Source: a virus
Virus record (IMG/VR): IMGVR_UViG_3300036791_000264
Coordinates: 50,523 to 114,522 of that record
Length of the DNA stretch: 64,000 nucleotides
Direction: 5' to 3' (one strand)
Part shown: piece after piece, positions 1 through 64,000 of the stretch
How the letters are laid out: each line of letters opens with the position of its first letter
How positions within the stretch are numbered: position 1 is the first letter of the stretch
The notes under the pieces: model-generated
The model's input: only the letters and a program-made list of their open reading frames with translations
Told to the model about the DNA's origin: nothing
Databases searched by the model: none
Made by a program: the position numbers and the translations under genes

Positions 1-64
1 GGAGGCTGAGCGGTCTCTGGCCCTCTTCCAGTAGCCAGTGTCACGCCTGTCTCGTCGCCAGATT

Positions 65-961
65 TTAAGAGCCGACGCCACTGGCCTTGTTGCCCACCCT
101 CACCAGGCGCCGCCTGGGAAGCTCAGTGACGGTAGCTATGGGTTCGTGCTGGCTGCTCCTGCCAGCACCGGCAGCTACGAGCTTCCGTACTCGCTTGGCA
201 GGAGTCTTCGGCTTGGCCTGCTCTCGCTCCTTGAGTCGCTTGGCTCGTGCCCTCTCCAGGCTCCGCTGCTTGGCCTTGTCAGCCGCCCTGGCCTCCTTGG
301 ACCCAGGTGGCAACCCGTCCTTCCTGGGGCGCCCACGAGGTCGCACAGACCCCTCTGGTCGGTTCTTGGCGGCTCCAGGCGGCGGTGTGGAAAATGCTGT
401 CTTGGTGAAGGCGTGTCGAGGACCGAACTTTGTCCGGGATCCAGGGCTGTTGAAGTCCAGGGTGGCCTTGGACTCGGACTCCAGGGGGACCGCCGGCAAG
501 ACGTACTGAGGGCTGGGCCTGGTCTGCACCACGATCTTGAAGCTGGTGTTAGCCAGGGCCAGGGCGTCCTCGACATGCACCGGCAGCCCGTTCGTTGGCC
601 CGGTGTTGAAGATCGAGTCAGCCCACGCCTCGACGTCCTCCTGGGTCTTGATCTGCTTGTTCAGCAGGGCCTTGACCCGTACCCCTAGCTTCTCTAGCTG
701 GGGGATGGTGTCAGGGAAGGCTTCCAGCAGCTTGACGGCACTCTGTCGCAGCTTGTCGACCCGCTCAGGGTCAGACGAGTACTCCATGCCAGGCCAGATG
801 ACGGCAGTGTTCTTGAACCACGTCCAGGTGTCGTCGTGGAACACCGGGATGTAGCCCACACGCCCCAGCTTGATGGTGCCATTGAAGCCTGCGATTTTTT
901 GCCAAGCCTCAGTTTCGTTCAACTCCACTCTCCAGATCACTAGCTCTAGCAACGGTCTCAT
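65..961 (-). CDS. hypothetical protein with AT-hook and basic C-terminal tail
   Basis: 298 aa ORF; contains RPRGRPRK (AT-hook core RGRP) and ends PRRRLVRVGNKASGVGS; true start may be slightly downstream. Confidence 0.6.
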   Translation of the reverse strand: MRPLLELVIWRVELNETEAWQKIAGFNGTIKLGRVGYIPVFHDDTWTWFKNTAVIWPGMEYSSDPERVDKLRQSAVKLLEAFPDTIPQLEKLGVRVKALLNKQIKTQEDVEAWADSIFNTGPTNGLPVHVEDALALANTSFKIVVQTRPSPQYVLPAVPLESESKATLDFNSPGSRTKFGPRHAFTKTAFSTPPPGAAKNRPEGSVRPRGRPRKDGLPPGSKEARAADKAKQRSLERARAKRLKEREQAKPKTPAKRVRKLVAAGAGRSSQHEPIATVTELPRRRLVRVGNKASGVGS

Positions 962-1262
962 GCAAGTTCCGCTCTAGGGGTGAGTCGCTCAGGATACGCG
1001 GAGCCTTCCCACGAATCCAGACGCCTAGCGCGAAGGCATGATGTTTTTTCCGAAGCATAATACCCAGGCCACGCCGCCAGGGTGGGGTGATCTCTCGGGT
1101 GAGGGCTATGGAGAGGCGCCGCTGGTGGGGGTTCGGCTGGCCGCTCCAGGTGTAGAAAATCCACCAGGACTTGGTGTTGTCAGGAACTGAAGAGGCGTCG
1201 GGCAGGCTGGGTAGTACCCAGTCGTTTTCCTCCGGATCTCGGCTGTCGGGGTGGATCTCCAA
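909..1262 (-). CDS. hypothetical protein
   Basis: ORF in the tightly packed minus-strand run; aromatic-rich, globular-looking sequence. Confidence 0.45.
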   Translation of the reverse strand: MEIHPDSRDPEENDWVLPSLPDASSVPDNTKSWWIFYTWSGQPNPHQRRLSIALTREITPPWRRGLGIMLRKKHHAFALGVWIRGKAPRILSDSPLERNLHETVARASDLESGVERN

Positions 1263-1368
1263 GAACCTTTTCGTTCTCTGCTAGGGCTTCATCGATCTGG
1301 GCTAAGAGAGCGTCAATCCGCTCATTCAGCACAGGGGCTTTTTTCGGCGGATCGCACTTTTTCGGCAT
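1180..1368 (-). CDS. small Pup (prokaryotic ubiquitin-like protein)-like peptide
   Basis: ATG 2 nt after the upstream stop; LNERIDALLAQIDEALAEN aligns with the Pup helix LTEETDDLLDEIDDVLEEN; lacks terminal GGQ/GGE. Confidence 0.55.
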   Translation of the reverse strand: MPKKCDPPKKAPVLNERIDALLAQIDEALAENEKVLGDPPRQPRSGGKRLGTTQPARRLFSS

Positions 1369-1370
1369 GG

Positions 1371-1853
1371 CTACTCAATGCTCCCCCAGCCTCCGCGTCC
1401 ATACGGGTAAGCGTTCAGGACGGCGTTGATGTACCTCCCAGGACTCTCCACTCGCTTGAAGCGGTTCCAGATCCTGGGGGGCACATTTTCGTAATGCCAG
1501 GGAGTCCCGTCGCGAAAAATAACCTCCAGTTGTTGCCGATTGCGGGAATACCTGGCTTGCAGCGTCCGGGGCCTAGGAGGGTTGATCGTCCTCGTCGGCC
1601 AGTAGTAGTCCCAGGCCGGATCCGGTGTGGGGCCGAATGGGCCTTGTGTGCCGTGTGGCTCCTCGTCGGAAACCAGGGGGAAATCCTCAGGCCGCACGTA
1701 CTGGGGGTGCAGCCTGAGCATGGCATTACGGGCGCGCTCCTCCCGTGCCTGGGAGTAGCTGTCGTAACCGCGGGCCTTCTCCCGTTCGTTGCGTACTGCG
1801 AAGTAGCTGATGCCCCTCCGGGTCGCCTCGCCCCGGATGGACTCTCTGGGCAT
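1371..1853 (-). CDS. KTSC domain protein
   Basis: C-terminal ARYSRNRQQLEVIFRDGTPWHYENVPPRIWNRFKRVESPGRYIN matches the KTSC pattern. Confidence 0.8.
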   Translation of the reverse strand: MPRESIRGEATRRGISYFAVRNEREKARGYDSYSQAREERARNAMLRLHPQYVRPEDFPLVSDEEPHGTQGPFGPTPDPAWDYYWPTRTINPPRPRTLQARYSRNRQQLEVIFRDGTPWHYENVPPRIWNRFKRVESPGRYINAVLNAYPYGRGGWGSIE

Positions 1854-1857
1854 GCTG

Positions 1858-2166
1858 CTAAGGGGCGGTCAGGCCAGGGATGGAGGGTCTCATGACCGGC
1901 ACCTGTGCCCCAGCCGAGTTCAGCACGAATGCCTTCTGGTCGGTCCAGCCTCCGAAGGGGTCGACGGCATTGATCGTGACCCAGTTGCCGGGGCTGGCAA
2001 GGCCGGGGTACGGCGGGATCGAGGTGGTCATGTTGATGAGGTCGGGGATCGGCCCCACGCCGGGGAATACAGAGTTCGGTACATAGGGAGTGCCAGGCGG
2101 GTTGGGAGCAGTCGGCATGCTGCCGCCGCCTTGTGCCGTCCAGGCCCTCCAGTCCGCTACGCCCAT
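1858..2166 (-). CDS. hypothetical Pro/Gly-rich protein (possibly virion)
   Basis: GAAGGA SD upstream; packed between neighbours. Confidence 0.5.
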   Translation of the reverse strand: MGVADWRAWTAQGGGSMPTAPNPPGTPYVPNSVFPGVGPIPDLINMTTSIPPYPGLASPGNWVTINAVDPFGGWTDQKAFVLNSAGAQVPVMRPSIPGLTAP

Positions 2167-2167
2167 G

Positions 2168-2509
2168 TCATCCTTCTTTCACTCGCATCACGGGGGTGCC
2201 CTTCATTTGGGCCAGTCTGGCTCGGACGAGGTAGAGATCCTGAAGCACCCCGTCGATGATGTCGATCTGCCGGCCTGGGTCGGTTTCCTCCACCATCTGG
2301 TTCAACTCGCCCAGGACGTTTCTTGTCCGCTGATCCCAGGACAACATCGGCACCTTGGGCTTGACGGCCCGTGCTTGATGCTCCTGGTCGAAATGGGCCT
2401 GGACGTCGGTCTCGATGGAGGTGTTGCAGAGGTAACACCAGCCCTTGAGTACCTGGGTGTCAGACACGGGATCAAGCCTAGGTGGTCGGGGTGGCGCGAC
2501 CTGGGGCAC
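2168..2509 (-). CDS. hypothetical protein with C2H2-like motif
   Basis: CYLC...HFDQEH; start uncertain. Confidence 0.45.
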   Translation of the reverse strand: MPQVAPPRPPRLDPVSDTQVLKGWCYLCNTSIETDVQAHFDQEHQARAVKPKVPMLSWDQRTRNVLGELNQMVEETDPGRQIDIIDGVLQDLYLVRARLAQMKGTPVMRVKEG

Positions 2510-2522
2510 TTAGGCTTGAGGC

Positions 2523-2792
2523 GTGTCCATCCCCTTCTCAACCAAGCAGTTTGAGAAAAAACCCAACCCGAAAATGCCCCGCACCACGGTGCGTTTAGAC
2601 AAGCTCGACGCCACCCAGGGCAAGCTCGATCAGAAGAAGGTTCAGAGCATCGCTCAGAGGGGGGCTGACGATGGCACTGACCCGATAGTGGCCCCGTTCA
2701 AGGGCAGGTATCGAGTCCTCGACGGCCACCACCGAGTGGCCGGCGCCATGGAGCGCGGTGACACCAAGATCAAGGTCAAGAGGGTCAAGTGA
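2523..2792 (+). CDS. ParB/sulfiredoxin-like nuclease domain protein
   Basis: PIVAPFKGRYRVLDGHHRVAGA...GDTKIKV is the ParB N-terminal DGHHR motif; N-terminal FSTKQF tag. Confidence 0.75.
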   Translation: MSIPFSTKQFEKKPNPKMPRTTVRLDKLDATQGKLDQKKVQSIAQRGADDGTDPIVAPFKGRYRVLDGHHRVAGAMERGDTKIKVKRVK

Positions 2793-2995
2793 AGAAGCCG
2801 CCCCCAGGCCGCACGCCTAGGGCCACGAACATCTCCAGCTTCTACGACGGCGCCAACGGTTCCCGTCACCCTGGTGACTGGCCCACGCTGCTGCGTCGTT
2901 CCTGGGAGGAACGCTTCGGCCAGACCCAGCCCTACCCGCACGCGTCCGACAACATCGAGAGCCGCGGCGCCAGAGCCAGTCAGTACACGAGTTGA
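2789..2995 (+). CDS. hypothetical protein
   Basis: 4-nt start/stop overlaps with both neighbours. Confidence 0.5.
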   Translation: MKKPPPGRTPRATNISSFYDGANGSRHPGDWPTLLRRSWEERFGQTQPYPHASDNIESRGARASQYTS

Positions 2996-3513
2996 GCGTC
3001 GTCCTGGTCGCCATCGAGGGGGTGCTGGGGGAGAGCAGTGTCATCCACGGCTTCTATCCCATCCCGGACGGGGTCAAGCTGGCCCACGCTCTGCGCTCGG
3101 GCTACCGCCTGCACTTCAGCAGTGTCCAGGCCGGCGCGGAGGCGGTTGAACACTGGCTGCTGATCAACGGCATGAGCCAGCCGGCCTTCTACGAGAACTT
3201 GATAGTCAGGGACTCAAGATGGACCGATTTGTCCGATTCCATGCTCAGGGCAGAGCATGCCGCCCACCTGAGGCGCACGGGGGTTGACCTGGGCTTGGTC
3301 GTGTCCGGAGACCCCGCCACCATCCTCCTGGTGAGCGAAATGGGGGTGCCGGCGCTGCTGTTCACCAACCCCACCTATCGCTGGGGTGAGTACCGGCCCG
3401 ACAAGAAGAGGATGCCCAAGCCCTGGCAGGACATCGATGACGAGATGGTCCGACAGATGGAGCTAAAGGCCGGTGATCCCCGGCTCAGGGAGTACGAGGG
3501 AGAGCAAGTATGA
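2992..3513 (+). CDS. HAD-fold-like protein, catalytic Asp residues absent
   Basis: VVLVAIEGVL in place of hhhDhDGVL; later PIPDG...LAHAL pattern typical of phage HAD proteins. Confidence 0.5.
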   Translation: MSVVLVAIEGVLGESSVIHGFYPIPDGVKLAHALRSGYRLHFSSVQAGAEAVEHWLLINGMSQPAFYENLIVRDSRWTDLSDSMLRAEHAAHLRRTGVDLGLVVSGDPATILLVSEMGVPALLFTNPTYRWGEYRPDKKRMPKPWQDIDDEMVRQMELKAGDPRLREYEGEQV

Positions 3514-3746
3514 GCATGGAAGCCCTGTCCAACAAGCAGTTCAACACCGAGAAGTCGATGCTGTCCCAGGGCAACGAGGACGAGCTTGCCACCAGGGTCC
3601 GCGGCATCCAGAACCTGACCTCCAACGTCTTCCGGCCCGCCTTCTCCTCCGACTACACCAAGGTTCACTCGATGCCCTCTGGCACCCAGTTCGGTGAAAA
3701 CCGCCAGATGTCAGAGGGCATGGCAGAGGGAGAGGAAGAGGAGTGA
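3510..3746 (+). CDS. small protein with N-terminal ALSNKQF tag
   Basis: ATGA overlap with upstream gene; shared tag. Confidence 0.65.
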   Translation: MSMEALSNKQFNTEKSMLSQGNEDELATRVRGIQNLTSNVFRPAFSSDYTKVHSMPSGTQFGENRQMSEGMAEGEEEE

Positions 3747-3749
3747 GTC

Positions 3750-4730
3750 ATGAGCGCGCTGGAGTCCCTTGGCGCCCAGTTCCACGGGTTCACGGGCGGG
3801 CCTGCTGAGGCCCACGCCATTGTCAACCCGCCACGACAGGATCGTGACCAGGAGTACTCGCTAGAACATGGGTGGCGCGACAAGCCGAAGGCTGAGCAGG
3901 GCAGGCTGTTCTCTCCTGAGTCGGTAGCTCGGCCTGAGGCCCACCAGCAGACTCCAGAGCGGTTCGCTGCTGATCCTCGGACGTGGTGGCATGGACGTGT
4001 CACAAAGGGCGGTCCTCAGGGCCGGCTGGGCGGCAGTGGCGTAGGTCGAGGGGAGGGCTTCCACGCCGGCACAGAGGGCGCCGCCCGCCAGCGCGTCACT
4101 CAGAACATCAAGCGTCGGGGCCTCAAGGAGGGCATGTCCGGTCACATGTATCCTCTGCGGATCACGGGACCGGTAGAGGGGCCAGAGAACTTGCAGCCCG
4201 ACGTCAACGTCCATCGGGAGCTTGGTCCGCATCGGTATGGAGCCTGGGGTGGAGCATCCACCGGGGGTCGCTCTACGGGCTATCTCTACGAGAACAAAGT
4301 CGAAGGTGCCGGTTCGATCTCGGTCGGAGTGCCACAACGTAAGGGCTTTATGTCCACTCACCGGGAGATGGTCAAGTCCGCACAGCAGCGCGGTGAGAAG
4401 GTTCACCCCAACATCGCCTGGGCAGCCAAGACGGCCCCGGAACATACCGGGGAGAAGATCAAGGAGGTGCGTAGATACAGCAGCACGCCGCCCCAGGGTC
4501 ATCAACAGGGACTGCACGAACAGTTCCCTGAAGGCAATCGCATAGTGGATCAGGGTGGAACATACGATCCTCGCCGTAGGGAAGCCTTCATGGGGTTGCA
4601 TCCCGAACCCACCAGGACGCACCGGACCAGCTACACCACCGAGTCCGGTCGACAGAAGGGCGTTTACGCCTTCAGTACCGATCAGCCCGGTAGCGCTCTG
4701 CTGAGTAAGCAGTGGCAGCCAATGTCATGA
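3750..4730 (+). CDS. putative ADP-ribosyltransferase-fold (ART-PolyVal-like) protein
   Basis: WWHG ... GFHAGTxxAAxxR ... YPLRI ... GYLYENxxEGxGSIS order resembles phage ART-like domains. Confidence 0.5.
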   Translation: MSALESLGAQFHGFTGGPAEAHAIVNPPRQDRDQEYSLEHGWRDKPKAEQGRLFSPESVARPEAHQQTPERFAADPRTWWHGRVTKGGPQGRLGGSGVGRGEGFHAGTEGAARQRVTQNIKRRGLKEGMSGHMYPLRITGPVEGPENLQPDVNVHRELGPHRYGAWGGASTGGRSTGYLYENKVEGAGSISVGVPQRKGFMSTHREMVKSAQQRGEKVHPNIAWAAKTAPEHTGEKIKEVRRYSSTPPQGHQQGLHEQFPEGNRIVDQGGTYDPRRREAFMGLHPEPTRTHRTSYTTESGRQKGVYAFSTDQPGSALLSKQWQPMS

Positions 4731-5125
4731 GTCACCGCGCCCTCAACTCGGAGCAGTTCCGGTCCTTCAAGGCTGACCCCGACGAACCCGGTGGTAGGGG
4801 GTACCACACTGTCGAGGTCTGGCATCCCGAACATGTCGGGACTGAGTGGGCACAGGCTCGCCCCCAGGAACGTGACCGGTACACAGGATCGAGTGCGGAT
4901 CCTGGGCACCGTCCCATCGGCTCGATCTCATGGCACCACCGGACTGGTGAGATCCTTGGCATGCATGTGGTGCCCGAACATCAACGCCAGGGCGTAGCGA
5001 CGGCTATGCACCGTCACGCCCATGAACTCGCGGCCACGAGTGGCGTCGTTCATCCTGAACACTCCTCCTATCGCACCCCTGCTGGTGACGCCTGGGCACG
5101 TTCGACTGGGGAGCGGCTTCCATGA
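4727..5125 (+). CDS. GNAT-family acetyltransferase-like protein
   Basis: ATGA overlap at 4727; HVVPEHQRQGVATAM is acetyl-CoA-binding motif A; HSSYRTPAGDAWA. Confidence 0.7.
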   Translation: MSHRALNSEQFRSFKADPDEPGGRGYHTVEVWHPEHVGTEWAQARPQERDRYTGSSADPGHRPIGSISWHHRTGEILGMHVVPEHQRQGVATAMHRHAHELAATSGVVHPEHSSYRTPAGDAWARSTGERLP

Positions 5126-5472
5126 GCCAGCGCGCCCTAAATAACGAGCAGTTCGGGGACTACACCTTGGAGTACGCCAAGCCGGATATGTACATCCCTA
5201 GGCACCGTATTGTGGCGAGTAAGGAGGGGCAACGGGCCGGGGAGATGACCTGGCATCCCAAGACCCATGCTGTCACTGGCATCAATGTGGAGGAGGGTGA
5301 GCGTCGCCAGGGACTGGCTACGGCCATGTGGAAGATGGGCCAGAACGTGCGCCCTAAGCCGGTGCATTCCGCTGATCGCACCACCGCTGGGGAAGCCTGG
5401 GCCAAGTCGGTGGGAGGACGCTTGCCTCGTCGTAAGCCGGTGCTGGACCCGATCTCCAGGAGGGAAGTGTGA
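5122..5472 (+). CDS. GNAT-family acetyltransferase-like protein (paralog of 4727)
   Basis: NVEEGERRQGLATAM; HSADRTTAGEAWA. Confidence 0.7.
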   Translation: MSQRALNNEQFGDYTLEYAKPDMYIPRHRIVASKEGQRAGEMTWHPKTHAVTGINVEEGERRQGLATAMWKMGQNVRPKPVHSADRTTAGEAWAKSVGGRLPRRKPVLDPISRREV

Positions 5473-5600
5473 GCCGGCGCGCCCTGAGTCCGCAGCAGTT
5501 CGACCTCATGGTGACCAACGAGCGCGAGGTGGAACAGAAGAGGCGCGAGGATAGGGCTGGGATCCAGTGCCCAGAGGACGAGGATAAGGATGAGCGTTGA
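5469..5600 (+). CDS. 43 aa peptide with N-terminal ALSPQQF tag (not in ORF track)
   Basis: GTGA overlap; translates MSRRALSPQQFDLMVTNEREVEQKRREDRAGIQCPEDEDKDER*. Confidence 0.6.
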   Translation: MSRRALSPQQFDLMVTNEREVEQKRREDRAGIQCPEDEDKDER

Positions 5601-7017
5601 GCTTTACTTCGGTGGCGCAGAGGTGCCCACCTGGCGCAAGCTGCTGGCCCAGGAGCGCGTCCCCCACATCGGCATCAACTACCTCCACCTGAAGGCTCGC
5701 CTGCCCCAGGAGAAGCCCTGGAGCCTGGCTCAGCACTTCCCTGAGGAAGCCAAGCTGTTCCTGGTGTCAGGCGCCTCAGGCACCGAGAAGAAGGGCTGGA
5801 GCCAGGATCAGCACGAGGCGTTCTTCGCCGGCTACTTCGACTTCGTCCGGGCCAACATTGAGCGGCTGGCCTACTTCACCGAGTACGACCCCCTGGGCCT
5901 GGGCCTGGAGTGGGTGCTGGGCCAGCGCGAGGTCTGGGCGGGCCTGGCCGACGACAAGCTGGTGCCCATCTGGCACGAGACCTGGGGTGCGCCTCTGCTC
6001 AGGGACATGGTCGAGGCGCACCCCAATCTGGGGGTGCCTCCTGTCACGCCCAGGCTCCAGAACGTACTGGGGAGCCTGGTCAGGCGCACGAGGATTTCCC
6101 TGCACGGGCTGTCCTTCGGCCACCCCTATGATGCTCCTGGCGGTCTTTATCGCACCATTGTCTCCTCGTCGTGGATCTCCCCCACCCGCTTCGGGGAGAC
6201 CGTGGTGTGGGATCAGAACCGCCTGCGGCGCTATCCCGCCGACGAGAAGGCCAAGATCCGCATCCGGCATGCCCAGCACTTCACCCAGGCCGGCTTCGAC
6301 GCGAAGAAGATCCAGGCTGACGACCGCAAGGAGGTGGCCCGGTACACCATCTGGGCTTGGCGGCAGATGGAGGAGTCCATGGTGGGTCCAGGATCAACTC
6401 ACGAAGGCAACGGGCGAGTCTCGGATAACGGCTCTGTGCCCGTCGATCTAGTTGGTCACGGTGCCGTGGAACGACACCAAAACGGTTCTGATGGCCGAGA
6501 GGTCATGCCGGTGTTCGGCTTCCGCCCGGTGACCTCCACGATCCCCAACCCGGACGGCGCCGGCACCGTCGAGGTGACCAGCCAGGTGGCGGTAATGGGG
6601 CAGGCCAGCCTACGTAGCTGCAACTCCTGCTCCCTGGCCGTGGTGTGCCCGCTGCACGAGCCAGGCTCGGAGTGCAAGTACTCGATCCCGGTCGAGATCC
6701 GCAACCGTGATCAACTGTTGGGCATCCTGCACTCGCTCCTGGAGATGCAGGGCCAGCGCGTGGCCTTCGGCTTCTTCACAGAGCAGCTTCAAGGGGGCTA
6801 TCCCGACGCTAACCTGTCGATGGAGTTGGACCGGTTCATGAAGATGACCCAGTCGGTTAAGGACATCCAGGACAACCGGGACTTCTTGAAGGTGACGGTG
6901 GAGGGGCGTGCCCAGGCGGGAGTGTTATCCAGGCTGTTCGGAGCCGAGAGAGCCGAGTCGTTGCGTCGAGTCGATCCCGACAAGGCCGAGAACGCTGTCC
7001 GCAGAACGATGGAGTAA
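5590..7017 (+). CDS. TGT/DpdA-like TIM-barrel protein with C-terminal Cys cluster (degenerate active site)
   Basis: LFLVSGA, VPIWH, LHGL and VSSSW resemble the DSGA / PVxH / HGL / DSSSW motifs; CxxC-x5-C-x8-C near the C-terminus. Confidence 0.5.
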   Translation: MSVELYFGGAEVPTWRKLLAQERVPHIGINYLHLKARLPQEKPWSLAQHFPEEAKLFLVSGASGTEKKGWSQDQHEAFFAGYFDFVRANIERLAYFTEYDPLGLGLEWVLGQREVWAGLADDKLVPIWHETWGAPLLRDMVEAHPNLGVPPVTPRLQNVLGSLVRRTRISLHGLSFGHPYDAPGGLYRTIVSSSWISPTRFGETVVWDQNRLRRYPADEKAKIRIRHAQHFTQAGFDAKKIQADDRKEVARYTIWAWRQMEESMVGPGSTHEGNGRVSDNGSVPVDLVGHGAVERHQNGSDGREVMPVFGFRPVTSTIPNPDGAGTVEVTSQVAVMGQASLRSCNSCSLAVVCPLHEPGSECKYSIPVEIRNRDQLLGILHSLLEMQGQRVAFGFFTEQLQGGYPDANLSMELDRFMKMTQSVKDIQDNRDFLKVTVEGRAQAGVLSRLFGAERAESLRRVDPDKAENAVRRTME

Positions 7018-7258
7018 GCGCGCCCTCTACTGGACCCTCTTCGTCATGGCTACGGCGGTGGTGGTGCTACTGGGACTCTGCCTGGGGATCCTCCTCGCCT
7101 TGATGACCTCCTAGGCGGGTCCATGAAGATCTGATCGGCGTGGTGCTTGGCCCGTGCGAACTGGCCCCAGCCGCCTCGCTCCTCCAGGTAGTCCACCCAG
7201 GCTTTCCACTCCCAGTGCCTGGCTCGCCACAGCCGCCATCTCCACCGTATTTTTTTCA

Positions 7259-7525
7259 CTAGTCAGGCAGCCTTTTGTTCTTGATTTTCTGAGACTCTAC
7301 CGCTTTCTGGTGGAAGTAGTCGGCTATGTCGAGTTGCTGCTGGTACACGTCAGGGTCCATGTCATCGGCCATGAGATCGAGGACGGTCAGGATGGCGTTG
7401 GTGTAGGCATGCAGGGCACTGCTGGCGTAAACATCCTTGAGGCGGATAACCACAGCGTCATCCACAAGTTCTCCACTGATCTTGTGGACAACGTACTTGG
7501 CTTGCTCTTCTTCGATCTGAGTCAT
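7259..7525 (-). CDS. hypothetical protein
   Basis: MTQIEEEQAKYVV...VIRLKDVYASSALHAY; start re-assigned to ATG 7525. Confidence 0.55.
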   Translation of the reverse strand: MTQIEEEQAKYVVHKISGELVDDAVVIRLKDVYASSALHAYTNAILTVLDLMADDMDPDVYQQQLDIADYFHQKAVESQKIKNKRLPD

Positions 7526-7637
7526 GGCGCCAGCCTGACAGGACGAGCCGGCGCGACAGGGGCCTGGGGGGAATCGCCTCCGGAGGTAATCCCCGGTGCC
7601 CACGGCTACCCAGGTGGCCGTCGTTACGCTCGGAGCT

Positions 7638-8636
7638 ATGGCCGTGAAGATGATCCTCCAGGATGGGCCGCTCGCTGGGGAACAGCAGCTAGTCGAGAAC
7701 CTCAACACCACCCCTGGGTACGAGATGCAGTTCAACATCCCGAACTACCAGACCTTCGACGCTGCTGGTGAGTCGGTGGTGGGCCAGGGCCTGGTGGCGG
7801 TCTACAGCTATCTGGGGCCTGGGCCGGCTCCAGGAGGAAGTGACACCTGGACGTCGTCCTCGATCTACGAGTTCACAGGTGAGTACTTCGTGCAGCCACC
7901 TGGGCCGGTGACGCCTCCTGGGCCATTGCCGCTGCCGCCCGCGGTGTTCCTGAACGCCTTGAGCGGTATGACGGTCAATGCCGACGACCCAGCGGCGGGG
8001 GTCCAGCTTGTTGGCCTCGCCGGCATGACGGTCGACGCCACAACTACCTCAATCGGCTACGCCACTGTGGCTCTGTTGGCTGAGACCGTCATGAGCATTA
8101 CCCGCCAGTCCTGGTCGAACGTGGTCAGCATGAGCGCCCAGACAACTCTGCAAGTGACAGGGTCTGGTCCGGTCAATGTTCTGACTGCGGAGGACACTTC
8201 GTTTGAGGGTGGCACCACAGGTGATTGGACCGCCGCACTCAACTGCACGATTGCCAACTCCACCGCTCAGGCTCAGGACGGTACTCATTCATTAGCAATG
8301 ACCGCTACCGCGGCTGGGAACATGATGGTGGCGCTCCCGCACGCGGTTTCTGGGATCTCGGTCATACCGGGCACGACGTACACCTTTCGATGTGGATTTT
8401 TCCCCGCCGCCCAGGTCAGATCAGTCGTCGCGTATATCCAGTGGTACAACGCTGCCGGTACCAACATAAATCAGTCACAGGCAAGTGCTACTGAGGTGGC
8501 TGGGCAGTGGGTCTCTGTGAACGCCACAGGGGTAGCCCCAGCCGGGGCGGTAACGGTCGATTTACAGGCCATGGTCAGCAGTGCTGCGATCAACGGGGTC
8601 CACTACATCGATTTGATCGAGTTCTTCTCCCACTAA
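7638..8636 (+). CDS. virion-associated protein with C-terminal carbohydrate-binding-like (CBM4/9-type) domain
   Basis: GGAG-ATG at 7638; SFEGGTTGDW...AQDGTHSL...VIPGTTYTF...YIDLIEF beta-sandwich pattern. Confidence 0.6.
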   Translation: MAVKMILQDGPLAGEQQLVENLNTTPGYEMQFNIPNYQTFDAAGESVVGQGLVAVYSYLGPGPAPGGSDTWTSSSIYEFTGEYFVQPPGPVTPPGPLPLPPAVFLNALSGMTVNADDPAAGVQLVGLAGMTVDATTTSIGYATVALLAETVMSITRQSWSNVVSMSAQTTLQVTGSGPVNVLTAEDTSFEGGTTGDWTAALNCTIANSTAQAQDGTHSLAMTATAAGNMMVALPHAVSGISVIPGTTYTFRCGFFPAAQVRSVVAYIQWYNAAGTNINQSQASATEVAGQWVSVNATGVAPAGAVTVDLQAMVSSAAINGVHYIDLIEFFSH

Positions 8637-8650
8637 CCCTAAGGAAAAAC

Positions 8651-8878
8651 ATGAGCAGCTTGATTACCCTCCGGACCACCGATGGCCGGGTCATCCATGG
8701 CATCAACTACACGGTCAACACCACCGGCCTGCCCACCGATCCAGTGAGGTTGGCTGCGGGTATGCCAGGTGGGTTGGCCTATGGCGTGTACCACGTCCAG
8801 ACCCCTAGTGGCTGGCAGTACATCCCGGCCAGTCAGATCGCCGCTGTCCTGCAAACCAAGGCCGGCGCCCCCACATGA
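8651..8878 (+). CDS. hypothetical protein
   Basis: AAGGA SD; ATGA overlap with dcd. Confidence 0.6.
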   Translation: MSSLITLRTTDGRVIHGINYTVNTTGLPTDPVRLAAGMPGGLAYGVYHVQTPSGWQYIPASQIAAVLQTKAGAPT

Positions 8879-9606
8879 GCGGCGAACACACCCATCCCAC
8901 CCATGGTGTGGGACTGCTGGAGTCCTCAGATATTTTCCACCGAGTGATCAACGAGAAGGGGTCACAGCGCATAGGCATCACGCCGTGGGAGCAGGAGCGT
9001 CTGCAACCGGCCAGCTATGAGATGGCGCTCGGATCCAAGTTCCGGGTGTTCAGCCCGGTGATGACCGAGATCGACCCGGAGTTCCCTGGGGACTACACCC
9101 AGTTGATCGACATCGATGACAACGAGCAGGAGTGGTACGACCAGGGTTACTACCTGCTCTTGCCAGGGGAGTTCATCCTGGGTAGCTCGGTGGAGACCTT
9201 CACCTTCCCATCCGATGTGGCAGGAGAACTCACCGGGAAATCATCCATCGGACGCCTGGGCCTCCAGGTACACGCCACTGCTGGCTTCTTCGATCCCGGT
9301 TTCCGGGGTACGGCCACCCTGGAGATCTCCAACCTGGCTCGGGTACCGATCAGGTTGCGCTCTGGCCTGGTCATCGCTCAGATGCGCTTCGTCACCTTGT
9401 CCAGGCCCAGCGAGTGGGCCTACGGACACCCGTCGCGTCACTCCCACTACCAGGGTCAGAATGGCCCCACACCCAGCCGGCACGGCTCGCGACTGACCAT
9501 CAAGAGGCCGGAAGAGGTTCCAGAGCAGATCGCAGAGCAGCTACAGATCCCCGGAGAAGACTGGTCGAAGTATGAGCGCCATGAATGGAGCGGGACTGGA
9601 CATTAG
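8875..9606 (+). CDS. dcd: dCTP deaminase
   Basis: LQPASYE, LPGEFILG, GKSSIGRLGLQVHATAGFFDPGFRG, TLEISN, YQGQNGPTPS. Confidence 0.95.
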   Translation: MSGEHTHPTHGVGLLESSDIFHRVINEKGSQRIGITPWEQERLQPASYEMALGSKFRVFSPVMTEIDPEFPGDYTQLIDIDDNEQEWYDQGYYLLLPGEFILGSSVETFTFPSDVAGELTGKSSIGRLGLQVHATAGFFDPGFRGTATLEISNLARVPIRLRSGLVIAQMRFVTLSRPSEWAYGHPSRHSHYQGQNGPTPSRHGSRLTIKRPEEVPEQIAEQLQIPGEDWSKYERHEWSGTGH

Positions 9607-9991
9607 CTGCGGTTGCTACAGCGGCACCTGTGAGGCTTTCGACGCCCTGCGGATCATGCTGTCAATGTCAGCCGGCTATGGCGTCCTGGATCATCGCCAC
9701 CAGGGTGGCCCGGTGATGCCCGATCTCCCCTACTACACCTACAGCACTGATGACTTGCTCGGGGAGTGGCCCAATGGCGCCCCTGATGATCCCTTGATCA
9801 TCCTCCTGGCTCACCACGAGCATGAGGGGCGGATCAAGCGGGAGCATGCCTCTTATCTGGCTGATCGCCTGGAGGAGCTAAGCGCGGTCCTCCTGGGGCA
9901 CCCGGACATGCGTTGGGCACTGATGACCCAGCAGTTCGTGCGGGGCCTGCGCTACGCCGTGAGCAATCACATGGATGTTCAGTTCAACTAA
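9572..9991 (+). CDS. hypothetical protein
   Basis: DPLIILLAH..HEGRI..EH...LADRLEEL phage-type pattern; start uncertain. Confidence 0.55.
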   Translation: MSAMNGAGLDISCGCYSGTCEAFDALRIMLSMSAGYGVLDHRHQGGPVMPDLPYYTYSTDDLLGEWPNGAPDDPLIILLAHHEHEGRIKREHASYLADRLEELSAVLLGHPDMRWALMTQQFVRGLRYAVSNHMDVQFN

Positions 9992-10424
9992 TGTGCGGAC
10001 CATGACTACCACTGAGGGCACTCTGGATGATGGATGGGACTTCGCCACTGATCCTCTCAATCCCCAGCCCTACATCTACCCCGTTTGCCCTGACTGCAAG
10101 GAGGCGTGGGTCTACACCCGTTGCCTCAGCCTTTCTCGGGGCGGCTATTACTGGGCGTGGATGCGGCCTCAGCCGGTCACGAAGGGGTGTCGTCACAAGG
10201 GCCACCCTCAGATGCAGAACGACAGAGAGAATCCCGGTGACTGACGAATACCACCAGAAGCTGGACGAGCATTCCTTCGTTCACCGCGTGGATCCCCTGC
10301 GAGATGCAGCCCGCAGGGCGGTGTCGGTCTGGCATCAGGAAGACAACCAAGAGAAGAACGATCTGAGTGAGGAGTTCTGGTCAGCTATGGGTGAGCTAGA
10401 GACAGTCCTGGAGTCGGTGAAGAG

Positions 10425-10922
10425 ATGAGTGATGAAGCTGTCGACGTTAAGCCAATCGTGGTCGGTGCCCGTAGCCTGGGGTTGGACAACGATCCTCAGT
10501 TCTGGCAGGAGGTCAACACCAGTCCCTACCTACAGGCGGCAGTCACAGCCCTGGGGCAGCACCTGGAGAGGGTGCCTGAAGTCGAGGTGACCGCAGATGT
10601 CCGCTCGCTCATGCATGTGGAAGCTGCTGAGAGGCCCCCAGCAGCCCGCAGGAGCGCCGCAAAAAATGTTTCCTCCCCACACCTCCAGAACGCATTTATT
10701 GACGAGGCACGGCATTCTATGGGCCAGCCCTCCCTGGAGGACTGCCACCGGCTTCTCGACGCCTTCGTGGAGATCGACTTCAATGACGACAAGCCTTCGG
10801 TACGAGGCGTCGTGACCCTTGTCACCCAGCCATCTGTTGGCCCCGCCTACGTGATGCTCGACAACGACACGAAGCTGATGTACCCGCTCAACTCGATCCA
10901 GGCCATAAGGAGGATGCCCTGA
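10425..10922 (+). CDS. hypothetical protein
   Basis: coupled overlaps at both ends. Confidence 0.55.
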   Translation: MSDEAVDVKPIVVGARSLGLDNDPQFWQEVNTSPYLQAAVTALGQHLERVPEVEVTADVRSLMHVEAAERPPAARRSAAKNVSSPHLQNAFIDEARHSMGQPSLEDCHRLLDAFVEIDFNDDKPSVRGVVTLVTQPSVGPAYVMLDNDTKLMYPLNSIQAIRRMP

Positions 10923-11506
10923 TGGATCTGCCCACCATTGAAGTCACTGAGGAAGAGGCCCAGGCCAAGCTGGCTGAGTATGAGAAGATGCTGGCTCAGG
11001 ACCGCACCGTCGAAGACGAGGCCATCGCCCAGGCGTACCGTGCGGCCAAGCGTGGCCTCCAGGTGGTGCGCTTGACCGAAGCCGTCAAGATGGCCGGTTA
11101 CTTCGACACTGGTCTGCCTCGCATCGCCATCGCGGGCGCCACCTGGCCTGAGTGCTTTGTGGTCTGGAGTGGGGATGACCTCGTCTTCACCGATGACGGG
11201 GGCTGGTCTCACAACCGCGGTGCCCTGGTGGGGCGTGGTTCAGTGCGGGTGCCCATGCATGATGTGGGAGTTGCCCCCGTGCGGAACTGGCGACGTGGTC
11301 AGGCTCCTATTCCTCTGGTGCCGCCCCGCTGCCGCCCCAGACCTCGCCGGCTGAAGCACTGTCACGTCCTGTGGGAGGTGGAGGCGTGGAACAACGTGCC
11401 CGCCAAGGATCCCGCTCTGCTGCGTCATATACGTGGTGACCTCTGGGCGGTGCTGGCGGTGTGGGATCTGACAGATTTGGAAAGGGCTATCCTTGCCCAG
11501 CGCTGA
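10922..11506 (+). CDS. conserved-looking phage protein of unknown function
   Basis: PLVPPRCRP...HVLWEVEAW...KDPALL..IRGDLWAVLAVWDLTDLERAIL. Confidence 0.7.
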   Translation: MDLPTIEVTEEEAQAKLAEYEKMLAQDRTVEDEAIAQAYRAAKRGLQVVRLTEAVKMAGYFDTGLPRIAIAGATWPECFVVWSGDDLVFTDDGGWSHNRGALVGRGSVRVPMHDVGVAPVRNWRRGQAPIPLVPPRCRPRPRRLKHCHVLWEVEAWNNVPAKDPALLRHIRGDLWAVLAVWDLTDLERAILAQR

Positions 11507-12234
11507 CCTAGGAGGCGAGGCGGGAGGGCCGGCGAGCGGGATTGATCACCCGCCACGAGTCAGCGACGAAACGGCTGACCCCTCCCGTCTTGACCTTGAC
11601 TCGTTCACTGTCGAGGCCATCCCTGGCTTCAACGTGACCATCTGGCCCACGCGGGACCATCTACACCATCTGGTCGCCACCAGGGTCATGGTGGCTGCTC
11701 TGGATCCAGCCCACCCCGTCAATGGCACCATCATGCGCCGGGTCTCAGTGGCTCGCCTGTTGGAGGAGCATGACCACCCGGACAGCAAGCCGTGGTTCGA
11801 CGTACAAACCAGTCATGGTGAAATATCGCGAAGCCAGCACGATAATCCCTCACGGCTGCCAAGCGGACGACTTGAGGGATCTGCTGAAGAGGATCGAGGA
11901 GCAGGGGATGCCAACGATCAACCGCAGGACACGACGCCAGGCCCAGAGAGTGGGGGACAGAGCCAGGAGAGCAAAGGCCAAACGATGAGGTTCTTCAATC
12001 TGCTGCCCAGGGAGTTGGCCCCAGGAGACCAGTGGGACGACGGTCAGATCGTGGAGAGCATTGAGCCGTGGGAGTCCTCGTCGCAGTGCCTCATCATGTT
12101 CCAGGATGGCACCAGCATCGTCTGGCCCTGGGAAGCACCCAGGAGGATCTACCGGCCATGACCCTCTTCTTTGTTGCTGCTGGCTTCACCGTCTGTGGCT
12201 ATCTGCTCATGATTATCGAGAAACTGCGCCACTC

Positions 12235-13287
12235 ATGACCATCGGCCTGGTGATGATCGTCAAGGACGAGGCGTTGATCCTGCCTCGTCTGGCCGACAGC
12301 GTGCGCGACCACATCGATTACTGGACGGTGGTGGACACCGGTAGCACCGACGACACCCTGGAGGTGCTGGACCGGATCTTCACCCCGATCCCAGGCCATG
12401 TGGCGATCCATCCCTTCGACGGGTTCGGCCCATCTCGCACCTTCGCCCTCCAGGAGGCAGAGCCACATACTGACTGGATGCTGTGCCTGTGCGCCGATGA
12501 GACCTTCCATGGTGCCATCGAACTGATCGACGCTGACATCATCGAAGCAGAGCAGCACAATGGCGATCTCCGGTTCTGGCTGCCCCGGTTGCTGAAGTCA
12601 GGCCGGGGCTGGGAGTCGAGAGGTCGGGCACATGAGTACTACTGGTCCCCGGTAGGCAGTGCCACCTGGCCGGCGCGCACCGACACCTTCTACGTCGAGC
12701 ATCACGGTGACGGTCACGACCAGCCCAACAAGTTCCGACGCGACGCCGAGTTGCTCCTCCAGGACTGGGCTGAGGACAGCGCCAATCCCAGGACGGCCTT
12801 CTACCTGGGCCGCACCTATGACTGCATGGGTGAGCCGGCAGAGGCAGTGGGCTGGTACCGCCAGCACATCAACATGGGAGGCTGGATCGAGGAGGTCTTC
12901 TACTCCCGGTTCCGCCTGGGTGTGTGCCTGCTCAACCTGGGCGCCAAGGAGGAAGGTGCGGGGCATCTGTGGGAAGCCTGGGGCATGATCCCCCACCGGG
13001 CTGAGCCTATGGTGGCCCTGTCGGAGCATTATCGCCTCGCCAACCAGTGGACCCTGGCCTGGCATGTCGCCAACCTGGCCCAGGAGTACATGGATCTGGA
13101 TGAGCCTGGCCTGTTCGTGGACAAGTCCATGGAGTGGCGGGTGACGTATGAGATCTCCATCAGTGCCTGGTACACCGATCACAAGGACTGGGGCAAGCTG
13201 GCCCTCAACCGGCTGCTGCGCTACCCCGACATCCCGGAGCCGTTCTATAGCTCGATCCGCTCCAACCAGGAGTTCTACTTCACATGA
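12235..13287 (+). CDS. glycosyltransferase family 2 with C-terminal TPR-like repeats
   Basis: LVMIVKDEA, VDTGSTDDT, FGPSRTFAL, ADE, AHEY, PRTAFYLGRTY; start re-assigned to ATG 12235. Confidence 0.85.
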   Translation: MTIGLVMIVKDEALILPRLADSVRDHIDYWTVVDTGSTDDTLEVLDRIFTPIPGHVAIHPFDGFGPSRTFALQEAEPHTDWMLCLCADETFHGAIELIDADIIEAEQHNGDLRFWLPRLLKSGRGWESRGRAHEYYWSPVGSATWPARTDTFYVEHHGDGHDQPNKFRRDAELLLQDWAEDSANPRTAFYLGRTYDCMGEPAEAVGWYRQHINMGGWIEEVFYSRFRLGVCLLNLGAKEEGAGHLWEAWGMIPHRAEPMVALSEHYRLANQWTLAWHVANLAQEYMDLDEPGLFVDKSMEWRVTYEISISAWYTDHKDWGKLALNRLLRYPDIPEPFYSSIRSNQEFYFT

Positions 13288-13579
13288 GTCAGGCCAGTCT
13301 GCCACCCATCACTGGCCCGGACCCAGAGCCACCGGACGGTGAGCAGTTAGCACAGATCACGGTGCGGATAAAACGCAGCGAGCTACGCATGTTCCTGCTC
13401 CTCCTGCCGGAAACGGTGGACTACCTGGAGGTGCAGTTTCTTGAGTGACAGCTTCACCTGTCCCCGGTGCGGCATGACCAGCCACAATCCTCATGACTTG
13501 GAGGAGGGCTATTGCGCGAAGTGCTGCACCTGGACTGCCCCACCCTGGGGCATCGTCTGGCCCTTCGTCAGGAGTTCGG

Positions 13580-14206
13580 ATGATCCACCTAGTTCGTAAG
13601 CCGGTTCTGTCGGTCGTAGAGGGTGACAACGACGACCTGATGGTCAAGGTGGCACGTCTGTGGATCCGGCCCTCAGACATCGTCCTGGACACCACCTACG
13701 GCAGGGGCGCCTTCTGGTCGAAGCGCCGGCCCAGGCACCTGATCATCAGTGAGTACGACTTCACGGCCCTGCCCTACGAGGACGGCTATGCCGACGTGGT
13801 GGTGTACGACCCGCCTTATACATCTAACGGTGGGGACGCCACCGACGAGGACGTGGCCGAGATGCGTGAGCGCTATGGCACCAACGACATCAAGGGCTGG
13901 CAGAACCTCTTTGTCCGTAACGCTCAGGGCCTAAAGGAGTGCGCCCGTGTGTCGCGCCGGCTGGTCATGGTCAAGTGCGCTGACTTCGTGGAGAGTGGCG
14001 CCAAGCGTTGGGGCCACCAGGAAATGCTCGACACGGCCAAGGGCATCGGTCTGAAGCGGGTGGATGAGTTCGTGCTGGTGTCAGGCCCCGGCCCTCAACC
14101 CAAGAAGAACCTGGACGGCTCAGTGCGTCGCCAAGTCCACTCCAGGCGGGCGCACAGCTTCCTGTGCGTCTTCACCACTGGAAGCCTGACCAGAAGGGGC
14201 GGGTGA
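13580..14206 (+). CDS. DNA amino-methyltransferase (N6A/N4C type)
   Basis: VLDTTYGRGAFW (SAM-binding) and VVYDPPY (catalytic motif IV); GGAG SD before ATG 13580. Confidence 0.8.
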   Translation: MIHLVRKPVLSVVEGDNDDLMVKVARLWIRPSDIVLDTTYGRGAFWSKRRPRHLIISEYDFTALPYEDGYADVVVYDPPYTSNGGDATDEDVAEMRERYGTNDIKGWQNLFVRNAQGLKECARVSRRLVMVKCADFVESGAKRWGHQEMLDTAKGIGLKRVDEFVLVSGPGPQPKKNLDGSVRRQVHSRRAHSFLCVFTTGSLTRRGG

Positions 14207-14627
14207 GGGGGCGTAGCTCCTCCTCCAGGAGCCGCTCCTTCTCGGACCAGCGCTCGGTGCCCCGGAAGATGGGCAGGCCCCGCCAGCCGCCCAGGGCCTC
14301 TGCGATCTCGTCAGGCTGGAGGAGCGGGTGGCCTACCGGGAAGTTGTCGACGTGGGCGACGTGCTTGTCCACCTGGGTGCGGAGGAACTGACCGTAGAGG
14401 TCACAGCACAGCACCAGGGGATAGGGGGTGACGGTGCCCTGATAGGGGAAGGTCATGTTCTTGGACAGCACCACGTCCATGTCGGTGGCTAGTTCAGGGG
14501 TGGTGTGCAGGAGGATCCCCTGCACGTACTTGGATCGGCTGACATCCCAGAGAAGGACGAGGTTGCTGCGGCCATCACTGACTCGCACCCTCACGATGTC
14601 TCCGACTTGTGGGTTCTTGATCATCAC
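14172..14627 (-). CDS. hypothetical protein
   Basis: last gene of the long minus-strand run. Confidence 0.55.
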   Translation of the reverse strand: MMIKNPQVGDIVRVRVSDGRSNLVLLWDVSRSKYVQGILLHTTPELATDMDVVLSKNMTFPYQGTVTPYPLVLCCDLYGQFLRTQVDKHVAHVDNFPVGHPLLQPDEIAEALGGWRGLPIFRGTERWSEKERLLEEELRPLTRPFWSGFQW

Positions 14628-14965
14628 TTACTTCAAGGAGCCTTCCGCCCCCAGGTGTCAAGATTTTGTGGCGGTTCATAACCAACTGGGCGCAGCATCC
14701 GCCATTGGCCCTCATGTTCTCCTGTCCCGAACTCCACGTAGCCAGAAGGCCCTCCCCAGCGCATCCACTCAGCTACAGGCTCGTCCATGCTCATCCAGTC
14801 GGACGGGATATAGACGGTCACGGGAAGGCTCCTGACGTGTCGATGAGCATGAGGCTGTGGCGATTCAGTTCGTGCGCGAAGTTCTCCAGGTCGAAGTCTT
14901 CGATGTCCATGATCCTCACCATGTAGATGTCGGCCAGGAACCGACGTATCTCTTCTCGCAGTTCC

Positions 14966-15358
14966 TCACGCACGGCGCAGCCGGTCGTACTTGCCCATCA
15001 GTCGCTGGGCCACGTCCATGGCCTCCTGAGAGGGATTCTCGATGTCGCGCTTGCCATGCTCAGCGGCCTCAGCACCGGAGGAGAACAGCGGTGTGTGCTC
15101 CTCAACGGTGCTGGGGTCGATGCCCCACATACGGAAGGCTAGAGGCTCATGTGCGTGGTCTTGGCGCCCGTGTACGACCGCCCAGCCATGGCAGATGACC
15201 TCAGGCGTGGCATGGCAGTGGAAGGCCCCTATGGGCTGCTCAGCGGTCACTGCGTCGTACTGAGCCAGCTTGTCGTACTCGACGGCAGCCCACACCCCAC
15301 TGGGTACGTCGCGTCGGTAGGGGCACGCGGTGCAGGACTCCTTGCGGATGTCAGTCAT
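14966..15358 (-). CDS. DUF6283-like Cys/His protein
   Basis: CTACPYRRDVPSGVWAAVEYDKL...FHCH...ICHGW. Confidence 0.7.
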   Translation of the reverse strand: MTDIRKESCTACPYRRDVPSGVWAAVEYDKLAQYDAVTAEQPIGAFHCHATPEVICHGWAVVHGRQDHAHEPLAFRMWGIDPSTVEEHTPLFSSGAEAAEHGKRDIENPSQEAMDVAQRLMGKYDRLRRA

Positions 15359-15763
15359 TGCTTCCCCAACTCTCGGACCTCCAGAATGAAAGTGACTTCG
15401 GCCTCGGTGGGTAGCTCTTCATCGAAGCCAGGCTTGGTGGGTGAATACCAGCGCCAGGTGCCGTGATCGTCGTACAACTCCCAGCCACCATCCAGGCGCA
15501 GGATGACCTTGGCGGTGGTGGGCCAGTCGGAAGCATCTTCGGTCATAGCAGAGATCCTTCTCGGTAGCGGGCGTACATTCTGGTGCCACCCTCGCGTCCA
15601 CCACCCAACACGAAGACTTCGGAACTGTGGTCTTTCGGCCACATAAGCGACCTCAAGGCCCGGTCGATACTGGACCGGCTGAAGGGAAGCTGCTCAGCTA
15701 GTCGGCTGGCGGTGGTGAAATGAGGCATGACAGGTATGGCCTTCAGCACTTCCTCGCGGACGG

Positions 15764-15964
15764 TCATCGGGGTGGGTTCTTAATGATCTCGTCGTTGATG
15801 CCCTGGGCAGCGAGGATGTGAGCGATGATGTCGCTGAGAAGGATGAAATCCTTCTGTGGCGCAGCTACCGGGGCGCCCACGCGCTCAGCTTCAGCGAGTA
15901 GCTCTGGCCGGCGCATCTTGTGCAGCCGGCGCTCATAGCCCACCAGCGAGTGGATCTCACTCAC
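15764..15964 (-). CDS. small HeH/Rho-N-like helical protein
   Basis: LHKMRRPELLAEAERVG...DIIAHILAAQ. Confidence 0.45.
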   Translation of the reverse strand: MSEIHSLVGYERRLHKMRRPELLAEAERVGAPVAAPQKDFILLSDIIAHILAAQGINDEIIKNPPR

Positions 15965-16139
15965 TGATGCTCCACCACCACGCTGTTCTCAAAGAACTCG
16001 TGCGGCATCCAGGTCGTCCATGGATCGGGGCGGAAGTCGACCTGGATGGTGGTGGGGTCGAGGTGCCCAGGTAGGCGCACCAGCACCTGCTGCTGGCTGT
16101 CGGGCACGGTGATGACGACGGCGGTCTCTTGGTAGGTGG

Positions 16140-16454
16140 TCATCGGCCCAGCAGTCGATTGAGCCGCTCGTCGTAGCGCTGCTGGCGAGCGTCGGTGCGG
16201 ATGGATGCAGCGATGGACGAGGCCACGATGTCAGCGCAGGCGTCCGGTCCCAGACCGAAATCCTTGGCGTTGACCTCGGCGCAGATCTGGTTGGCCTGCT
16301 CGTAGGTCTTGCCCCAATACCAGGGCTGGGCCAGGTCATCCTTACCGATCATGGGCTGGTGTCCAGACTCGCCCTCGGTGACCAGCGACGGTATGTAGCC
16401 GTACTCGTTGCACTGGCCGTGGGGGATGTAATAGCAGCGGCGAGGTTCAGTCAT
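16140..16454 (-). CDS. hypothetical protein
   Basis: ATGA-coupled chain. Confidence 0.6.
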   Translation of the reverse strand: MTEPRRCYYIPHGQCNEYGYIPSLVTEGESGHQPMIGKDDLAQPWYWGKTYEQANQICAEVNAKDFGLGPDACADIVASSIAASIRTDARQQRYDERLNRLLGR

Positions 16455-16858
16455 GACTTCTTCTCCTTGTGTTCAAAGCCCCAGCCACACTTGACCCAGT
16501 TGGCCGGGTAGCCCAGGAGCTTGTCGGCGGCGTCCTTGGCGCCCTGGATGTCACCGTTCCAGGTGCCAGCCATCTCCCAGCGCCAGCCCCCGCCCTTGTG
16601 GCTGACGTTCAGCACCCAGTTGCGATCCTGGTTGCGAGAGGCACTGGGGTTCTTCGGCGGGGACAGCGAGATGCGGTACTCGATCTGGTCGGTGCCTAGG
16701 GTCATGCCGGTGGGACGATGCCCGTGGGTCAGGCGCCGGGTGTCATGGTCGTCCTTGTGGCGCAGCACCAGCTTCTGATGGGGCAGGCGCATGGCCTTGT
16801 GGGTGTCGTCACCGTGCTGGACGGCGAGGTGGCTGACCAGTTGCTGCTTGGGGGTCAT
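16451..16858 (-). CDS. hypothetical protein
   Basis: ATGA-coupled chain. Confidence 0.6.
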   Translation of the reverse strand: MTPKQQLVSHLAVQHGDDTHKAMRLPHQKLVLRHKDDHDTRRLTHGHRPTGMTLGTDQIEYRISLSPPKNPSASRNQDRNWVLNVSHKGGGWRWEMAGTWNGDIQGAKDAADKLLGYPANWVKCGWGFEHKEKKS

Positions 16859-17057
16859 GACTCTTCCCCGATGTAGAACTCCTCAGGCTTGCCGTTCATG
16901 GTGACCCCGTCGCGCCAGGTCAGCCCAATGGTGTAGCGAGAGCCATGGAGGTAAGTGATGAACCACTGGCCTAGGCCATCCTTGATGACCTGATAGTCAT
17001 CGGTCTGGTGGTAGACGGTCTTGCCCGCCTCCACTGCTGCCTTGATCTCTTCTAGGG

Positions 17058-17486
17058 TCATGACTTGTACTCCGGGTGCAGGGCCAGGAACTGCGCCCGT
17101 AGCTCTCGATTGATGTCGAGGTGATGCACGAGCAGACGGCCTCTCTCCGAGTCCAAGAGCTTGCGGCCCTCTGGGTCTGGACACCAGACGTGAGACCCGT
17201 CGTCACCCTTGACCAGTTTCTGGGCGGGCACGAGCCGGGTGCCATTCACGAACACATCGACATAGGGTTCCTGTTCGGCGCCAGCGGGCCAGGCCCGGAA
17301 GGTGACGCTGGTGACACGGGCCTCGATGTCGTCCCCAGTGATCTCCTGGCCCTCCCGGAACACCCTGAGGCGTTGCTCAGACAGTGAGTTAGGCATGGTG
17401 GCGTCCAGTCGGCCCTGGATGTCGGGACCGTCTTCCACCTCGTACTCGTACTCGTGGAAGACTTGAGGGTTAGGTGCGAGGTTCAT
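17058..17486 (-). CDS. hypothetical protein
   Basis: ATGA-coupled chain. Confidence 0.6.
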   Translation of the reverse strand: MNLAPNPQVFHEYEYEVEDGPDIQGRLDATMPNSLSEQRLRVFREGQEITGDDIEARVTSVTFRAWPAGAEQEPYVDVFVNGTRLVPAQKLVKGDDGSHVWCPDPEGRKLLDSERGRLLVHHLDINRELRAQFLALHPEYKS

Positions 17487-17929
17487 GGCTTGGACTCGAT
17501 GATGTTGCGAAAGGCGTCGTCGCCCTCAGCAGGCAGATGGGCCAGCGAGTAGCCGCTGGGGCAGCCTTGCGAGTGAAGGGCGATGCGGCCCTCAGCCACG
17601 GTGTAGAAGGTGGTGACCGGGGTGTGGGGGTCCAGTGGCGAGTACAGACCGATCCGGCGCTCAGCGTCGGTGGTCAGGTCGTAGCGCTCCTCCTCGTCAG
17701 CGGTGGTGTTGTAGGTGAGCGTGCGAACGATGGCACTGGTCAGGTTGTCCAGGCTGGACAGCGGCACCACCAGCACCTGGCGACCGGTGACGGTGGCGCC
17801 GGCATAGCCACGGCCATCCTCAAGCACGTCTGAGGACTCGACAGCGATGACAGCGACGGCCTTGCCCTCCCGGCGTTGCAGGCTCACGTCGTACTGGGTG
17901 GTGGTGCGGGTGACTTTCTTCGCCATCAT
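17483..17929 (-). CDS. hypothetical protein
   Basis: ATGA-coupled chain. Confidence 0.6.
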   Translation of the reverse strand: MMAKKVTRTTTQYDVSLQRREGKAVAVIAVESSDVLEDGRGYAGATVTGRQVLVVPLSSLDNLTSAIVRTLTYNTTADEEERYDLTTDAERRIGLYSPLDPHTPVTTFYTVAEGRIALHSQGCPSGYSLAHLPAEGDDAFRNIIESKP

Positions 17930-18183
17930 GGTGCCAGCACTTTCCAGCCGAAGCTGGCCCAGCGGGCGGGGGTGGGGGGCTTGAGGCCCTTCAGCTTGAC
18001 GGTGTACTGGGCACGGCGACGATTGTTAATCCTTCCGGAGGAGGTCTCGTCGGCGGGCCAGCACAGGTCGTAGCGCAGCATGTCAGCGGGGAAATCCCCA
18101 CTGCCCTGCACCTCAAACTCGATGGCGTTTTGCGCCGCCTCGATGAGCTTGTCCTTCTGGCGGGCGGTCAGTTTGGTAGGCAT
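17926..18183 (-). CDS. hypothetical protein
   Basis: AAGGAG SD before ATG 18183; FPADMLRYDLCWP...PTPARWASFGW. Confidence 0.65.
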   Translation of the reverse strand: MPTKLTARQKDKLIEAAQNAIEFEVQGSGDFPADMLRYDLCWPADETSSGRINNRRRAQYTVKLKGLKPPTPARWASFGWKVLAP

Positions 18184-18238
18184 TCGTACTCCTTGCTGGT
18201 TGTCGGCGGGTTGTCGGTTGCTGTGGTAGCTGTTGGTC

Positions 18239-18274
18239 AGTATAGCGCACATGTGTGTGCTTGCGGTGTCAGGT
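18239..18274 (-). promoter_or_regulatory. repeated promoter, class A
   Basis: ACCTGacACCGC-N8-ACATGTGCgcTATACT on minus strand; aligns without gaps to copies at 21857 and 26683. Confidence 0.7.
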
Positions 18275-18548
18275 GGGTGGGTTATCTTCTGCATTCATAC
18301 GGTCACGGAACCTGACTGCCTCCTTGTACACGTCGAAGGCTTCCTGCTCGTTGGTTTCGTCCTTGTAGACCACCCACAGCGGGTACGAATGGGTCTGAAG
18401 GCCAGGGCACAGGTAGCCTTGTTTGCCTTCGCGGATCGCCCTGTCACGCTCCCACAGTTCACCGCGGTAATGCTGAGGATTGCGTCCCAGGCGCATGGGG
18501 TGAGGCTCTTCACATTCTGTGAGGGCCTCCTCCCGTTGGATGACCCAT

Positions 18549-18854
18549 TTACCCATTGGTGGTCTCGATCAGGTTGATGCTCTCGCCCTCCCCACCGCAG
18601 CCCTCGCAGTGGAAGAGGTCGCCCTCGTCATACTGACGGGTGGGACGAGGGTTGAAGCGCAGCCTGGTGTCTTCGCAGTAGGGACAGTGAGGCTTGGCTC
18701 GCTCCTTACGGATGGCGTCGAGCATTGAGTCCTTGTGCGTGATGCCCCAGGCCAGCACCAGGCCAGGGACATGTTGCCAACCCCAGCCGATCAGGTCAGC
18801 GAGTTCTTCGTCTGGCTCACCCTCAGGCCACTCGGAGTCGTATTTAGGGGTCAT
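18549..18854 (-). CDS. Zn-finger hypothetical protein
   Basis: CPYC ... CEGC. Confidence 0.55.
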   Translation of the reverse strand: MTPKYDSEWPEGEPDEELADLIGWGWQHVPGLVLAWGITHKDSMLDAIRKERAKPHCPYCEDTRLRFNPRPTRQYDEGDLFHCEGCGGEGESINLIETTNG

Positions 18855-19201
18855 GACAGCAGCGCCGCCATGGGCTTGGGTGACCAGTACAGGTCTCGCT
18901 CGATGGGCAGGCCCATCAGGCCACGGTGGTCGACCAGTTCGTTCAGCCAGATGTCGCCGGCCTCGGGGCCATGACCCAGGTCAGCTACGCCGTAGGCAAT
19001 GAAGTTGCCGTCCTCGTCCTGGTCGACTGACGCCAGGTACCACGTACCAGAGCCGGTCGGATCGAACAGCTTGATCTTGCAGATGATGCCCTTGAAGTTC
19101 TCCTCATCGGGTAGCTCTGCGAACGTGGGCATGTGGTCAGCCTTGCGGACGTAGCGGTACGCAGGGCGCTTCTGGAATGTGCTGGTGATCTCGATGGTCA
19201 T
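18851..19201 (-). CDS. DUF2958-like protein
   Basis: KLFDPTGSGTWYL...YGVADLGHGPEAG.I.L.EL...GLPIERDLYW. Confidence 0.8.
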   Translation of the reverse strand: MTIEITSTFQKRPAYRYVRKADHMPTFAELPDEENFKGIICKIKLFDPTGSGTWYLASVDQDEDGNFIAYGVADLGHGPEAGDIWLNELVDHRGLMGLPIERDLYWSPKPMAALLS

Positions 19202-19582
19202 GACTTGGCCTCCTCCAGGCAGGCGGGGCAGGGCGGGCGCTCGTGGCCGGGGAAGTCCCAGGCATCGGACAGGACCGCCCCACACAGGGGCAGGTCGCCC
19301 TTCTCGGGCGGGATGCCCAGGAAGGTGCGGAAGATGTGGTTGTAGCTCTCAGCGTCCATCAGAATGGCTCCTCTTCTCCGGTGTAGCTCTCGTGTTGCAC
19401 GGTCTGGCCCAGGCGGGCCTGGATCTCAGCCTGGTGGTCATTCCAGGCGTCGGCGGTGACCTGGCTCACTTCACAGTTGCCATGGCACACCGGGCAGGGG
19501 ATGGTTGGCTCGGGGCAGTTGCGGGCGCCCCAGCGAGGGTGGCGAATCTCGCCATAGCCCTCGCACTCGGGGCACTCCACCA

Positions 19583-20542
19583 TCACGCCGCCCCCTCTTC
19601 CTTGTCAGCGAACGTGGTGCCCACGATGCGGTCGACCGCCTTCTGAGCGGCGCTGGCAGCCTTGATGATCAGGTTGCTGTCGCCCTCCAGGGCCTTGACC
19701 CAGTGGGCCAGGTAGCTGGCGCTGTTGTCGAGCGTGGCAGCCTGCTCGATGCCGGCGATGGCGCAGAGGATGGCCGCACCAAGTTCCGCCACCAGTTCCT
19801 CATTGCTGTAGATCTTGTCACCAAAGGCGCCGAACGTGCCCTGGGCGATGCCCTCCCTCTTCAAGCGAGAGTCATGGCCCGTGGAGTGGGTCAACTCGTG
19901 GTAGAGCGTGCTGTACCAGGCTTCCGCGGACACGAAGTCAGCGAACTGAGGCATCTGGACATGGTCGGTAGCGGGCCGGTAGAACGCCTTGTCGCCACCC
20001 TGGCTCAGCGAGGGGCCATGGGCCAGGTACTCCGCGACGAGAGCCTCAGCGGCCTCGATGGGGTCAGCGCCCTCGACAGGCTCAGCGACCTGGGGCAGCT
20101 TGGCGCCCTCAGTCCAGTCAGCCTGCTCGATGTTGAACACATGGAAGAGGCGCAGCAAGGGGATCTTCTTGACCTTGCCCTCGCCATCGGTCTTCTCGAT
20201 GATCTTCCAGAACACGATCTCGGTGGACTTCTCACCCTTGCGGACTTGTCCCCCCCGCTCGGAGATCTGCTTGTAGGTGCCCCACAGGTTGGAGGTGTAG
20301 CCCGCGGCCACGCCTGTGAGCCACAGGGTGAACACGTTCACGCCCCGGTACGGACGACCGGTGGACAGCGAGGTGGGCAGGTCAGAGGAGCCATTGCTCT
20401 TCCAGGTCTTGTGCCAGGGCACGGTGCCGGCCTTGAGGGCGGCGATGATCTTGTTGGTGGTCTCAGCGGCAGCGTCGCGCACCACGCGGGTGACACGGCC
20501 CTTGTTCTGGATCTTGGACTTGGATGCGGTTGCGGTAGCCAT
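19583..20542 (-). CDS. ardC: ArdC-like antirestriction ssDNA-binding protein (ArdC-N + zincin metallopeptidase)
   Basis: GTVPWHKTW, YRGVNVFTL, TYKQ...GGQVRKGEK, FHVFNIEQ, AFYRPATDHVQMP, HELTHSTGH, EELVAELGA; leaderless start ATG 20542. Confidence 0.92.
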   Translation of the reverse strand: MATATASKSKIQNKGRVTRVVRDAAAETTNKIIAALKAGTVPWHKTWKSNGSSDLPTSLSTGRPYRGVNVFTLWLTGVAAGYTSNLWGTYKQISERGGQVRKGEKSTEIVFWKIIEKTDGEGKVKKIPLLRLFHVFNIEQADWTEGAKLPQVAEPVEGADPIEAAEALVAEYLAHGPSLSQGGDKAFYRPATDHVQMPQFADFVSAEAWYSTLYHELTHSTGHDSRLKREGIAQGTFGAFGDKIYSNEELVAELGAAILCAIAGIEQAATLDNSASYLAHWVKALEGDSNLIIKAASAAQKAVDRIVGTTFADKEEGAA

Positions 20543-20580
20543 GTGTCTACTATACCAGAGTGAGCAGTCGCATGTGGTCA
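20543..20580 (-). promoter_or_regulatory. leaderless promoter of ardC, class B
   Basis: TGACCACATGCGACTGCTCACTCtggTATAGT then 6 nt then ATG; matches 23512-23550. Confidence 0.7.
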
Positions 20581-20786
20581 CCTACGCAGATTTCTTTGGC
20601 TCCTGCTCTTGGAGTTCCAGGCGCGCCGGTTCCCGATGTGGAAGCACCCACACCAGGCGCACTTGAAGGCATAGGTGAAGGCGCCCTTGGATCTCAGGCC
20701 AGACGCGGCAGCAGAGGCAGCCCGCCTGGTGGCGTACTGCCTCTTGCCGGTGACACAATCGGAGCCTTCAGCGGCCACGTCACACC

Positions 20787-21146
20787 TCAGTCGTCAGGCT
20801 TTACTTCGGTGCCCCCACAGTCGATGCAGTGGTCATTCTCCCAGTACTTGCAGCCACAGTTCAGGCAGCGGTCGCAGCCCTCCAGGCGTACTCGGTTGTT
20901 CAGGTCGCGAGCAGGCTCAGCGATGTCAGGCTCAGCGGCAGCCTTGAGCTTGCTGTCCACGTCCTCCAGGCGGCGCAGGAGGTGTTCGTGCTGGAGGATG
21001 GTGTCAATGCTCTTCTGATTCTGGCCCTTGCACTTGTCACGGGCCTTTTCGTGGTGTCGGCCCGCGACTGAGATGGCATAGCGCAGCCGCCAGTAGTCAT
21101 CCTCGGAGAGGGTGACGGTGATGTTGTTGTACTGGTCGACGCTCAT
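20787..21146 (-). CDS. hypothetical protein with C-terminal Cys cluster
   Basis: GCDRCLNCGCKYWENDHCIDCG. Confidence 0.6.
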   Translation of the reverse strand: MSVDQYNNITVTLSEDDYWRLRYAISVAGRHHEKARDKCKGQNQKSIDTILQHEHLLRRLEDVDSKLKAAAEPDIAEPARDLNNRVRLEGCDRCLNCGCKYWENDHCIDCGGTEVKPDD

Positions 21147-21475
21147 GACTCCTTCTCACCCTGCTCTCCCACCAGGACAGCGATGAGGTTGGCGCTGTTC
21201 CACTTGTGGCTGGTGGTGCCGGTCTCGGGCAGCGCCCAGCGCTTGCCATTGCTCATGCCGAACACGCCAGCAGTGGCGTCCTCGCCAGCGACGAAGCTGT
21301 GGATGTCCACGCTCAGGTGGTCGCCCAGCCCCAGCGGGTTGACGATCACGGTCTTGTCGCCATGGCGGATGATGATGAAGGGAGAGGGATCGTCCTGCGT
21401 CACGTTGATCTCGGTGACGGGATGCTCCTCGTTGGCGTTGTACTCAGCGAGGAACTCGTTCAGGTTGCGGGACAT
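21143..21475 (-). CDS. hypothetical protein
   Basis: AGGAG SD; first gene of the leftward operon. Confidence 0.6.
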   Translation of the reverse strand: MSRNLNEFLAEYNANEEHPVTEINVTQDDPSPFIIIRHGDKTVIVNPLGLGDHLSVDIHSFVAGEDATAGVFGMSNGKRWALPETGTTSHKWNSANLIAVLVGEQGEKES

Positions 21476-21856
21476 GGTGCGTGGCTCCTGGTGTGGTAGC
21501 GGGATTGACAGGGGTCACTCTACAGGACCGCGACACGTCAGACACATCATTCGCATGTGCCATTGGTCACACGTAACTGCTCGCACTCGCATGCTGACCC
21601 CTGCTCGTTTGCCTTGAGAGGCCCCTGTACGCCTCTGTGTGGCTCGCACCCCCTGTTCGGGGGCAACCACCCACGGGAGAGGCTCCTGGGGCCACACAGG
21701 GGAAATGGGTGTCGGTTCACCAGCCGAGAAACCCTTGCAGCACAAGGGAAATCTGCACATTGGCAGGTACACAGACATGCTCGCACTCACATGTATGGCT
21801 GATGCATTCCATACACCGCCCACGCTCAGGAGAAGAAATCTGGAGAAATCTGCCTA

Positions 21857-21897
21857 CCTGCTACCGCTCGCACTCGTATGTGCTGTACGGTGTGGAC
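21857..21897 (+). promoter_or_regulatory. leaderless promoter, class A
   Basis: ACCTGCTACCGCTCgcactcgtATGTGCtgTACGGT + 6 nt + ATG 21898. Confidence 0.7.
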
Positions 21898-22494
21898 ATG
21901 GCAAAGAACGCAAGCACCATCACCCCTGAACTGGAGGCCAAGGCACTGAGTGTCGTCGCCTCCCTGACTGGCCCCCCGGCTGGCTTCGTGCCCGCCACCC
22001 CAGGCCAGGTCACAGTCGGCCAAGTGGTCTCCTGCTGGGGCCACAACAAGCAGCGCGTGGGTGTCGTCACTGAGGTGACCAAGACCCGCCTCCATGTCCT
22101 CTTCACCACCCCTGGTGCCATCAAGGAGGCCCAGGACGGTACGGCTCGCACCCTGGCCCAGCCCACCGACGTGGAGAGCTACATCGCCGGGTACCGCCGC
22201 ACCTACACCAGCAACTACCTGTTCCTGATCGATGAGTCCCGTGACGCCACTGCCAAGTACGGCTGGAACTACAACCAGGGTGAGAAGGTGCGGGACCAGG
22301 AGTATCTGGTCAACAACGCGGACCGTCTGGCTGACCTGGAGGAGGAGGGCTTTGAGGCTCGCCTGGCCCGCCAGTCCCAGGCCCAGCTTGATGGCGTCCT
22401 CAAGAACAAGCTCGTGCCCTGGCAGGATCGGGTGGGCTACACCCACTCCTGGAAGAAGATCTCGGACTGCTACGTGGAGGAGGTGGTCGCCTGA
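21898..22494 (+). CDS. hypothetical protein
   Basis: MAKNAST...; start re-assigned to the leaderless ATG. Confidence 0.65.
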   Translation: MAKNASTITPELEAKALSVVASLTGPPAGFVPATPGQVTVGQVVSCWGHNKQRVGVVTEVTKTRLHVLFTTPGAIKEAQDGTARTLAQPTDVESYIAGYRRTYTSNYLFLIDESRDATAKYGWNYNQGEKVRDQEYLVNNADRLADLEEEGFEARLARQSQAQLDGVLKNKLVPWQDRVGYTHSWKKISDCYVEEVVA

Positions 22495-22515
22495 CGAATC
22501 TGATAATCTCCTGAT

Positions 22516-22558
22516 CCGCATGCATGTGACGCTACATGCATGCGGGATCGGGTAAGAT
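22516..22558 (+). promoter_or_regulatory. 12-bp inverted repeat followed by -10 TAAGAT
   Basis: CCGCATGCATGT-gacgct-ACATGCATGCGG (22516-22545); TAAGAT 22553-22558. Confidence 0.6.
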
Positions 22559-22591
22559 GGCACCACTACCACACAAGACCGAGAGGCACCG

Positions 22592-22921
22592 ATGTATCCC
22601 AGCAGCCCCACCACCTACAAACTCCCCTTTGACGACACCGTGCGCGTCGCCAGCAAGTGCCGGTACGTGCTAGTCCGGATCCCCAACAAGGGGGACGACC
22701 CCAAGCCTGAGATCCTGCTTCGCTCCGAGAATCTCGCCACCCTGGAGCGCAAGTACGACCCAGCCACCGACTACATCATCGACCAGGCTCGTGGCCTGGT
22801 GACCTACCACTTCAACGGCAAGCAGGAGCGCTTCGACGGCATCGAGGGCAAGCATGTGTACTACGGCTCGCCCCCCTTCGTGGTCTCCCACAGCTTGCAC
22901 GGTGGAAGGCAGATCCTCTGA
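22592..22921 (+). CDS. hypothetical protein
   Basis: GAGAGG SD; TGATG coupling to next gene. Confidence 0.6.
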   Translation: MYPSSPTTYKLPFDDTVRVASKCRYVLVRIPNKGDDPKPEILLRSENLATLERKYDPATDYIIDQARGLVTYHFNGKQERFDGIEGKHVYYGSPPFVVSHSLHGGRQIL

Positions 22922-23118
22922 TGGACATCCTGATCACCGTGACCGGTCTCGTTCGCGACGAGGGCACCCTGGTGCTGCTCTCCGGGCTGACCGAAGACAA
23001 CCGTGACGTGGTGTTCGCCTGTGAGCATCGCTACGCCCCCGACATCCTGGCCGCAGTCGAGGCTGGTGAAGAGCCGCTGGTGGAGGTGCCCAGCTACCTG
23101 CTGGTGGGCGGTCTCTGA
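22921..23118 (+). CDS. hypothetical protein
   Basis: TGATG coupling on both sides. Confidence 0.6.
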   Translation: MDILITVTGLVRDEGTLVLLSGLTEDNRDVVFACEHRYAPDILAAVEAGEEPLVEVPSYLLVGGL

Positions 23119-23384
23119 TGCCCAGGCGTGACTTCCCCAGCTTCGGCATGCTCACCGATGAGGGTGACATCGCCGTGCATCGCATGGTGACCTGCGTCGT
23201 CACTGACATCAACGCCGGCAGGATCCGCCGCATCGAGCTAGAGGGCCGGATCAAGCTGGGCTGCACCTGGGTGGACGAGACCGGTCACCGCGAGGTGTGG
23301 GGCACCCAGCCGCAGGGTGACATCGAGGACGCCATCAACCGAGCCTGCCTGGCCCAGGGCTGGCAGAGGGTGGTGGTGCCATGA
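23118..23384 (+). CDS. hypothetical protein
   Basis: TGATG coupling. Confidence 0.6.
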   Translation: MPRRDFPSFGMLTDEGDIAVHRMVTCVVTDINAGRIRRIELEGRIKLGCTWVDETGHREVWGTQPQGDIEDAINRACLAQGWQRVVVP

Positions 23385-23511
23385 TTCCTCGCCAGGGTGA
23401 CCAGCATGCCAGTGCGAACGCTGGTATGCTGGTCCCCGTGACCCCGTTGGGACTCCGAGACTGGGGCTGCCTTGAAATAAATCAGGGGATCAGCCAAGAA
23501 AATAGCCGGAA

Positions 23512-23550
23512 TGACCCACATACGTCTGCTCGCTCCCCTATACTGGCCCC
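23512..23550 (+). promoter_or_regulatory. leaderless promoter, class B
   Basis: TGACCCACATACGTCTGCTCGCTCcccTATACT + 6 nt + ATG 23551. Confidence 0.7.
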
Positions 23551-24501
23551 ATGGCACATGACATGACCCCCGACCAGCAGTACGACCTCGTGTATCAGGT
23601 CATCCGCGAGATCGCCGTCCGCTGTGACGGCGCCCAGTCCAAGGACTTCGTGGGCTTCAACGGTGTCGACTCCAAGTTTGGTCGCCGCATCGCCTCAGTC
23701 CCTCGTGACCAGTGGACCCCCGATGTCTGCCTGGAGGCTGCCCACATCGTCCTCAAGTACCGGGAGCAGGGCATCACCTACACCGGGGTGGATGTCGCCA
23801 CGCTCCCGGTGGTCAGGGATGCCCAGGACAACGGCACCAACTACGCCGCCCGCAACCAGGCCCGTGGGTACGAGAAGAGGGCCAAGGCCAAGGCCAACCG
23901 CAAGGTGATCGTGGTCGAGGGCAAGCTGGCCGTGGCCTGGGGCAGTGACCCGGACTTCTCTGACCTGCTGGACGCGGTCAAGAAGATCCCTGGCCGCGAC
24001 TACGTGAGCTACCCGGTGAAGGCCAACAAGGTCAACGCCTCCCCTGAACTGGACGCCTTCATCGACGCCTTCGACTTCACCGTGACCGATGAGGCCCGCA
24101 AGCTGCTGGAGGCCCCTCGTCAGGCGCCTCCGGTCCACTACGAGATCACGCTGGGCCAGGACGGCAAGGTCTACATCAAGACCGGCCTGACCGCTCCTGG
24201 TCAGCCGGCCTGTGACGCGGTCAAGGCCCTGCCTGGCCGGGGATTCGACCGGGCCAGCTACAGCAACTACGCCAACCCTCACCCCCAGGTGCTGGCCTTC
24301 GCTCAGACCTTCAAACTGAACGTCAGCCCGGACGCAGTCCAGGCTTGTGAAGCTGCCCAGGCTGCCCTGGAGGCCCGCCAGGTCGGTGGGCTGAGTGAGA
24401 CCGACGTCAAGACGGTCCTGCAAGAGGTCAGCCGCTGTGGCAAGCCTCAGGATCTGCCCCCCGTGTTCGTCGCCATGTTCAAGGAGATGATGGCCCGATG
24501 A
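23551..24501 (+). CDS. HARP-like repeat protein (putative stand-alone partner of the SNF2 helicase)
   Basis: CDGA..KDFVGFNGVD motif; two repeats DAVKKIPGRDY and DAVKALPGRGFD. Confidence 0.55.
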   Translation: MAHDMTPDQQYDLVYQVIREIAVRCDGAQSKDFVGFNGVDSKFGRRIASVPRDQWTPDVCLEAAHIVLKYREQGITYTGVDVATLPVVRDAQDNGTNYAARNQARGYEKRAKAKANRKVIVVEGKLAVAWGSDPDFSDLLDAVKKIPGRDYVSYPVKANKVNASPELDAFIDAFDFTVTDEARKLLEAPRQAPPVHYEITLGQDGKVYIKTGLTAPGQPACDAVKALPGRGFDRASYSNYANPHPQVLAFAQTFKLNVSPDAVQACEAAQAALEARQVGGLSETDVKTVLQEVSRCGKPQDLPPVFVAMFKEMMAR

Positions 24502-24950
24502 CTCGCACCGACCCCACCTACTGGGACGCTCCCGACACCGCATGCATGCCATGCCGGGGTCGGGGCTGGATCATCCAGGAGGATCCCTCCGGTGCCCCCA
24601 GCACCCAGGTCACATGCCCCTACTGCCATGGCAAGCAGACCTCGTGGTGGGTGGCGCCCAACCGCCAGAAGAGGATCATCCGCCCCCGCGTCCGCATGCT
24701 GCTCATCCTGGCCTGGATCACCTACAGCATCTTCCCCTCGCACCACTTCGTGGCTCACATGCTCCTGCTCATCCCCCTGGTGGCCGTCCTCCTGGTCATG
24801 TGGCTGAAGCCAGCCCTGTGGCCCAAGCTGCCCCGGCGCCAGCATGCCCCAGGCTTCACCGACAACCGTGAGAAGGTGGCTCTGGGTCTCTTCGCCGGGG
24901 TGGTGGCAGCCCGCAGCCTGTTCGGCAACAGCAAGCACAGGGGGTTCTGA
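24498..24950 (+). CDS. membrane protein with N-terminal DnaJ-type CxxCxGxG motifs
   Basis: CMPCRGRG, CPYCHGK; two hydrophobic segments. Confidence 0.55.
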   Translation: MTRTDPTYWDAPDTACMPCRGRGWIIQEDPSGAPSTQVTCPYCHGKQTSWWVAPNRQKRIIRPRVRMLLILAWITYSIFPSHHFVAHMLLLIPLVAVLLVMWLKPALWPKLPRRQHAPGFTDNREKVALGLFAGVVAARSLFGNSKHRGF

Positions 24951-24991
24951 GAAATGCATGAACCTGCTCACACAAGTATGTGGTCATACGG

Positions 24992-25004
24992 TACGATGGG
25001 AGAC
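24992..25004 (+). promoter_or_regulatory. leaderless -10 element
   Basis: TACGAT + 7 nt + ATG 25005; upstream ACCTGCTCAC and ATGTGGTCA motifs. Confidence 0.6.
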
Positions 25005-26537
25005 ATGGCACATGACATCGATCCTGTTCTGAACTTCGACCGCTACCTCCCTGAGGGCCAGCACCTCTACGACTTCCAGCATGTGGGTGTGGCCTACGCC
25101 CTGTGGGCCACCCGTGAGGGCAAGGGCGCCTGGATTGCTGACGAGCAGGGGCTGGGCAAGACGGCCCAGGCCATTGCCGCCCTGCTGGCCGACGCCGCCC
25201 ATAAGGGCCAGGAGGTCAACGCCCTGATCGTGGTCAAGGCCAGCATCAAGGCCAACTGGGCCAAGGAACTGGCCCGGTTCGCCCCTGACCTGGACGTCCA
25301 GGTGCTGGGTGGCACCCGCCCCTACCAGATCCTGGGCCAGGTCGCCATCATCTCGTTCAACCTGCTGAAGGTGTGGAGTGACGCCCTGGTCGACCGGGGT
25401 TTCACCAGCCTGATCATCGATGAGAGCCACAACGTCAAGGACGCCAAGACCCAGCAGACCAAGGCTGCCCTGAAGGTCGCCGCCGACATCCGCAGCCGGC
25501 AGGGCATGGTGCTGCTGCTGTCTGGCACGCCTCTCCTGAATCGCCCGGTCGAGTTGGTATCCCAACTCCAGATGATGGGGCGCCTGGAGGACGTGTCCCC
25601 GGCTCCCTGGGGCAAGGCCAACCCCACCGCCCGTGACTGGGAGTACGCCTTCATGATGACCTTCTGTGACCCCAGCAAGAATGCCTACGGCAAGTACGAG
25701 TTCAAGGGCGGCTCCCGCCTCCACCTCCTCAACAGCAACGTCCGCTCTGAGTGCTGCATCCGCCGCCTTCGCAACGAGGTGCTGGACATGGACGACACCC
25801 ACCGGGTGCCGGTCAGCCTGAGCCTCAACGGTGACCTGGACCCCTACTGGGCCACCGAGAAAAACTTCGTGCCCAAGAATGAAAACTCAGCCACCATCGA
25901 ACTGATCGGTCAGCTTCGCAAGGCCATCTCGACCTGCAAGATCCCTGCCGCCATTGAGTGGATCAAGGACTTCCTGGCCGAGAACGAGGGCAAGAAGCTG
26001 GTGGTGTGGGCTGACCACATCGAGGCCCAGGTGGAGGTCACCAACGCCCTCCAGGCTGCCGGCATCCGGGCCACCTACCTGAAGGGCGCCCAGGACAAGG
26101 GCCGGATCGAGGAAGCCAAGGAAGCCTTCAACCAGGGTGACACCCAGGTGCTGGTGTGCAGCCTGAAGGCGCACGGGTTCGGTCACACCTTCACCGGCAA
26201 CGGTCACAACGTCACCGACTGCCTATTTTTGGAGCAGCCCTGGCACCCTGGTGCGGTCACCCAGGCTGAGGATCGTATCAACCGCATCGGCCAGAACGCT
26301 GAGGCCGTCTTCGCCCATACGCTCCTGGTGCCTGGCACCATCGATGAGTGGCTCTCAGACCTGATCAACGCCAAGTGGGCCACGTTCAAGGCTGCGGTGG
26401 ACGGCTCCATCCCCACCTGGGAGCAGGATGACATCATGACCCTGCTGGCTGCCAAGCTGGAGGCCCACCTCCGGGCCAAGTACGGTGACAACCACCCGGC
26501 TCTGCCCCGTCCTGCCCAGGAGGGTGACATCGCCTGA
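25005..26537 (+). CDS. SNF2-family (SMARCAL1/HARP-like) helicase/ATPase
   Basis: IADEQGLGKT, IIDESH, LLSGTPLLNRPVEL, IRRLRNEVL, GFGHTFT, WHPG...QAEDRINRIGQ. Confidence 0.92.
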   Translation: MAHDIDPVLNFDRYLPEGQHLYDFQHVGVAYALWATREGKGAWIADEQGLGKTAQAIAALLADAAHKGQEVNALIVVKASIKANWAKELARFAPDLDVQVLGGTRPYQILGQVAIISFNLLKVWSDALVDRGFTSLIIDESHNVKDAKTQQTKAALKVAADIRSRQGMVLLLSGTPLLNRPVELVSQLQMMGRLEDVSPAPWGKANPTARDWEYAFMMTFCDPSKNAYGKYEFKGGSRLHLLNSNVRSECCIRRLRNEVLDMDDTHRVPVSLSLNGDLDPYWATEKNFVPKNENSATIELIGQLRKAISTCKIPAAIEWIKDFLAENEGKKLVVWADHIEAQVEVTNALQAAGIRATYLKGAQDKGRIEEAKEAFNQGDTQVLVCSLKAHGFGHTFTGNGHNVTDCLFLEQPWHPGAVTQAEDRINRIGQNAEAVFAHTLLVPGTIDEWLSDLINAKWATFKAAVDGSIPTWEQDDIMTLLAAKLEAHLRAKYGDNHPALPRPAQEGDIA

Positions 26538-26569
26538 GGGTCATGTGCCAACATAACCTCAGGTTGAAA

Positions 26570-26597
26570 CCAGGAGGCCCCTACGGGGGTCTCCTGG
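26570..26597. terminator. GC-rich hairpin after the helicase
   Basis: CCAGGAGGCCCC-TACG-GGGGTCTCCTGG. Confidence 0.6.
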
Positions 26598-26682
26598 CGC
26601 GTCTGGCCCAGGAATGGCCCATGGTGCCATACGTGACCACCGGGCCGCACAGAGCCGCACAGGCCCCGGAGAAAAGATGCCA

Positions 26683-26724
26683 ACCTGCTACCGCTCACGT
26701 TCACATGTGCCCTATGATGGAGGC
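26683..26724 (+). promoter_or_regulatory. leaderless promoter, class A
   Basis: ACCTGCTACCGCTCacgttcACATGTGCccTATGAT + 6 nt + ATG 26725. Confidence 0.7.
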
Positions 26725-27369
26725 ATGGCACATGACTCAGATCCCATCACCGCTACCTACGAGGGCTTCACCGTCATCTACGACGGTCGCGGCATCGCCG
26801 CCTGCCACGAGCAGGTCGACGCCCTGCACCGCCAGGCTCAGGGCCTTGCCCCTCGCTTCGCGGATGACACCGCCGACTCAGGCTGCACCAACTACGGCGA
26901 TCTCAAGGGCGCCGGCCCCCGCCAACTGAAGGCGTACGCCCTGATCGCCCAGGCCCACGCCTGGAACGAGATCGCCGGCATCCTGGAGCAGGCCAGGGAC
27001 GCCCGCAACGCCCCCCGCACCGATGACCGCGGTGTCCGCTACGTGGAGGCCGGCGCCCCTGCCCCTCGCTCCTTCGCTGACCCCGTCACCTGTGGCACCT
27101 GTGGCCGCACCTGGGACGACAAGGTGCCCACCGGGGTCACGCCGGCTCCTGCCGCCCGCTGCCCCTTTGAGTACGACCACGAGGATCTGGTGGATGACGA
27201 GCCTGTCCACCCCTGGCAGGCTCAGGTCAACGTCGTCCACGGCACCCCCCGCCTTGTGACAGACGCACAGCTACAGGCAGCCTTCCTGGCTGCTCGCCGG
27301 CACGGTGTGATCCTCCAGGATGATGTCCTGCGGGCCATCATCGCCGCTGCCCAGGAGGTTCGCCCCTGA
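26725..27369 (+). CDS. hypothetical protein with CxxC...CPFEY motif
   Basis: starts MAHDSDP; CGTCGRTWDD...TPAPAARCPFEYDH. Confidence 0.65.
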   Translation: MAHDSDPITATYEGFTVIYDGRGIAACHEQVDALHRQAQGLAPRFADDTADSGCTNYGDLKGAGPRQLKAYALIAQAHAWNEIAGILEQARDARNAPRTDDRGVRYVEAGAPAPRSFADPVTCGTCGRTWDDKVPTGVTPAPAARCPFEYDHEDLVDDEPVHPWQAQVNVVHGTPRLVTDAQLQAAFLAARRHGVILQDDVLRAIIAAAQEVRP

Positions 27370-27396
27370 GACCAGCCGACACCAACACAAGCACAC

Positions 27397-27423
27397 GAGG
27401 CCCCCCTACACCAGGGGGGCCTC
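27397..27423 (+). terminator. intrinsic terminator-like hairpin
   Basis: GAGGCCCCCCT-acacc-AGGGGGGCCTC followed by ttc. Confidence 0.65.
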
Positions 27424-27778
27424 TTCACGTTACCGACCCCTGCACACCACCACACCAGCCACACACCAGGATGCCACCACATGCCTCTGTACGCTCTCCT
27501 ATGCCACCCAACCCACCCTAGAGGCACCAGCCACCTCATAGGCGACCACAGCACCCCCTGGGACCGCACAGCACCCTCTCAGCCCATCCACGCTCACACG
27601 CAGCATGCCATAGGCCCACCCCACCCCGTATAGATCGCCCTATGCCCCAGAGTGCCTGAGGTGATCCCACCAGCTACGTAGACAGGCCAGCAGCACACCC
27701 GTGATCAACTCATCCAGGGGGAGGGTATCCCTCCAACCTGGCCCTACAGCCAGCCAGGTGGGGGGGACATAGGCCAGC

Positions 27779-28032
27779 ACACCTGTTCGTACCCCTACGA
27801 ACAGGTGTTCACAAGCCCAAGCATCGCATGCGTACGCATGCGTCATCATGAGCAAACACATGTTCCCACCCATGGGAACATGTGTTCGACCACCCCACCC
27901 ACCCTTACGAACGTACGTTCGCAAACAGGGTGCCAGGAGGTACTCATGGCTGGGATGGGGAATCGTGAGTAGTACCCCTAAGTCGCCGCTGTGGTCTTCT
28001 GTGTACGAGGGATGGGGGGTGTAGTACCCCTA
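27779..28032. repeat. cluster of four inverted repeats plus direct repeats
   Basis: IR 27779-27808 (13 bp arms), palindrome 27825-27842 (18 bp), IR 27855-27886 (14 bp arms), palindrome 27908-27921 (14 bp); GTAGTACCCCTA at 27969 and 28021. Confidence 0.9.
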
Positions 28033-28060
28033 TTCGGGGTTAGCTGCAAGAAAAGGCAGG

Positions 28061-28465
28061 TCAGAGCCTGTTTTTGACCCTTCTGGCTGCTCTACGACGA
28101 GCAGTAAGACGGCGTGACGACTCCACATGACACTCACAGATCCTGGTGCCTGGGCGGAAGGGATGACCGGCCTTGCACAACTCCTGCTTCTTAGGCACCC
28201 GGTCCTCTTCGTTCAGATAGCCCATCCTGAACAACGACTGCACCCGCTGGTTGGTGGCTGAGATGGCGGTACCCCAGCGCTTCGCCAATCGCTCGGTACG
28301 TCTTCCATCCCGAATCTGGGCCTCGACCCGGTACTCCTCAGCCCAGCGACGGTGATCCAGCCCGGTGTAGTGGTACCTCGACTGCTCCTCCGACACCAGC
28401 ACCCACAGGTCTTCCTCGTCCAGACCCAGTTCCTGAGCGATCCTAGGCAGAAGACGGGGCAGCAT
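28061..28465 (-). CDS. putative DNA-binding protein (HTH + CxxGH Zn motif)
   Basis: TERLAKRWGTAISATNQRVQSLFRMGYL; CKAGHPF...RICECH. Confidence 0.5.
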   Translation of the reverse strand: MLPRLLPRIAQELGLDEEDLWVLVSEEQSRYHYTGLDHRRWAEEYRVEAQIRDGRRTERLAKRWGTAISATNQRVQSLFRMGYLNEEDRVPKKQELCKAGHPFRPGTRICECHVESSRRLTARRRAARRVKNRL

Positions 28466-29712
28466 CTTGGCGGGTGAAGTGCGTCCTGTGTCTCTATGTA
28501 CGCTCCGGTGAAGCTGAGGAGGCCGTGACGGTCATAGAGGGCTACGCCGTGTGTGAGGATCACCTGGGCATCATGGCCCAGGGCCTGGACTGGCATGGTG
28601 TGCTGAAGGCAGCCCAGAGGCAGGAAGAACAGAGACCCCTGGAGCAGGAGTCATGAGCATCGAGGAACCGGGTCATCCCTACTTCGACGTACACACCGAC
28701 TACCGGCCCACTGAGGCGTTCCCTGGCGCCCGCCTCACCACCGCAGGACTGTGGCGTAGGTTCCCTATCACGATGGACTCGCCTCACGAGCCATGGTGCC
28801 TGCACTTTGAGTGGGGCGCATGTACATGCGGCCCTAGAGAAGGCGAGGAGTTCGTATGAGGCTGCTACGCCATGACTACGTCCGGGTAGGAAAGAGCTTC
28901 CCGGAGGGACTGGATGAGGAGTCCGACATCTTCTACGTCGCCAACCGGGACAACGACACCGGGCTGGACATCTGGTGGTGGGGGGAAGAGGAGCAGGGGC
29001 GAGATCAGTATGGGGATGTGGATCTGGGCGTACCGGAGGATCCTGGGGCCTGGAGGGAGGGATGAGTCCCCTGCTCGACTACGAAGCCGTGAAAGCGCTG
29101 CGAGAGTCCCCGGTGAAGAAGTGTCCCGCCTGTGGGTATGCCGAGTACAAGAGCTACTGCCGGGAGTGCGACGTGTACTGTCTCCTGGGCCATGGGCACC
29201 TCTGTACCACCCTGTACGCCATCCGGGACCGTGAGCATGAGCAGCACCGGCACTACTGAGGCCCTGGTGCTGTGCTTTGAGGTCTACCGGCTGCCTCCTC
29301 CCTGGTTCGTGCCCGTGGAGGCGCCGGCCTGTGGCGTGGTGGCCTACGTCCAGGCTGAGTGGACGAACGACGGGGTAGCCCGGAGATTCGTGTGTGATCG
29401 CCCGGAGGGACACCCGGAGAAGACGAGCAAGTCGGACAAGCATCGCCAGGTGACTGACATGGAGACAGGGGAGACCATGGAGTGGTCTATAGGCGGGGAG
29501 GTAGGGCGAGATGAGGATGACTGAGTACATCGAGGTGTGCCAGGCCCTGCTGGAGCGCCACGGGGATGGGGAGTGTGTGGATGCCCAGGATGGCCTCATG
29601 GAGGCCCCGGAGTTTCAGGAGGACGGGAACGGGCCGGTGTACGTGTGCGCTGACTCGGCCTAGAAAAACCTCCGGAGTGACGGCGCCTCCTGGCCTGATA
29701 TATTCGCCGGCC

Positions 29713-30393
29713 ATGACTACTACACCAGAACCATCCGTAAACGACCTGTCCCCTATGTCCAAGGCTGGCCCCGCCAACCTGGAACCAGCCCTTCTGCTCG
29801 ATACGTCAGGATCTATGTCCTACCCCACCACCGCGGACGGCCAGGTACAGAGGAGGGAACTGGTCGGTGAGGCCATCCCGCTCATCATCGCCGGTCTGGA
29901 GGGCTTCGACGCTCAAGCGGCCAAGGAGACCGAAGCAGCCGGTGAGGAAGAGGGCGGCGTCATGACCGTCACCTTCGCCTCTGAGGCGAAGGTAGTGGGC
30001 GACCTCAACTCGGGCAACGTGCGTGCCCAGTTCGGCTCGATCCAATGGGGTGGGGGCACCAACATCGTGCCTGGCTTCCAGTTGGTCTTGTCCAACTATT
30101 TAGAGGAGTTCGCTGACGAAGATGTGACCAGTCGGCCTTCCCTGTTGTGCATGGTCATCACTGATGGTGAGGCCAGCGACGAGGCCGAGTTTGAGGAGTC
30201 TCTGTCCAAGAGCAAGGGCGGGACGTATGTCGCGGTGGCTGTCGTGGGCTATGGCCCGGAGCATGACAAGGCCCTGGCCGGCTACCAGCGCATCGCCGCC
30301 GCCAACAACCACGTCCGGGCCTTGTCCTTCGCTGATACGACTGACCCCAACGGCCTGGCCCAGGCCCTGCTGGCGATGTTTGGCACCCCCTAG
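29713..30393 (+). CDS. von Willebrand factor A domain protein
   Basis: MIDAS LLLDTSGSM, GGGTN, VITDGEA; TATATT 8 nt before ATG 29713. Confidence 0.85.
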   Translation: MTTTPEPSVNDLSPMSKAGPANLEPALLLDTSGSMSYPTTADGQVQRRELVGEAIPLIIAGLEGFDAQAAKETEAAGEEEGGVMTVTFASEAKVVGDLNSGNVRAQFGSIQWGGGTNIVPGFQLVLSNYLEEFADEDVTSRPSLLCMVITDGEASDEAEFEESLSKSKGGTYVAVAVVGYGPEHDKALAGYQRIAAANNHVRALSFADTTDPNGLAQALLAMFGTP

Positions 30394-30401
30394 AGCAAGA
30401 C

Positions 30402-30431
30402 GAAGGGCCTCCCCTTGCCGGGAGGCCCTTC
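30402..30431 (+). terminator. intrinsic terminator-like hairpin
   Basis: GAAGGGCCTCCC-cttgcc-GGGAGGCCCTTC. Confidence 0.7.
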
Positions 30432-30577
30432 TCTCATGCAACCGCACAACCAACCAGGGTCAGTGTAATCGAGAAAAATAGCCGGGGTCAAGGGGGCATC
30501 TACGCCCGTATTTTTCTGGTGTGGACTGGTAGACTGTGAGGGCTACCTACCACAGCATCCTGCACTCTGGAGAGAAC

Positions 30578-31078
30578 ATGCCTATACCTTTGCCTCAGCC
30601 ATTCCTGATCATCCCCGGTGATGGCTCCAACCCCGTACACATCCATGACTGCCCCGACCCCAAGCCGCCCATACTGGGCGTGGCGCTCGTTACCCCCTAC
30701 ATCGCTCAAAGGTGGTTGCATGCCGGCGAGGCCGAGTTCCGCCCGGTGGTCATGGTTGACCACGAGCGTCAGATCCTGGCCGGTCGAGGAATCGTGGAAG
30801 GCGCCGCTCGGGGTGAGGGCGGCACCGCGGCGGCGGTGAACATGGTGGCGGTCGACACCAACGTGGCCGAGACCGCCTGGACGGCGGTGCAGGCCATGCG
30901 GCGGGCCTTTGAGCTACCGGAGACCACCGACGTGCCGGCCCTCGTCCTCTCTGACCACGGGGGCCAGGTGCTGGGCGGCGCCGAAGCTCTCTACGACCTG
31001 CGGAAGCCCGCCGTCTTCATCGTGTTGATCACCCTGCCCGGCGTGGCCGGTCTCAACGCCGATGGGCGGTACAACTGA
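30578..31078 (+). CDS. hypothetical protein
   Basis: GGAGAG SD; TGATG coupling to next gene. Confidence 0.55.
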   Translation: MPIPLPQPFLIIPGDGSNPVHIHDCPDPKPPILGVALVTPYIAQRWLHAGEAEFRPVVMVDHERQILAGRGIVEGAARGEGGTAAAVNMVAVDTNVAETAWTAVQAMRRAFELPETTDVPALVLSDHGGQVLGGAEALYDLRKPAVFIVLITLPGVAGLNADGRYN

Positions 31079-31680
31079 TGGCGAGGAAGAAGAAGCGGGG
31101 CGACTGCGCCCTGACATGGTGTACCAACCCGGCCCAGTTCCGGATCTCGGTGGAGTACCCGGAGCCAGAGGCCGAAGAGGCCAAAGAGACCGACATGGAT
31201 GAGGAGGAGCGTGAGGTTCGTGACCGGGGCGAGTGGATCGATGATCCTCCCTCTAGCGAAGCCCCTCCGGTTCAGCCCCTCAAGTTCTACCGGCCCAAGC
31301 CCAACCCCTTCGTGCCCAGCGACTACGAGTCTCCCTCCTTCTTCAAGCAGTACGTGATCGTGTGCGCGGAGCATGTGGATCACTTCAAGCTGCCCTGGGA
31401 GAAGCAGGGCGCCGTGACCGTCGTGCCCTTCGACCCCCTGCCCAAGCTGCCGCAGGGGCATTACGTGCGGGTCAAGCGGCACGCCTGGTCCGGAGACATC
31501 AACGTGCGCCAGCATCTGGTGGGCCACGCTATGTACATCGAATGCGAGACCCTGGCCCCGGAGTCCTGGGAGGGCCGTACCGTCATCTTGTACGTCGATG
31601 AGGACGACATCGTGGCCCTGATGAAGGAGACCAGGGAAGCCGCCATCCGCACCCGCTCCCGACCCATGGAGGAACCATGA
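31078..31680 (+). CDS. hypothetical protein
   Basis: coupled on both sides. Confidence 0.6.
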   Translation: MARKKKRGDCALTWCTNPAQFRISVEYPEPEAEEAKETDMDEEEREVRDRGEWIDDPPSSEAPPVQPLKFYRPKPNPFVPSDYESPSFFKQYVIVCAEHVDHFKLPWEKQGAVTVVPFDPLPKLPQGHYVRVKRHAWSGDINVRQHLVGHAMYIECETLAPESWEGRTVILYVDEDDIVALMKETREAAIRTRSRPMEEP

Positions 31681-32000
31681 GCAACGTCCGACGCCAAGGC
31701 TTCCGGGAGAATCACGACGCTGTCATGGGCATCGACCTGAACAATGTGCATCGTCACGAGGTCGACGCCGCCCAGTCCATGCTCAAGCACCTCGATGCCC
31801 TGGCGGGGCCGGCGTACGTGGCCTTCCTGCACTTCTATCACATGGACACGGCCAACGCCTGCATGCACGTCGCGGACGTGAGGTTCAGCCCCTTGACCTT
31901 TCGCCTGGCTGAGGCCCTCCAGGACGTGACCCTTGACAGCGGGGAGATTGAGGAGGTGCTGGCCCACCGGGGTCGGTATGAGGAGGATCCGGGCCGGTAG
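31677..32000 (+). CDS. hypothetical protein
   Basis: ATGA overlap. Confidence 0.55.
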   Translation: MSNVRRQGFRENHDAVMGIDLNNVHRHEVDAAQSMLKHLDALAGPAYVAFLHFYHMDTANACMHVADVRFSPLTFRLAEALQDVTLDSGEIEEVLAHRGRYEEDPGR

Positions 32001-32019
32001 GTAGTAGCGATTCTACTTA

Positions 32020-32049
32020 TTGACATGCTCGCAGGGGCATGCCTACAGT
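32020..32049 (+). promoter_or_regulatory. near-consensus housekeeping-sigma promoter
   Basis: TTGACA-N18-TACAGT. Confidence 0.75.
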
Positions 32050-32111
32050 GGCGCCGGGTACCAGAGGTACCCACCGGCACCCCTCGGGTGCCCCACGAAA
32101 GGTAGGTAGCT

Positions 32112-32762
32112 ATGAACGGGTCCAATGAGATCCTGGAGGATGAAGACCTCCGCGCTGCTCTGGTGGCGCAGCATCCCCAGTTGGTGAGGGTTCGCTTTGA
32201 CGGCTTCGCCGCCGATATGGCGAGTCCGAAGTTCTACTTCACCAGGAACCTTCCTCTGGAGTACAGCCTCACCACCGACTATCTGAACACCCACTCGTGG
32301 GACAACGGCAGCATCCTCACCAACGCGGATGTCAAGGGCGCCGTTTACGGCCCCTACGACGGTCCCTTTGAGTCGGACCTGTTGCACTGGGTTCGCCTTA
32401 TGTTCACCGACCGGAGTGACTACAACCGTAGCCTGACCTCCGGGTACACCTTCCTGTGTGATCCCGCCACCGGGGTGGTTTCCCGGCTGTCGGTGTTCGA
32501 CGTGGGCCGGCATCTTCAGGCCAAAGCCTTTGGTCGGACCTTGGACACCATGGCGAGTGAGGCCCGTAAGGGTCGGGACCGTAACAACCGCAGCATCTCT
32601 GCCGTGGACAAGCTGCTCGACGGCATCACTGGGCCGGAAGCTGACGCCCTTCGCGCTGAGCTTGGGGACGGGGCGCTCCGCTTCGGTGGTGAGATCATCG
32701 ATGCGGTTCGGAAGGTGCTGGGCGCCATCGGGCCTGGCCCCACTCCCAGCGACGACGAATAA
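32112..32762 (+). CDS. hypothetical protein
   Basis: 216 aa ORF downstream of the promoter. Confidence 0.6.
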   Translation: MNGSNEILEDEDLRAALVAQHPQLVRVRFDGFAADMASPKFYFTRNLPLEYSLTTDYLNTHSWDNGSILTNADVKGAVYGPYDGPFESDLLHWVRLMFTDRSDYNRSLTSGYTFLCDPATGVVSRLSVFDVGRHLQAKAFGRTLDTMASEARKGRDRNNRSISAVDKLLDGITGPEADALRAELGDGALRFGGEIIDAVRKVLGAIGPGPTPSDDE

Positions 32763-32765
32763 CCT

Positions 32766-33497
32766 GTGACTTCCAGGGAAGGTGGGGGGGCACAGGCCCC
32801 CCCATCTCGTCGCGACAATGTGATCAGTGAGCGTCGCCACATCAAAGAGGTGATGCGCCAGTCGAGGCTGGCTATGACGCAGTCCAACATACGAGATGCC
32901 CTTCAGGATCAAGGGATCTCCACCTTGAACGTCCAGAAGCGGCTGTCTGAGTTGGTACAGGACAAGGAGATCCGCCGAATAGGCAAGCGCGGGAACTACA
33001 TCTATTTCCTCCCGGAAGAGGGTGAGGAATGGGAGGGGGAGGAACGGGACACCCCAGGCCGGCGCCTGGTCAGGGAGATGGATAAGCCCAAGGTGCTGGC
33101 TGAGGCCATGACCATCCTGGAGGAGCGCAAGAGGGGCCGGCAGCATCGGTCACTCGTGCGCCTCTATGAGGAAGCCGCACAGCGGCAACTTCGGGCCGAA
33201 GAGGAGGATGCTGACCGATTGACCGCGGCGATGGAGAAGCTCCTCAATCAGCGGCTGCGGTACTGGGACTCCTTCATCCTTACTCTGACTCGATTCGATG
33301 AGAAGGTCTGCACCTATTTCCGGGAGTTCGACAACCTCCCTCAACCCCTGGCTAACCAGGCCAGGCACATCGATACCGGGATCGAGGATGTGCGGCGCCA
33401 CCTGAGTGCCCTGGAGTTCAAGCTGTTCCCTGGACGGGTCAAGGGCAAGGGTGCCGTCGAGAGGGGTTCGTTCATCGACGTGAAAGCAGAGGGGTGA
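32766..33497 (+). CDS. putative winged-helix DNA-binding protein
   Basis: MTQSNIRDAL...STLNVQKRLSELVQDKEIRRIGKRGNYIYFL. Confidence 0.55.
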   Translation: MTSREGGGAQAPPSRRDNVISERRHIKEVMRQSRLAMTQSNIRDALQDQGISTLNVQKRLSELVQDKEIRRIGKRGNYIYFLPEEGEEWEGEERDTPGRRLVREMDKPKVLAEAMTILEERKRGRQHRSLVRLYEEAAQRQLRAEEEDADRLTAAMEKLLNQRLRYWDSFILTLTRFDEKVCTYFREFDNLPQPLANQARHIDTGIEDVRRHLSALEFKLFPGRVKGKGAVERGSFIDVKAEG

Positions 33498-33501
33498 ACC
33501 C

Positions 33502-33542
33502 TTGAATGTTGGCACCATGAGGGCCTATGGTGCCAACATTCA
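33502..33542 (+). promoter_or_regulatory. promoter embedded in a perfect 16-bp inverted repeat (operator)
   Basis: TGAATGTTGGCACCAT-N8-ATGGTGCCAACATTCA; TTGAAT-N18-TATGGT lies within it. Confidence 0.7.
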
Positions 33543-33558
33543 CGCCAGGAGGTGCCCA

Positions 33559-34173
33559 ATGCCATTGATAAAAGTCAAGGTGGATCAAGCCGACATCGAC
33601 AGAGCAGATAGAAGCAAGTCCATGAAATGTGTGGTGATGCAAGCCATCGCTCGCACTATCCCCGACGCTCATCACATCGATGTGGACGTCGCCACTATTC
33701 GCTGGACGGGTGGCGACGGGGTCCGGGTCTGTTACCTGACCCCCTACAGCGTGTCGGGCTACGTGGTGGCTTTCGACGCCGGGGACGAGATCTATCCCTT
33801 CAGTTTTCAGTTGGACGCTCGTAGCAAGGTGCCCATTCGCCAGCGTAAGCGCACCAAACCGGGTCTGGCCGTTCACCAGGCTCAGGAGGATGTACGGAAG
33901 GCCAAAAAGGAACTGAAGGAGGCCGAGAGCGGCGGGGCCACGGTGAAGGTGGTTCGTGAGTCACAGACCAAGGTCGAGGCGACCCAGGGGCGGCTGGACA
34001 GCGTCAAGGCGGCTTATCGGGGCCAGCAACAGCAGGTCAACATTGGCGATAGCAGTCGAAACGCCCCCCGCCGTGTCTCAAGAACCTCTCGCCGTAGTTA
34101 CGGACACCGGGTGATGCGGGTGAATCAAACCCCTCGCCGGCTGGTGAAGAGGAAGGCGGCTGCGACTAGCTGA
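33559..34173 (+). CDS. basic hypothetical protein
   Basis: AGGAGG SD before ATG 33559; ends TPRRLVKRKAAATS. Confidence 0.65.
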   Translation: MPLIKVKVDQADIDRADRSKSMKCVVMQAIARTIPDAHHIDVDVATIRWTGGDGVRVCYLTPYSVSGYVVAFDAGDEIYPFSFQLDARSKVPIRQRKRTKPGLAVHQAQEDVRKAKKELKEAESGGATVKVVRESQTKVEATQGRLDSVKAAYRGQQQQVNIGDSSRNAPRRVSRTSRRSYGHRVMRVNQTPRRLVKRKAAATS

Positions 34174-34487
34174 CTAGCCCCATGCCGTCAAAAACCTGGG
34201 TGGTAGAGGGCAAAGTCCCTGGTCGATTTTCCTATGAGTGCGAGTTCTGCGGCCACTGCGGGGGTAACTACGCCACTAGGGAAGTGGCCCAGGTCTTCGC
34301 CAATGTGCATGGCTCCTACGACGTCCCGGAGCATCGCCCTAAACTCGGGGTGTGAGCCGATCCGGGGACTTCCAGGCCGAGATCGAGAAGCACCGGGTGC
34401 AACGTGAGCCGGCCCAGCATGTGCTGGGGCCGTCCCACGTCGGCGCCTACGCCCAGAGGATCAAGCCCCACCGCCAGGGGCCTGACG

Positions 34488-35300
34488 TCAGTAGTCAACC
34501 GGCTCCTGGGTCTCCGGGTCGATCTCCCGCCCGTCCTTGAAGACGGCGTCGGGCATGGTCTTGATCTGGGAGAGGTACTGCACGAAGAGGACGCCCTCCC
34601 GGCTTGAGAGCATCTTTGCCGTGCCCCGGTCGGTCCAATACGACCGCTCGCGAGCCGAGAAGTTTTCCTTCGCCATCTGGGCATGGATCTTCTCCCGCAT
34701 CTCGTCAAGCTGGGGCTGAACTTCGCGCCGTTTGTAAAAGGCAGACTTGACGTAATCGTCAATGGCCCCGGAATGGCTGTCCGGATCCTCCTTGCGGATC
34801 TTGCCCCACACCAGCTTGCGGCCCTGGCGCTCGTAGTCGTAGTGGGCGAAGGTGGGTGGGCCAACCAGGGGGTAGCGCTGGATGATGATGCACTCCTGGA
34901 TGCCCTCACGCTCGCCGCGTTCCCATTCCTCGCCCAGGGAGCCGGGATAGATCTCCGGGTGGTTGGCGTAGAACTCGGCCTCTAGCACCTCGTCGCTCTT
35001 GGGCAACAGGGCGTTGGCGTCTTCGGGTTCCGGCGCATACGTCTTGTAGCGGGCGTCGGCCACCTGGAAGATGACGTCACAGGAGAGGAACAGGCTGGCC
35101 CAGTAGGCGCACTGACGGGCGCTCTCGGGGCCACCCGCGTGGTACACGATGAAGTGCTGCCGTTCGTCGCGCACCCCTACGGTGAAGTTGAGGATGTCGG
35201 CGTCGGACTCGTCCGGGCTGTCCCCGTACTGAGCCACCCTCTCCTGCTTCATGCGCCGGGTGATCTCGGCTATGAGGGCGAACTGGGCGTCACTCGCCAT
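34488..35300 (-). CDS. hypothetical protein
   Basis: TGATG coupling to the upstream Toprim gene. Confidence 0.65.
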   Translation of the reverse strand: MASDAQFALIAEITRRMKQERVAQYGDSPDESDADILNFTVGVRDERQHFIVYHAGGPESARQCAYWASLFLSCDVIFQVADARYKTYAPEPEDANALLPKSDEVLEAEFYANHPEIYPGSLGEEWERGEREGIQECIIIQRYPLVGPPTFAHYDYERQGRKLVWGKIRKEDPDSHSGAIDDYVKSAFYKRREVQPQLDEMREKIHAQMAKENFSARERSYWTDRGTAKMLSSREGVLFVQYLSQIKTMPDAVFKDGREIDPETQEPVDY

Positions 35301-36184
35301 CAGACGGCACTCGCGATCTCGGCCAGCCGTGCCCGATCAGCCTGCTCCTGCTCCAGGCTGGTCTCAAAGGCGTCCTCGTCCCAGTAGTCGCTGAGGGCAT
35401 CGGTGTAGAGGGTCCGCAGGTCATCGGGCGGGATGGCCTCGACCTCGACCTGCACCAGTTGCCCGTGGCGCTCGATGAAGCTGGCGGCACGGGAGTCGGT
35501 GTCCTTGCCCAGGGCCACGGGCAGGTTCAGGGACTGGATCTGCTCGGGGCGCACAGCGATGTGCTTGACCTCTTCCCACACCGGGCAGCGCTCGGTGAAG
35601 TCCCGCAGAATGTCTTCACCGGAGGGGTCGAAGTCGCCGGCATAGACCAGGATGGCCTGGCGTCCATCGGCCTCCACATGCTCTCTGACCTCGTCCACAT
35701 AGGACTGCGAGCCGTAGCCGCGGGTCAGGATGATGGGGAAGCCCAGGCTCCGGTTCACGTCGCTGCCATAGAGGAGGTTGCCGGCGGCATCGACGGTGTT
35801 GGTGGAGAACCAGGACCGTAGCTGGGCCAGCAGCGTGGCCTTCTCACCGGCCAGGTAGATGACGTAGTCCTGGCCCTCAGTGCGGTCCCGCCGGTAGCGC
35901 TCGGTGAGCCAGTTGATGCCATCGCCGGGACTTGTCCAAGACTGGCCCTGGTAGATCTCTCGGGTCTGATCCTGGAGGGCGTCGAAGGTGCCCTCGCGGC
36001 GGGCCTTGGCGGTGAGATCAGACAGCCGGCTGTAGTGGGCCTTGACGTTGCGATAGCCCAGCCCTGGCGTCATGACCAGGCGGTAGTGGAGTTGTCGGAG
36101 CGTGATCAGGTACGGGTAGCTGCGGACAATGGTCAGCGCTTGCCGGATGATCGGCTTCCAGTTGACGGGTGGTGCGGATGTCAC
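35300..36184 (-). CDS. Topo VI-A/Spo11-like Toprim domain protein
   Basis: ITLRQLHYRLV, EKATL, RGYGS, YAGDFDPSGEDI, VEVEAI; AAGGAGG SD before GTG 36184. Confidence 0.75.
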   Translation of the reverse strand: MTSAPPVNWKPIIRQALTIVRSYPYLITLRQLHYRLVMTPGLGYRNVKAHYSRLSDLTAKARREGTFDALQDQTREIYQGQSWTSPGDGINWLTERYRRDRTEGQDYVIYLAGEKATLLAQLRSWFSTNTVDAAGNLLYGSDVNRSLGFPIILTRGYGSQSYVDEVREHVEADGRQAILVYAGDFDPSGEDILRDFTERCPVWEEVKHIAVRPEQIQSLNLPVALGKDTDSRAASFIERHGQLVQVEVEAIPPDDLRTLYTDALSDYWDEDAFETSLEQEQADRARLAEIASAV

Positions 36185-36249
36185 GATGCCTCCTTTGGAT
36201 GCGTCCCATGGACGCGTCACACTATAGCATCGTTTGCAGGGGTGGCACG

Positions 36250-36293
36250 AAAAAACCCCCGACTCAGGCGGAAGAGGATGAGCCGGGGGTTTT
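36250..36293 (-). terminator. intrinsic terminator after the LysM-Rpf gene
   Basis: AAAACCCCCGACTCA...TGAGCCGGGGGTTTT flanked by A/T tracts. Confidence 0.7.
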
Positions 36294-36330
36294 CTCTGTT
36301 GTGACTACGTGTTCACGTAGCTGTCTGAGG

Positions 36331-37038
36331 TTATACCCCGCACATGCGGCTGGTGTTCGGCCAGGCTCCCCAACCCACCTGGGCCTGGAGGTTCTGGTTC
36401 ACCCGAAGCTGCTCCGAATAGCTGTAGTCGGAAGGCAGGCCGGGGCCACCTCCACCGGCACGCCAGGCACTGATGGTGTCCTGGAAGGCGCCGTAGTAGC
36501 CGTTGCCAGTGTTCGTGGCCGGGTTGTTGCCCGACTCATGCTGGCCGATGCAGCCCCAGACACCACTGCCTCCACCCCCACCACCGCGGTAGCTGTGGGT
36601 GACTACCGGCTGGGGCGCAGGAGGTGTATAAGTCCTGGCAGGAGCCGAATAGTGCTGCACTGGAGGTGTGTATGACGGGGCGGGGGCGGGTAGTGACACC
36701 GAACCGGTGTAGCTCGCAGGCGGGATGTTGATGACGTCGCCTACATAGATCAGGTCCGGGTTGGGTGTGTGGTTGAAGGCTGCCAAACGGCTCCAGGCCC
36801 CTCCTGACCCCAGGTAGCGGACTCCGATGCTCCACAGCGTGTCGCCTGCAACGACCGTGTACTTCTGGAGCGTCGGAGCCGCTACCGCTACGAGGACGGC
36901 CTCTGGGGGCGAACCACTGGCCGGAACCACTGCGCTCACGCTGGTAGGGACGCTTTCCACAGGTTGTGCGGAAGCTGGGGATATAAAACAGAAGCTGCCG
37001 GCGACCAGGCCGGCAGCGGCAAGTAGAAGCCGCTTCAT
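36331..37038 (-). CDS. secreted LysM + resuscitation-promoting-factor (Rpf)-like transglycosylase
   Basis: signal peptide (..PASA); LysM YTVVAGDTLWSI...NPDLIYVGDVINIP; Rpf WGCIGQHESGNNPATNTGNGYYGAFQ...GWGAWP. Confidence 0.9.
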   Translation of the reverse strand: MKRLLLAAAGLVAGSFCFISPASAQPVESVPTSVSAVVPASGSPPEAVLVAVAAPTLQKYTVVAGDTLWSIGVRYLGSGGAWSRLAAFNHTPNPDLIYVGDVINIPPASYTGSVSLPAPAPSYTPPVQHYSAPARTYTPPAPQPVVTHSYRGGGGGGSGVWGCIGQHESGNNPATNTGNGYYGAFQDTISAWRAGGGGPGLPSDYSYSEQLRVNQNLQAQVGWGAWPNTSRMCGV

Positions 37039-37269
37039 GGGACTCCTTCGGTCGTGCCCCTTCGGGGCCGTGCTGGTGGTCTTACGAGGCGGGTGCGCGT
37101 TTAGGCGAACCCTTACAGGGTCAAAGGGCGTACCTCCTGGGCTGGGCAGTCACAACAGATCGGCAAGGCTGACACACCAGGCGCCTCCTGTCCACTGTCA
37201 CCTCCGGAGGCGCCCTGCTAGGATCCGCGAAAAACCGCTCCCGGCTGGAACCTAGAGAGGGCATTATTA

Positions 37270-37632
37270 GTGTCTACCGTGACCCGCATCGACACCGACC
37301 TTGACACTCGCTTCTTGCAGTGCAGGACGTACAACCACGCCTGGGAAGAGTTCGCCCCCATCGACCTCTACCCACCCACGTATGGCTGGAGGCTGTCCCT
37401 GCGCTGCATCCGCTGCACTACGGAGCGTCACGACGCCATCGCCTTCAACACCGGCAAGGTCATCGGGCGGCGGTATATTTACCCGGACGGCTACGCACAA
37501 AAAGGCGTGCCGAAGGTCGTGTTTCGTGAGGCCCTTTTTCAGAAGCTGCGTGTCAAACTGGAGAAGGCCAACGCTATCGGTGAGGAGGTACCTGAGCCGG
37601 CGAAGAGAGGGCGGAAGAAGGTGGCAGTGTGA
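37270..37632 (+). CDS. hypothetical Cys/His protein
   Basis: CRTYNHAW...LRCIRCTTERHD...RRYIYPDGY. Confidence 0.65.
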   Translation: MSTVTRIDTDLDTRFLQCRTYNHAWEEFAPIDLYPPTYGWRLSLRCIRCTTERHDAIAFNTGKVIGRRYIYPDGYAQKGVPKVVFREALFQKLRVKLEKANAIGEEVPEPAKRGRKKVAV

Positions 37633-38468
37633 AGGAGACATGCCGGATCCAGACGGTGACCCCGAAGATGGCCCAGGAGTGGCTGGAGGGCAACGTCGAC
37701 AACCGCAACCTGCGGGAGCCACGGGTGCTTGGGCACTCCCAGGTACTCCAGCGGGGCGAGTGGGAGTTGACCGGCGACTGCCTGGTCTTCGATGAGGATG
37801 GCACCCTGCTCAACGGCCAGCACAGGCTCTCAGCCGTGGTGGTGACCGGGATCCCGGCTCGCTTCGTCATCCTGCGGGGCGTGCCGGCCAAGGCCCAGGA
37901 GGTCATGGACACGGGCCTGTCCCGGACCCTGGGCGATCAGCTTCAACGCCGCGGCGTGCCCTACTACACCTACGTGTCGAGCGCCCTGTTCTGGCTGCAC
38001 CGCATGGCCTACAGCGAGGCCACTGGAGTGGCGCACTACGACAGCCCGTCCAACCGGCCCTCCTTCCGCCAGTTGCTGTCCATCTACGAGGCCAACAAGG
38101 AACTCTCCGACGAAGCCCCCAGGATCGGCAGGCACGTCAACAACCTCAAGGTCCGGGCCGGCGCCACCCTGGCGATCTACCACCGGCTCAAGCAGCTTGA
38201 TGCTGAAAATATCGATGAAGAAGTCGACCTATTTTTTGACAAGTTGGTGACCGGAGCCGAACTCAAGGCCAGTGACCCCATCTTCCGCCTGCGGGAGTGG
38301 TGCCTGGAGGACGCCGCCAAGCGGGCCACCAAGGGCCGTGCCCCGGACTATCGCTACGTGGCCTACGTGATCACGGCCTGGAACAAGTGGCGGGTCGGGG
38401 AGCCGATCCGCCAACTCAAGTGGGTCTACACGCCCACCACCAGGATGTCCTGGCCGGTGCCGGAATGA
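37629..38468 (+). CDS. ParB-like (DGQHR-type) domain protein
   Basis: VTPKMAQEWLE.N..NRNL, LLNGQHRLSAVV, MDTGLSRT. Confidence 0.75.
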   Translation: MKETCRIQTVTPKMAQEWLEGNVDNRNLREPRVLGHSQVLQRGEWELTGDCLVFDEDGTLLNGQHRLSAVVVTGIPARFVILRGVPAKAQEVMDTGLSRTLGDQLQRRGVPYYTYVSSALFWLHRMAYSEATGVAHYDSPSNRPSFRQLLSIYEANKELSDEAPRIGRHVNNLKVRAGATLAIYHRLKQLDAENIDEEVDLFFDKLVTGAELKASDPIFRLREWCLEDAAKRATKGRAPDYRYVAYVITAWNKWRVGEPIRQLKWVYTPTTRMSWPVPE

Positions 38469-39532
38469 CCGCGCTCCAGCCGCACCAGGCCCCTCTGGAC
38501 CGGACTGTGCGAGGCATCCTTGAGCGGGCTGCTATCCACGAGGCCATGCGGGAGACCGTGGACGAGAACCCTATCCCTCAGAGCGTGCTGGAGATGTCCC
38601 TGCGGCCCGTAGACGTCGTCCACATCCGCAAGCAGATGGTGGACTGGTGGTCAAAGCGGGGTGAGTGGCAGTACCGCTATGCCATGCAGGGCCGGCGCCC
38701 CATCGATGAGTCTCACCGTGAGAACGAGGTACTCGACGCGGAGGCGGCTCGGGGCTGGCTGGAAGACGGCTTCCGGGAGTCTGAACTGTTCTGGGTCTCC
38801 CCTGAGATGACCCAGTTGGTCTCGACCATGGCGCCCAGTATTCCGGACTGCATCCCGGAGCCACCCTGTCGGGACGGCTTCGTGGTCTTCGCCCGGTCTA
38901 TCCCTGGCCTTGACGCGGAGGCTGAGACCATCATCTACACCACGGCGTACATGTGGCGCACCGTGATCACCAAGGTTGGGGTCTGCTGGGGCATCGAGAC
39001 CTACGCCTGGCGTGACTTGATCCACGTCTGGCGCACGATGAGCGAGGAAGAGCGGCTGCTCTTCCGCCAGGTCATGCCCATGCGACTACACCCCACCGGA
39101 GGGTCGGAGTGGCCGGTGGAGAGCATGACCACCGATTTCTCCAGACTGCCCGCCAGCAATCCTCAGATGGAAGCCTCCATGCTGGAGGACCGGCGGGTAC
39201 TGGCGACCTTCTGGGCACTGTGTAGCCAGCGGATAGCTCACCAGGAGATGTACAAGCCTGATCGGGGCCTTCTGCGCCAGGCCAAGCGCGAGCGCTGGAA
39301 GTCGATACCCCCGGTACGGATCGTTCGATTGCGGGAACCCGCCACCCGCAGTCGAACTGGTGCTGGCTCGGACGTGGAGTGGAGCCACAGGTGGCTCGTC
39401 GGTTCTCACTGGCGGAACCAGTGGTACCCCGCGTCCAGCCAGCACCGCCCTAAGTTGATCGAGGCTTACCAGAAGGGGCCGGCGGATAAGCCCCTGATAG
39501 TACGTGAGACCGTGAAGGCCCTGGTGCGATGA
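38465..39532 (+). CDS. conserved-looking phage protein
   Basis: ATGA overlap at 38465; C-terminal HRWLVGSHWRNQWY...KGPADKP. Confidence 0.7.
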   Translation: MTALQPHQAPLDRTVRGILERAAIHEAMRETVDENPIPQSVLEMSLRPVDVVHIRKQMVDWWSKRGEWQYRYAMQGRRPIDESHRENEVLDAEAARGWLEDGFRESELFWVSPEMTQLVSTMAPSIPDCIPEPPCRDGFVVFARSIPGLDAEAETIIYTTAYMWRTVITKVGVCWGIETYAWRDLIHVWRTMSEEERLLFRQVMPMRLHPTGGSEWPVESMTTDFSRLPASNPQMEASMLEDRRVLATFWALCSQRIAHQEMYKPDRGLLRQAKRERWKSIPPVRIVRLREPATRSRTGAGSDVEWSHRWLVGSHWRNQWYPASSQHRPKLIEAYQKGPADKPLIVRETVKALVR

Positions 39533-39677
39533 GCTACTCCTCTCTCGTTGCTTCGTGGTTCCGGATGACCTTCTGCGTCTGCGGGGACACGAGGGCAGAT
39601 CACATTACGGATCGGCGTTGTCAAGTGGAGGGCTGTGACTGTAAGCGCTTCGCCAAGGTGAGGCTTACGGTGGTGCG

Positions 39678-40034
39678 ATGACTGAGGCGCCTAACCGTTG
39701 GTGGTACTGCATCTCCTGCTTCGCGGTCAACGATGGCCTGGAGGAGGGCCGGTGTTGGAACTGTGGTACCTCCTTCCCTAACAGGCGTAAGAACAAGCCC
39801 TGGTGCGAGATGGGCAAGGCGAAGTGTGACGTATGTGGCAATAGCTATGTGACCTGGACTCTGCCGGCTGGCACCACTATGACCGTGCCCGATGTGCTGG
39901 GGTTCTGCCCCTTCTACTTTGAGCATCACGGTGACAACGCTTACTTCCCACCCATGCTGCCCGCTGTCTACGTACTGGACGCCAACAGCTACCGCTATGA
40001 CGAGAAGCGCAAGAAGCTGGTGAAGATCAGGTGA
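39678..40034 (+). CDS. Cys-rich Zn-binding hypothetical protein
   Basis: multiple CxxC pairs. Confidence 0.55.
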   Translation: MTEAPNRWWYCISCFAVNDGLEEGRCWNCGTSFPNRRKNKPWCEMGKAKCDVCGNSYVTWTLPAGTTMTVPDVLGFCPFYFEHHGDNAYFPPMLPAVYVLDANSYRYDEKRKKLVKIR

Positions 40035-40305
40035 GCGACATCGACTGCGGTGACCCCGACTGTCTGATCTGTCATCCTCTGGTGACCAAGACAGGGCGGG
40101 TGTTAACTGAGGACGACATACAGGCTTTGGCCGATGAGGCTGAGCTTGGCTACGACTTTTGTGAACACGAGGACTATGTCGAGGCCGAGACCACGGGCGT
40201 CCTAATCCGGCGCTGCGGCAAGTGCAGCGCCACTACTGTGGCTGCTCCTGGTCTCTTTCCGGACCCCCTACCACTCTGGGTTACAAACAACAGAAAGGAA
40301 CGGCA

Positions 40306-40575
40306 ATGACAACACTGGTAGCTGAAGCGAACCGCGTCGAGGAGAGTGAGGTTGGCGTGATGGTCATCCTCGACCGGACTGGCGACACCCGTCATACCTG
40401 GGACCGGCGCAGCGAGGACGAGGTGCAGGTAATCCGCGACCTCTTTGAGCGCATGATCGCCAAGGGCTACCAGGCGTGGTCGGTGACTCGGAAGGGCGAC
40501 AAGGATCAGCGCATCACCGAGTTCGACCCCCAGGCTGAGAAGGTGATCTTCGCGCCAGCGCTGGTGGGTGGCTGA
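40306..40575 (+). CDS. 89 aa protein ending in GG (ubiquitin/beta-grasp-like candidate)
   Basis: GAAAGGA SD; ends ITEFDPQAEKVIFAPALVGG-stop. Confidence 0.65.
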   Translation: MTTLVAEANRVEESEVGVMVILDRTGDTRHTWDRRSEDEVQVIRDLFERMIAKGYQAWSVTRKGDKDQRITEFDPQAEKVIFAPALVGG

Positions 40576-40721
40576 TGAAGATCCGCATCACCATGGAGGT
40601 GGCTGAGGAGTACTCCGACGCTGACCATGACATGGGCGTCACTGAGGCGGCGTATGAGGAGATCACTGACGCCCTGTCCTCCTACGGGGATGACGTGGAG
40701 ATCAAGAAGGTGGTGGGCTGA
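40575..40721 (+). CDS. 48 aa acidic peptide (not in ORF track)
   Basis: TGATG coupling on both sides; MKIRITMEVAEEY...EIKKVVG*. Confidence 0.6.
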   Translation: MKIRITMEVAEEYSDADHDMGVTEAAYEEITDALSSYGDDVEIKKVVG

Positions 40722-41338
40722 TGCCGCACCAGACCTACTACCAGCAGTACTGCAACACCAGCGCCACCACCAACAGCATTCAGTACTACGTGCCTACGTG
40801 GACGAGCAACGCCAGCAACATCTCCACTCAGTGGTACCAGCCCACCCAGACCCACACCTACCAGACCGTCAACACTTACAGCAATGAGGTCTGGAACCAG
40901 TGGGTGATCATGGGCAATGGCACCATGACCATCAGTCCTCAGTCCGCTTTCCGGGTGGAGACTCCGGAGGAGATCGAGGCTCGGCGCGAGGAGCGGGCAC
41001 GAGAGGCTCAGGAGCGGGTCGCAGCCCGGACACGGGCCAGGATCTTGCTGGAGGACTTCCTCTCCGACGAGCAGAAGGAGGAGTTGAACTACCACAGCCG
41101 CTTCCATGTCACCGGGTCCAGGGGCCGGCGCTACTGCATCCGCACCAGCGGTCAAGCTGGCAACGTCGACCTGCTCAAGCCTGATGGAAAAGTCCAGGCC
41201 ACCCTGTGTTGCCACCCTCGGGGTTACCTGCCCGATGGGGACGCCTGGCTCATGCAGATGGTGGAGATCCGCCATGACGAGGAGCATTTCCTCCGCACGG
41301 CCAATGTCCACCGGGGTTCGCTCCCCATTGCCGCCTGA
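40721..41338 (+). CDS. protein with LCxHP...LPxxD motif, coupled to the GG-protein operon
   Basis: Thr/Gln-rich N-terminus; ATLCCHPRGYLPDGDAWLMQMVEIRHDEEHFLRTAN. Confidence 0.65.
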   Translation: MPHQTYYQQYCNTSATTNSIQYYVPTWTSNASNISTQWYQPTQTHTYQTVNTYSNEVWNQWVIMGNGTMTISPQSAFRVETPEEIEARREERAREAQERVAARTRARILLEDFLSDEQKEELNYHSRFHVTGSRGRRYCIRTSGQAGNVDLLKPDGKVQATLCCHPRGYLPDGDAWLMQMVEIRHDEEHFLRTANVHRGSLPIAA

Positions 41339-41517
41339 CGCCATCCAGTTACGCCCTCGTGGACCCTGGCACCTGATACGACCAGGGTCAGGGTCCACTC
41401 GGCATACGTACTGTGGCTTCAACGTCATCAGTCTCAACCCGCGGTACCCCTTGGCTCACCTTGCTGAGAGCGAGCCACGCTGCAAGGTATGCATAAAGCA
41501 CCTCAGGGAGGCACTCG

Positions 41518-42000
41518 ATGCCCCTGAGTAACCTTCCCGGTCCCTGGCGCTGGGAGCAGCGCAACGGGCTGTGGTGGCGGGTCCACCAGACCCAGCACAT
41601 CGAGGACGGCCCCCACACCTGGAATGAACTGAACCTGGGCTTCGGCGGGTTCGGGCAGCACGGCCACAGCGACTGGTATGACCGCGACGGCGAACCGCTG
41701 CCCATGTTGGTGGCTTCTGACCTGCTGGCTGATGAGGAGTACAAGATCGTCAAGCAGGACGTGTGGGTCTACGACGGCGAGCCGGTGCAAGTCTCCACGG
41801 TGTGGCTGGGCCTGGATCACAACTGGTGGCCGGGAGGGCCGCGCAAGATCTTTGAGACCATGATCTTCGGCGGCAAGCTCCACATGGAGCAGTGGCGCTA
41901 CTCGACCGAAGAGCAGGCTCTAGCCGGTCACGAAGACGCTGTCAAGCTCCTCCACGCCGCCTACGCTGATCCCACGAAGCAGCAGAATGGGAGCGAATAA
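41518..42000 (+). CDS. conserved-looking phage protein
   Basis: VSTVWLGLDHNW...IFETMIFGG...RYSTEEQALAGH. Confidence 0.65.
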   Translation: MPLSNLPGPWRWEQRNGLWWRVHQTQHIEDGPHTWNELNLGFGGFGQHGHSDWYDRDGEPLPMLVASDLLADEEYKIVKQDVWVYDGEPVQVSTVWLGLDHNWWPGGPRKIFETMIFGGKLHMEQWRYSTEEQALAGHEDAVKLLHAAYADPTKQQNGSE

Positions 42001-42267
42001 ATGGCGAAGATCGCAGCTATCCAGTGTGACCTGAAGTCCTGCGGGAAGATGGACTCGCCCGCTGACGGGGCCGACATGCCTGGGGGCTGGTTCCTGGTGG
42101 ACATCGCCCAGGAAGGCCAGGGCAACATGGAGGGCCGGGTGTTCTGCTCCTGGGCCTGCATCTCCCGGTGGGCCAACGACCGCATCGTAAGCCCCCCCAA
42201 GCGGACGCGGCGCACCAGGGCCGAGATGCTGGCGGCTGCCGCGGACAAGTCCGGTGCCCCGGCCTGA
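42001..42267 (+). CDS. Zn-finger hypothetical protein
   Basis: CDLKSC ... FCSWAC. Confidence 0.55.
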   Translation: MAKIAAIQCDLKSCGKMDSPADGADMPGGWFLVDIAQEGQGNMEGRVFCSWACISRWANDRIVSPPKRTRRTRAEMLAAAADKSGAPA

Positions 42268-42580
42268 CCCCTGGCAGGACGCCAGCGCCAAAGCCTGGGT
42301 CCGACACGTCCTCAAGGACATGCTGCCCAAGCTGGAGGGTGCTTCCATCACCATCTCCTTGGTGCCACAGGACAGGGAGGGTGATGTCAAGTTCTGGGTG
42401 GAACTGGGGGCCTCGATCATGTTCGACAAGCCCTTGATCGCTGTCCTGTTGGGCGACGCCCCCTGCCCTCGTAAGTTGGCCCTGGTCGCGGATGAGATTG
42501 TCAGGTGCCCGGATGGCATTGATCCGGCCAGCAGTGAGGAACTGGCCGCGGCCCTCAAGCGAGTGCTGGGCGATGAGTGA
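42254..42580 (+). CDS. hypothetical protein (nucleoside deoxyribosyltransferase-like fragment?)
   Basis: VELGASIMFDKPLIAV resembles the NDT ExG...KP motif. Confidence 0.45.
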   Translation: MPRPDPWQDASAKAWVRHVLKDMLPKLEGASITISLVPQDREGDVKFWVELGASIMFDKPLIAVLLGDAPCPRKLALVADEIVRCPDGIDPASSEELAAALKRVLGDE

Positions 42581-42908
42581 CGTTCCGGAGAACCTGGAGG
42601 CATTCCCCCCGGTCCCCGAACTGGGGGGCGCCATCGGTCGAACAGCGTCAGATGCCTGTCGCCAGGGCCAGCATGATCTGTGCAAGGACGACACATGCAT
42701 GTGTCGCCATCACGAGCGGCTGTGGTACGACAAGGTGCCCAGTGCCTGACAAGACTCGTGATGAACTGCGGGAACGTATGGCGATCTTGGTGGCAGGACG
42801 TATGGCTATGCACTGGCCTCTCCAGTGCCCGATGTGCCCAGACAGGGCTGTGATGGCTCTGGACATCGTGGACTCCATCCTGGCTGACCCTGAGTTTGCC
42901 CCTGACCG

Positions 42909-43382
42909 ATGACTCGTGAAGAGGTCTTCAACATCATCGCCACCCTCCTGGAGGAAGGCGGCGAGATCGAGACTGTGAGCGAGCGGATCATGGAGGCCCT
43001 GGAGGTGCTGGGCGAGGATCTGCTCGACCACCTGGATCCTCCAGTCGGCCTCCGGAGGTGGTTAGAGTCCCACGGCCTCTCCCTGGTCGTTACCTCCGAG
43101 ATCACTCCCCCTCAGGTCTGGGAGGCGATCCAGGGAGAGGCCGTGGAAGTCGTGGAGGAGAAGCTGGAGATGGAACCAACTCCTGAACTCCAGGTGGGTG
43201 ACTACGTCGAGTTCCAGACTGCCACCACCGGGCCGCGGGGACAGAGCAGGATCGGCTCGGGATACGTCAAGAACCTCGCTCACGACACCGCGGAGGTGGA
43301 GTTCTCACCGGGCGGCGCCGGCATCATCCTGTTCCCTGGGATCGACTTCATCAGGGTGGTCACTTCGCCGCCTGTTCCCTGA
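42909..43382 (+). CDS. hypothetical protein with C-terminal SH3-like barrel
   Basis: LQVGDYVEF...GSGYVKN...AEVEF. Confidence 0.5.
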   Translation: MTREEVFNIIATLLEEGGEIETVSERIMEALEVLGEDLLDHLDPPVGLRRWLESHGLSLVVTSEITPPQVWEAIQGEAVEVVEEKLEMEPTPELQVGDYVEFQTATTGPRGQSRIGSGYVKNLAHDTAEVEFSPGGAGIILFPGIDFIRVVTSPPVP

Positions 43383-43599
43383 CGAAGCGCTCAAGCTCTT
43401 CCCTGGCGAACAGGGTGCGGCTGCCCAACTTGATGGGGTGAAGCTCCTTGTTCTGGACGAAGCGATAGACCATGGCCTTGCTGATGCCACCCAGCATTCT
43501 GGCCGCGTCGTCAGCGCTGTAGAGCAGGGGCGTGTCTTCGACCGGAGCCGGCTCTTCCGGCTCCGGTTCTTCATTGCTACGGACGAGCCGGCGGGGCAT
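43360..43599 (-). CDS. excisionase-like HTH (HTH_17) DNA-binding protein
   Basis: LLYSADDAARMLGGISKAMVYRFVQNKELHPIKLGSRTLF..EELERFV. Confidence 0.85.
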   Translation of the reverse strand: MPRRLVRSNEEPEPEEPAPVEDTPLLYSADDAARMLGGISKAMVYRFVQNKELHPIKLGSRTLFAREELERFVREQAAK

Positions 43600-44576
43600 T
43601 AGCGGGGTGTGCGGACCAGGCGCGGACGCTTGGCGGGGGCCTCCTCCTCAGGCTCGTCTTCCACGTCCATCGGCTCCTCTGGCTCGGTGTTGAAGGCGAA
43701 GCCTTCAGCCGCGGTGGAGAACTTGGTCAGCCACTCATCGAGGCCCGCCATGAACCGGGAGCCAAAGGTGTCCAGGATGTCCCGCAGACCGTCCAGGAAG
43801 CTCGCTGCGGCTCCCGTTTCCACAGCACCGCCTGTGACCGCCTGTGACCCCACAGAGGCGACTGGCGCCCCCTCAGCGGTTCCCTGGGCCTCCAGGATGG
43901 CGACGATCATGTTCTCACGGGCCTTGCGGGGAGCCAGGCCCAGGCTCTCAGCGATGGCCTTGACCTCCGCATGGCTCATCTTCTCCATGGCGGCACGGGT
44001 GTGGAGATCGCCGGCAGCTTCGGCCTCAAGCTCCTGAACCGCTTCGGCCTCGTCCTCACCCTCGTCTTCCTCCTCGTCAGGCGCCTCTTCGCCCTCAGCC
44101 TCGACACCCAGTTCAGCCAGGCCGTTGGTCAAGTCCAAGACCTTGATGTCGGCGTCGAGGAACTTACGGACGATGCCCTGAAGCTCGTCGTCACGCTTCT
44201 CATCCCACAGCACCATGAGGACCGCGTTGGGGGCCTCCACCAGCAGGGTCTCCATCTGGGTGAACACGTCGGTGACGAGGTACTGGTTGGCGGCGCCCTG
44301 GGCGATCTGGATGTACGCCCGCCGTTTTTTGTCCTCGGTGTTGGTGATGACCTCGTAGGTGATCTTCGACTTGCGGGCCATGTCGGCAAACTGGCCCAGG
44401 GTGTCGCTGAACTCGGCGGTGGTCAGGGGGAAGATGAACTTGGCCGGTTCGTCGGGCTTGATGGCCTCGTTGATGAACTCCTCGATCAGGTCGATGCCGG
44501 CATCGGCCTCTATCTCTCCGGTCCCGACGAACCCGATGGTGATTCCTTCGGGGGGCTTTCCTCTTGGCATGGTCAC
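43599..44576 (-). CDS. acidic protein with Rho-N/HeH-like helical domain
   Basis: Rossmann-like N-terminus IGFVGTG; MEKMSHAEVKAIAESLGL...RENMIVAILEAQ; ends KRPRLVRTPR. Confidence 0.65.
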   Translation of the reverse strand: MTMPRGKPPEGITIGFVGTGEIEADAGIDLIEEFINEAIKPDEPAKFIFPLTTAEFSDTLGQFADMARKSKITYEVITNTEDKKRRAYIQIAQGAANQYLVTDVFTQMETLLVEAPNAVLMVLWDEKRDDELQGIVRKFLDADIKVLDLTNGLAELGVEAEGEEAPDEEEDEGEDEAEAVQELEAEAAGDLHTRAAMEKMSHAEVKAIAESLGLAPRKARENMIVAILEAQGTAEGAPVASVGSQAVTGGAVETGAAASFLDGLRDILDTFGSRFMAGLDEWLTKFSTAAEGFAFNTEPEEPMDVEDEPEEEAPAKRPRLVRTPR

Positions 44577-44676
44577 TCCTTAGATCGACGCGCTCAACCG
44601 CTCAACCCACTCTTAGCGCCCCCAGTCGGTCCCTGCGTCGCTCCGGGGGATTTCCTCCGGACCCCCAGACAGCCGA

Positions 44677-44701
44677 AAGCCCCCCTGGAACCGGGGGGCT
44701 T
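44677..44701 (-). terminator. hairpin downstream of the tail operon
   Basis: AAGCCCCCC-tggaacc-GGGGGGCTT. Confidence 0.6.
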
Positions 44702-44783
44702 CCTGACTACCGCATGTTCTCCGGGCTGGAATAGGAGATCAGCGCTTGTGACCATACAGGACCGGGTACTACATGTCCAGCAC

Positions 44784-45095
44784 TTACCTCCTGCGACCTC
44801 TCCCTAGTACCTCAGACACGATCCGATCCCGGTGATGTCGGAGGGTGGTGTCCAGCGCGTGTACGAGCATGGAAATCCCGGAGGCGCCTACGGCGATCAA
44901 CGCCCTGGTTTCTGCTGGACGGTGCATGACGAGCAGTGACAGCAGGCCACAAAGGAGCAGGTTGATGCCCGCTTTCCACCATGCCTGCTGTCGGAGGATG
45001 CCTACCCGGATCATGACTTCTTTCCAAAGCTCGGTGATCCGAGTGGCGCCGAAGCCGATCAGGAGGGCGTAGCCGAGATCGGCTGCCATCACCAC
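44784..45095 (-). CDS. small membrane protein (holin-like candidate)
   Basis: three hydrophobic segments and a basic C-terminus; follows the tail genes. Confidence 0.45.
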   Translation of the reverse strand: MVMAADLGYALLIGFGATRITELWKEVMIRVGILRQQAWWKAGINLLLCGLLSLLVMHRPAETRALIAVGASGISMLVHALDTTLRHHRDRIVSEVLGRGRRR

Positions 45096-47659
45096 AAGGT
45101 GGGATCAAGCGGCGGCGTGACGGCCCCAGATGCGTAGGTGATCGAGTAGGTACTACCCATTGGCAGCCAACGATACATCTCGGCGGTCAGGCGGGCGATG
45201 CGAGGGGTGCGGCGAGGGAAAATGTAGCTGGCATTGCTGACCGGGTCTGCGACAAAATCCCCACTGGATGATGACGCAGAAGTAGCGTCCATGTATGGCG
45301 CCACTGCCTCAGACGGCGACAGCATGGCTGAGTTCAGCAGGAACCGGGCTAACTGGGCGGCGGGGAAGCGTATGAACGGGTACATGGTGGTGGGCAGGAC
45401 TCCGGTGACAGCCTCTGTAGGTGGGTCGCTCAGAGAAAATGGCCCGTTCGGTGGGGCGATGCTGTAGCGGGCATATTCTGCGCCGATCAACTGATCGTTG
45501 CTCATTTCGACCCAGGTGCCGTCCGGGTAGTACCACCGGAAGCCCAATGTCATCATGGCGTTGGAAGGATCCTGCACAGTCATGTACTGGGCATAGACGC
45601 TGAAGTTGAAGGGCTGGCCGGCTTGCACCTGGAAAGGCAGGAAGGTGCCAGACGCCTGGTTACCACCCATGGTGGGCTGAGCCGGCCTGGCGTACCAGAC
45701 GCCGTTGATCCAGGCACTACCCACACCGAACCAGAACTGGTTGGTCACGAACCAGGAGTAGACGGGGTCAAACCAGGGTCGTGGCAGTGGCCCCTGCTGC
45801 GCTCCAGGGAACCAGTTGCCCACGGTGGAGAACCAGCCATTGGGGGTGGGAGGCGGCGTCGACCAGGAAGTGACGGTGCCGAACCACACCGTGGCGCCAG
45901 GACCGGTGGTGTCGACCTCCAGGGCGGCGTTGCCGTTGACGGGCAGCAGGGCGGTGGGATCTTCGATGCTGGCGGGACGGTAGACCAGAGTGCAGGTTGG
46001 ACCGGTAGGGGCGTGCTGGGGGTCGATGGCGCTGGTCAGGCCGTCGAAGCCGATGGCTAGATTCGGAGGCGGGGCGTTGGGGTTGGGCCGGCTGAAGCTG
46101 GTCAGGGTGTTCGGCAGCAGGTTCGACTGTGTGGGCTGTACCAGGATCTTGACGTCGCGGGGGTACTCGTAGACCAGGGTGTCGACACCGATCTTGGCCG
46201 GCGTGGTGGGCCACAGGGCGCACAGGGTGATGTAGTGGGCTTCGTTGGCTAGCGCTCCCTGGATGCGGATCCGGGGATAGACCCAGTAGTAGTTCGCCGC
46301 GCCCTGTGGAACTGGTGATCCTGGCGTAGTGAGCGGATAGGGGGTCATGACACCACTGAGAGTCATCCTCGTCCAGTGACCGGCGGTCTCGGTGAACGAT
46401 GTGGGGGCGATGATCTGGAGTGGGCTACCACTGCCACTGTCGCCCCAAAGAGACAGTTGCACCGTCCGACTCACGCTCGACCACACCTGGATCTGAAAGG
46501 TGGCGTGGCCCTGCCCGTACCACTGCGACATGAAGTCGGTGATGGGGATCGGGGCCGTGGTGGCGTAGAGGTCGCCGGCTCCAGTGGCTTGGACCCGCAT
46601 ACCGGTGCTGGCATAGGGCGGTTGGAGGGTGGGGAAGGTGTTTCCGAAGGTCTCCAGGGGGTCGGTCATGCCGGCCACCCCGGCGTTGGTCAGGTTGGGG
46701 ATCCAGGTGAAGGCTTGCCCGGTGGCTGCCCCGGCGATGCTGGGGAAGTTGGTACCGACAGGAGGCCAGTTCTGCCAGGTGCCGATGGCGTCGGCCATGA
46801 TCCCGTCGTCGCGGGTCATCAGGACGTTGTAGCCGTGGTGGACAAGCTGGGTGCTGGGATAGCTCGTGAGGATCGAGGTGAACTCGGTGATGCCTCGTGG
46901 CGACCCTTTCTGCTTGTACAGGTGGATGGCATTCTGGACTAGCTGGCGCTCCTGCTGCATACCCATCTCGGGTTCATGGACAAGTCCGAACTGCTGCATC
47001 ATCAGGGGCAGCAGCGCACCAGAGCAGTTCAGGGCGTCATTGATGCTCATGAGCGACTCAAGCTCAGTGCGGATGAAGTCGAACTGGAACCCGATCAACT
47101 GGAGGTAGCGCTGAAGTGGTGGCTGGGGACTGTCCACCGGCCAGGGGTTGTACGGGTCCACTAGCACGAAGTCCTGGTCGCGGTACGCCATGGGCAAGAG
47201 GCTGTAGAGCCGTGGGCCGTAGCCCCAGTTGATGGGCACCAAGCCGATCAGATCACTGCAACGTATCCACATCGCCTCTGACGTCGACCAGCCGAACATG
47301 GAGTAGTACTGGAAGCCCTGTTGCAGGTAGAGATCGGTGATGTGCGTCACCGTGCCCGTGACGATGGAGTCGTTGGGGTCACCGAAGACGTTGGAGGGGG
47401 CGTCAGGAGGGTTGTCAGCGAAGTCGCTGACGTCGAACACCTGAACGCCGTCGTCCTCGTCTTGAGGCAGGTTCCTGGGGTTTCGCACCAGGCGCAGATA
47501 GGCGCAGTCCGCTGACGGCGGGTTGTGCCACTGGAGATGCAGGCTGGAGTAGTCGAGCGGGGTGGAGGTGAAGGGTGCTATGGAGAAATCTGGCCTGACC
47601 GTGGCCGGGTCTATCCCGAAGTGACCCACCCCATAGAAGTCGATGCCGTACACCGCCAT
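45089..47659 (-). CDS. baseplate/tail protein (P2 gpI-like domain plus CBM-like domains)
   Basis: YSLLPMAYR...LQRYLQLIGFQFDFIRTE...LLPLMMQQFG...LYKQKGSPRGI. Confidence 0.75.
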   Translation of the reverse strand: MAVYGIDFYGVGHFGIDPATVRPDFSIAPFTSTPLDYSSLHLQWHNPPSADCAYLRLVRNPRNLPQDEDDGVQVFDVSDFADNPPDAPSNVFGDPNDSIVTGTVTHITDLYLQQGFQYYSMFGWSTSEAMWIRCSDLIGLVPINWGYGPRLYSLLPMAYRDQDFVLVDPYNPWPVDSPQPPLQRYLQLIGFQFDFIRTELESLMSINDALNCSGALLPLMMQQFGLVHEPEMGMQQERQLVQNAIHLYKQKGSPRGITEFTSILTSYPSTQLVHHGYNVLMTRDDGIMADAIGTWQNWPPVGTNFPSIAGAATGQAFTWIPNLTNAGVAGMTDPLETFGNTFPTLQPPYASTGMRVQATGAGDLYATTAPIPITDFMSQWYGQGHATFQIQVWSSVSRTVQLSLWGDSGSGSPLQIIAPTSFTETAGHWTRMTLSGVMTPYPLTTPGSPVPQGAANYYWVYPRIRIQGALANEAHYITLCALWPTTPAKIGVDTLVYEYPRDVKILVQPTQSNLLPNTLTSFSRPNPNAPPPNLAIGFDGLTSAIDPQHAPTGPTCTLVYRPASIEDPTALLPVNGNAALEVDTTGPGATVWFGTVTSWSTPPPTPNGWFSTVGNWFPGAQQGPLPRPWFDPVYSWFVTNQFWFGVGSAWINGVWYARPAQPTMGGNQASGTFLPFQVQAGQPFNFSVYAQYMTVQDPSNAMMTLGFRWYYPDGTWVEMSNDQLIGAEYARYSIAPPNGPFSLSDPPTEAVTGVLPTTMYPFIRFPAAQLARFLLNSAMLSPSEAVAPYMDATSASSSSGDFVADPVSNASYIFPRRTPRIARLTAEMYRWLPMGSTYSITYASGAVTPPLDPTLW

Positions 47660-47660
47660 G

Positions 47661-48587
47661 TCAGATCCCCAGGGCCATCCAGCACATGCACACCAGGGCC
47701 TGGCGGTCGACCCGGATGTCCTCGATGAACTGGATCAGCGCCCCCTGCACGCTCAGGCCCATGAGGATGAGTTGATCCTCCATGTATTGATAGGCGTACC
47801 AGCCCAGCATGCTCCCACCAGGGAAGGGCATTTTCATGAACATGAAGCTGAGGATGCCGCTGAAACGGGCTGGCGTGAGGTCGACCCATAGGTTGCCGTT
47901 GATGTCGGTGTAGCCCTGGGCTACCCCGCCGGCCATCTTCCAGCGCCGGCTATCCGGCCCGGTGACGTTGGCTTCGCCAGGGATGAGCTTCTGAGCGGCC
48001 AAGGTTGAGGTGATGATCGAGCGCACCTGGGTGGAGTTAAGACCGGCGTTCTTGGCCTGACTCAAGTTGATTAAGTCATTGCTGGTTGTGGCGGCTGGCG
48101 CCGTCACTGCTGCCGTGAAGGGCCTAGCACCGTCCACACGCATGTACTGGGGGTGATCATCGGCGTTGAGGGACTTTGACGTCGAATGGACATGGCTATG
48201 TGTGAGTTGTGGTGCAACGCCGTCACCACTGCGGTCACCAGGGCCGGTGGTGAGCTTCAGGGGCGGTGGTGTGATGGCACCACGGGAATCCACACGGCCA
48301 GGTGACTTGTTGACAAAGAGCCATGAGATCGAGCCACCCAAGCTCGTCGTCTTGGGTACCAGGAACGGGGGCGCCCCGATGGTCTGCTCCATGGAGACAA
48401 TCTCGGCGTGCAAATCCTTGGTGACCGCGGCGGCATCAAGAGTCAGGTCAGTGGTGGTGGTAGTACCGTCTGGATTCTGGACGACGAAGATCTTGGTGCC
48501 GTCCTGAGGTTGGTTCTGGTACGTGACGAAGTCGCGGATCGTCACGGGATAGCGCTGAGCGGCAGCAACGGGGGGCGGGGCTGGCAT
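47661..48587 (-). CDS. tail fibre-like virion protein
   Basis: DDHPQY motif; paralogous to 48587-49339. Confidence 0.6.
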   Translation of the reverse strand: MPAPPPVAAAQRYPVTIRDFVTYQNQPQDGTKIFVVQNPDGTTTTTDLTLDAAAVTKDLHAEIVSMEQTIGAPPFLVPKTTSLGGSISWLFVNKSPGRVDSRGAITPPPLKLTTGPGDRSGDGVAPQLTHSHVHSTSKSLNADDHPQYMRVDGARPFTAAVTAPAATTSNDLINLSQAKNAGLNSTQVRSIITSTLAAQKLIPGEANVTGPDSRRWKMAGGVAQGYTDINGNLWVDLTPARFSGILSFMFMKMPFPGGSMLGWYAYQYMEDQLILMGLSVQGALIQFIEDIRVDRQALVCMCWMALGI

Positions 48588-49339
48588 CAGATCCCCATCA
48601 CGATCCAGGAGAAGCTGACGTACATATTCTGCTGCCAGGAGTAGTCATGGGAGAACTGCACGACAGCACTGCTACCCGATGCTCCAAGCAAGGTCATCTG
48701 AGCCTCGATCCAGTTGTAGGGTGGACACCCTCCGGACCCCTGGGGTGGCAACTTGGTGCAGGAGAAGGCTTGGACACAGTGGGAGAAGGTCACACCGAAG
48801 TTGACGGTGATCTGGCCGTTGCCGTTCGTGCAGCCGGATGTGACTCCACCTGTGATGCGCCAGGCGGTCGACGCTGTGGCACCAGCTAGAGGAGCGCCGC
48901 CCTTGGCCCCGGCCATCAGAGATGAGGTAGCGGCTTCGACTGCATCCTGTACCTGATCGAGGTTCTGGAAGCCGAAGCTCTGTAGCTGGCTCAGGGGCAC
49001 GAGGTCTGCTGGCGCGCTACCTGCCTTGCCGGCTACGGGCCGGCTGAAACCGGGGTACCCGTTGATCTGGATGTACTGGGGATGGTCATTGCCCACCGTG
49101 TCATCCAGCAGGTTGTGATGGACGTGGGTGTGGTTCACCGGGGCTTTGTTCAGATAGAGATCCTGGATGGCGCCACCGAAGCTGGTGTAGGGCGTGCTGG
49201 CGAAGGGGTTCGCCCCCAAGGTCTTTTCCAGGGCCTGGATCTCGTCATGGCATTCGTTGATGCTCAAGGCCCAGATGGTGTCGGTGTAATCGTGGAAGAC
49301 GGTGAAGACCTTGATCGCGGCAGGGAAGGTTGCAGCCAT
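48587..49339 (-). CDS. tail fibre-like virion protein
   Basis: NDHPQY; C-terminal VNFGVTF...FSWIVMG beta domain. Confidence 0.6.
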   Translation of the reverse strand: MAATFPAAIKVFTVFHDYTDTIWALSINECHDEIQALEKTLGANPFASTPYTSFGGAIQDLYLNKAPVNHTHVHHNLLDDTVGNDHPQYIQINGYPGFSRPVAGKAGSAPADLVPLSQLQSFGFQNLDQVQDAVEAATSSLMAGAKGGAPLAGATASTAWRITGGVTSGCTNGNGQITVNFGVTFSHCVQAFSCTKLPPQGSGGCPPYNWIEAQMTLLGASGSSAVVQFSHDYSWQQNMYVSFSWIVMGI

Positions 49340-51240
49340 TAGTAGATAACGCCTCCGGTCGCGTTCACGTTGACTCCGAGTGGGTTCGCTTGAGGGATCT
49401 CATAAGCAGCGCAGATCACGTCAGAGGCAATCTGCGTGGCCTCTGCTCGGGCCAGCACGTTCACGTTCACGTAGTCCACACCCTCTACTTCCATGAGGGT
49501 GTGATAAAGGCTCGACAGGGTGATCCTGGTGCCAAAGTCCACCACTGAGAACAGGAAGAGGTTTTGGATTGCCGCCAGGCAGGCCCCCTGCACTACCGCC
49601 TGGTGATACTGAGGTAGTACCTGGACACTGGCGGTCACGTTGACCGGGACGTAACCGGTCTGGAGGATATTGGCCTTGTTGTACTGAGGCGGCAAGACCA
49701 CGATGGAAGTACCCACCATCTTCTTGTCGTCCATGTAGCCGGTGTAGTTGGAGTTGGTGATCGACGGGGCCAGAGCGTTGACTCGGTTGGTCAACGTGGG
49801 TATGTCCTGGATGAAGCTGCCGGCGGGGTGGATGTAGAGATTCACCGCGTTGTAGGCCGTGGAAATAGCGGCAGCCTTGGCGATCTTGGGAATGTTCAGA
49901 ACGAGCGCGGCGTAGTCATCCAGGGACACCGCCCGGTTGATGGCGGTGATTGACAGCGGGGCGTGGATCCGAATGTGATCGATGGTCTCGGCGTCAGCCC
50001 CACCGGCTGTGGCCTGGGGGTTGGTAACACTGATCACCTGGGAGATGCCGGTCACTAACTGAGTCAGAGAGTTCGGGGCGACGTTGCCAATAGCTCCACC
50101 ACCGACCATGTAGTTGGCGGTGATCAATGACCCAGGAGCCGGTATGCGCCCTGACAGGTCATCTCCGAAGATGATGGTGACGACGCTGTTGGCGTCAATC
50201 GATGTGGTGTACGCGGCCTCACTGGAGAAGGCGTCGATGATGCGCTGGTGGTAGTACCAGGGCTGTGGGCCATTGCCCTCATCGACAAAGATCTGGATGC
50301 TGCCATCCACCACCGGGGTGTTGAAGAGGGTGTACTGCTGATTGGGGGTGCCGTCCGAGATGCCGATGCCCTCGCCCAGGGTGGACTGGCCGTGTGTGGC
50401 CGCGACGGTGCCCGTGTAGTTGCCTGGAGCCGCCGGCTGGTAGGTGATGACAATAGGGGCTGCGTTAGGGGGGATGCCCCCATTGGTGCCGTTGCCGAAG
50501 AGGATCGTGTTGCCGTTGATGACGGTGTAGACCGTCGAGCCGGTGCCGCTGCCTGGCACGCCCACGAAGCTGTTGCCAGGCGCCAGGGTCCAGGCCGCAC
50601 CCCCCACTGTCACCGTCTGGTTGCCGGCGCCCCCGGTGAAGTTGTAAGTCGGCCAGGGGATGGTGTCAGTGCTGTCCCCCAGGAAAAACTGCTGGTTGCC
50701 CTGACCATTGCTGGTGGCGTTGAGGGTGGTGGAGACTGCGTCGCCGTAGAGCCAGAGATCCTGCATGGTCTCAAAGATGATCGGCTGGCCGATGAGCAGG
50801 GTCGACACCTGGGTGTACTGGGGGATCAGGACCGGGGTCGGACTGGGTTGACCGATGGTGAACTGGATGCCGCCATTAGGTGTTTGTGTGGAAGGGTACG
50901 TATTGGAGGCGACATTGCCGTGTGGGGTGTAGTCCAGCAGGCTGGCGATGTTGAGGATCGACTGGCGTTGCTGGGCTGTACCGATGAACGCTTCGTTGGC
51001 GATGCGGTCGGTGTAGAAGTTGAGGATGTCCCCGACGTAAGCGAATAGCTCCAGGAGGACGACCCCGAAGTCGCCGGCAGAGCGGTCAGTCCACTCCGGG
51101 AGGTAGCTCGGGATCAGGTTCAGCATGTCGTTGACGAGGCTGATGTAGTCCCGGCTGGTGTAGTCGATGGGTGGAACGGTGACGTTCGTTTCCCCCAGGA
51201 CGTCAGAGACCGTGCCGAGAGAGACAGGAGCGATGCTCAT
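49339..51240 (-). CDS. baseplate wedge protein (baseplate J / T4 gp6-like)
   Basis: IDYTSRDY...PEWTDRSAGDFGVVLLELFAY, FGDDLSGRIP, GGADAET, RAVSLDDY. Confidence 0.9.
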   Translation of the reverse strand: MSIAPVSLGTVSDVLGETNVTVPPIDYTSRDYISLVNDMLNLIPSYLPEWTDRSAGDFGVVLLELFAYVGDILNFYTDRIANEAFIGTAQQRQSILNIASLLDYTPHGNVASNTYPSTQTPNGGIQFTIGQPSPTPVLIPQYTQVSTLLIGQPIIFETMQDLWLYGDAVSTTLNATSNGQGNQQFFLGDSTDTIPWPTYNFTGGAGNQTVTVGGAAWTLAPGNSFVGVPGSGTGSTVYTVINGNTILFGNGTNGGIPPNAAPIVITYQPAAPGNYTGTVAATHGQSTLGEGIGISDGTPNQQYTLFNTPVVDGSIQIFVDEGNGPQPWYYHQRIIDAFSSEAAYTTSIDANSVVTIIFGDDLSGRIPAPGSLITANYMVGGGAIGNVAPNSLTQLVTGISQVISVTNPQATAGGADAETIDHIRIHAPLSITAINRAVSLDDYAALVLNIPKIAKAAAISTAYNAVNLYIHPAGSFIQDIPTLTNRVNALAPSITNSNYTGYMDDKKMVGTSIVVLPPQYNKANILQTGYVPVNVTASVQVLPQYHQAVVQGACLAAIQNLFLFSVVDFGTRITLSSLYHTLMEVEGVDYVNVNVLARAEATQIASDVICAAYEIPQANPLGVNVNATGGVIY

Positions 51241-51668
51241 GCGGTGATCTCCACCTGATTACCGGTGATGTCGACAGAGAAGGTATGGGTGGTAGGTGAG
51301 TTGCCCACGGTGAAGGAGACCATCAGCACCACGATCCCGGTGTACTGGGGCTGCCGCACGAACTCGACTTCGGTGACGTTGATGTTCGGCTCATAGGTGG
51401 CGAGGCCCATATTGATCGCCGCGACGTAGTTCTGCTCCACCAGCGGGTCGTCGTTCTCCCAGACCATGCCGTAGATGCCCACGCCGTAGCCAGGTCTCAT
51501 GACCCGTTCCCCAGGGTTGGTCAGAATCAGGGCCAGGATGTGATTGATGGCCCAGCGCGCCGGGTCAGCGTCGAAGCCAACGGCGCCAGTGCCATCGATT
51601 CGGAAGGGTTGGGCGATCTCCCACTTCGGAGGAATCTGCCGAAAGTTGGCCGGCACCAGGAAGGTCAT
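51237..51668 (-). CDS. baseplate wedge subunit (gp25/GPW-like)
   Basis: ILTNPGERVMRPGYGVG...YEPNINV. Confidence 0.9.
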   Translation of the reverse strand: MTFLVPANFRQIPPKWEIAQPFRIDGTGAVGFDADPARWAINHILALILTNPGERVMRPGYGVGIYGMVWENDDPLVEQNYVAAINMGLATYEPNINVTEVEFVRQPQYTGIVVLMVSFTVGNSPTTHTFSVDITGNQVEITA

Positions 51669-52468
51669 GACAGTGACCTGACTGAGAAGTAGGCATTACC
51701 TTGCCCGACGAAACCTTGTGCCCCGATGACAGAACAGTTGTGCTGAATGTACAGAGTGTCACCGGCTTTACAGGGGATGATGTCCTCGACTTTAACTACC
51801 ATGGCTGCACCGACAGCGGAAGCGTTAGTGGTACCACTCCACGCTATGACAACGGTGCCCTTTGCTATTCGCACGTTGTACCACTGACCTACGGCGGTTG
51901 AACTAAATCCGACCTGGGCAATCGCTAGGTAGTCGGCGGCGTAGGGACAGACGAAGGTGGCTCCGCTCCAGTTGGTGCCGTAGTCGACAGTGTCGAAACC
52001 GTAGGTGGTGATGGCGGTGCTGGTGCCGTAGGGGTTTTTTCGCCATATCCGGCCACGAGCAATCTTCTGGGGATCAGCGTTGCAGAACTGGCGCACGTCA
52101 GTGAGAACGCCGGCTGCGACGCTGTAAAGCGGGATGTCGTAGTTGGCGAGAGGGTTCTGCACCACGGTGGGGACGAACATGAAGTAGATCTGCCGGCTCG
52201 TCACGTCCAGGCGAGCTACTATGGTGCCTGTACCGGAGACACCTGTTACCTGCTTGTTAGTGCTGCTGGCGCCATAGAACCCGTCGACCCAGACCGCCCC
52301 AGGTTGGATGGTCACCGTGGTGCCAGAGATGGTGGAGGCCAACTGATTCTGGTTGCCGGGGACGACCCCGGAGCCGTACCACAGCCGTGCCATCTGTCGC
52401 CAGTTCGTAGGGGTGGCGGTGGCCCCCGGTCCCGTGTCAAACGGGAAGTAGGAGTCGAGCAGGGTCAC
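51665..52468 (-). CDS. minor tail protein
   Basis: YFPFDTGPGA...WRQMARLW...IQPGAVWVDGFY...YDIPL; C1q-like C-terminus. Confidence 0.7.
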   Translation of the reverse strand: MTLLDSYFPFDTGPGATATPTNWRQMARLWYGSGVVPGNQNQLASTISGTTVTIQPGAVWVDGFYGASSTNKQVTGVSGTGTIVARLDVTSRQIYFMFVPTVVQNPLANYDIPLYSVAAGVLTDVRQFCNADPQKIARGRIWRKNPYGTSTAITTYGFDTVDYGTNWSGATFVCPYAADYLAIAQVGFSSTAVGQWYNVRIAKGTVVIAWSGTTNASAVGAAMVVKVEDIIPCKAGDTLYIQHNCSVIGAQGFVGQGNAYFSVRSLS

Positions 52469-52710
52469 GGTTCAACTTCCTGAGGTGGTGGGGCGTAGTG
52501 CTGTCGCACTAACTCTGGGGGCATTGTCTCTTCCATGGGAACCAGATCTGGGCCGGGGGCGTACTCCTCGCCGCTCTCCTGGTTGACGAGCTTGCCTTCG
52601 TCGTTGATCTCATAGGTGACTACGCCGCCGGGGGTCTGCCCCCCGTCCACAGGCTCAGTGTCAGTTGCGCCACTGAGATCCCCGGTCCTGTCCCCGCTGT
52701 CACTCTCCAT
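52465..52710 (-). CDS. small acidic hypothetical protein
   Basis: GTGA coupling to 52468; true start probably internal. Confidence 0.4.
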   Translation of the reverse strand: MESDSGDRTGDLSGATDTEPVDGGQTPGGVVTYEINDEGKLVNQESGEEYAPGPDLVPMEETMPPELVRQHYAPPPQEVEP

Positions 52711-53447
52711 CCGAAGGTCTTCTTTCCTTGAGTCACCGGTATGACGCCGGTCAGCGCGACTGGTATCGATAGGGACGAACCAGCGGGGAAGCCGGCTGAG
52801 TTGGCCGGTGTGATGCTAGGACTGACTTGCTGGTCGCCCACACCCCACTGGTAGGTCATCTGGCAGATGACGCTTTGAGCCTGGCTCATGTCGCTGAAGG
52901 TGAGCAGCATGGTGCCGTGCAGGAAGCCCTGGGCCGCGTAAGGGATGCGAGCCAAACCGAAGCTGGTCTGGAGAGTGGTGCCGCTGCCCACGGGTGTGGA
53001 TCCCACCTGGCTGGCCCACCAGCGCAGTCCGACCGCCGGGTTGATCAGGTTGCGTAGATCGAGGAGCGTGCTACCGCCCTGGATTCCCCAGATGGGGATC
53101 TCCCAGATGTTGGCGTCTTGCTCAAAGCCCCCGGAGCCGTAGTCGACCACGGTGTCGCGATAGACCAGGGCCACGATCTCGGTGTTGAAGTTGACCTGGG
53201 CCACGACTGTCCCAGTGCCCACCGTAAAGTTCTGGGGATTGACGATCTCGGCGTAGTAACCATGGATGAACACTGCCCCGCTCTGCACCGTGATCACGCT
53301 GCCGGCCATGGTGGCGTTCATCTGGTTCAGGTAGTTGGCGAGAACTCCATCGGCCATCCACAGGTTCGCCATCTTGCGCCAACGAGCCGCGTTGGCTGAG
53401 GCGCCGAAGCCCGGATCGAAGGGGAAGTACTCGTCAAAGTTGGGCAT
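52620..53447 (-). CDS. minor tail protein (paralog of 51665)
   Basis: YFPFDPGFGA...WRKMANLW...VQSGAVFIHGYY...WEIPI. Confidence 0.7.
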   Translation of the reverse strand: MPNFDEYFPFDPGFGASANAARWRKMANLWMADGVLANYLNQMNATMAGSVITVQSGAVFIHGYYAEIVNPQNFTVGTGTVVAQVNFNTEIVALVYRDTVVDYGSGGFEQDANIWEIPIWGIQGGSTLLDLRNLINPAVGLRWWASQVGSTPVGSGTTLQTSFGLARIPYAAQGFLHGTMLLTFSDMSQAQSVICQMTYQWGVGDQQVSPSITPANSAGFPAGSSLSIPVALTGVIPVTQGKKTFGWRVTAGTGPGISVAQLTLSLWTGGRPPAA

Positions 53448-53893
53448 TAGTCCCCTAGTTGAGCCGAGATCGGGTCAGGGTCATGCCCCTGGATGGTTGC
53501 ATTGTGGCGAGCGTTCAGGAAGTCGTTCACATGGGACGGTATCTGCTTCAACCCGAAGGTGTGCCGTAAGGCGGCGCCCATTCCGGCGTGGCGAAAATAC
53601 TGAGCGTTTGCCAGGCCCCTGGTGACGTTGTCAACGGCATGGGTTACGGCAGGCTTGTTGAACTGGACACCATTGGCGTTCCGGTTGACGTACTTGCCGA
53701 CACCACTCTTGGCAAACGGGGATGGGGTTGGTGGTTTCTGGAATGGGGTGAGCCTTAGTTGCTCAGACGCCATCTTCGGGTCAGGGCCAATGGGGCGGTC
53801 ATGTGGGCGCGCCCACTTATAACCTGACTTTGATGTTGCCGGCCCCTGCTGCTGAAAGTCGTCCGCATCGAATAGAGATCCTTGGTCCGACAT
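53447..53893 (-). CDS. hypothetical protein (probably virion)
   Basis: TAATG coupling; QGSLF and NANGVQF motifs. Confidence 0.6.
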   Translation of the reverse strand: MSDQGSLFDADDFQQQGPATSKSGYKWARPHDRPIGPDPKMASEQLRLTPFQKPPTPSPFAKSGVGKYVNRNANGVQFNKPAVTHAVDNVTRGLANAQYFRHAGMGAALRHTFGLKQIPSHVNDFLNARHNATIQGHDPDPISAQLGD

Positions 53894-53895
53894 CC

Positions 53896-54402
53896 TTACC
53901 TCCAGGGGGGAGCGAGCTTCTTTAGCTGGGTGGTGCGCCCGATGCCTGGATCGGCGCCCATCATCGACTCCTGGCGCGGGCTGTACTGAGGCACGAGTTC
54001 TTGGTGCGGGGCGTAGCGGGGGCTAAGCACCATGGTGTCGAAGGGCATGGCCTCCCGGCCCTGACGCCGGATGCCGGCGGTGGGCTGTAGCTGCCCCGGC
54101 CAGTAGTAGTCGCTGGGGTCGATGCGCTCGCCCTTGTGGACGCCCCGGACGTAGGAGCGCTGGTTGGCCCGGTTCTTGAGACTGTCGAGCAGCCGATCCT
54201 GGCGCCGGGTGTTGATGGTCCCCAGGTAGCCATCGGGGTACATGGCCTCCGGGGTCTGGTTGTACATGGACCGGCGCGCATCGAGGGCGTCGCGGAAGAA
54301 CGGCCCCATGCCACCGCCGCCACCAACGGTGTTGGCGTTGCCAGGCGCCCCCATGTTGTAGGGGGGCAGATATTGGAAGGGTGTGAACACGCCTCGCGGC
54401 AT
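53896..54402 (-). CDS. conserved-looking virion protein
   Basis: PEAMYPDGYLGTINTRRQDRLL...RSYVRGVHKGERIDPSDYYWP. Confidence 0.65.
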   Translation of the reverse strand: MPRGVFTPFQYLPPYNMGAPGNANTVGGGGGMGPFFRDALDARRSMYNQTPEAMYPDGYLGTINTRRQDRLLDSLKNRANQRSYVRGVHKGERIDPSDYYWPGQLQPTAGIRRQGREAMPFDTMVLSPRYAPHQELVPQYSPRQESMMGADPGIGRTTQLKKLAPPWR

Positions 54403-54405
54403 GAG

Positions 54406-54657
54406 TTACCCCGTGATGCTGCTGGCGTCGAAGAAGGACCGCGCCTCGTCAGGTCGAGAGTGAGCCGGTTGCATCAACTGCCCCAGAAAATGAGCATCCT
54501 GGGGATCCCTGGTGCTGGAATCTTTTTCCGAGACCACCATGTCGTAGGTGGGGCCATGCGGCTCCTTGAGGACATGATCGGCGTACTCATAGCCGCCTGC
54601 GCCCTGCCCTGTGTTCGTGGGAGCAGGGCCTTGGAAGACCCCCCGGTTACCCGCCAT
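54406..54657 (-). CDS. hypothetical protein
   Basis: GGGAG SD; packed operon. Confidence 0.55.
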   Translation of the reverse strand: MAGNRGVFQGPAPTNTGQGAGGYEYADHVLKEPHGPTYDMVVSEKDSSTRDPQDAHFLGQLMQPAHSRPDEARSFFDASSITG

Positions 54658-55162
54658 ACGCTCCCGCCTGACCCTGGCTGAACGATCCCTGACGGCTGGG
54701 TGTCGAGGGCACCACCCGGCCCTGGCCCTGGGTAGGGACCGGGGACTCCTGGGGTACCTTCATGGAGGGCGAGATGGTGAGCCGGCTGTTCGCCAGTTCG
54801 GGGCCACCACGGGTACGGGCTGGGTGTGGCTCGGCCTGGACCGCAGCGCTCACCCCGGAGGCGAATGCCTTGCTGTCGCCCAGGGGGGCGCCGGCCTTGC
54901 CGACAGCACCTGTCGGATAGGGGAGGACGTCGGGGACGCCCTTGAGATGACCTCCAGTGCCCAAGTACCTACCTCCTGCTATCGGGATCTGTGCGTTGCC
55001 CCCGGCGGTTGATTCGCCCGCAGCAAGGGCACCCTCACCCCCAGGAGACCCGGCGAAAGGAGGACTCCAAATGCCACCTGGACCGCCAGCCTGACCAAGA
55101 TGGCTGGAGGAAGCACCCATGCGACGTCGTGCGCTGGCTCCTACTCTGCGTTGATCTGCCAT
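54647..55162 (-). CDS. Gly-rich hypothetical protein (probably virion)
   Basis: first gene after ruvC; low complexity. Confidence 0.55.
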   Translation of the reverse strand: MADQRRVGASARRRMGASSSHLGQAGGPGGIWSPPFAGSPGGEGALAAGESTAGGNAQIPIAGGRYLGTGGHLKGVPDVLPYPTGAVGKAGAPLGDSKAFASGVSAAVQAEPHPARTRGGPELANSRLTISPSMKVPQESPVPTQGQGRVVPSTPSRQGSFSQGQAGAYGG

Positions 55163-55183
55163 ACCCGAAAGCCTAGAGCGGGG

Positions 55184-55813
55184 CTACTTGCCCACCCTGA
55201 CCAGGCGCCTGCGTCCCACGACTGCGGTAGTCGTTGCCGTGTCCCAGGGCTGAGGTGGCGCCTCGGTGCGGCCCTCCAGGGCGGTGATCACGTCCTGTTG
55301 GAACTTGGTCATCTCGGGGCCGGCGTCCACGGCGTAGGCGATGCGTGCCAGGACGTACGCCTCCGCGATGTTGGTGTCGTCAAAGTCCACCGACCATCGC
55401 TTCAGGACTTCCTTGGCGATCATCTCCTTCTTGGTGCTGCCGTTGCCGGAAACGAACTTCTTGAGTTGCCCAGGAGCCACTAGGACGGGGTAGGCCCGTG
55501 GGTCGGTGGCCTGGAACAGGGCCAAGACGGTCAGCTTGATGGTGGCCCCGATCTCCCCGGAGGCGTGCTGGCCGTACCTCTCACCCATGGAGTACGCCTC
55601 CATCGCCACCTTTTTTATGATGCCACCCGGTTCATGAGCGACGATTTTCGTGAACTGGTCGGTGATCTCGATCATGAGCTTCCGGAGCCGTAGTACCCCC
55701 TTGGGCATTGTGCCACTTGGTTTCCAGGTGGTGATCAGCCCCCTGGTAGGAGACCAGGCCACCAGGGCGCAGTTCCCGGAGCCGGGGTCAATCCCTATGT
55801 AGACGTCGGTCAT
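55184..55813 (-). CDS. ruvC: RuvC-like Holliday junction resolvase
   Basis: YIGIDPG, VAMEAY, PGQLKKFVSGNGSTKKE, DTNIAEAYVLA. Confidence 0.85.
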   Translation of the reverse strand: MTDVYIGIDPGSGNCALVAWSPTRGLITTWKPSGTMPKGVLRLRKLMIEITDQFTKIVAHEPGGIIKKVAMEAYSMGERYGQHASGEIGATIKLTVLALFQATDPRAYPVLVAPGQLKKFVSGNGSTKKEMIAKEVLKRWSVDFDDTNIAEAYVLARIAYAVDAGPEMTKFQQDVITALEGRTEAPPQPWDTATTTAVVGRRRLVRVGK

Positions 55814-56364
55814 GAGCTACTTCCAGGAGGTGGGCGGCTAGTTCCCACGTACCGTAGGGCGGATGTTCCTTGTCCACGAGCGGGCACCATGGGCAGCAGG
55901 GCTGGCGGAACTTCTCGGTGCAGATGGCTGGACAGTCATCGGACGTATCCACTGCAAGCATCGTGGCACTCCTTCCGCTGGTAGCCGTCATGGTCGATTA
56001 TTGGGCGCTCGCAGACCGGGCAGAGGACACCACCCCGCACGGTCACCGACTCCTGGACGTGCTTCTCGATGTCCCGGAACAGGTAGCGACAGGTGTCGCA
56101 CATGGTCAGGAGGGTGACAGTGCCGTCGTCCTCCATCAGCAGATAGTTGGTCACTCCTTGTTCCACCGTGTCCTCATCTCGGTGGTGGCCTTCGGTTCCC
56201 TCGGTAGAGCGGGCGCACTCCTGCGAGTCTTCGGCAGACGGCCCTGGTACAGCCGTGCCCCGCACTCACAGAACACGCACCGGCCTACCTGTTTCCAGGT
56301 GTGGTCTTCATGGGCAGACAGCAGTCGGTCGAACGCCTCCAGGGCCTTCTCCACGGCGAACTTG

Positions 56365-56595
56365 TCAATCTGATCGGTCATGGGTCTCTGACCCCAACCT
56401 CGTGATCTCCCGGTGGACATACCACTCAGCTTTCTTCAGATCCTCTACGGGGTCAGTACCCTCCTTGAGGCCCGCCCGCCACAGGTACTTGATGGCGTTG
56501 CCCACGTTGAAGTTGTAATGCTCGGTGATGACGATGCACTCCACCCCGGAGGGATGGGCGCTGTAATGGGGAGGATGATTTACCAGATCAGGCAT
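56365..56595 (-). CDS. DUF3310 family protein
   Basis: DLVNHPPHY...GVECI...FNVGNAIKYLWRAGLK...EDLKKAEWY. Confidence 0.88.
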   Translation of the reverse strand: MPDLVNHPPHYSAHPSGVECIVITEHYNFNVGNAIKYLWRAGLKEGTDPVEDLKKAEWYVHREITRLGSETHDRSD

Positions 56596-56769
56596 GGGGG
56601 TAGATCCAGAGCCTGGTGTCGTCAGCATGGTCATTTGCCCAGGCTTTGCACTCCTCACAGGTTTCTTGGTGATGCTTGATCACGTTCTCAAGCGGCGGTT
56701 GACTCCCGAACGTGTTCACCAAGATCATGTGGGGTGGACGACCCTTAGGCCAGGGGGTCGTGTAGGCGG

Positions 56770-57348
56770 TCATGGCGCCCCTCGATCCGCCCTCCGGTAG
56801 CCAGGGTTCTTGGCGTCAGTACGCCTGGTCAACTCCCGGCTGACCGTGGCAGCGTCGCGCTCAGACGACTCAAACAGCATCTGCTTCAGCTTTCTGCGGG
56901 CGTAGTACAGGTTGAGCGCATCTCGGGCATCACGTATTTCACTGTCGGTCTCCATGGCCGCACGCACCCAGGTAACGGCCTCCGAAGCCTTTTCAGGACG
57001 ATTGCGTGTGAGGTACAACCCCTCCAGCTTCCTGATCTGAACTTCGGCATGGTGTTCAAAAATCTCCTCGATTGCCAACTGGTTCTGAAAATAATCGGTC
57101 CAGCGGGTGAACTTGACGAACAGATCCATCAACTGCTTGTCGGTCAGGTCATCGATGTCGGTCTCAAGGGTGGGCGGCTTGGTGTCAGGGGCCTGCGGCT
57201 CATCGATCCCCAGATCGATATAGACGTCGCGGCGCTGGCCGCTGACCATTTTTTGCAGGGTCTCCCGTAGATCCAGCGGGGGCCGGCGCTTGATCCGGCG
57301 GGGCACGTCGGACGAGGATTCTTCCATTACTGACATGCTTCTCCTCAT
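56770..57348 (-). CDS. helical hypothetical protein (position suggests a recombination mediator)
   Basis: coiled-coil-like; ends VSRELTRR; start uncertain, overlaps the Cas4-like tail. Confidence 0.6.
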   Translation of the reverse strand: MRRSMSVMEESSSDVPRRIKRRPPLDLRETLQKMVSGQRRDVYIDLGIDEPQAPDTKPPTLETDIDDLTDKQLMDLFVKFTRWTDYFQNQLAIEEIFEHHAEVQIRKLEGLYLTRNRPEKASEAVTWVRAAMETDSEIRDARDALNLYYARRKLKQMLFESSERDAATVSRELTRRTDAKNPGYRRADRGAP

Positions 57349-58246
57349 AGCGTTGGCAATCGGCGCAACCGTCGAAGGGGCAGGCCGGGATTCGACCGCC
57401 CTGGAGCGCCATGGTGATTTGACTACACAGGTCTAGCCGATCCTCGATGCGTTCTACCCGGTACCGGACGATCATCTCCTTGACCTTCTGGTTCCACTTG
57501 CACTCGTAGAGGAAGAGGACTTCCTGATATTTCCGGCTCATGTAGCAGTAAAAATCACCCTGCCGAACGTGGGAGGGGAAGGGTCTGCGGATGGAATCCC
57601 ACAGCCCGTCGTAGTCCAGGAAGTTCCTGGATTTTCCATTGAGTTGAAAGTTGTAGGTGTGGGTTTTGATCAGGTCCGGGGCCTCATAGCGCAGAGTGCC
57701 CAGGCCGATGCTCTTGATCTCGATGATGGGACCGTCCCAGGTGTCCAGCCCATCCCCATGCCCTGCCATGTTGAGGTTCTGGTTGTAGAGTGGCACCTCG
57801 TGATAGTGCAGGACGTGCCGGGGCCGGTGGCACTTCTCGCATTCCTGGGGCGCCACCGCCGGGAAGGCGTAGTGGCACTCCTGGCAATAAAATGTGCCGG
57901 CGAGTCGACCTAGATCCCAGATCCTTTTTTGCCACTTGCCATGGATCTCCTTGCCCTCATCGAAGATCATCTGCATCCGCCAGTGGGTGACGGGTAGCTC
58001 TGAGTTAGCTGGTACGCCCGCCAGTCGGTAGTAACTCGCCCTGGGGCACCAGTCTGAGTGGCTCATCTCCGATGGATGCAAGGCGTCGGTTCTCGGCCCG
58101 TTCTCGCCTCCAGGCTGCAATAAGAGCCTTTGAACGTCGCCAAGGAGTCGGGTTTCCCTCTTCGTCGTTTCTAATAACGCTCGCAAACGCTTGTCGATCA
58201 CTGGACGATGCGGTGATGATCTTCCCGGCTTCGATAGCCGCGTCAC
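57200..58246 (-). CDS. Cas4-like / RecB-type exonuclease
   Basis: LHPSE...WCPR, FDEGKEIH, GHGDG, IEIKS, HVRQGDFY, C-terminal CPFDGCADC. Confidence 0.8.
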   Translation of the reverse strand: MTRLSKPGRSSPHRPVIDKRLRALLETTKRETRLLGDVQRLLLQPGGENGPRTDALHPSEMSHSDWCPRASYYRLAGVPANSELPVTHWRMQMIFDEGKEIHGKWQKRIWDLGRLAGTFYCQECHYAFPAVAPQECEKCHRPRHVLHYHEVPLYNQNLNMAGHGDGLDTWDGPIIEIKSIGLGTLRYEAPDLIKTHTYNFQLNGKSRNFLDYDGLWDSIRRPFPSHVRQGDFYCYMSRKYQEVLFLYECKWNQKVKEMIVRYRVERIEDRLDLCSQITMALQGGRIPACPFDGCADCQRYEEKHVSNGRILVRRAPPDQAPAPAGSTGDPAKNGQRPAPRRLYRSGDR

Positions 58247-58601
58247 GGTGTCTCTGACGCTTGATCCGGCGCCGCTCCCTTTCGCTGGTTCCGCCCCACA
58301 CTCCCCAGCGCTCGCCGTTCTCTATCGCGTAGTCCAGACAAGCCTCCAGGACGGGGCAGCGACCTGGGTGGTCCGGGTGGGTTCCCAGGCACACGCTGCG
58401 AGCCTCCTGCACCTGGGTGTTGTTGTGCTGGTGGTCGCTGTAGAACAGGTTTCCGGGTAATCCCCGGCATTTTGCGAAGTCGAGCCACTGGGGGTGGATC
58501 CGCTCGTAGATGGCCGGTAGTACCTGCTGCCTGTCGATGAAGAACCAGTTGGTGGTAGTCGGGTTCTGGGAGTACGACCCACTCCCTTCCGCCAAGCTCA
58601 A
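58005..58601 (-). CDS. whiB: WhiB-family transcription factor, nested in an alternative frame
   Basis: W..AKCRG...LFY...ARSVC...CPVLEACLDYAIENGERWGVWGGTSERERR; start uncertain (TTG at 58601 or 58595). Confidence 0.8.
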   Translation of the reverse strand: MSLAEGSGSYSQNPTTTNWFFIDRQQVLPAIYERIHPQWLDFAKCRGLPGNLFYSDHQHNNTQVQEARSVCLGTHPDHPGRCPVLEACLDYAIENGERWGVWGGTSERERRRIKRQRHRDAAIEAGKIITASSSDRQAFASVIRNDEEGNPTPWRRSKALIAAWRRERAENRRLASIGDEPLRLVPQGELLPTGGRTS

Positions 58602-58851
58602 AGACGAGAACAGGAAGCCGAGACTCTGCCACAGCGTGTCGGTAGAGGCTGATGAGATCGTCAAAGAGGAGGGTGATGGAGCGGCGGTTGTCAGTGCGCT
58701 TGAACTCGACAAGTTCGGTGTCGGTGCGACCGTCGTTCTTACGGTCCCAACGCGCACCAGAACGCGGGTTCCTGACACCTCCAAACCGCTCCATTCCCTT
58801 CCGCTCCTGCTGTCTCCACAACAGGAGCGTCCGACGACCCCCCGCCCTCAC
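58243..58851 (-). CDS. PD-(D/E)xK nuclease (Holliday junction resolvase-like)
   Basis: QQE...FGGVRNPRSGA...KNDG...LVEFKRT; GTGA coupling to recA at 58851. Confidence 0.7.
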   Translation of the reverse strand: MRAGGRRTLLLWRQQERKGMERFGGVRNPRSGARWDRKNDGRTDTELVEFKRTDNRRSITLLFDDLISLYRHAVAESRLPVLVFELGGREWVVLPEPDYHQLVLHRQAAGTTGHLRADPPPVARLRKMPGITRKPVLQRPPAQQHPGAGGSQRVPGNPPGPPRSLPRPGGLSGLRDRERRALGSVGRNQRKGAAPDQASETP

Positions 58852-59948
58852 GACTTCGCCTTCGTCCTTGCGAGGCGCCGCGGGGAGGGGCGGGACTCCT
58901 CGTGACGAACGCCCTTCACTACGTGGTTCTGGACAGCATCCCGCAGCTTCTGCTGCAACGTCAAGTCCCACCTGGCCTGTTCTTCCAGGGCGGCGCGCCC
59001 GTGCCAGGACTCGGCGCCCAGGTGGTAGTAGCTGCCCTTGATGGCGAACACCTCGTAGAGGACGGCCAGGGTGACCAACTCCTTGGCGGCGTCATACGAT
59101 CCGGGTGAGATCCCGGCCTCGTTGTGGTCGAAGTAGAAGTCGAAGACGGCCACCTTCTCAGGGGGGTAGCTCTTGTTCTTCTTGGTCAGGGCCTTGATGG
59201 TGATTCCGACCTTGCGCTTCTCCTTCCGATCCCCCTCGTCCAGCCACGAGTCACGTACCAGTTGGAGCCTGGTGGTGAACCAGTAGTTCTTGGCGCGGCC
59301 CCCTGGGGTAGTGCGTGGGTCACCGAAGAGGACGCCGATCTTCTCCCGCCACTGGTTCACAACGAAGCAGGTCACGGGCCTGTCGTCCTCGATCAAGGAC
59401 CGCTTCATGGCCGTGTAGCTCTTGCGGAAGAACTTGCCGATGAGCCTGGCGGCGAGGCCCACCTGGGTGTCATCCATGGTGCCCTCGCCCTCACTTATCG
59501 GTGATAGGGCAGGCATGGAGTCGATGACCAGAACGTCGGCGGTTCTACTCTCCAGAACCATGATGGCGGCGTTGCACGCCTCCTCCAGGATGTTGGTCTG
59601 CATGACCAGGATCCGGTCGGTGTTGCAGCCCAGGTCACGCGCCCAGCCCGGTACGAACTCCTCCGCGGCCACCCAGAAGGTGATGTGGTCGGGGTTCAGG
59701 GCCTGCTGGGTGGCGATGGTCTTGAGGATGATGGTGGTCTTGCCGCTGGACTCGTCCCCGTATAGCTCGTGGAAGGCGTTGGTCTGCCAGCCGCCCCCCA
59801 GGGCCAGGTCGAGGGCGTAGCTCCCGGTGGAGATCCGGGGCAGGTCGGAGTAGCGGATCTGGCTGCCCCAGATCACGGTCTCAGGCCCGTACTCCTTGTT
59901 GATCTCGGCCATCACCGTGGTGATGGTGTCGACCTTGGTCGCGGTCAC
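58848..59948 (-). CDS. recA: RecA recombinase
   Basis: ISTGSYALDLALGGG, GDESSGKTT, VIDS, AARL, NQWREKIGVLFGDPRTTPGGRA; start re-assigned to GTG 59948. Confidence 0.95.
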   Translation of the reverse strand: MTATKVDTITTVMAEINKEYGPETVIWGSQIRYSDLPRISTGSYALDLALGGGWQTNAFHELYGDESSGKTTIILKTIATQQALNPDHITFWVAAEEFVPGWARDLGCNTDRILVMQTNILEEACNAAIMVLESRTADVLVIDSMPALSPISEGEGTMDDTQVGLAARLIGKFFRKSYTAMKRSLIEDDRPVTCFVVNQWREKIGVLFGDPRTTPGGRAKNYWFTTRLQLVRDSWLDEGDRKEKRKVGITIKALTKKNKSYPPEKVAVFDFYFDHNEAGISPGSYDAAKELVTLAVLYEVFAIKGSYYHLGAESWHGRAALEEQARWDLTLQQKLRDAVQNHVVKGVRHEESRPSPRRLARTKAKS

Positions 59949-60070
59949 TTCCCCCTGCTGGTCTTCTTGGCCGGCGCCTTCTTCTTGGTCTCTTCCTTCT
60001 TCTCCTCCCCTTTCTTGCCGAAGGGAGTGGCCTGCTTCCCGCCGAACGGTTCCTTCTTCTTGGTGACCAT
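59945..60070 (-). CDS. 41 aa Lys-rich peptide (not in ORF track)
   Basis: MVTKKKEPFGGKQATPFGKKGEEKKETKKKAPAKKTSRGK*; GTGA coupling to recA. Confidence 0.55.
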   Translation of the reverse strand: MVTKKKEPFGGKQATPFGKKGEEKKEETKKKAPAKKTSRGK

Positions 60071-60321
60071 CACTTCCCTCTATTCTCTGGTTTGTTGTAG
60101 CGGCTCTTGGTCGGTTTGGCCTCGCCGGTCTTGGGCATGGGCTTGCGCCCGGACTCACGGGTCTCGGCTGCCTTCTCCCCCATGGCATGGCGCCGGCTCT
60201 TGCCCTGAGCCTGGGCGTTGGAGATGGCAGCCGCCTTGCTCTTGGAAAAACCCTTGTCCTTCAGGGCTTCGTAGCTGTCGGCTTTTTTGATGGATGGGCC
60301 GGGATCTTTTCCTCCTGGCAT
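60070..60321 (-). CDS. small basic protein (DUF7218-like)
   Basis: AGGAGGAG SD; PGPSIK....YEALKDKGFSKSKAAAISNA. Confidence 0.65.
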   Translation of the reverse strand: MPGGKDPGPSIKKADSYEALKDKGFSKSKAAAISNAQAQGKSRRHAMGEKAAETRESGRKPMPKTGEAKPTKSRYNKPENRGK

Positions 60322-60476
60322 GTCTCCTCCTATCTGGCTAGGCTTGGCTCAGCGTGGTAGTTAGCCCGCATCGTCCTAGGAACGATGCACCGACTAAGTC
60401 CGATTTCCTGTAACAAGGCGGCATCGGGCGTGGCGAGTCTCGGAATCCACGACACGACCGCCATGACGTGGGGCGG

Positions 60477-60986
60477 TCATCTGACGTTGCTCCAACTGAA
60501 GTCCGAGTTACCGGCCAGGCTCTGGTCGATCCCGAAGTTCTGCTCTCCCGTGGGGTTGTCACTACGGGCGAAGCGGACTGGCCCGGATGACTTCATGCCG
60601 ATGGCGTTGAGCGAGGTGCCCGACTGCTCAAACAGGTCACCGTTGTAGCCGCAGTCGACACAGAGCGGCGCCGCCTCAAACTGGCCGGTCTTGCGCCGGA
60701 AGAAGCTGGACCCGTTGCAGCGCGGGCACCGCCCCGACGTGCCCAGGCTGCCGGGAGCCTTCTCCACGAATCCCTGGCGGTTGACCCGGTGCCAGTTATC
60801 GTCAGTCTCGCCTTCCGGCTGGTCCCATCCTGTCACCTCCTGGCGGGGGCCAGTCGGGGGGTACTGAGGCTGCCAGCGGACAGCCTTCTGGGGGTAGCCG
60901 GCGGGTTGGCTGGGTTGGGTAGGAGGTGGCGCTGCCGGCCTCCTGGCGCCCCCCAGTGCGCGCTCCCACCACCCGACATCACTCAT
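60477..60986 (-). CDS. Zn-ribbon hypothetical protein
   Basis: ATGA coupling to pol; CPRCNGS...CVDCGY. Confidence 0.7.
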   Translation of the reverse strand: MSDVGWWERALGGARRPAAPPPTQPSQPAGYPQKAVRWQPQYPPTGPRQEVTGWDQPEGETDDNWHRVNRQGFVEKAPGSLGTSGRCPRCNGSSFFRRKTGQFEAAPLCVDCGYNGDLFEQSGTSLNAIGMKSSGPVRFARSDNPTGEQNFGIDQSLAGNSDFSWSNVR

Positions 60987-63316
60987 TTCGCTGCGTTCCA
61001 GTTGGCGCCAACACCGATGTTCACCTCCAGGGGCACGTCCAGGACCGGGCGACCGCCCAGGCGGATATTTTCCATGGCCTCCTTGATAAACGGTATGGCG
61101 TCGACTGCCTCCCCTTCGTCGCACTCGATCACGAACTCATCGTGGATCTGAAGCACCAGGGCGGCGTGGAACTCCCGCAGAGCCTCGTGGACCCTGACGA
61201 TGGCGACCTTGGCGATGTCGGCGGCAGTGCCCTGGATGGGATGGTTGACGGCCTGACGCTCGGCGTAGCTGCGGTCCTTGGGGTTGCCCGATGAGATGTC
61301 CTTGAGCCGGCGCTTCCTGCCGTAGAGGGTCTCGACGTAGCCATGTTGGAGGCAGAATCGCTTGGTCTGTGATCCCCACTTCTTGACGCCAGGATACGCC
61401 CGGTGCCAGGCGTTGTAGACCTTCTCGGCCTCGCGCAGGGAGATGCCCGACATCTCGATGATGCGGCCAGGACCGCCCTCAAAGGCCAGGTTGAAGTTGC
61501 TGTTCTTGGCGATGGCCCTCTGCTCGACAGTCACCTGATCCTGGGGCACCCGGTAGATCAGGGAGGCAGTCTGGGCGTGTAGGTCTAGTCCATGGGTGTA
61601 GGCATAGAGCAGCAGCCGGTCCTTGGTCTGGTGGGCCAGGATGCGTAGCTCGATCTGGCTGTAGTCGGCCACGATCAGCACCCGGCCAGGTGGAGCCATG
61701 AAAAGTTGGCGGATCAGGGTGGCCTCGACGGTCTCCTTGTATCGAGCGGGGATGTTCTGGAGGTTGGGCTGGCTGCACGAGAGCCGGCCCGTGCGGGCCA
61801 CGGCCTGGTTGAAGCTGGCCCGGATCCGGCTGTCCTCATCGATGGTGGGGATGAATCCGACCACGTAGGTGGACAGCAGCTTGTTGACGTCCTTGTACTC
61901 CAGGATCCGCCTGGGGGCCGCGTGCCGGCGCGCCAGACTCTTGATGGCCTTGGCTGCCGTAGAGCGCTGGCCGGTGTCACTCAGGAAGGTGCAAGGCAAC
62001 TTGAGTTCGTCGTAGAGGAACCGGCCCAGTTGCTGGGTGGAGTTGAGGTTGATGTCGTGGCCCACCATGGCCTTGATCTCTCCCTCGATGGTGTCACGCT
62101 GGGTCTCTAGCTTCGGCTTCAGTTCCCGGAAGCCCTCGATGTCGACGTAGGCCCCCTGCTGGCGCATGTGGAGTAGTACCCGAAGCACCTCCATCTCCAG
62201 ATCGAAGAGGGTGCCCAGCTTGGGCTTCTCCTCCAGGACTTGGTGGAGCTTCCACCACAACATCCAGGCCATCTTGGCGTCAACAATCGAGTACCGGACG
62301 GCCCGCCGCCACCCGACCTTGTACGCCTCCTCACCCAGCTTCTCGGCGTAGGTGAAGCCGATGTAGTGCTTGGCGAGTGCCGCCAGCTTGTAGCTCTGGA
62401 GGTTCTCGTTGATCAGAAAAATCATGGTCATGATGTCGGCGTACGGGGATGGGGGTATTTCCCCGTAGTACTTGGCGATGGACAGCAGGTCGAAGCCGAC
62501 GTTCTGGTTGATCTTGGTGCGGTCGCTGAAGAACAGCGGCTTCAGGGCGTCGAAGACGTCGGTGTGGTGTAGTTGTTTGCGCGGGTCGGGGTGTCCCATG
62601 GGTATGACGTGCGATACCCCCGGACCAGCCAGGGAGAGACACCACACCTTGTTGGTCTGGGGATCCAGGGCCGGCTTGTCCTTGTCAGCCGCCTTTCGAC
62701 ACAGATCGGAGCAGTAGGCCCGTCGCCTGGAAGGGATCGGGAGACCGCAGGCCAGGCAGGGGCTGGTGCCCTCACCGTATCTTGATAGCCGGCGCCCAGC
62801 TTGGAGCATGCGGACCTGTCGGCCTGCGCGGGTTTCGACGTCGAAGGCGAACTCAGAAAAATCCGAGTAGATCTCGACTACTTCTTTTAGCTCGTCCATG
62901 GTGACGATGGCCTTGATAGGAGGGCCACCCTCGTCGGTCGGGCGCGATCGGGGCAGGAGTTTTTTCCCGCCCAGGGTTTTTTCCCACAGCCTCTCCACCC
63001 ATGTCTCAAAGGCCCGATACCGTGCCTTCTTCTTTCCAGGCGGCGGTACCTGTATGGCATAGAGGTGGTCGATCTCTGCCTTGGTGGGCTGGGAACAGCC
63101 CATGTACTCCCACTCTGCCCTTATCGTGGCTGAGTACTCGGCTTCTTCAGTAGTGAAGTTTCGCCCCATCCTGGTCTTTATCTCAACAGAGTCCCCACGG
63201 TGAGGCCCCTCATGGTCGACGTCCTGCACGCAGGGCCGATGCTGCCCATAGCTGTAAGACCACTCATACGGGTCTAGCTTCTCCCCCGGTACCTCCCAGG
63301 TGACCCCGCACTTCAC
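60983..63316 (-). CDS. polA: family A DNA polymerase with 3'-5' exonuclease
   Basis: FDVET (ExoI), NVGFD (ExoII), RTGRLSCSQPNLQNIP, ADYSQIELRILAH (A), QIHDE (C); start uncertain (GTG 63316 or upstream). Confidence 0.95.
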   Translation of the reverse strand: MKCGVTWEVPGEKLDPYEWSYSYGQHRPCVQDVDHEGPHRGDSVEIKTRMGRNFTTEEAEYSATIRAEWEYMGCSQPTKAEIDHLYAIQVPPPGKKKARYRAFETWVERLWEKTLGGKKLLPRSRPTDEGGPPIKAIVTMDELKEVVEIYSDFSEFAFDVETRAGRQVRMLQAGRRLSRYGEGTSPCLACGLPIPSRRRAYCSDLCRKAADKDKPALDPQTNKVWCLSLAGPGVSHVIPMGHPDPRKQLHHTDVFDALKPLFFSDRTKINQNVGFDLLSIAKYYGEIPPSPYADIMTMIFLINENLQSYKLAALAKHYIGFTYAEKLGEEAYKVGWRRAVRYSIVDAKMAWMLWWKLHQVLEEKPKLGTLFDLEMEVLRVLLHMRQQGAYVDIEGFRELKPKLETQRDTIEGEIKAMVGHDINLNSTQQLGRFLYDELKLPCTFLSDTGQRSTAAKAIKSLARRHAAPRRILEYKDVNKLLSTYVVGFIPTIDEDSRIRASFNQAVARTGRLSCSQPNLQNIPARYKETVEATLIRQLFMAPPGRVLIVADYSQIELRILAHQTKDRLLLYAYTHGLDLHAQTASLIYRVPQDQVTVEQRAIAKNSNFNLAFEGGPGRIIEMSGISLREAEKVYNAWHRAYPGVKKWGSQTKRFCLQHGYVETLYGRKRRLKDISSGNPKDRSYAERQAVNHPIQGTAADIAKVAIVRVHEALREFHAALVLQIHDEFVIECDEGEAVDAIPFIKEAMENIRLGGRPVLDVPLEVNIGVGANWNAAK

Positions 63317-63334
63317 GACGACTACGGGGATGGA

Positions 63335-63368
63335 GGAAGGAGACCGGAGGCGGGGCCGGTCTCCTTCC
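63335..63368 (-). terminator. 13-bp hairpin between ssb and pol
   Basis: GGAAGGAGACCGG-N8-CCGGTCTCCTTCC. Confidence 0.5.
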
Positions 63369-63414
63369 CTTTCCGACACGGCAGCGGGTCTACCCGGCAC
63401 CACCGTCCGGACCC

Positions 63415-64000
63415 CTAGTCCTGGAAGGCGTCGGCTACTTTTTGTAGCTCTGCCTTGGATGCGACGTCGAGGGAGGTGTCGTCCCAGAGGCGGTCGTCAA
63501 ACTTGGCGATCTCCTCTTCGGACAAGGGTTCAAAGTCCCAGTCCTCTTTGAGGTCTCGGACCTTTATTGGGCGAATCTGAGTGCGGCGACTATTTTTCGG
63601 CCCCCTCATGGCGACAGCGAAGTACCGACCACTCAGCGGTTCATCCTGAGAATACTCCTCCAGGGCCTCAGTGACCGAGACACCGCATTCAAACGTCGTC
63701 AGGATCGGGGTGTCGCCACCGCAGTCCAGGATGTTGAAGCGGACACGGGCGCCAGGCTTGGGATCGACGTCGTCCAGGGGGCAGTCTTCCTGGAGGCACA
63801 CGTAGCTGAGTCGGCTGCCCCTGGGCATCCACTCGCACCAGTGCATGAGGAAGCTGGCATAGGGGCCGTCTTCTATGAAGCAGATTAAGCCCTCTTCGTC
63901 TTGCACCTTGTAGAGCTTGGTGAACTGAGAGGGGGCGTTGGCCTTGGTGCGGCGGTAGCCGCTCCAGCCCTTGGCTACGGCCAGGCCGCGGTCATCGTCG
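63415..64000 (-). CDS. gp32-like single-stranded DNA-binding protein (5' end outside the window)
   Basis: frame open to the window edge; FIEDGPYASFLMHW...SYVCLQEDCPL...RFNILD; adjacent to pol. Confidence 0.65.
   Translation of the reverse strand, partial: DDDRGLAVAKGWSGYRRTKANAPSQFTKLYKVQDEEGLICFIEDGPYASFLMHWCEWMPRGSRLSYVCLQEDCPLDDVDPKPGARVRFNILDCGGDTPILTTFECGVSVTEALEEYSQDEPLSGRYFAVAMRGPKNSRRTQIRPIKVRDLKEDWDFEPLSEEEIAKFDDRLWDDTSLDVASKAELQKVADAFQD

Follow-up and report, generated by a model that had tools for sequence, protein, structure and literature searches.

The question raised by this locus is whether a phage may carry a reduced copy of Pup, the conjugated degradation tag of the bacterial proteasome, and what such a copy could do during infection. 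To our knowledge, the Pup-proteasome system is the sole ubiquitin-like degradation pathway of bacteria, and no natural protein that inhibits it is known to us. The same system is a drug target in M. tuberculosis. A full-text literature search found no paper on a phage-encoded Pup mimic. An earlier note on this DNA, made from its letters, had proposed that a very small open reading frame (ORF) encodes a Pup-like protein without a conjugatable end, which could act as a decoy.

The stretch analysed here (the window) makes up the right-hand end, 64 kb long, of a virus record of 114.5 kb in IMG/VR. That record has a CheckV completeness of 98% and a GC content of about 62%. Phage sheath and baseplate genes are present, which identifies the phage as a myovirus, and the record also carries genes for RecA, DnaB and SNF2 helicases. 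The small ORF and its neighbours are all read from the minus strand:

1371 to 1853, minus strand: KTSC-domain gene, 160 aa, upstream of the small ORF (Pfam KTSC, E 2.4e-12).
1180 to 1368, minus strand: the small ORF, 62 aa, from the ORF list.
1267 to 1332, minus strand: Pup-like helix core of the small ORF, residues 13-34, VLNERIDALLAQIDEALAENEK, corresponding to Pup residues ~31-52 (from the translation and the profile alignment).
1180 to 1262, minus strand: small-ORF tail, beginning with GDPP and overlapping the first 83 nt of the 117-aa gene in a different frame.
909 to 1262, minus strand: 117-aa gene of a conserved phage family, with a TTG start here and ATG in two relatives.
65 to 961, minus strand: DUF6424-like gene, 298 aa, downstream, overlapping the 117-aa gene by 53 nt (Pfam, E 8.9e-14).

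The ORF list and the translation bear out the ORF as it had been described, with its SGGK stretch and its RRLFSS end. The ATG is the first start codon past the stop of the KTSC gene (TAG, 1373-1371), leaving a gap of 2 nt, and the only Shine-Dalgarno sequence is a distant one, GGGGGAG, 12 nt upstream. The encoded protein begins with a Lys-rich segment holding a single Cys (MPKKCDPPKKAP), continues with an acidic amphipathic helix in its middle stretch (VLNERIDALLAQIDEALAENEKVL), and finishes with a basic, Pro/Arg-rich part that contains SGGK and whose final residues are RRLFSS. The AF2 model built with the family alignment consists of one helix, spanning residues 10-36, with both ends disordered (mean pLDDT of 81 for residues 11-20 and of 92 for residues 21-30).

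The order KTSC gene, small ORF and 117-aa gene is kept in all eight related viral contigs, which were gathered by scanning viral contigs with the proteins of the KTSC and 117-aa genes. The 117-aa protein has 74 metagenomic homologues, and the core of its gene outside the overlap shows a dN/dS of 0.11-0.21. Its AF2 model (pLDDT 77) gave no convincing match in the PDB, the best hits being E 0.12 with Foldseek and Z 4.3 with VIA-align. The DUF6424-like protein carries an AT-hook-like stretch and ends in PRRRLVRVG. Searches of the first 6000 nt of the window at the DNA level, as well as tblastn searches with the small ORF, the 117-aa and the DUF6424 proteins, found no real match among 50,697 phage records. 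Neither PafA/Dop (PF03136) nor proteasome genes (PF00227) were found in the 114.5-kb phage record.

Whether the small ORF is a gene was judged from its relatives and from the selection acting on them. A search of 5.8 billion proteins returned one close relative, and the family profile, run with HMMER over 1.84 billion representative proteins, recovered seven small relatives (60-79 aa) and two long repeat proteins; one of the latter, P0008, carries CUE/UBA-like repeats, is unrelated and was rejected. Homologues of the small ORF thus come from eight viral contigs and seven metagenomic proteins, and in the seven metagenomic records it had been predicted independently by gene callers. The residue pattern of the family is conserved down to ~35% identity. 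Selection was estimated from Nei-Gojobori counts with a custom script: the helix codons of the window and of contig L003 differ by six synonymous and two non-synonymous changes (pN/pS 0.10), those of L153 and L156 give a pN/pS of 0.17, and the ratio for the helix is below 1 in 28 out of 28 pairs among the eight contigs, with synonymous sites near saturation in the distant pairs. The small ORF is a real phage gene encoding a short, mostly disordered protein, and the acidic amphipathic helix of ~25 residues is its only clearly selected part.

The ESM Atlas gave no usable match, NCBIfam gave nothing, and PHROGs gave nothing below E 0.08 for the small ORF. Scanning genome contigs with the family alignment produced 600 pattern matches, none of which was confirmed as a family member, and the family was not found in full length in 301 sampled Actinomycetota genomes. 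The cellular genomes searched thus offer no instance of it as a prophage gene.

The tail of the protein tells a different story from the helix. In all contigs, the last ~27 codons of the small ORF overlap the 117-aa gene by 83-101 nt. Within this overlap, the dN/dS is 0.45-1.4 in the frame of the small ORF (about 0.9-1.4 in five of six pairs) and 0.1-0.64 in the frame of the 117-aa gene, and tail residues 37-62 show a pN/pS of 0.5-4.1 in the small-ORF frame across the eight contigs. The tail, SGGK and RRLFSS included, mostly evolves under the constraints of the 117-aa gene; SGGK itself is not conserved, reading SRGK or PRGK in close relatives. A short element nevertheless stands out, and it is placed as follows:

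1208 to 1220: 13-bp palindrome, TGGGTACTACCCA in the minus-strand reading, coding for WVLP in the 117-aa gene and for the GTT that is invariant in the small ORF.

The 12-nt stretch TGGGTACTACCC, which with the next base makes up this palindrome in the window, is identical in all eight diverged contigs despite its use of rare codons (GTA accounts for 8.9% of the Val codons of the phage and CTA for 5.4% of its Leu codons). This identity indicates an extra constraint at those sites, whether it acts on the small protein or at the level of the nucleic acid. A Gly/Thr-Thr sequence is the processing junction of proteasome beta subunits. The resemblance of the tail's invariant G-T-T to that junction is purely speculative and may be no more than a coincidence with the WVLP codons.

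Most relatives also carry PRRLVRR, PRLVRR or PRLRRP in the tail; the copy of the window and that of L004 are without PRRLVRR. Across the ORFs of the phage, the pattern [RK]RL[VIA][RK] occurs five times, with 0.44 occurrences expected, and four of the five sites lie within ~15 residues of the C-terminus, in the DUF6424, a 223-aa, a RuvC-like protein and RecA. The recurrence of a PRRLVRR-like tail motif in the phage would speak against a proteasomal partner, since the partner could be an unrelated phage or host hub.

How strong, then, is the resemblance to Pup? The Pup segment that the earlier note had quoted was correct, as PDB Pup chains read LTEETDDLLDEIDDVLEENAE. Compared singly, the phage ORF gives a sub-threshold match to the Pfam Pup model (PF05639; E 0.073, 14.4 bits for a gathering cut-off of 27), and scores higher against another Pfam family, IDEAL (PF08858; 19.7 bits, E 7e-4), also below the cut-off, which is 22. 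A phmmer search of the ORF against the PDB found nothing relevant, and a narrow custom Pup HMM did not recover the small ORF. The likeness is carried by the family profile. With five members, the profile placed six Pup chains on top of 177,635 PDB sequences (E 0.004). With 10 and 13 members, the top six matches were again all Pup, with a best E of 1.2e-6 to 1.5e-6 and a weakest of 4e-3, and the next non-Pup match had an E of 0.26 to 0.57. Scanned singly, 9 of 10 members match Pfam Pup, with a best E of 2.4e-4, whereas IDEAL is matched by 5 of 10 (best E 2.1e-4), the Pfam scores of all members being below the gathering cut-offs. The proposed likeness to Pup is in this way upheld at the level of the family, while the search with the single ORF that the note had suggested as a check falls short of significance.

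A comparison with genuine Pups gives the same picture. True pup genes were gathered from bacterial genomes by looking for DNA that codes for DEIDDVLEEN; among the matches listed with a named taxon all were from Actinomycetota, and the 114 extracted ORFs all ended in GGQ/GGE. Aligned by hhalign to 108 distinct Pups, the family reached a probability of 96% (P 3.4e-9, score 48.6, 28 columns), with the best of 100 column-shuffled Pup alignments at 15.3 and the reversed alignment at 23.8. The match is to one short, acidic helix of heptad pattern, and because the reversed Pup alignment still attains this score, generic amphipathic periodicity makes up a share of the signal, the larger share being sequence-specific. 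In a six-frame search of five actinobacterial genomes (two Streptomyces, Nocardia, Mycolicibacterium and Parafrankia) with the family profile, the top match was the pup helix in all five. Extended to 301 Actinomycetota genomes, the search gave a match at E <= 0.01 in 143 of them (133 of 291 when ten genomes flagged as unpublished are left aside: G006, G023, G087, G093, G125, G153, G179, G231, G244 and G273; none of their sequences is used here). These matches are nearly always single, cover profile positions ~10-36 and lie within a frame of 60-110 aa, and the six best of the 143, when checked, were pup genes ending in GGQ/GGE. The helix is, in our judgement, very probably derived from Pup or a mimic of it.

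The part of Pup that is reproduced can be delimited closely. The alignment spans Pup residues ~26-54 in M. tuberculosis numbering, residue n of the window protein corresponding to Pup n+18. The positions invariant in the family, L22, D26, L29 and E31, are Pup L40, D44, L47 and E49, and the near-invariant D19, I25 and N32 are Pup D37, I43 and N50, so that D-x2-L-x2-ID-x2-L-x-EN is common to both proteins, position for position with Pup 37-50. Positions 41-50 of the set of 108 Pups were fixed by the way the set was collected, and their 100% conservation is by construction. In a helical wheel D19, L22, I25, D26, L29 and N32 fall on one face, with E31 off it. The central-helix motif of Pup 37-50 is found in the phage protein both as a sequence match and within the AF2 helix of residues 10-36.

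Structural work on Pup describes two modes of recognition. On the coiled coil of Mpa, Pup residues 21-51 form a single long helix, while PafA contacts two shorter helices, H1 (38-47) and H2 (51-58), together with the C-terminus (PMC5286830, PMC8755798, PMC8223512). Some 22 N-terminal residues of Pup are needed to span the OB and AAA rings of Mpa (PMC8755798), and in-cell NMR found the strongest Mpa-dependent broadening at L39, E42, I43, D44, D45, L47, E49 and A51 (PMC3769308). In the phage family, E-N is followed by 1-4 residues, then by one hydrophobic residue and a Gly/Pro break, and the alignments end at Pup ~52-54; a hydrophobic residue stands at or near the F54-equivalent in 13 of 13 members before the break (G37; P40 in 11 of 13). 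The second helix H2 (Pup 51-58), which occupies the PafA/Dop groove, is absent in all 13 members. The absence of a conjugatable GGQ/GGE end, noticed at the outset in the window protein, holds for every member (0 of 13 have it), the C-termini of the family being LSS, LSP or EPT. Without that end and without H2, ligation of the phage protein to other proteins is impossible. The helix of the small ORF has only 9-12 residues ahead of it, against ~20 in the case of the Mpa-bound helix of Pup, and residue 1 of the small ORF aligns with Pup residue 19; the N-termini of some relatives may be longer, although their start codons are uncertain. Judged from these sequences, the missing H2 makes ARC/Mpa, rather than PafA/Dop, the likely partner of the phage helix.

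Set beside Pup as a whole (PF05639; PDB 3M91 and 3M9D with Mpa, 7OXY and 7OY3 with Dop), the phage protein is likewise small and mostly disordered with one acidic amphipathic helix, and its likely host clade matches. It differs in lacking the GGQ/GGE end and H2 (AEDFVRAYV), and in its N-terminus, short and Lys-rich where that of Pup is an acidic/Gly-rich threading segment of ~20-30 residues. It has a basic Pro/Arg tail besides, and its gene belongs to a phage operon, with the KTSC, 117-aa and DUF6424 genes as context, instead of lying beside dop, prcB/prcA, pafA or arc. On this sequence comparison, the phage protein is outside the Pup family in the strict sense, the central helix being the only defining feature of Pup that it has. 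In its mode of action, it would be most like a truncated Pup.

A host that has Pup is likely here. The terminase of the phage is 50% identical to those of the Streptomyces myophages BRock, Alone3, LuckySocke, GiJojo and pSt2308, whose genomes are of 112-116 kb, and its portal is 53-60% identical to those of the same phages; this closeness points to a Pup-bearing actinomycete as the likely host, pup being present in Streptomyces genomes. The same Streptomyces myophages are the best full-length matches of the DNA polymerase, at ~30% identity, and a KTSC domain is common to the window phage and to GiJojo, BRock, Alone3 and others. No close cultured phage was found at the DNA level. Of the KTSC/small-ORF/117-aa/DUF6424 module, nothing but the KTSC domain was matched in the cultured Streptomyces relatives, and in GiJojo the annotated genes on either side of the KTSC gene are without a Pup-like helix. 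No tRNA genes were found in the 64-kb window. The GC content of Streptomyces is higher than the 62% of this phage; this difference, like the lack of the small ORF in the cultured relatives, counts against a decoy aimed at the Pup system of such a host.

Taken together with what is known of Pup, the observations above suggest a mechanism, of which we infer the partner, the inhibitory effect and the advantage that the phage would gain. During infection of an actinobacterium, the helix would fold, like that of Pup, on the N-terminal coiled coil of ARC/Mpa, the proteasomal ATPase. With an N-terminus too short to be threaded into the pore, the protein would remain bound on ARC/Mpa and compete there with pupylated substrates, so that Pup-dependent proteasomal degradation would be blocked. 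As a secondary possibility, the H1-equivalent could also bind, more weakly, in the groove that PafA or Dop offers to Pup. That the small protein, which cannot be conjugated, competes for the coiled coil of the host ARC/Mpa is a reading we favour tentatively, as something that may quite possibly be so. More tentatively still, the whole family may represent ligation-incompetent Pup decoys of phages, natural inhibitors or hijackers of the ARC/Mpa-proteasome in which the docking helix alone has been kept.

Other explanations account for part of the same data. The helix could be a generic acidic amphipathic one, of coiled-coil or IDEAL-like type, serving phage partners such as the KTSC, 117-aa or DUF6424 proteins, with a likeness to Pup that is convergent and unconnected with the proteasome. 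IDEAL does outscore Pup for the single ORF (19.7 versus 14.4 bits) and is matched by half of the ten members, the reversed Pup alignment scores 23.8, an unrelated protein with CUE/UBA-like repeats also matches the family profile, and the gene is kept in fixed synteny with three phage genes of unknown function. The IDEAL domain, found mainly in Bacillota, is a short helix with a literal IDEAL/IDxAL motif. Although it is the best single-sequence Pfam match of the small ORF, the invariant E-N that follows the motif in the family and its Val variants (IDKVL) go with Pup, as does the count of matching members (9 of 10, versus 5 of 10 for IDEAL). Moreover, the shuffled alignments reach at most 15.3 against 48.6, which makes the match sequence-specific, Pup is the sole significant match in the PDB and the single match in six-frame actinobacterial genomes, and the positions invariant in the family are exactly those of the Pup motif D-x2-L-x2-ID-x2-L-x-EN. 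All in all, we regard a generic helix as somewhat unlikely.

Two further alternatives keep the tie to Pup and assign the protein another role. It might work in trans as an adaptor whose helix docks on ARC/Mpa while the basic tail holds a protein or nucleic acid, delivering a target without ligation or tethering ARC. The division into two modules, helix and basic tail, would suit this role, as would the resemblance of the tail motif to the C-terminal PRRLV[RK] of four other phage proteins (5 occurrences against 0.44 expected) and the GTT maintained through rare codons; yet the tail, read in its own frame, is under no purifying selection (pN/pS about 0.5-4) and lacks PRRLVRR in both the window's copy and L004, and we hold this role to be quite improbable. 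We give little likelihood to an inhibitor that would engage the Pup enzymes PafA/Dop through H1 only, a binding that would be expected to be weak, and the family lacks both H2 (51-58) and the GG[QE] that enters the active site, and has a conserved Gly/Pro break after the helix. On the side of the enzymes are the inclusion in the aligned stretch of Pup 38-47, which is H1 of the PafA complex (PMC5286830), the alignment of the profile to the Dop-bound Pup peptides 7OXY and 7OY3, and the hydrophobic residue at the F54-equivalent in 13 of 13 members. Finally, it is very unlikely that no functional protein is made and that the ORF is an upstream regulatory one, coupling or controlling expression of the 117-aa gene, possibly with a +1 shift into it. 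Purifying selection on the amino acids of the helix (six synonymous versus two non-synonymous changes between the window and L003), a specific residue pattern kept down to ~35% identity and the independent predictions in seven metagenomic records all argue for a protein, even if a start 2 nt past the KTSC stop, served by no Shine-Dalgarno other than a distant one, the overlap of 83-101 nt with a gene whose TTG start is weak here, and the +1 step in frame at the next overlap of the operon would fit such a regulatory element.

For a competitor at ARC/Mpa, a working analogy is offered by the small inhibitors that phages direct against AAA+ proteases of their hosts, such as CIII of lambda, which acts on FtsH, and PinA of T4, which acts on Lon. 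CIII, through a conserved amphipathic helix, inhibits a host ATP-dependent protease competitively or mimics its substrate. These are also very small phage proteins, but their targets are FtsH and Lon instead of ARC/Mpa-20S, they have no sequence relationship with the family described here, and neither mimics a conjugated degradation tag.

Closer counterparts exist among viruses themselves. Full-length pup genes ending in GGQ/GGE occur on IMG/VR viral contigs (records L145-L151), one of which is a 66-kb record with terminal repeats that is rated complete, and a search for PafA/Dop in four of the viral pup records found none. These genes and the small-ORF family are alike in that a Pup helix is borne by a phage without PafA/Dop in the same record. 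They differ in that the full-length genes keep H2 and GGQ/GGE, and their products could be conjugated by the PafA of the host, which is impossible for the small-ORF family, and beyond the helix no similarity between the two can be detected. Acquisition of pup by phages whose hosts have Pup evidently takes place, and the small-ORF family could be a cut-down descendant of such a phage-acquired gene.

If the proposed competition at ARC/Mpa is true, the family would be a direct hint that phages manipulate the Pup pathway, and that this system matters in infection. It would also provide a minimal natural peptide ligand, that is, a ready-made competitor for mapping or inhibiting the Mpa coiled coil, and an example of a conjugated tag that evolved into a non-covalent decoy. 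Side by side, the docking-helix family and the full-length viral pup genes suggest a range of phage strategies against pupylation.

The small ORF of the window (1180-1368, minus strand; 62 aa), which encodes a Pup-like helix without the conjugatable GGQ/GGE end, is followed by two genes that are joined through long conserved overlaps in succession, with the reading frame stepping by +1 at each of them:

Window 1180-1262, minus strand: overlap of 83 nt from the small ORF into the 117-aa gene, +1 step
Window 909-961, minus strand: overlap of 53 nt between the 117-aa gene and the DUF6424-like gene, +1 step

Both frames of the first overlap are kept in all eight related contigs, and those of the second in the first four related contigs, the ones examined there. 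Within the first overlap, 12 nt read on the minus strand as TGGGTACTACCC do not show a single difference among the eight diverged contigs, which fixes the peptide WVLP in the frame of the 117-aa gene and the peptide GTT in that of the small ORF, and this invariant stretch uses the rare codons GTA and CTA. Together with the next base, it forms in the window a 13-bp palindrome, TGGGTACTACCCA (1208-1220). The extra constraint on these nucleotides could come either from dual coding or from a DNA or RNA element.

The product of the middle gene (909-1262) is a member of a protein family with 74 or more metagenomic representatives, all without annotation. Its AF2 model (pLDDT 77) shows a five-stranded sheet and a C-terminal helix, for which nothing convincing was found in the PDB (best Foldseek E-value of 0.12, best VIA-align Z-score of 4.3).

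A PRRLV[RK]-type motif occurs close to the C-terminus of four unrelated proteins encoded in the window:

Window 65-961, minus strand: DUF6424 protein
Window 33502-34173: 223-aa protein
Window 55184-55813: RuvC-like protein
Window 58848-60188: RecA

Five occurrences were counted, against 0.44 expected from shuffling. Most relatives of the small ORF, either from viral contigs (L005, L158, L159) or among metagenomic proteins (P0004, P0009), carry this motif in their tails, and the copy in the window itself lacks it. The motif may represent a common docking or targeting peptide.

Full-length pup genes with GGQ/GGE ends are also present in IMG/VR viral contigs (L145-L151; for example, L147:3860-4099), and one pup-bearing record has 66,281 bp with direct terminal repeats and a completeness rating of 100%. 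The PafA/Dop family of Pup ligases and depupylases (PF03136) was found in none of the four pup-bearing viral records searched.

A 731-aa protein, P0008, matched the small-ORF family profile with an E-value of 7e-5, a value that results from adding up weak repeats: six CUE/UBA-like motifs (FPxxxDxxIxxALxxNxxHAGxAxQWLE) of an unrelated "IDxAL..N" helix class. We rejected it as a relative, and it stands as a warning for searches with short motifs.

Finally, a plus-strand block encoding small proteins (window 2523-5600) diverges from the minus-strand operon at a distance of 14 nt, and includes:

Window 2523-2792, plus strand: protein with weak similarity to VapB-like/ParB-like proteins
Window 4712-5125, plus strand: GNAT acetyltransferase

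Follow-up and report, generated by a model that had tools for sequence, protein, structure and literature searches.

A widespread phage gene pair joining a Gly-Gly-terminated small protein to a partner with an invariant cysteine: possible acyl transfer without an activating enzyme

The locus considered here raises a question about protein tagging in bacterial viruses, namely whether a small protein terminating in Gly-Gly (GG) and a cysteine-bearing protein encoded after it act together in ubiquitin-like (Ubl) chemistry and, if so, by which route. The locus lies in a 64-kb stretch of DNA analysed as a whole, hereafter the window, which corresponds to the right-hand part of a 114.5-kb IMG/VR phage record, the genome being 98% complete with a G+C content of 62%. 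The locus itself comprises three plus-strand ORFs at 40306-41338, i.e., A (89 aa), B (48 aa) and C (205 aa), which a first-pass annotation of the sequence had regarded as a candidate phage Ubl conjugation module; the ORFs, coordinates, motifs and TGATG overlaps given there were all borne out by the ORF check. In window positions, the module and its upstream surroundings are as follows.

36331-37038, minus strand: LysM plus transglycosylase-like (Rpf-type) gene with a secreted-looking product (LysM E 1.6e-11, transglycosylase E 6.5e-13)
37270-39532, plus strand: three genes upstream of the module matching PHROGs of no known function, namely phrog_4480, phrog_5931 (E 1.3e-56) and phrog_15934
39529-40309, plus strand: three small Cys-rich (zinc-ribbon-like) ORFs of 50, 118 and 92 aa, translationally coupled in series and directly upstream of A
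40306-40575, plus strand: gene A, 89 aa, ending PALVGG then TGA (GG codons 40567-40572, stop 40573-40575)
40575-40721, plus strand: ORF B, a 48-aa acidic peptide ending KKVVG, inserted between A and C
40721-41338, plus strand: gene C, 205 aa, with LCCHP (161-166), LPDGD (170-174), Q179 and DEEHFLRTAN (186-195)
41066-41317, plus strand: C-terminal domain of C, residues 116-199, with a helix, a four-strand meander and two helices in the AF2 model
41207-41218, plus strand: codons of Cys163-Cys164-His165-Pro166, at the end of strand 4

The sequence TGATG occurs at both junctions of the module (A/B at 40573-40577 and B/C at 40719-40723), the stop codon of the upstream 92-aa gene overlaps the ATG of A (ATGA, 40306-40309) and a Shine-Dalgarno sequence, GAAAGGA, stands before A at 40293-40299; the ORFs thus belong to a run of small genes coupled in translation. 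The Cys-rich ORFs returned only weak zinc-ribbon matches in Pfam (E 0.09 or worse), and relatives of some genes neighbouring the module recur close to the A-C pair in 7-8 related loci. Myovirus-type baseplate genes occupy the minus strand at about 45-51 kb of the window. As for the host, the presence of the Rpf-like LysM-transglycosylase makes an actinobacterium probable.

Regarding protein A, the start codon assigned at 40306 (ATG) is backed by 27 of the 29 aligned homologues, which are 66-97 aa in length and have their first Met at this position. A word-indexed search returned 79 homologues with 53-100% identity, whose names are absent or evidently spurious (several, oddly, bear the JGI name "metallophosphoesterase superfamily enzyme"), and a profile search over 1.84 billion cluster representatives (clusters at 50% identity) extended the family to at least 2032 clusters at E 0.001 or better, with 627 at 1e-10 or better. 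Neighbours of A in the ESM Atlas are 82-85% viral and their clusters are all without names; judged from these searches, the family is large and mostly viral. It is almost missing from GenBank phages, where only two distant tblastn matches were obtained, in Rctr197k (197 kb) and LR756511 (595 kb). Neither A nor 65 diverse relatives gave a Pfam (E 1 or better), PHROG, PADLOC or PDB-sequence family match worth the name, weak matches to DUF7891 concerning 4 of the 65 (best E 0.0089) and none in the genome of the window. Matches to PPR proteins in the PDB were rejected, coming from the amphipathic helix only.

What stands out in this family is its terminus. The GG is invariant in the 29 close homologues aligned and C-terminal in 129 of the 149 best representatives of the 50%-identity clusters, while W32, G88 and G89 are the only invariant columns among the 65 diverse members, which are 33-49% identical to A. 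About nine of the 149 carry a tail of 1-6 residues after the GG, and seven end in x-G, so that the final Gly stays when the penultimate Gly varies. Such a GG terminus is far beyond chance.

The 48-aa peptide encoded by ORF B, which had been counted as part of the module, turned out to lie outside the conserved A-C pair. Only two homologues, 81-90% identical, were found among 5.8 billion proteins and none in 42 related loci, hence B is a local, lineage-specific insert. Its candidacy as a second GG-like modifier or mini-A was rejected, B being unmatched by the A profile and absent from relatives, and scans of B with Pfam, PHROGs and PADLOC gave no meaningful family.

The coupling of A to a downstream partner, also proposed from the window, extends well beyond it. 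With a degenerate DNA pattern for the C-terminus of A, 39 viral loci were retrieved, and local HMMs placed C downstream of A, on the same strand, in all 36 phage loci with more than 0.8 kb beyond A; in the seven loci without a C homologue, the flank beyond A amounts to 792 nt or less. The longest ORF of C abuts or overlaps the stop codon of A in 26 of the 36, i.e., with a gap of -8 to +3 nt in 19 loci and an overlap through start-codon ambiguity in seven more, the spacer being 17-625 nt in the other 10, window included. A C homologue likewise follows the A homologue in both distant GenBank phages, and the two genes are fused in P0217 (238 aa), where a linker joins a region matching the A profile (E 8e-30, residues 9-88) to one matching the C profile (E 6.9e-08, residues 126-223). 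The carriers comprise contigs of 12-165 kb, a 197-kb virus and a 595-kb megaphage. Conservation stops at these two genes, and the clusters that rank next are antisense shadow ORFs or are confined to at most eight loci. On this gene order, A and C are an obligate pair in phages. The pair is a genuine and abundant module undescribed in the searchable literature, in which no phage-encoded Ubl-plus-E2 pair was found; without an activating enzyme, it brings together two hallmarks of Ubl chemistry, namely the Gly-Gly terminus and one invariant Cys.

Protein C is organised, in the AF2 model, into a disordered Thr/Asn/Tyr/Trp-rich region (residues 1-73), a long helix (82-113) and an alpha+beta domain (116-199). 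It has 73 homologues, and its conservation was computed with weighting from 108 unique sequences, which fall into about 34 clusters at 62% identity; columns of the C alignment average 14% identity. Cys163 is 100% conserved and is the sole fully invariant residue, followed by Asp174, Leu181 and Ala194 (97% each) and Pro171 (94%), then less strictly by Asn195 (79%), Gln179 (74%), His165 (72%) and Pro166 (60%). The partner initially described by a Cys-His-Pro motif is thus characterised by an invariant Cys and a frequent His: the cysteine stands, whereas neither the His nor the Pro is fixed. Over the N-terminal ~70 residues (window 40721-40939, i.e., residues 1-73, and homologues in L003-L042), the sequence is unconserved and the composition conserved, with Thr 14%, Trp 5%, Tyr 5.8% and Lys 1.9%. 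Motifs of the type WxxW(N) repeat there, WxxW being found 40 times in 3306 residues as against about eight expected from the Trp frequency. In a Chloroflexota homologue (L044:1671-2072), the N-terminus is hydrophobic instead and probably membrane-spanning.

The C-terminal domain of C has a predicted alpha-beta4-alpha-alpha topology, and its best structural matches, though weak, are mostly RWD, UBC and UEV chains, including Mad1 and CENP-O/P, i.e., kinetochore-type coiled-coil-plus-RWD proteins; neither Foldseek against the PDB nor the VIA second look returned a clear match. At the level of profiles, 30 diverse members matched none of the UQ_con, RWD and Prok-E2 families or the PADLOC models for Cap2/ubiquitin-type enzymes at E 1 or better, and a profile search of C against PDB sequences returned no match. 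Scans of C with Pfam and PHROGs likewise placed it in no meaningful family. The earlier proposal of a non-canonical ligase or protease keeps a predicted fold that is weakly RWD/UBC-like, whereas its covalent chemistry is something we only infer.

As a rule, RWD and UEV domains bind partners without being catalytic, and a coiled coil often precedes them; many of the best matches of C, Mad1 and CENP-O/P among them, are of this kind. This argues for a reading that is possible though rather doubtful, in which A and C would be an obligate heterodimer held together non-covalently. The small, flexible GG end would owe its conservation to having to fit a narrow groove on the RWD-like domain, where its free carboxylate would be recognised, and Cys163 would be structural or have another role such as redox sensing. 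Neither E1, JAB nor any other enzyme linked to the pair was found, which is consistent with such a heterodimer, and the A-C fusion together with the GG-plus-tail variants shows that the terminus is not always free. On the other hand, a Cys conserved at 100% amid a mean column identity of 14% would be unusual for a purely structural residue, and keeping the final Gly when the penultimate one varies suits acyl chemistry better than packing.

Binding of A to C is itself supported by a controlled complex prediction, for which A and residues 78-205 of C were each supplied as an alignment. The modelled complex scored 0.73, against 0.12 for the best control; of 80 solved complexes 58 attain this mark, as do 2 of 110 mismatched pairs, counts that apply only roughly here, own alignments having been used. 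Three runs share at least 98% of contacts, with a partner pLDDT of at least 81. The modelled interface involves residues 20-27, 58-69 and 81-89 of A and residues 163-171, 174, 177-179, 181-186, 190 and 193-195 of C, the tail of A (83-89) touching C at 163-171 with a further contribution of strands 1, 3 and 5 of A; the model thus places the invariant GG tail on the invariant Cys and on nearly every conserved residue of C. With the sheet face and tail of A set against helix 2 and the Cys loop of C, the modelled arrangement recalls that of a closed E2~Ub. Supporting binding and silent on chemistry, the model is also compatible with the non-covalent heterodimer.

Whether A is a beta-grasp protein, as the first-pass annotation asked, is another matter, and the fold was not recovered here. 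The AF2 model of A (pLDDT 78.5) has a bb-a-bbb topology, i.e., strand-strand-helix-strand-strand-strand, with the helix at residues 37-52 followed by three strands and the Gly tail, and no ubiquitin, ThiS or MoaD chain was listed for it in any of four structure searches (Foldseek PDB, BFVD, VIA wide and VIA second look). The beta-grasp is a mixed sheet of order 2-1-5-3-4, in which strand 1 runs parallel to strand 5. In the coevolution analysis of A, made on a shallow alignment (Meff 215), the couplings link strands 3-4, 4-5 and 3-5, and the parallel strand 1-strand 5 pairing is absent from them. An hhalign comparison of the A profile with 13 genuine ThiS/MoaD proteins, drawn from five MAG genomes, aligned nothing but the final 15 columns (P 0.0057, probability 6%), corresponding to an acidic residue, a strand, Pro, x-x and GG. 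Pfam ThiS (PF02597) misses A, even in genomes where the same model finds true ThiS/MoaD genes.

The 15 aligned columns give A a C-terminal strand and tail motif like those of ThiS, MoaD and CysO, and they speak for a sulfur-carrier role. A would then have its GG adenylated and thiocarboxylated by a host MoeB/ThiF/MoeZ-type enzyme, and C would give or receive the sulfur through a Cys163 persulfide, the tail sitting in its pocket as it does in MoaD-MoaE or ThiS-ThiG. Such a scheme agrees with the tail-in-pocket geometry of the model, and the use of a host enzyme would explain the missing phage E1. The scheme is nonetheless highly improbable: the tail alone aligns, the remainder of A being unaligned, Pfam ThiS misses A, no match was obtained to the beta-grasp, which is the fold that E1 enzymes recognise, no ThiF-type partner is encoded and no sulfur-metabolism genes were found near the A-C pair.

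With respect to activation, neither E1/ThiF nor JAB had been recognised in the window, and Pfam extends this absence to the entire genome. The ThiF-type E1 (PF00899) is absent from this 98%-complete genome as well as from five other pair-carrying phage genomes, of which four are 100% complete, and Prok-JAB is absent from this phage genome. An E1-less pair nevertheless has a published precedent in E2-CBASS, a type II "short" CBASS made of the CD-NTase CdnG and a lone E2 (bioRxiv 10.1101/2022.05.25.493364; mLife 2026, PMC12948482). There, the E2 becomes covalently linked via Cys101, then Lys159, to the conserved C-terminal Gly of the CD-NTase, whose tail enters the E2; His87 is needed as well, and the E2 is able to remove residues after the Gly (10.1101/2022.05.25.493364; PMC12948482). 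The CD-NTase recruits the E2 by a C-terminal helix and a three-stranded sheet, and the E2 is built of a helix, four strands, a loop bearing the Cys near the last strand, and a helix (10.1101/2022.05.25.493364; PMC12948482).

As modelled, the anatomy of A and C matches this description point for point, namely (i) two proteins and no E1, (ii) a conserved terminal Gly on A, whose tail is placed at the Cys of C, (iii) a helix and three-stranded sheet, residues 37-85 of A, resembling the E2-recruiting element of the CD-NTase, and (iv) a fold of C with the Cys near the last strand and a His close by. Unlike in E2-CBASS, A is a stand-alone 89-aa protein rather than the tail of a nucleotidyltransferase (no such domain was found in A with Pfam), the pair is phage-encoded among unrelated small phage genes with neither an effector gene nor a defence-island context, C showed no sequence similarity to PADLOC or Pfam E2 models, its Cys stands two residues before the His, and the covalent link between A and C is one that we infer. 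Considering canonical ubiquitin systems, A is likewise a small alpha/beta protein with a terminal GG but is not recognisably beta-grasp, and no E1 or E3 accompanies it. Besides lacking a Pfam UQ_con or RWD match, C differs from canonical E2 and RWD proteins in the absence of the HPN and YPxxxP motifs, Cys163 preceding His165-Pro166, and from canonical E2 in its loop between strand 4 and helix 2, of about 8 residues as against about 30.

The explanation tentatively preferred, to which we give somewhat less than an even chance, is that A and C form an E1-less acyl-transfer pair like that of E2-CBASS. The GG tail and the strand 1/3/5 surface of A would dock on the RWD/UBC-like domain of C, where in the model the tail would meet the invariant Cys163, at the end of the last strand, together with Pro171, Asp174 and Gln179. 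C would be a lone E2-like enzyme whose Cys163 takes up the terminal Gly of A in a thioester, after which A might go to an amine of C, of a second A or of some target in host or phage, a phage E1 presumably playing no part; localisation or oligomerisation may be provided by the long helix of C and by the Trp/Thr-rich region at its N-terminus. Apart from the E2-CBASS precedent, this explanation is favoured by the GG, better conserved than any other feature in a family of at least 2032 clusters, by the short extensions after the GG in about nine representatives, which look like those of Ubl precursors, by the full conservation of Cys163 set against the low mean identity of the alignment, by the obligate pairing and the fusion in P0217, by the modelled complex and by the predicted topology of C with its mostly RWD, UBC and UEV matches. 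Against it stand the want of canonical E2 motifs or of an E2 family match in C, as far as sequence comparison can tell, the want of a beta-grasp or Pfam ThiS match in A, the fact that the phage encodes no adenylating enzyme, and five chromosomal A genes in Chloroflexota MAGs with no C gene beside them. Moreover, since most A proteins already end in a free GG, an acyl-enzyme route of the protease type lacks a peptide bond to spend.

For the same majority of A proteins, processing is not needed, which weighs on a further reading where C would be a Cys-dependent peptidase, either deconjugase-like or transpeptidase-like, and A its substrate precursor, a pro-domain-like inhibitor or a decoy, for instance in a phage counter-measure trapping or mimicking host Ubl/E2 defences such as Bil, Bub and type II CBASS. 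In the model, Cys163, the frequent His165 and the near-invariant Asp174 would fall within one surface patch touched by the tail of A, about nine of the 149 A representatives carry residues after the GG that need trimming, the lone E2 of E2-CBASS has been reported with a Cys/His-dependent protease activity, and the module is phage-borne. Yet the His is missing in 28% of the weighted C family and no peptidase family or PADLOC model resembling C was found, so that this peptidase or decoy reading is considered improbable. A papain-like triad in C was rejected, the Cys being at a strand end and two residues from the His, with no peptidase family match.

Returning to E1-less acyl transfer, its broadest form would be that many phage lineages encode a minimal, E1-independent tagging system, in which a GG modifier without a recognisable beta-grasp would be loaded onto the invariant cysteine of a divergent mini-E2/RWD-like partner and go on to host or phage targets; this is conceivable, if on balance unlikely. 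In the cited accounts, Bil and Bub operons are host-borne and combine a Ubl and an E2 with an E1 and a deubiquitinase/JAB (10.1101/2023.09.04.556158; PMC10557695; PMC11601596). Compared with them, the A-C pair would similarly be a Ubl plus E2 pair of the prokaryote world in phage-host conflict but, unlike them, is owned by the phage and comes with no ThiF-type E1 (six phage genomes) and no Prok-JAB (this genome). If the tagging system is real, it would represent a new branch of ubiquitin-like chemistry, virus-borne rather than host-borne. To our knowledge, the bacterial Ubl conjugation systems described so far, i.e., Bil, Bub and type II CBASS, are all host defences. Should the A-C link be covalent, bacterial viruses would tag proteins themselves and the E1-independent route reported for E2-CBASS would be extended; should it be non-covalent, the pair would define a large new family of tail-in-groove complexes on an RWD/UBC-like scaffold.

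Some variants of A and C were also observed. Tandem A-A proteins exist (P0253, P0264, P0274 and P0251), where the Gly terminus is missing from the first copy and the last copy terminates in GG, KG or RG. The chromosomal A subfamily of Chloroflexota (83 aa, ending VPRVVGG) is nearly identical across Chloroflexia/Ktedonobacterales MAGs (L045, L046, L048, L049 and L051), on contigs of up to 910 kb, and has a conserved context composed of a LuxR-type response regulator, a 120-aa coiled-coil protein, A, a DUF1345 membrane protein and a sulfatase. In virus Rctr197k (L001, KX853510.1; 1333-1587), A-C is preceded, about 1.2 kb upstream, by a transposase-like gene and a region annotated as CRISPR repeats, and a second C paralogue is found at L001:5156-5995. 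Two C paralogues also occur downstream of A in another phage (L011:847-2638), the second of which (451 aa) is a fusion of the C domain to a calcineurin-like metallophosphoesterase (Metallophos E 5.8e-08, residues 196-411).
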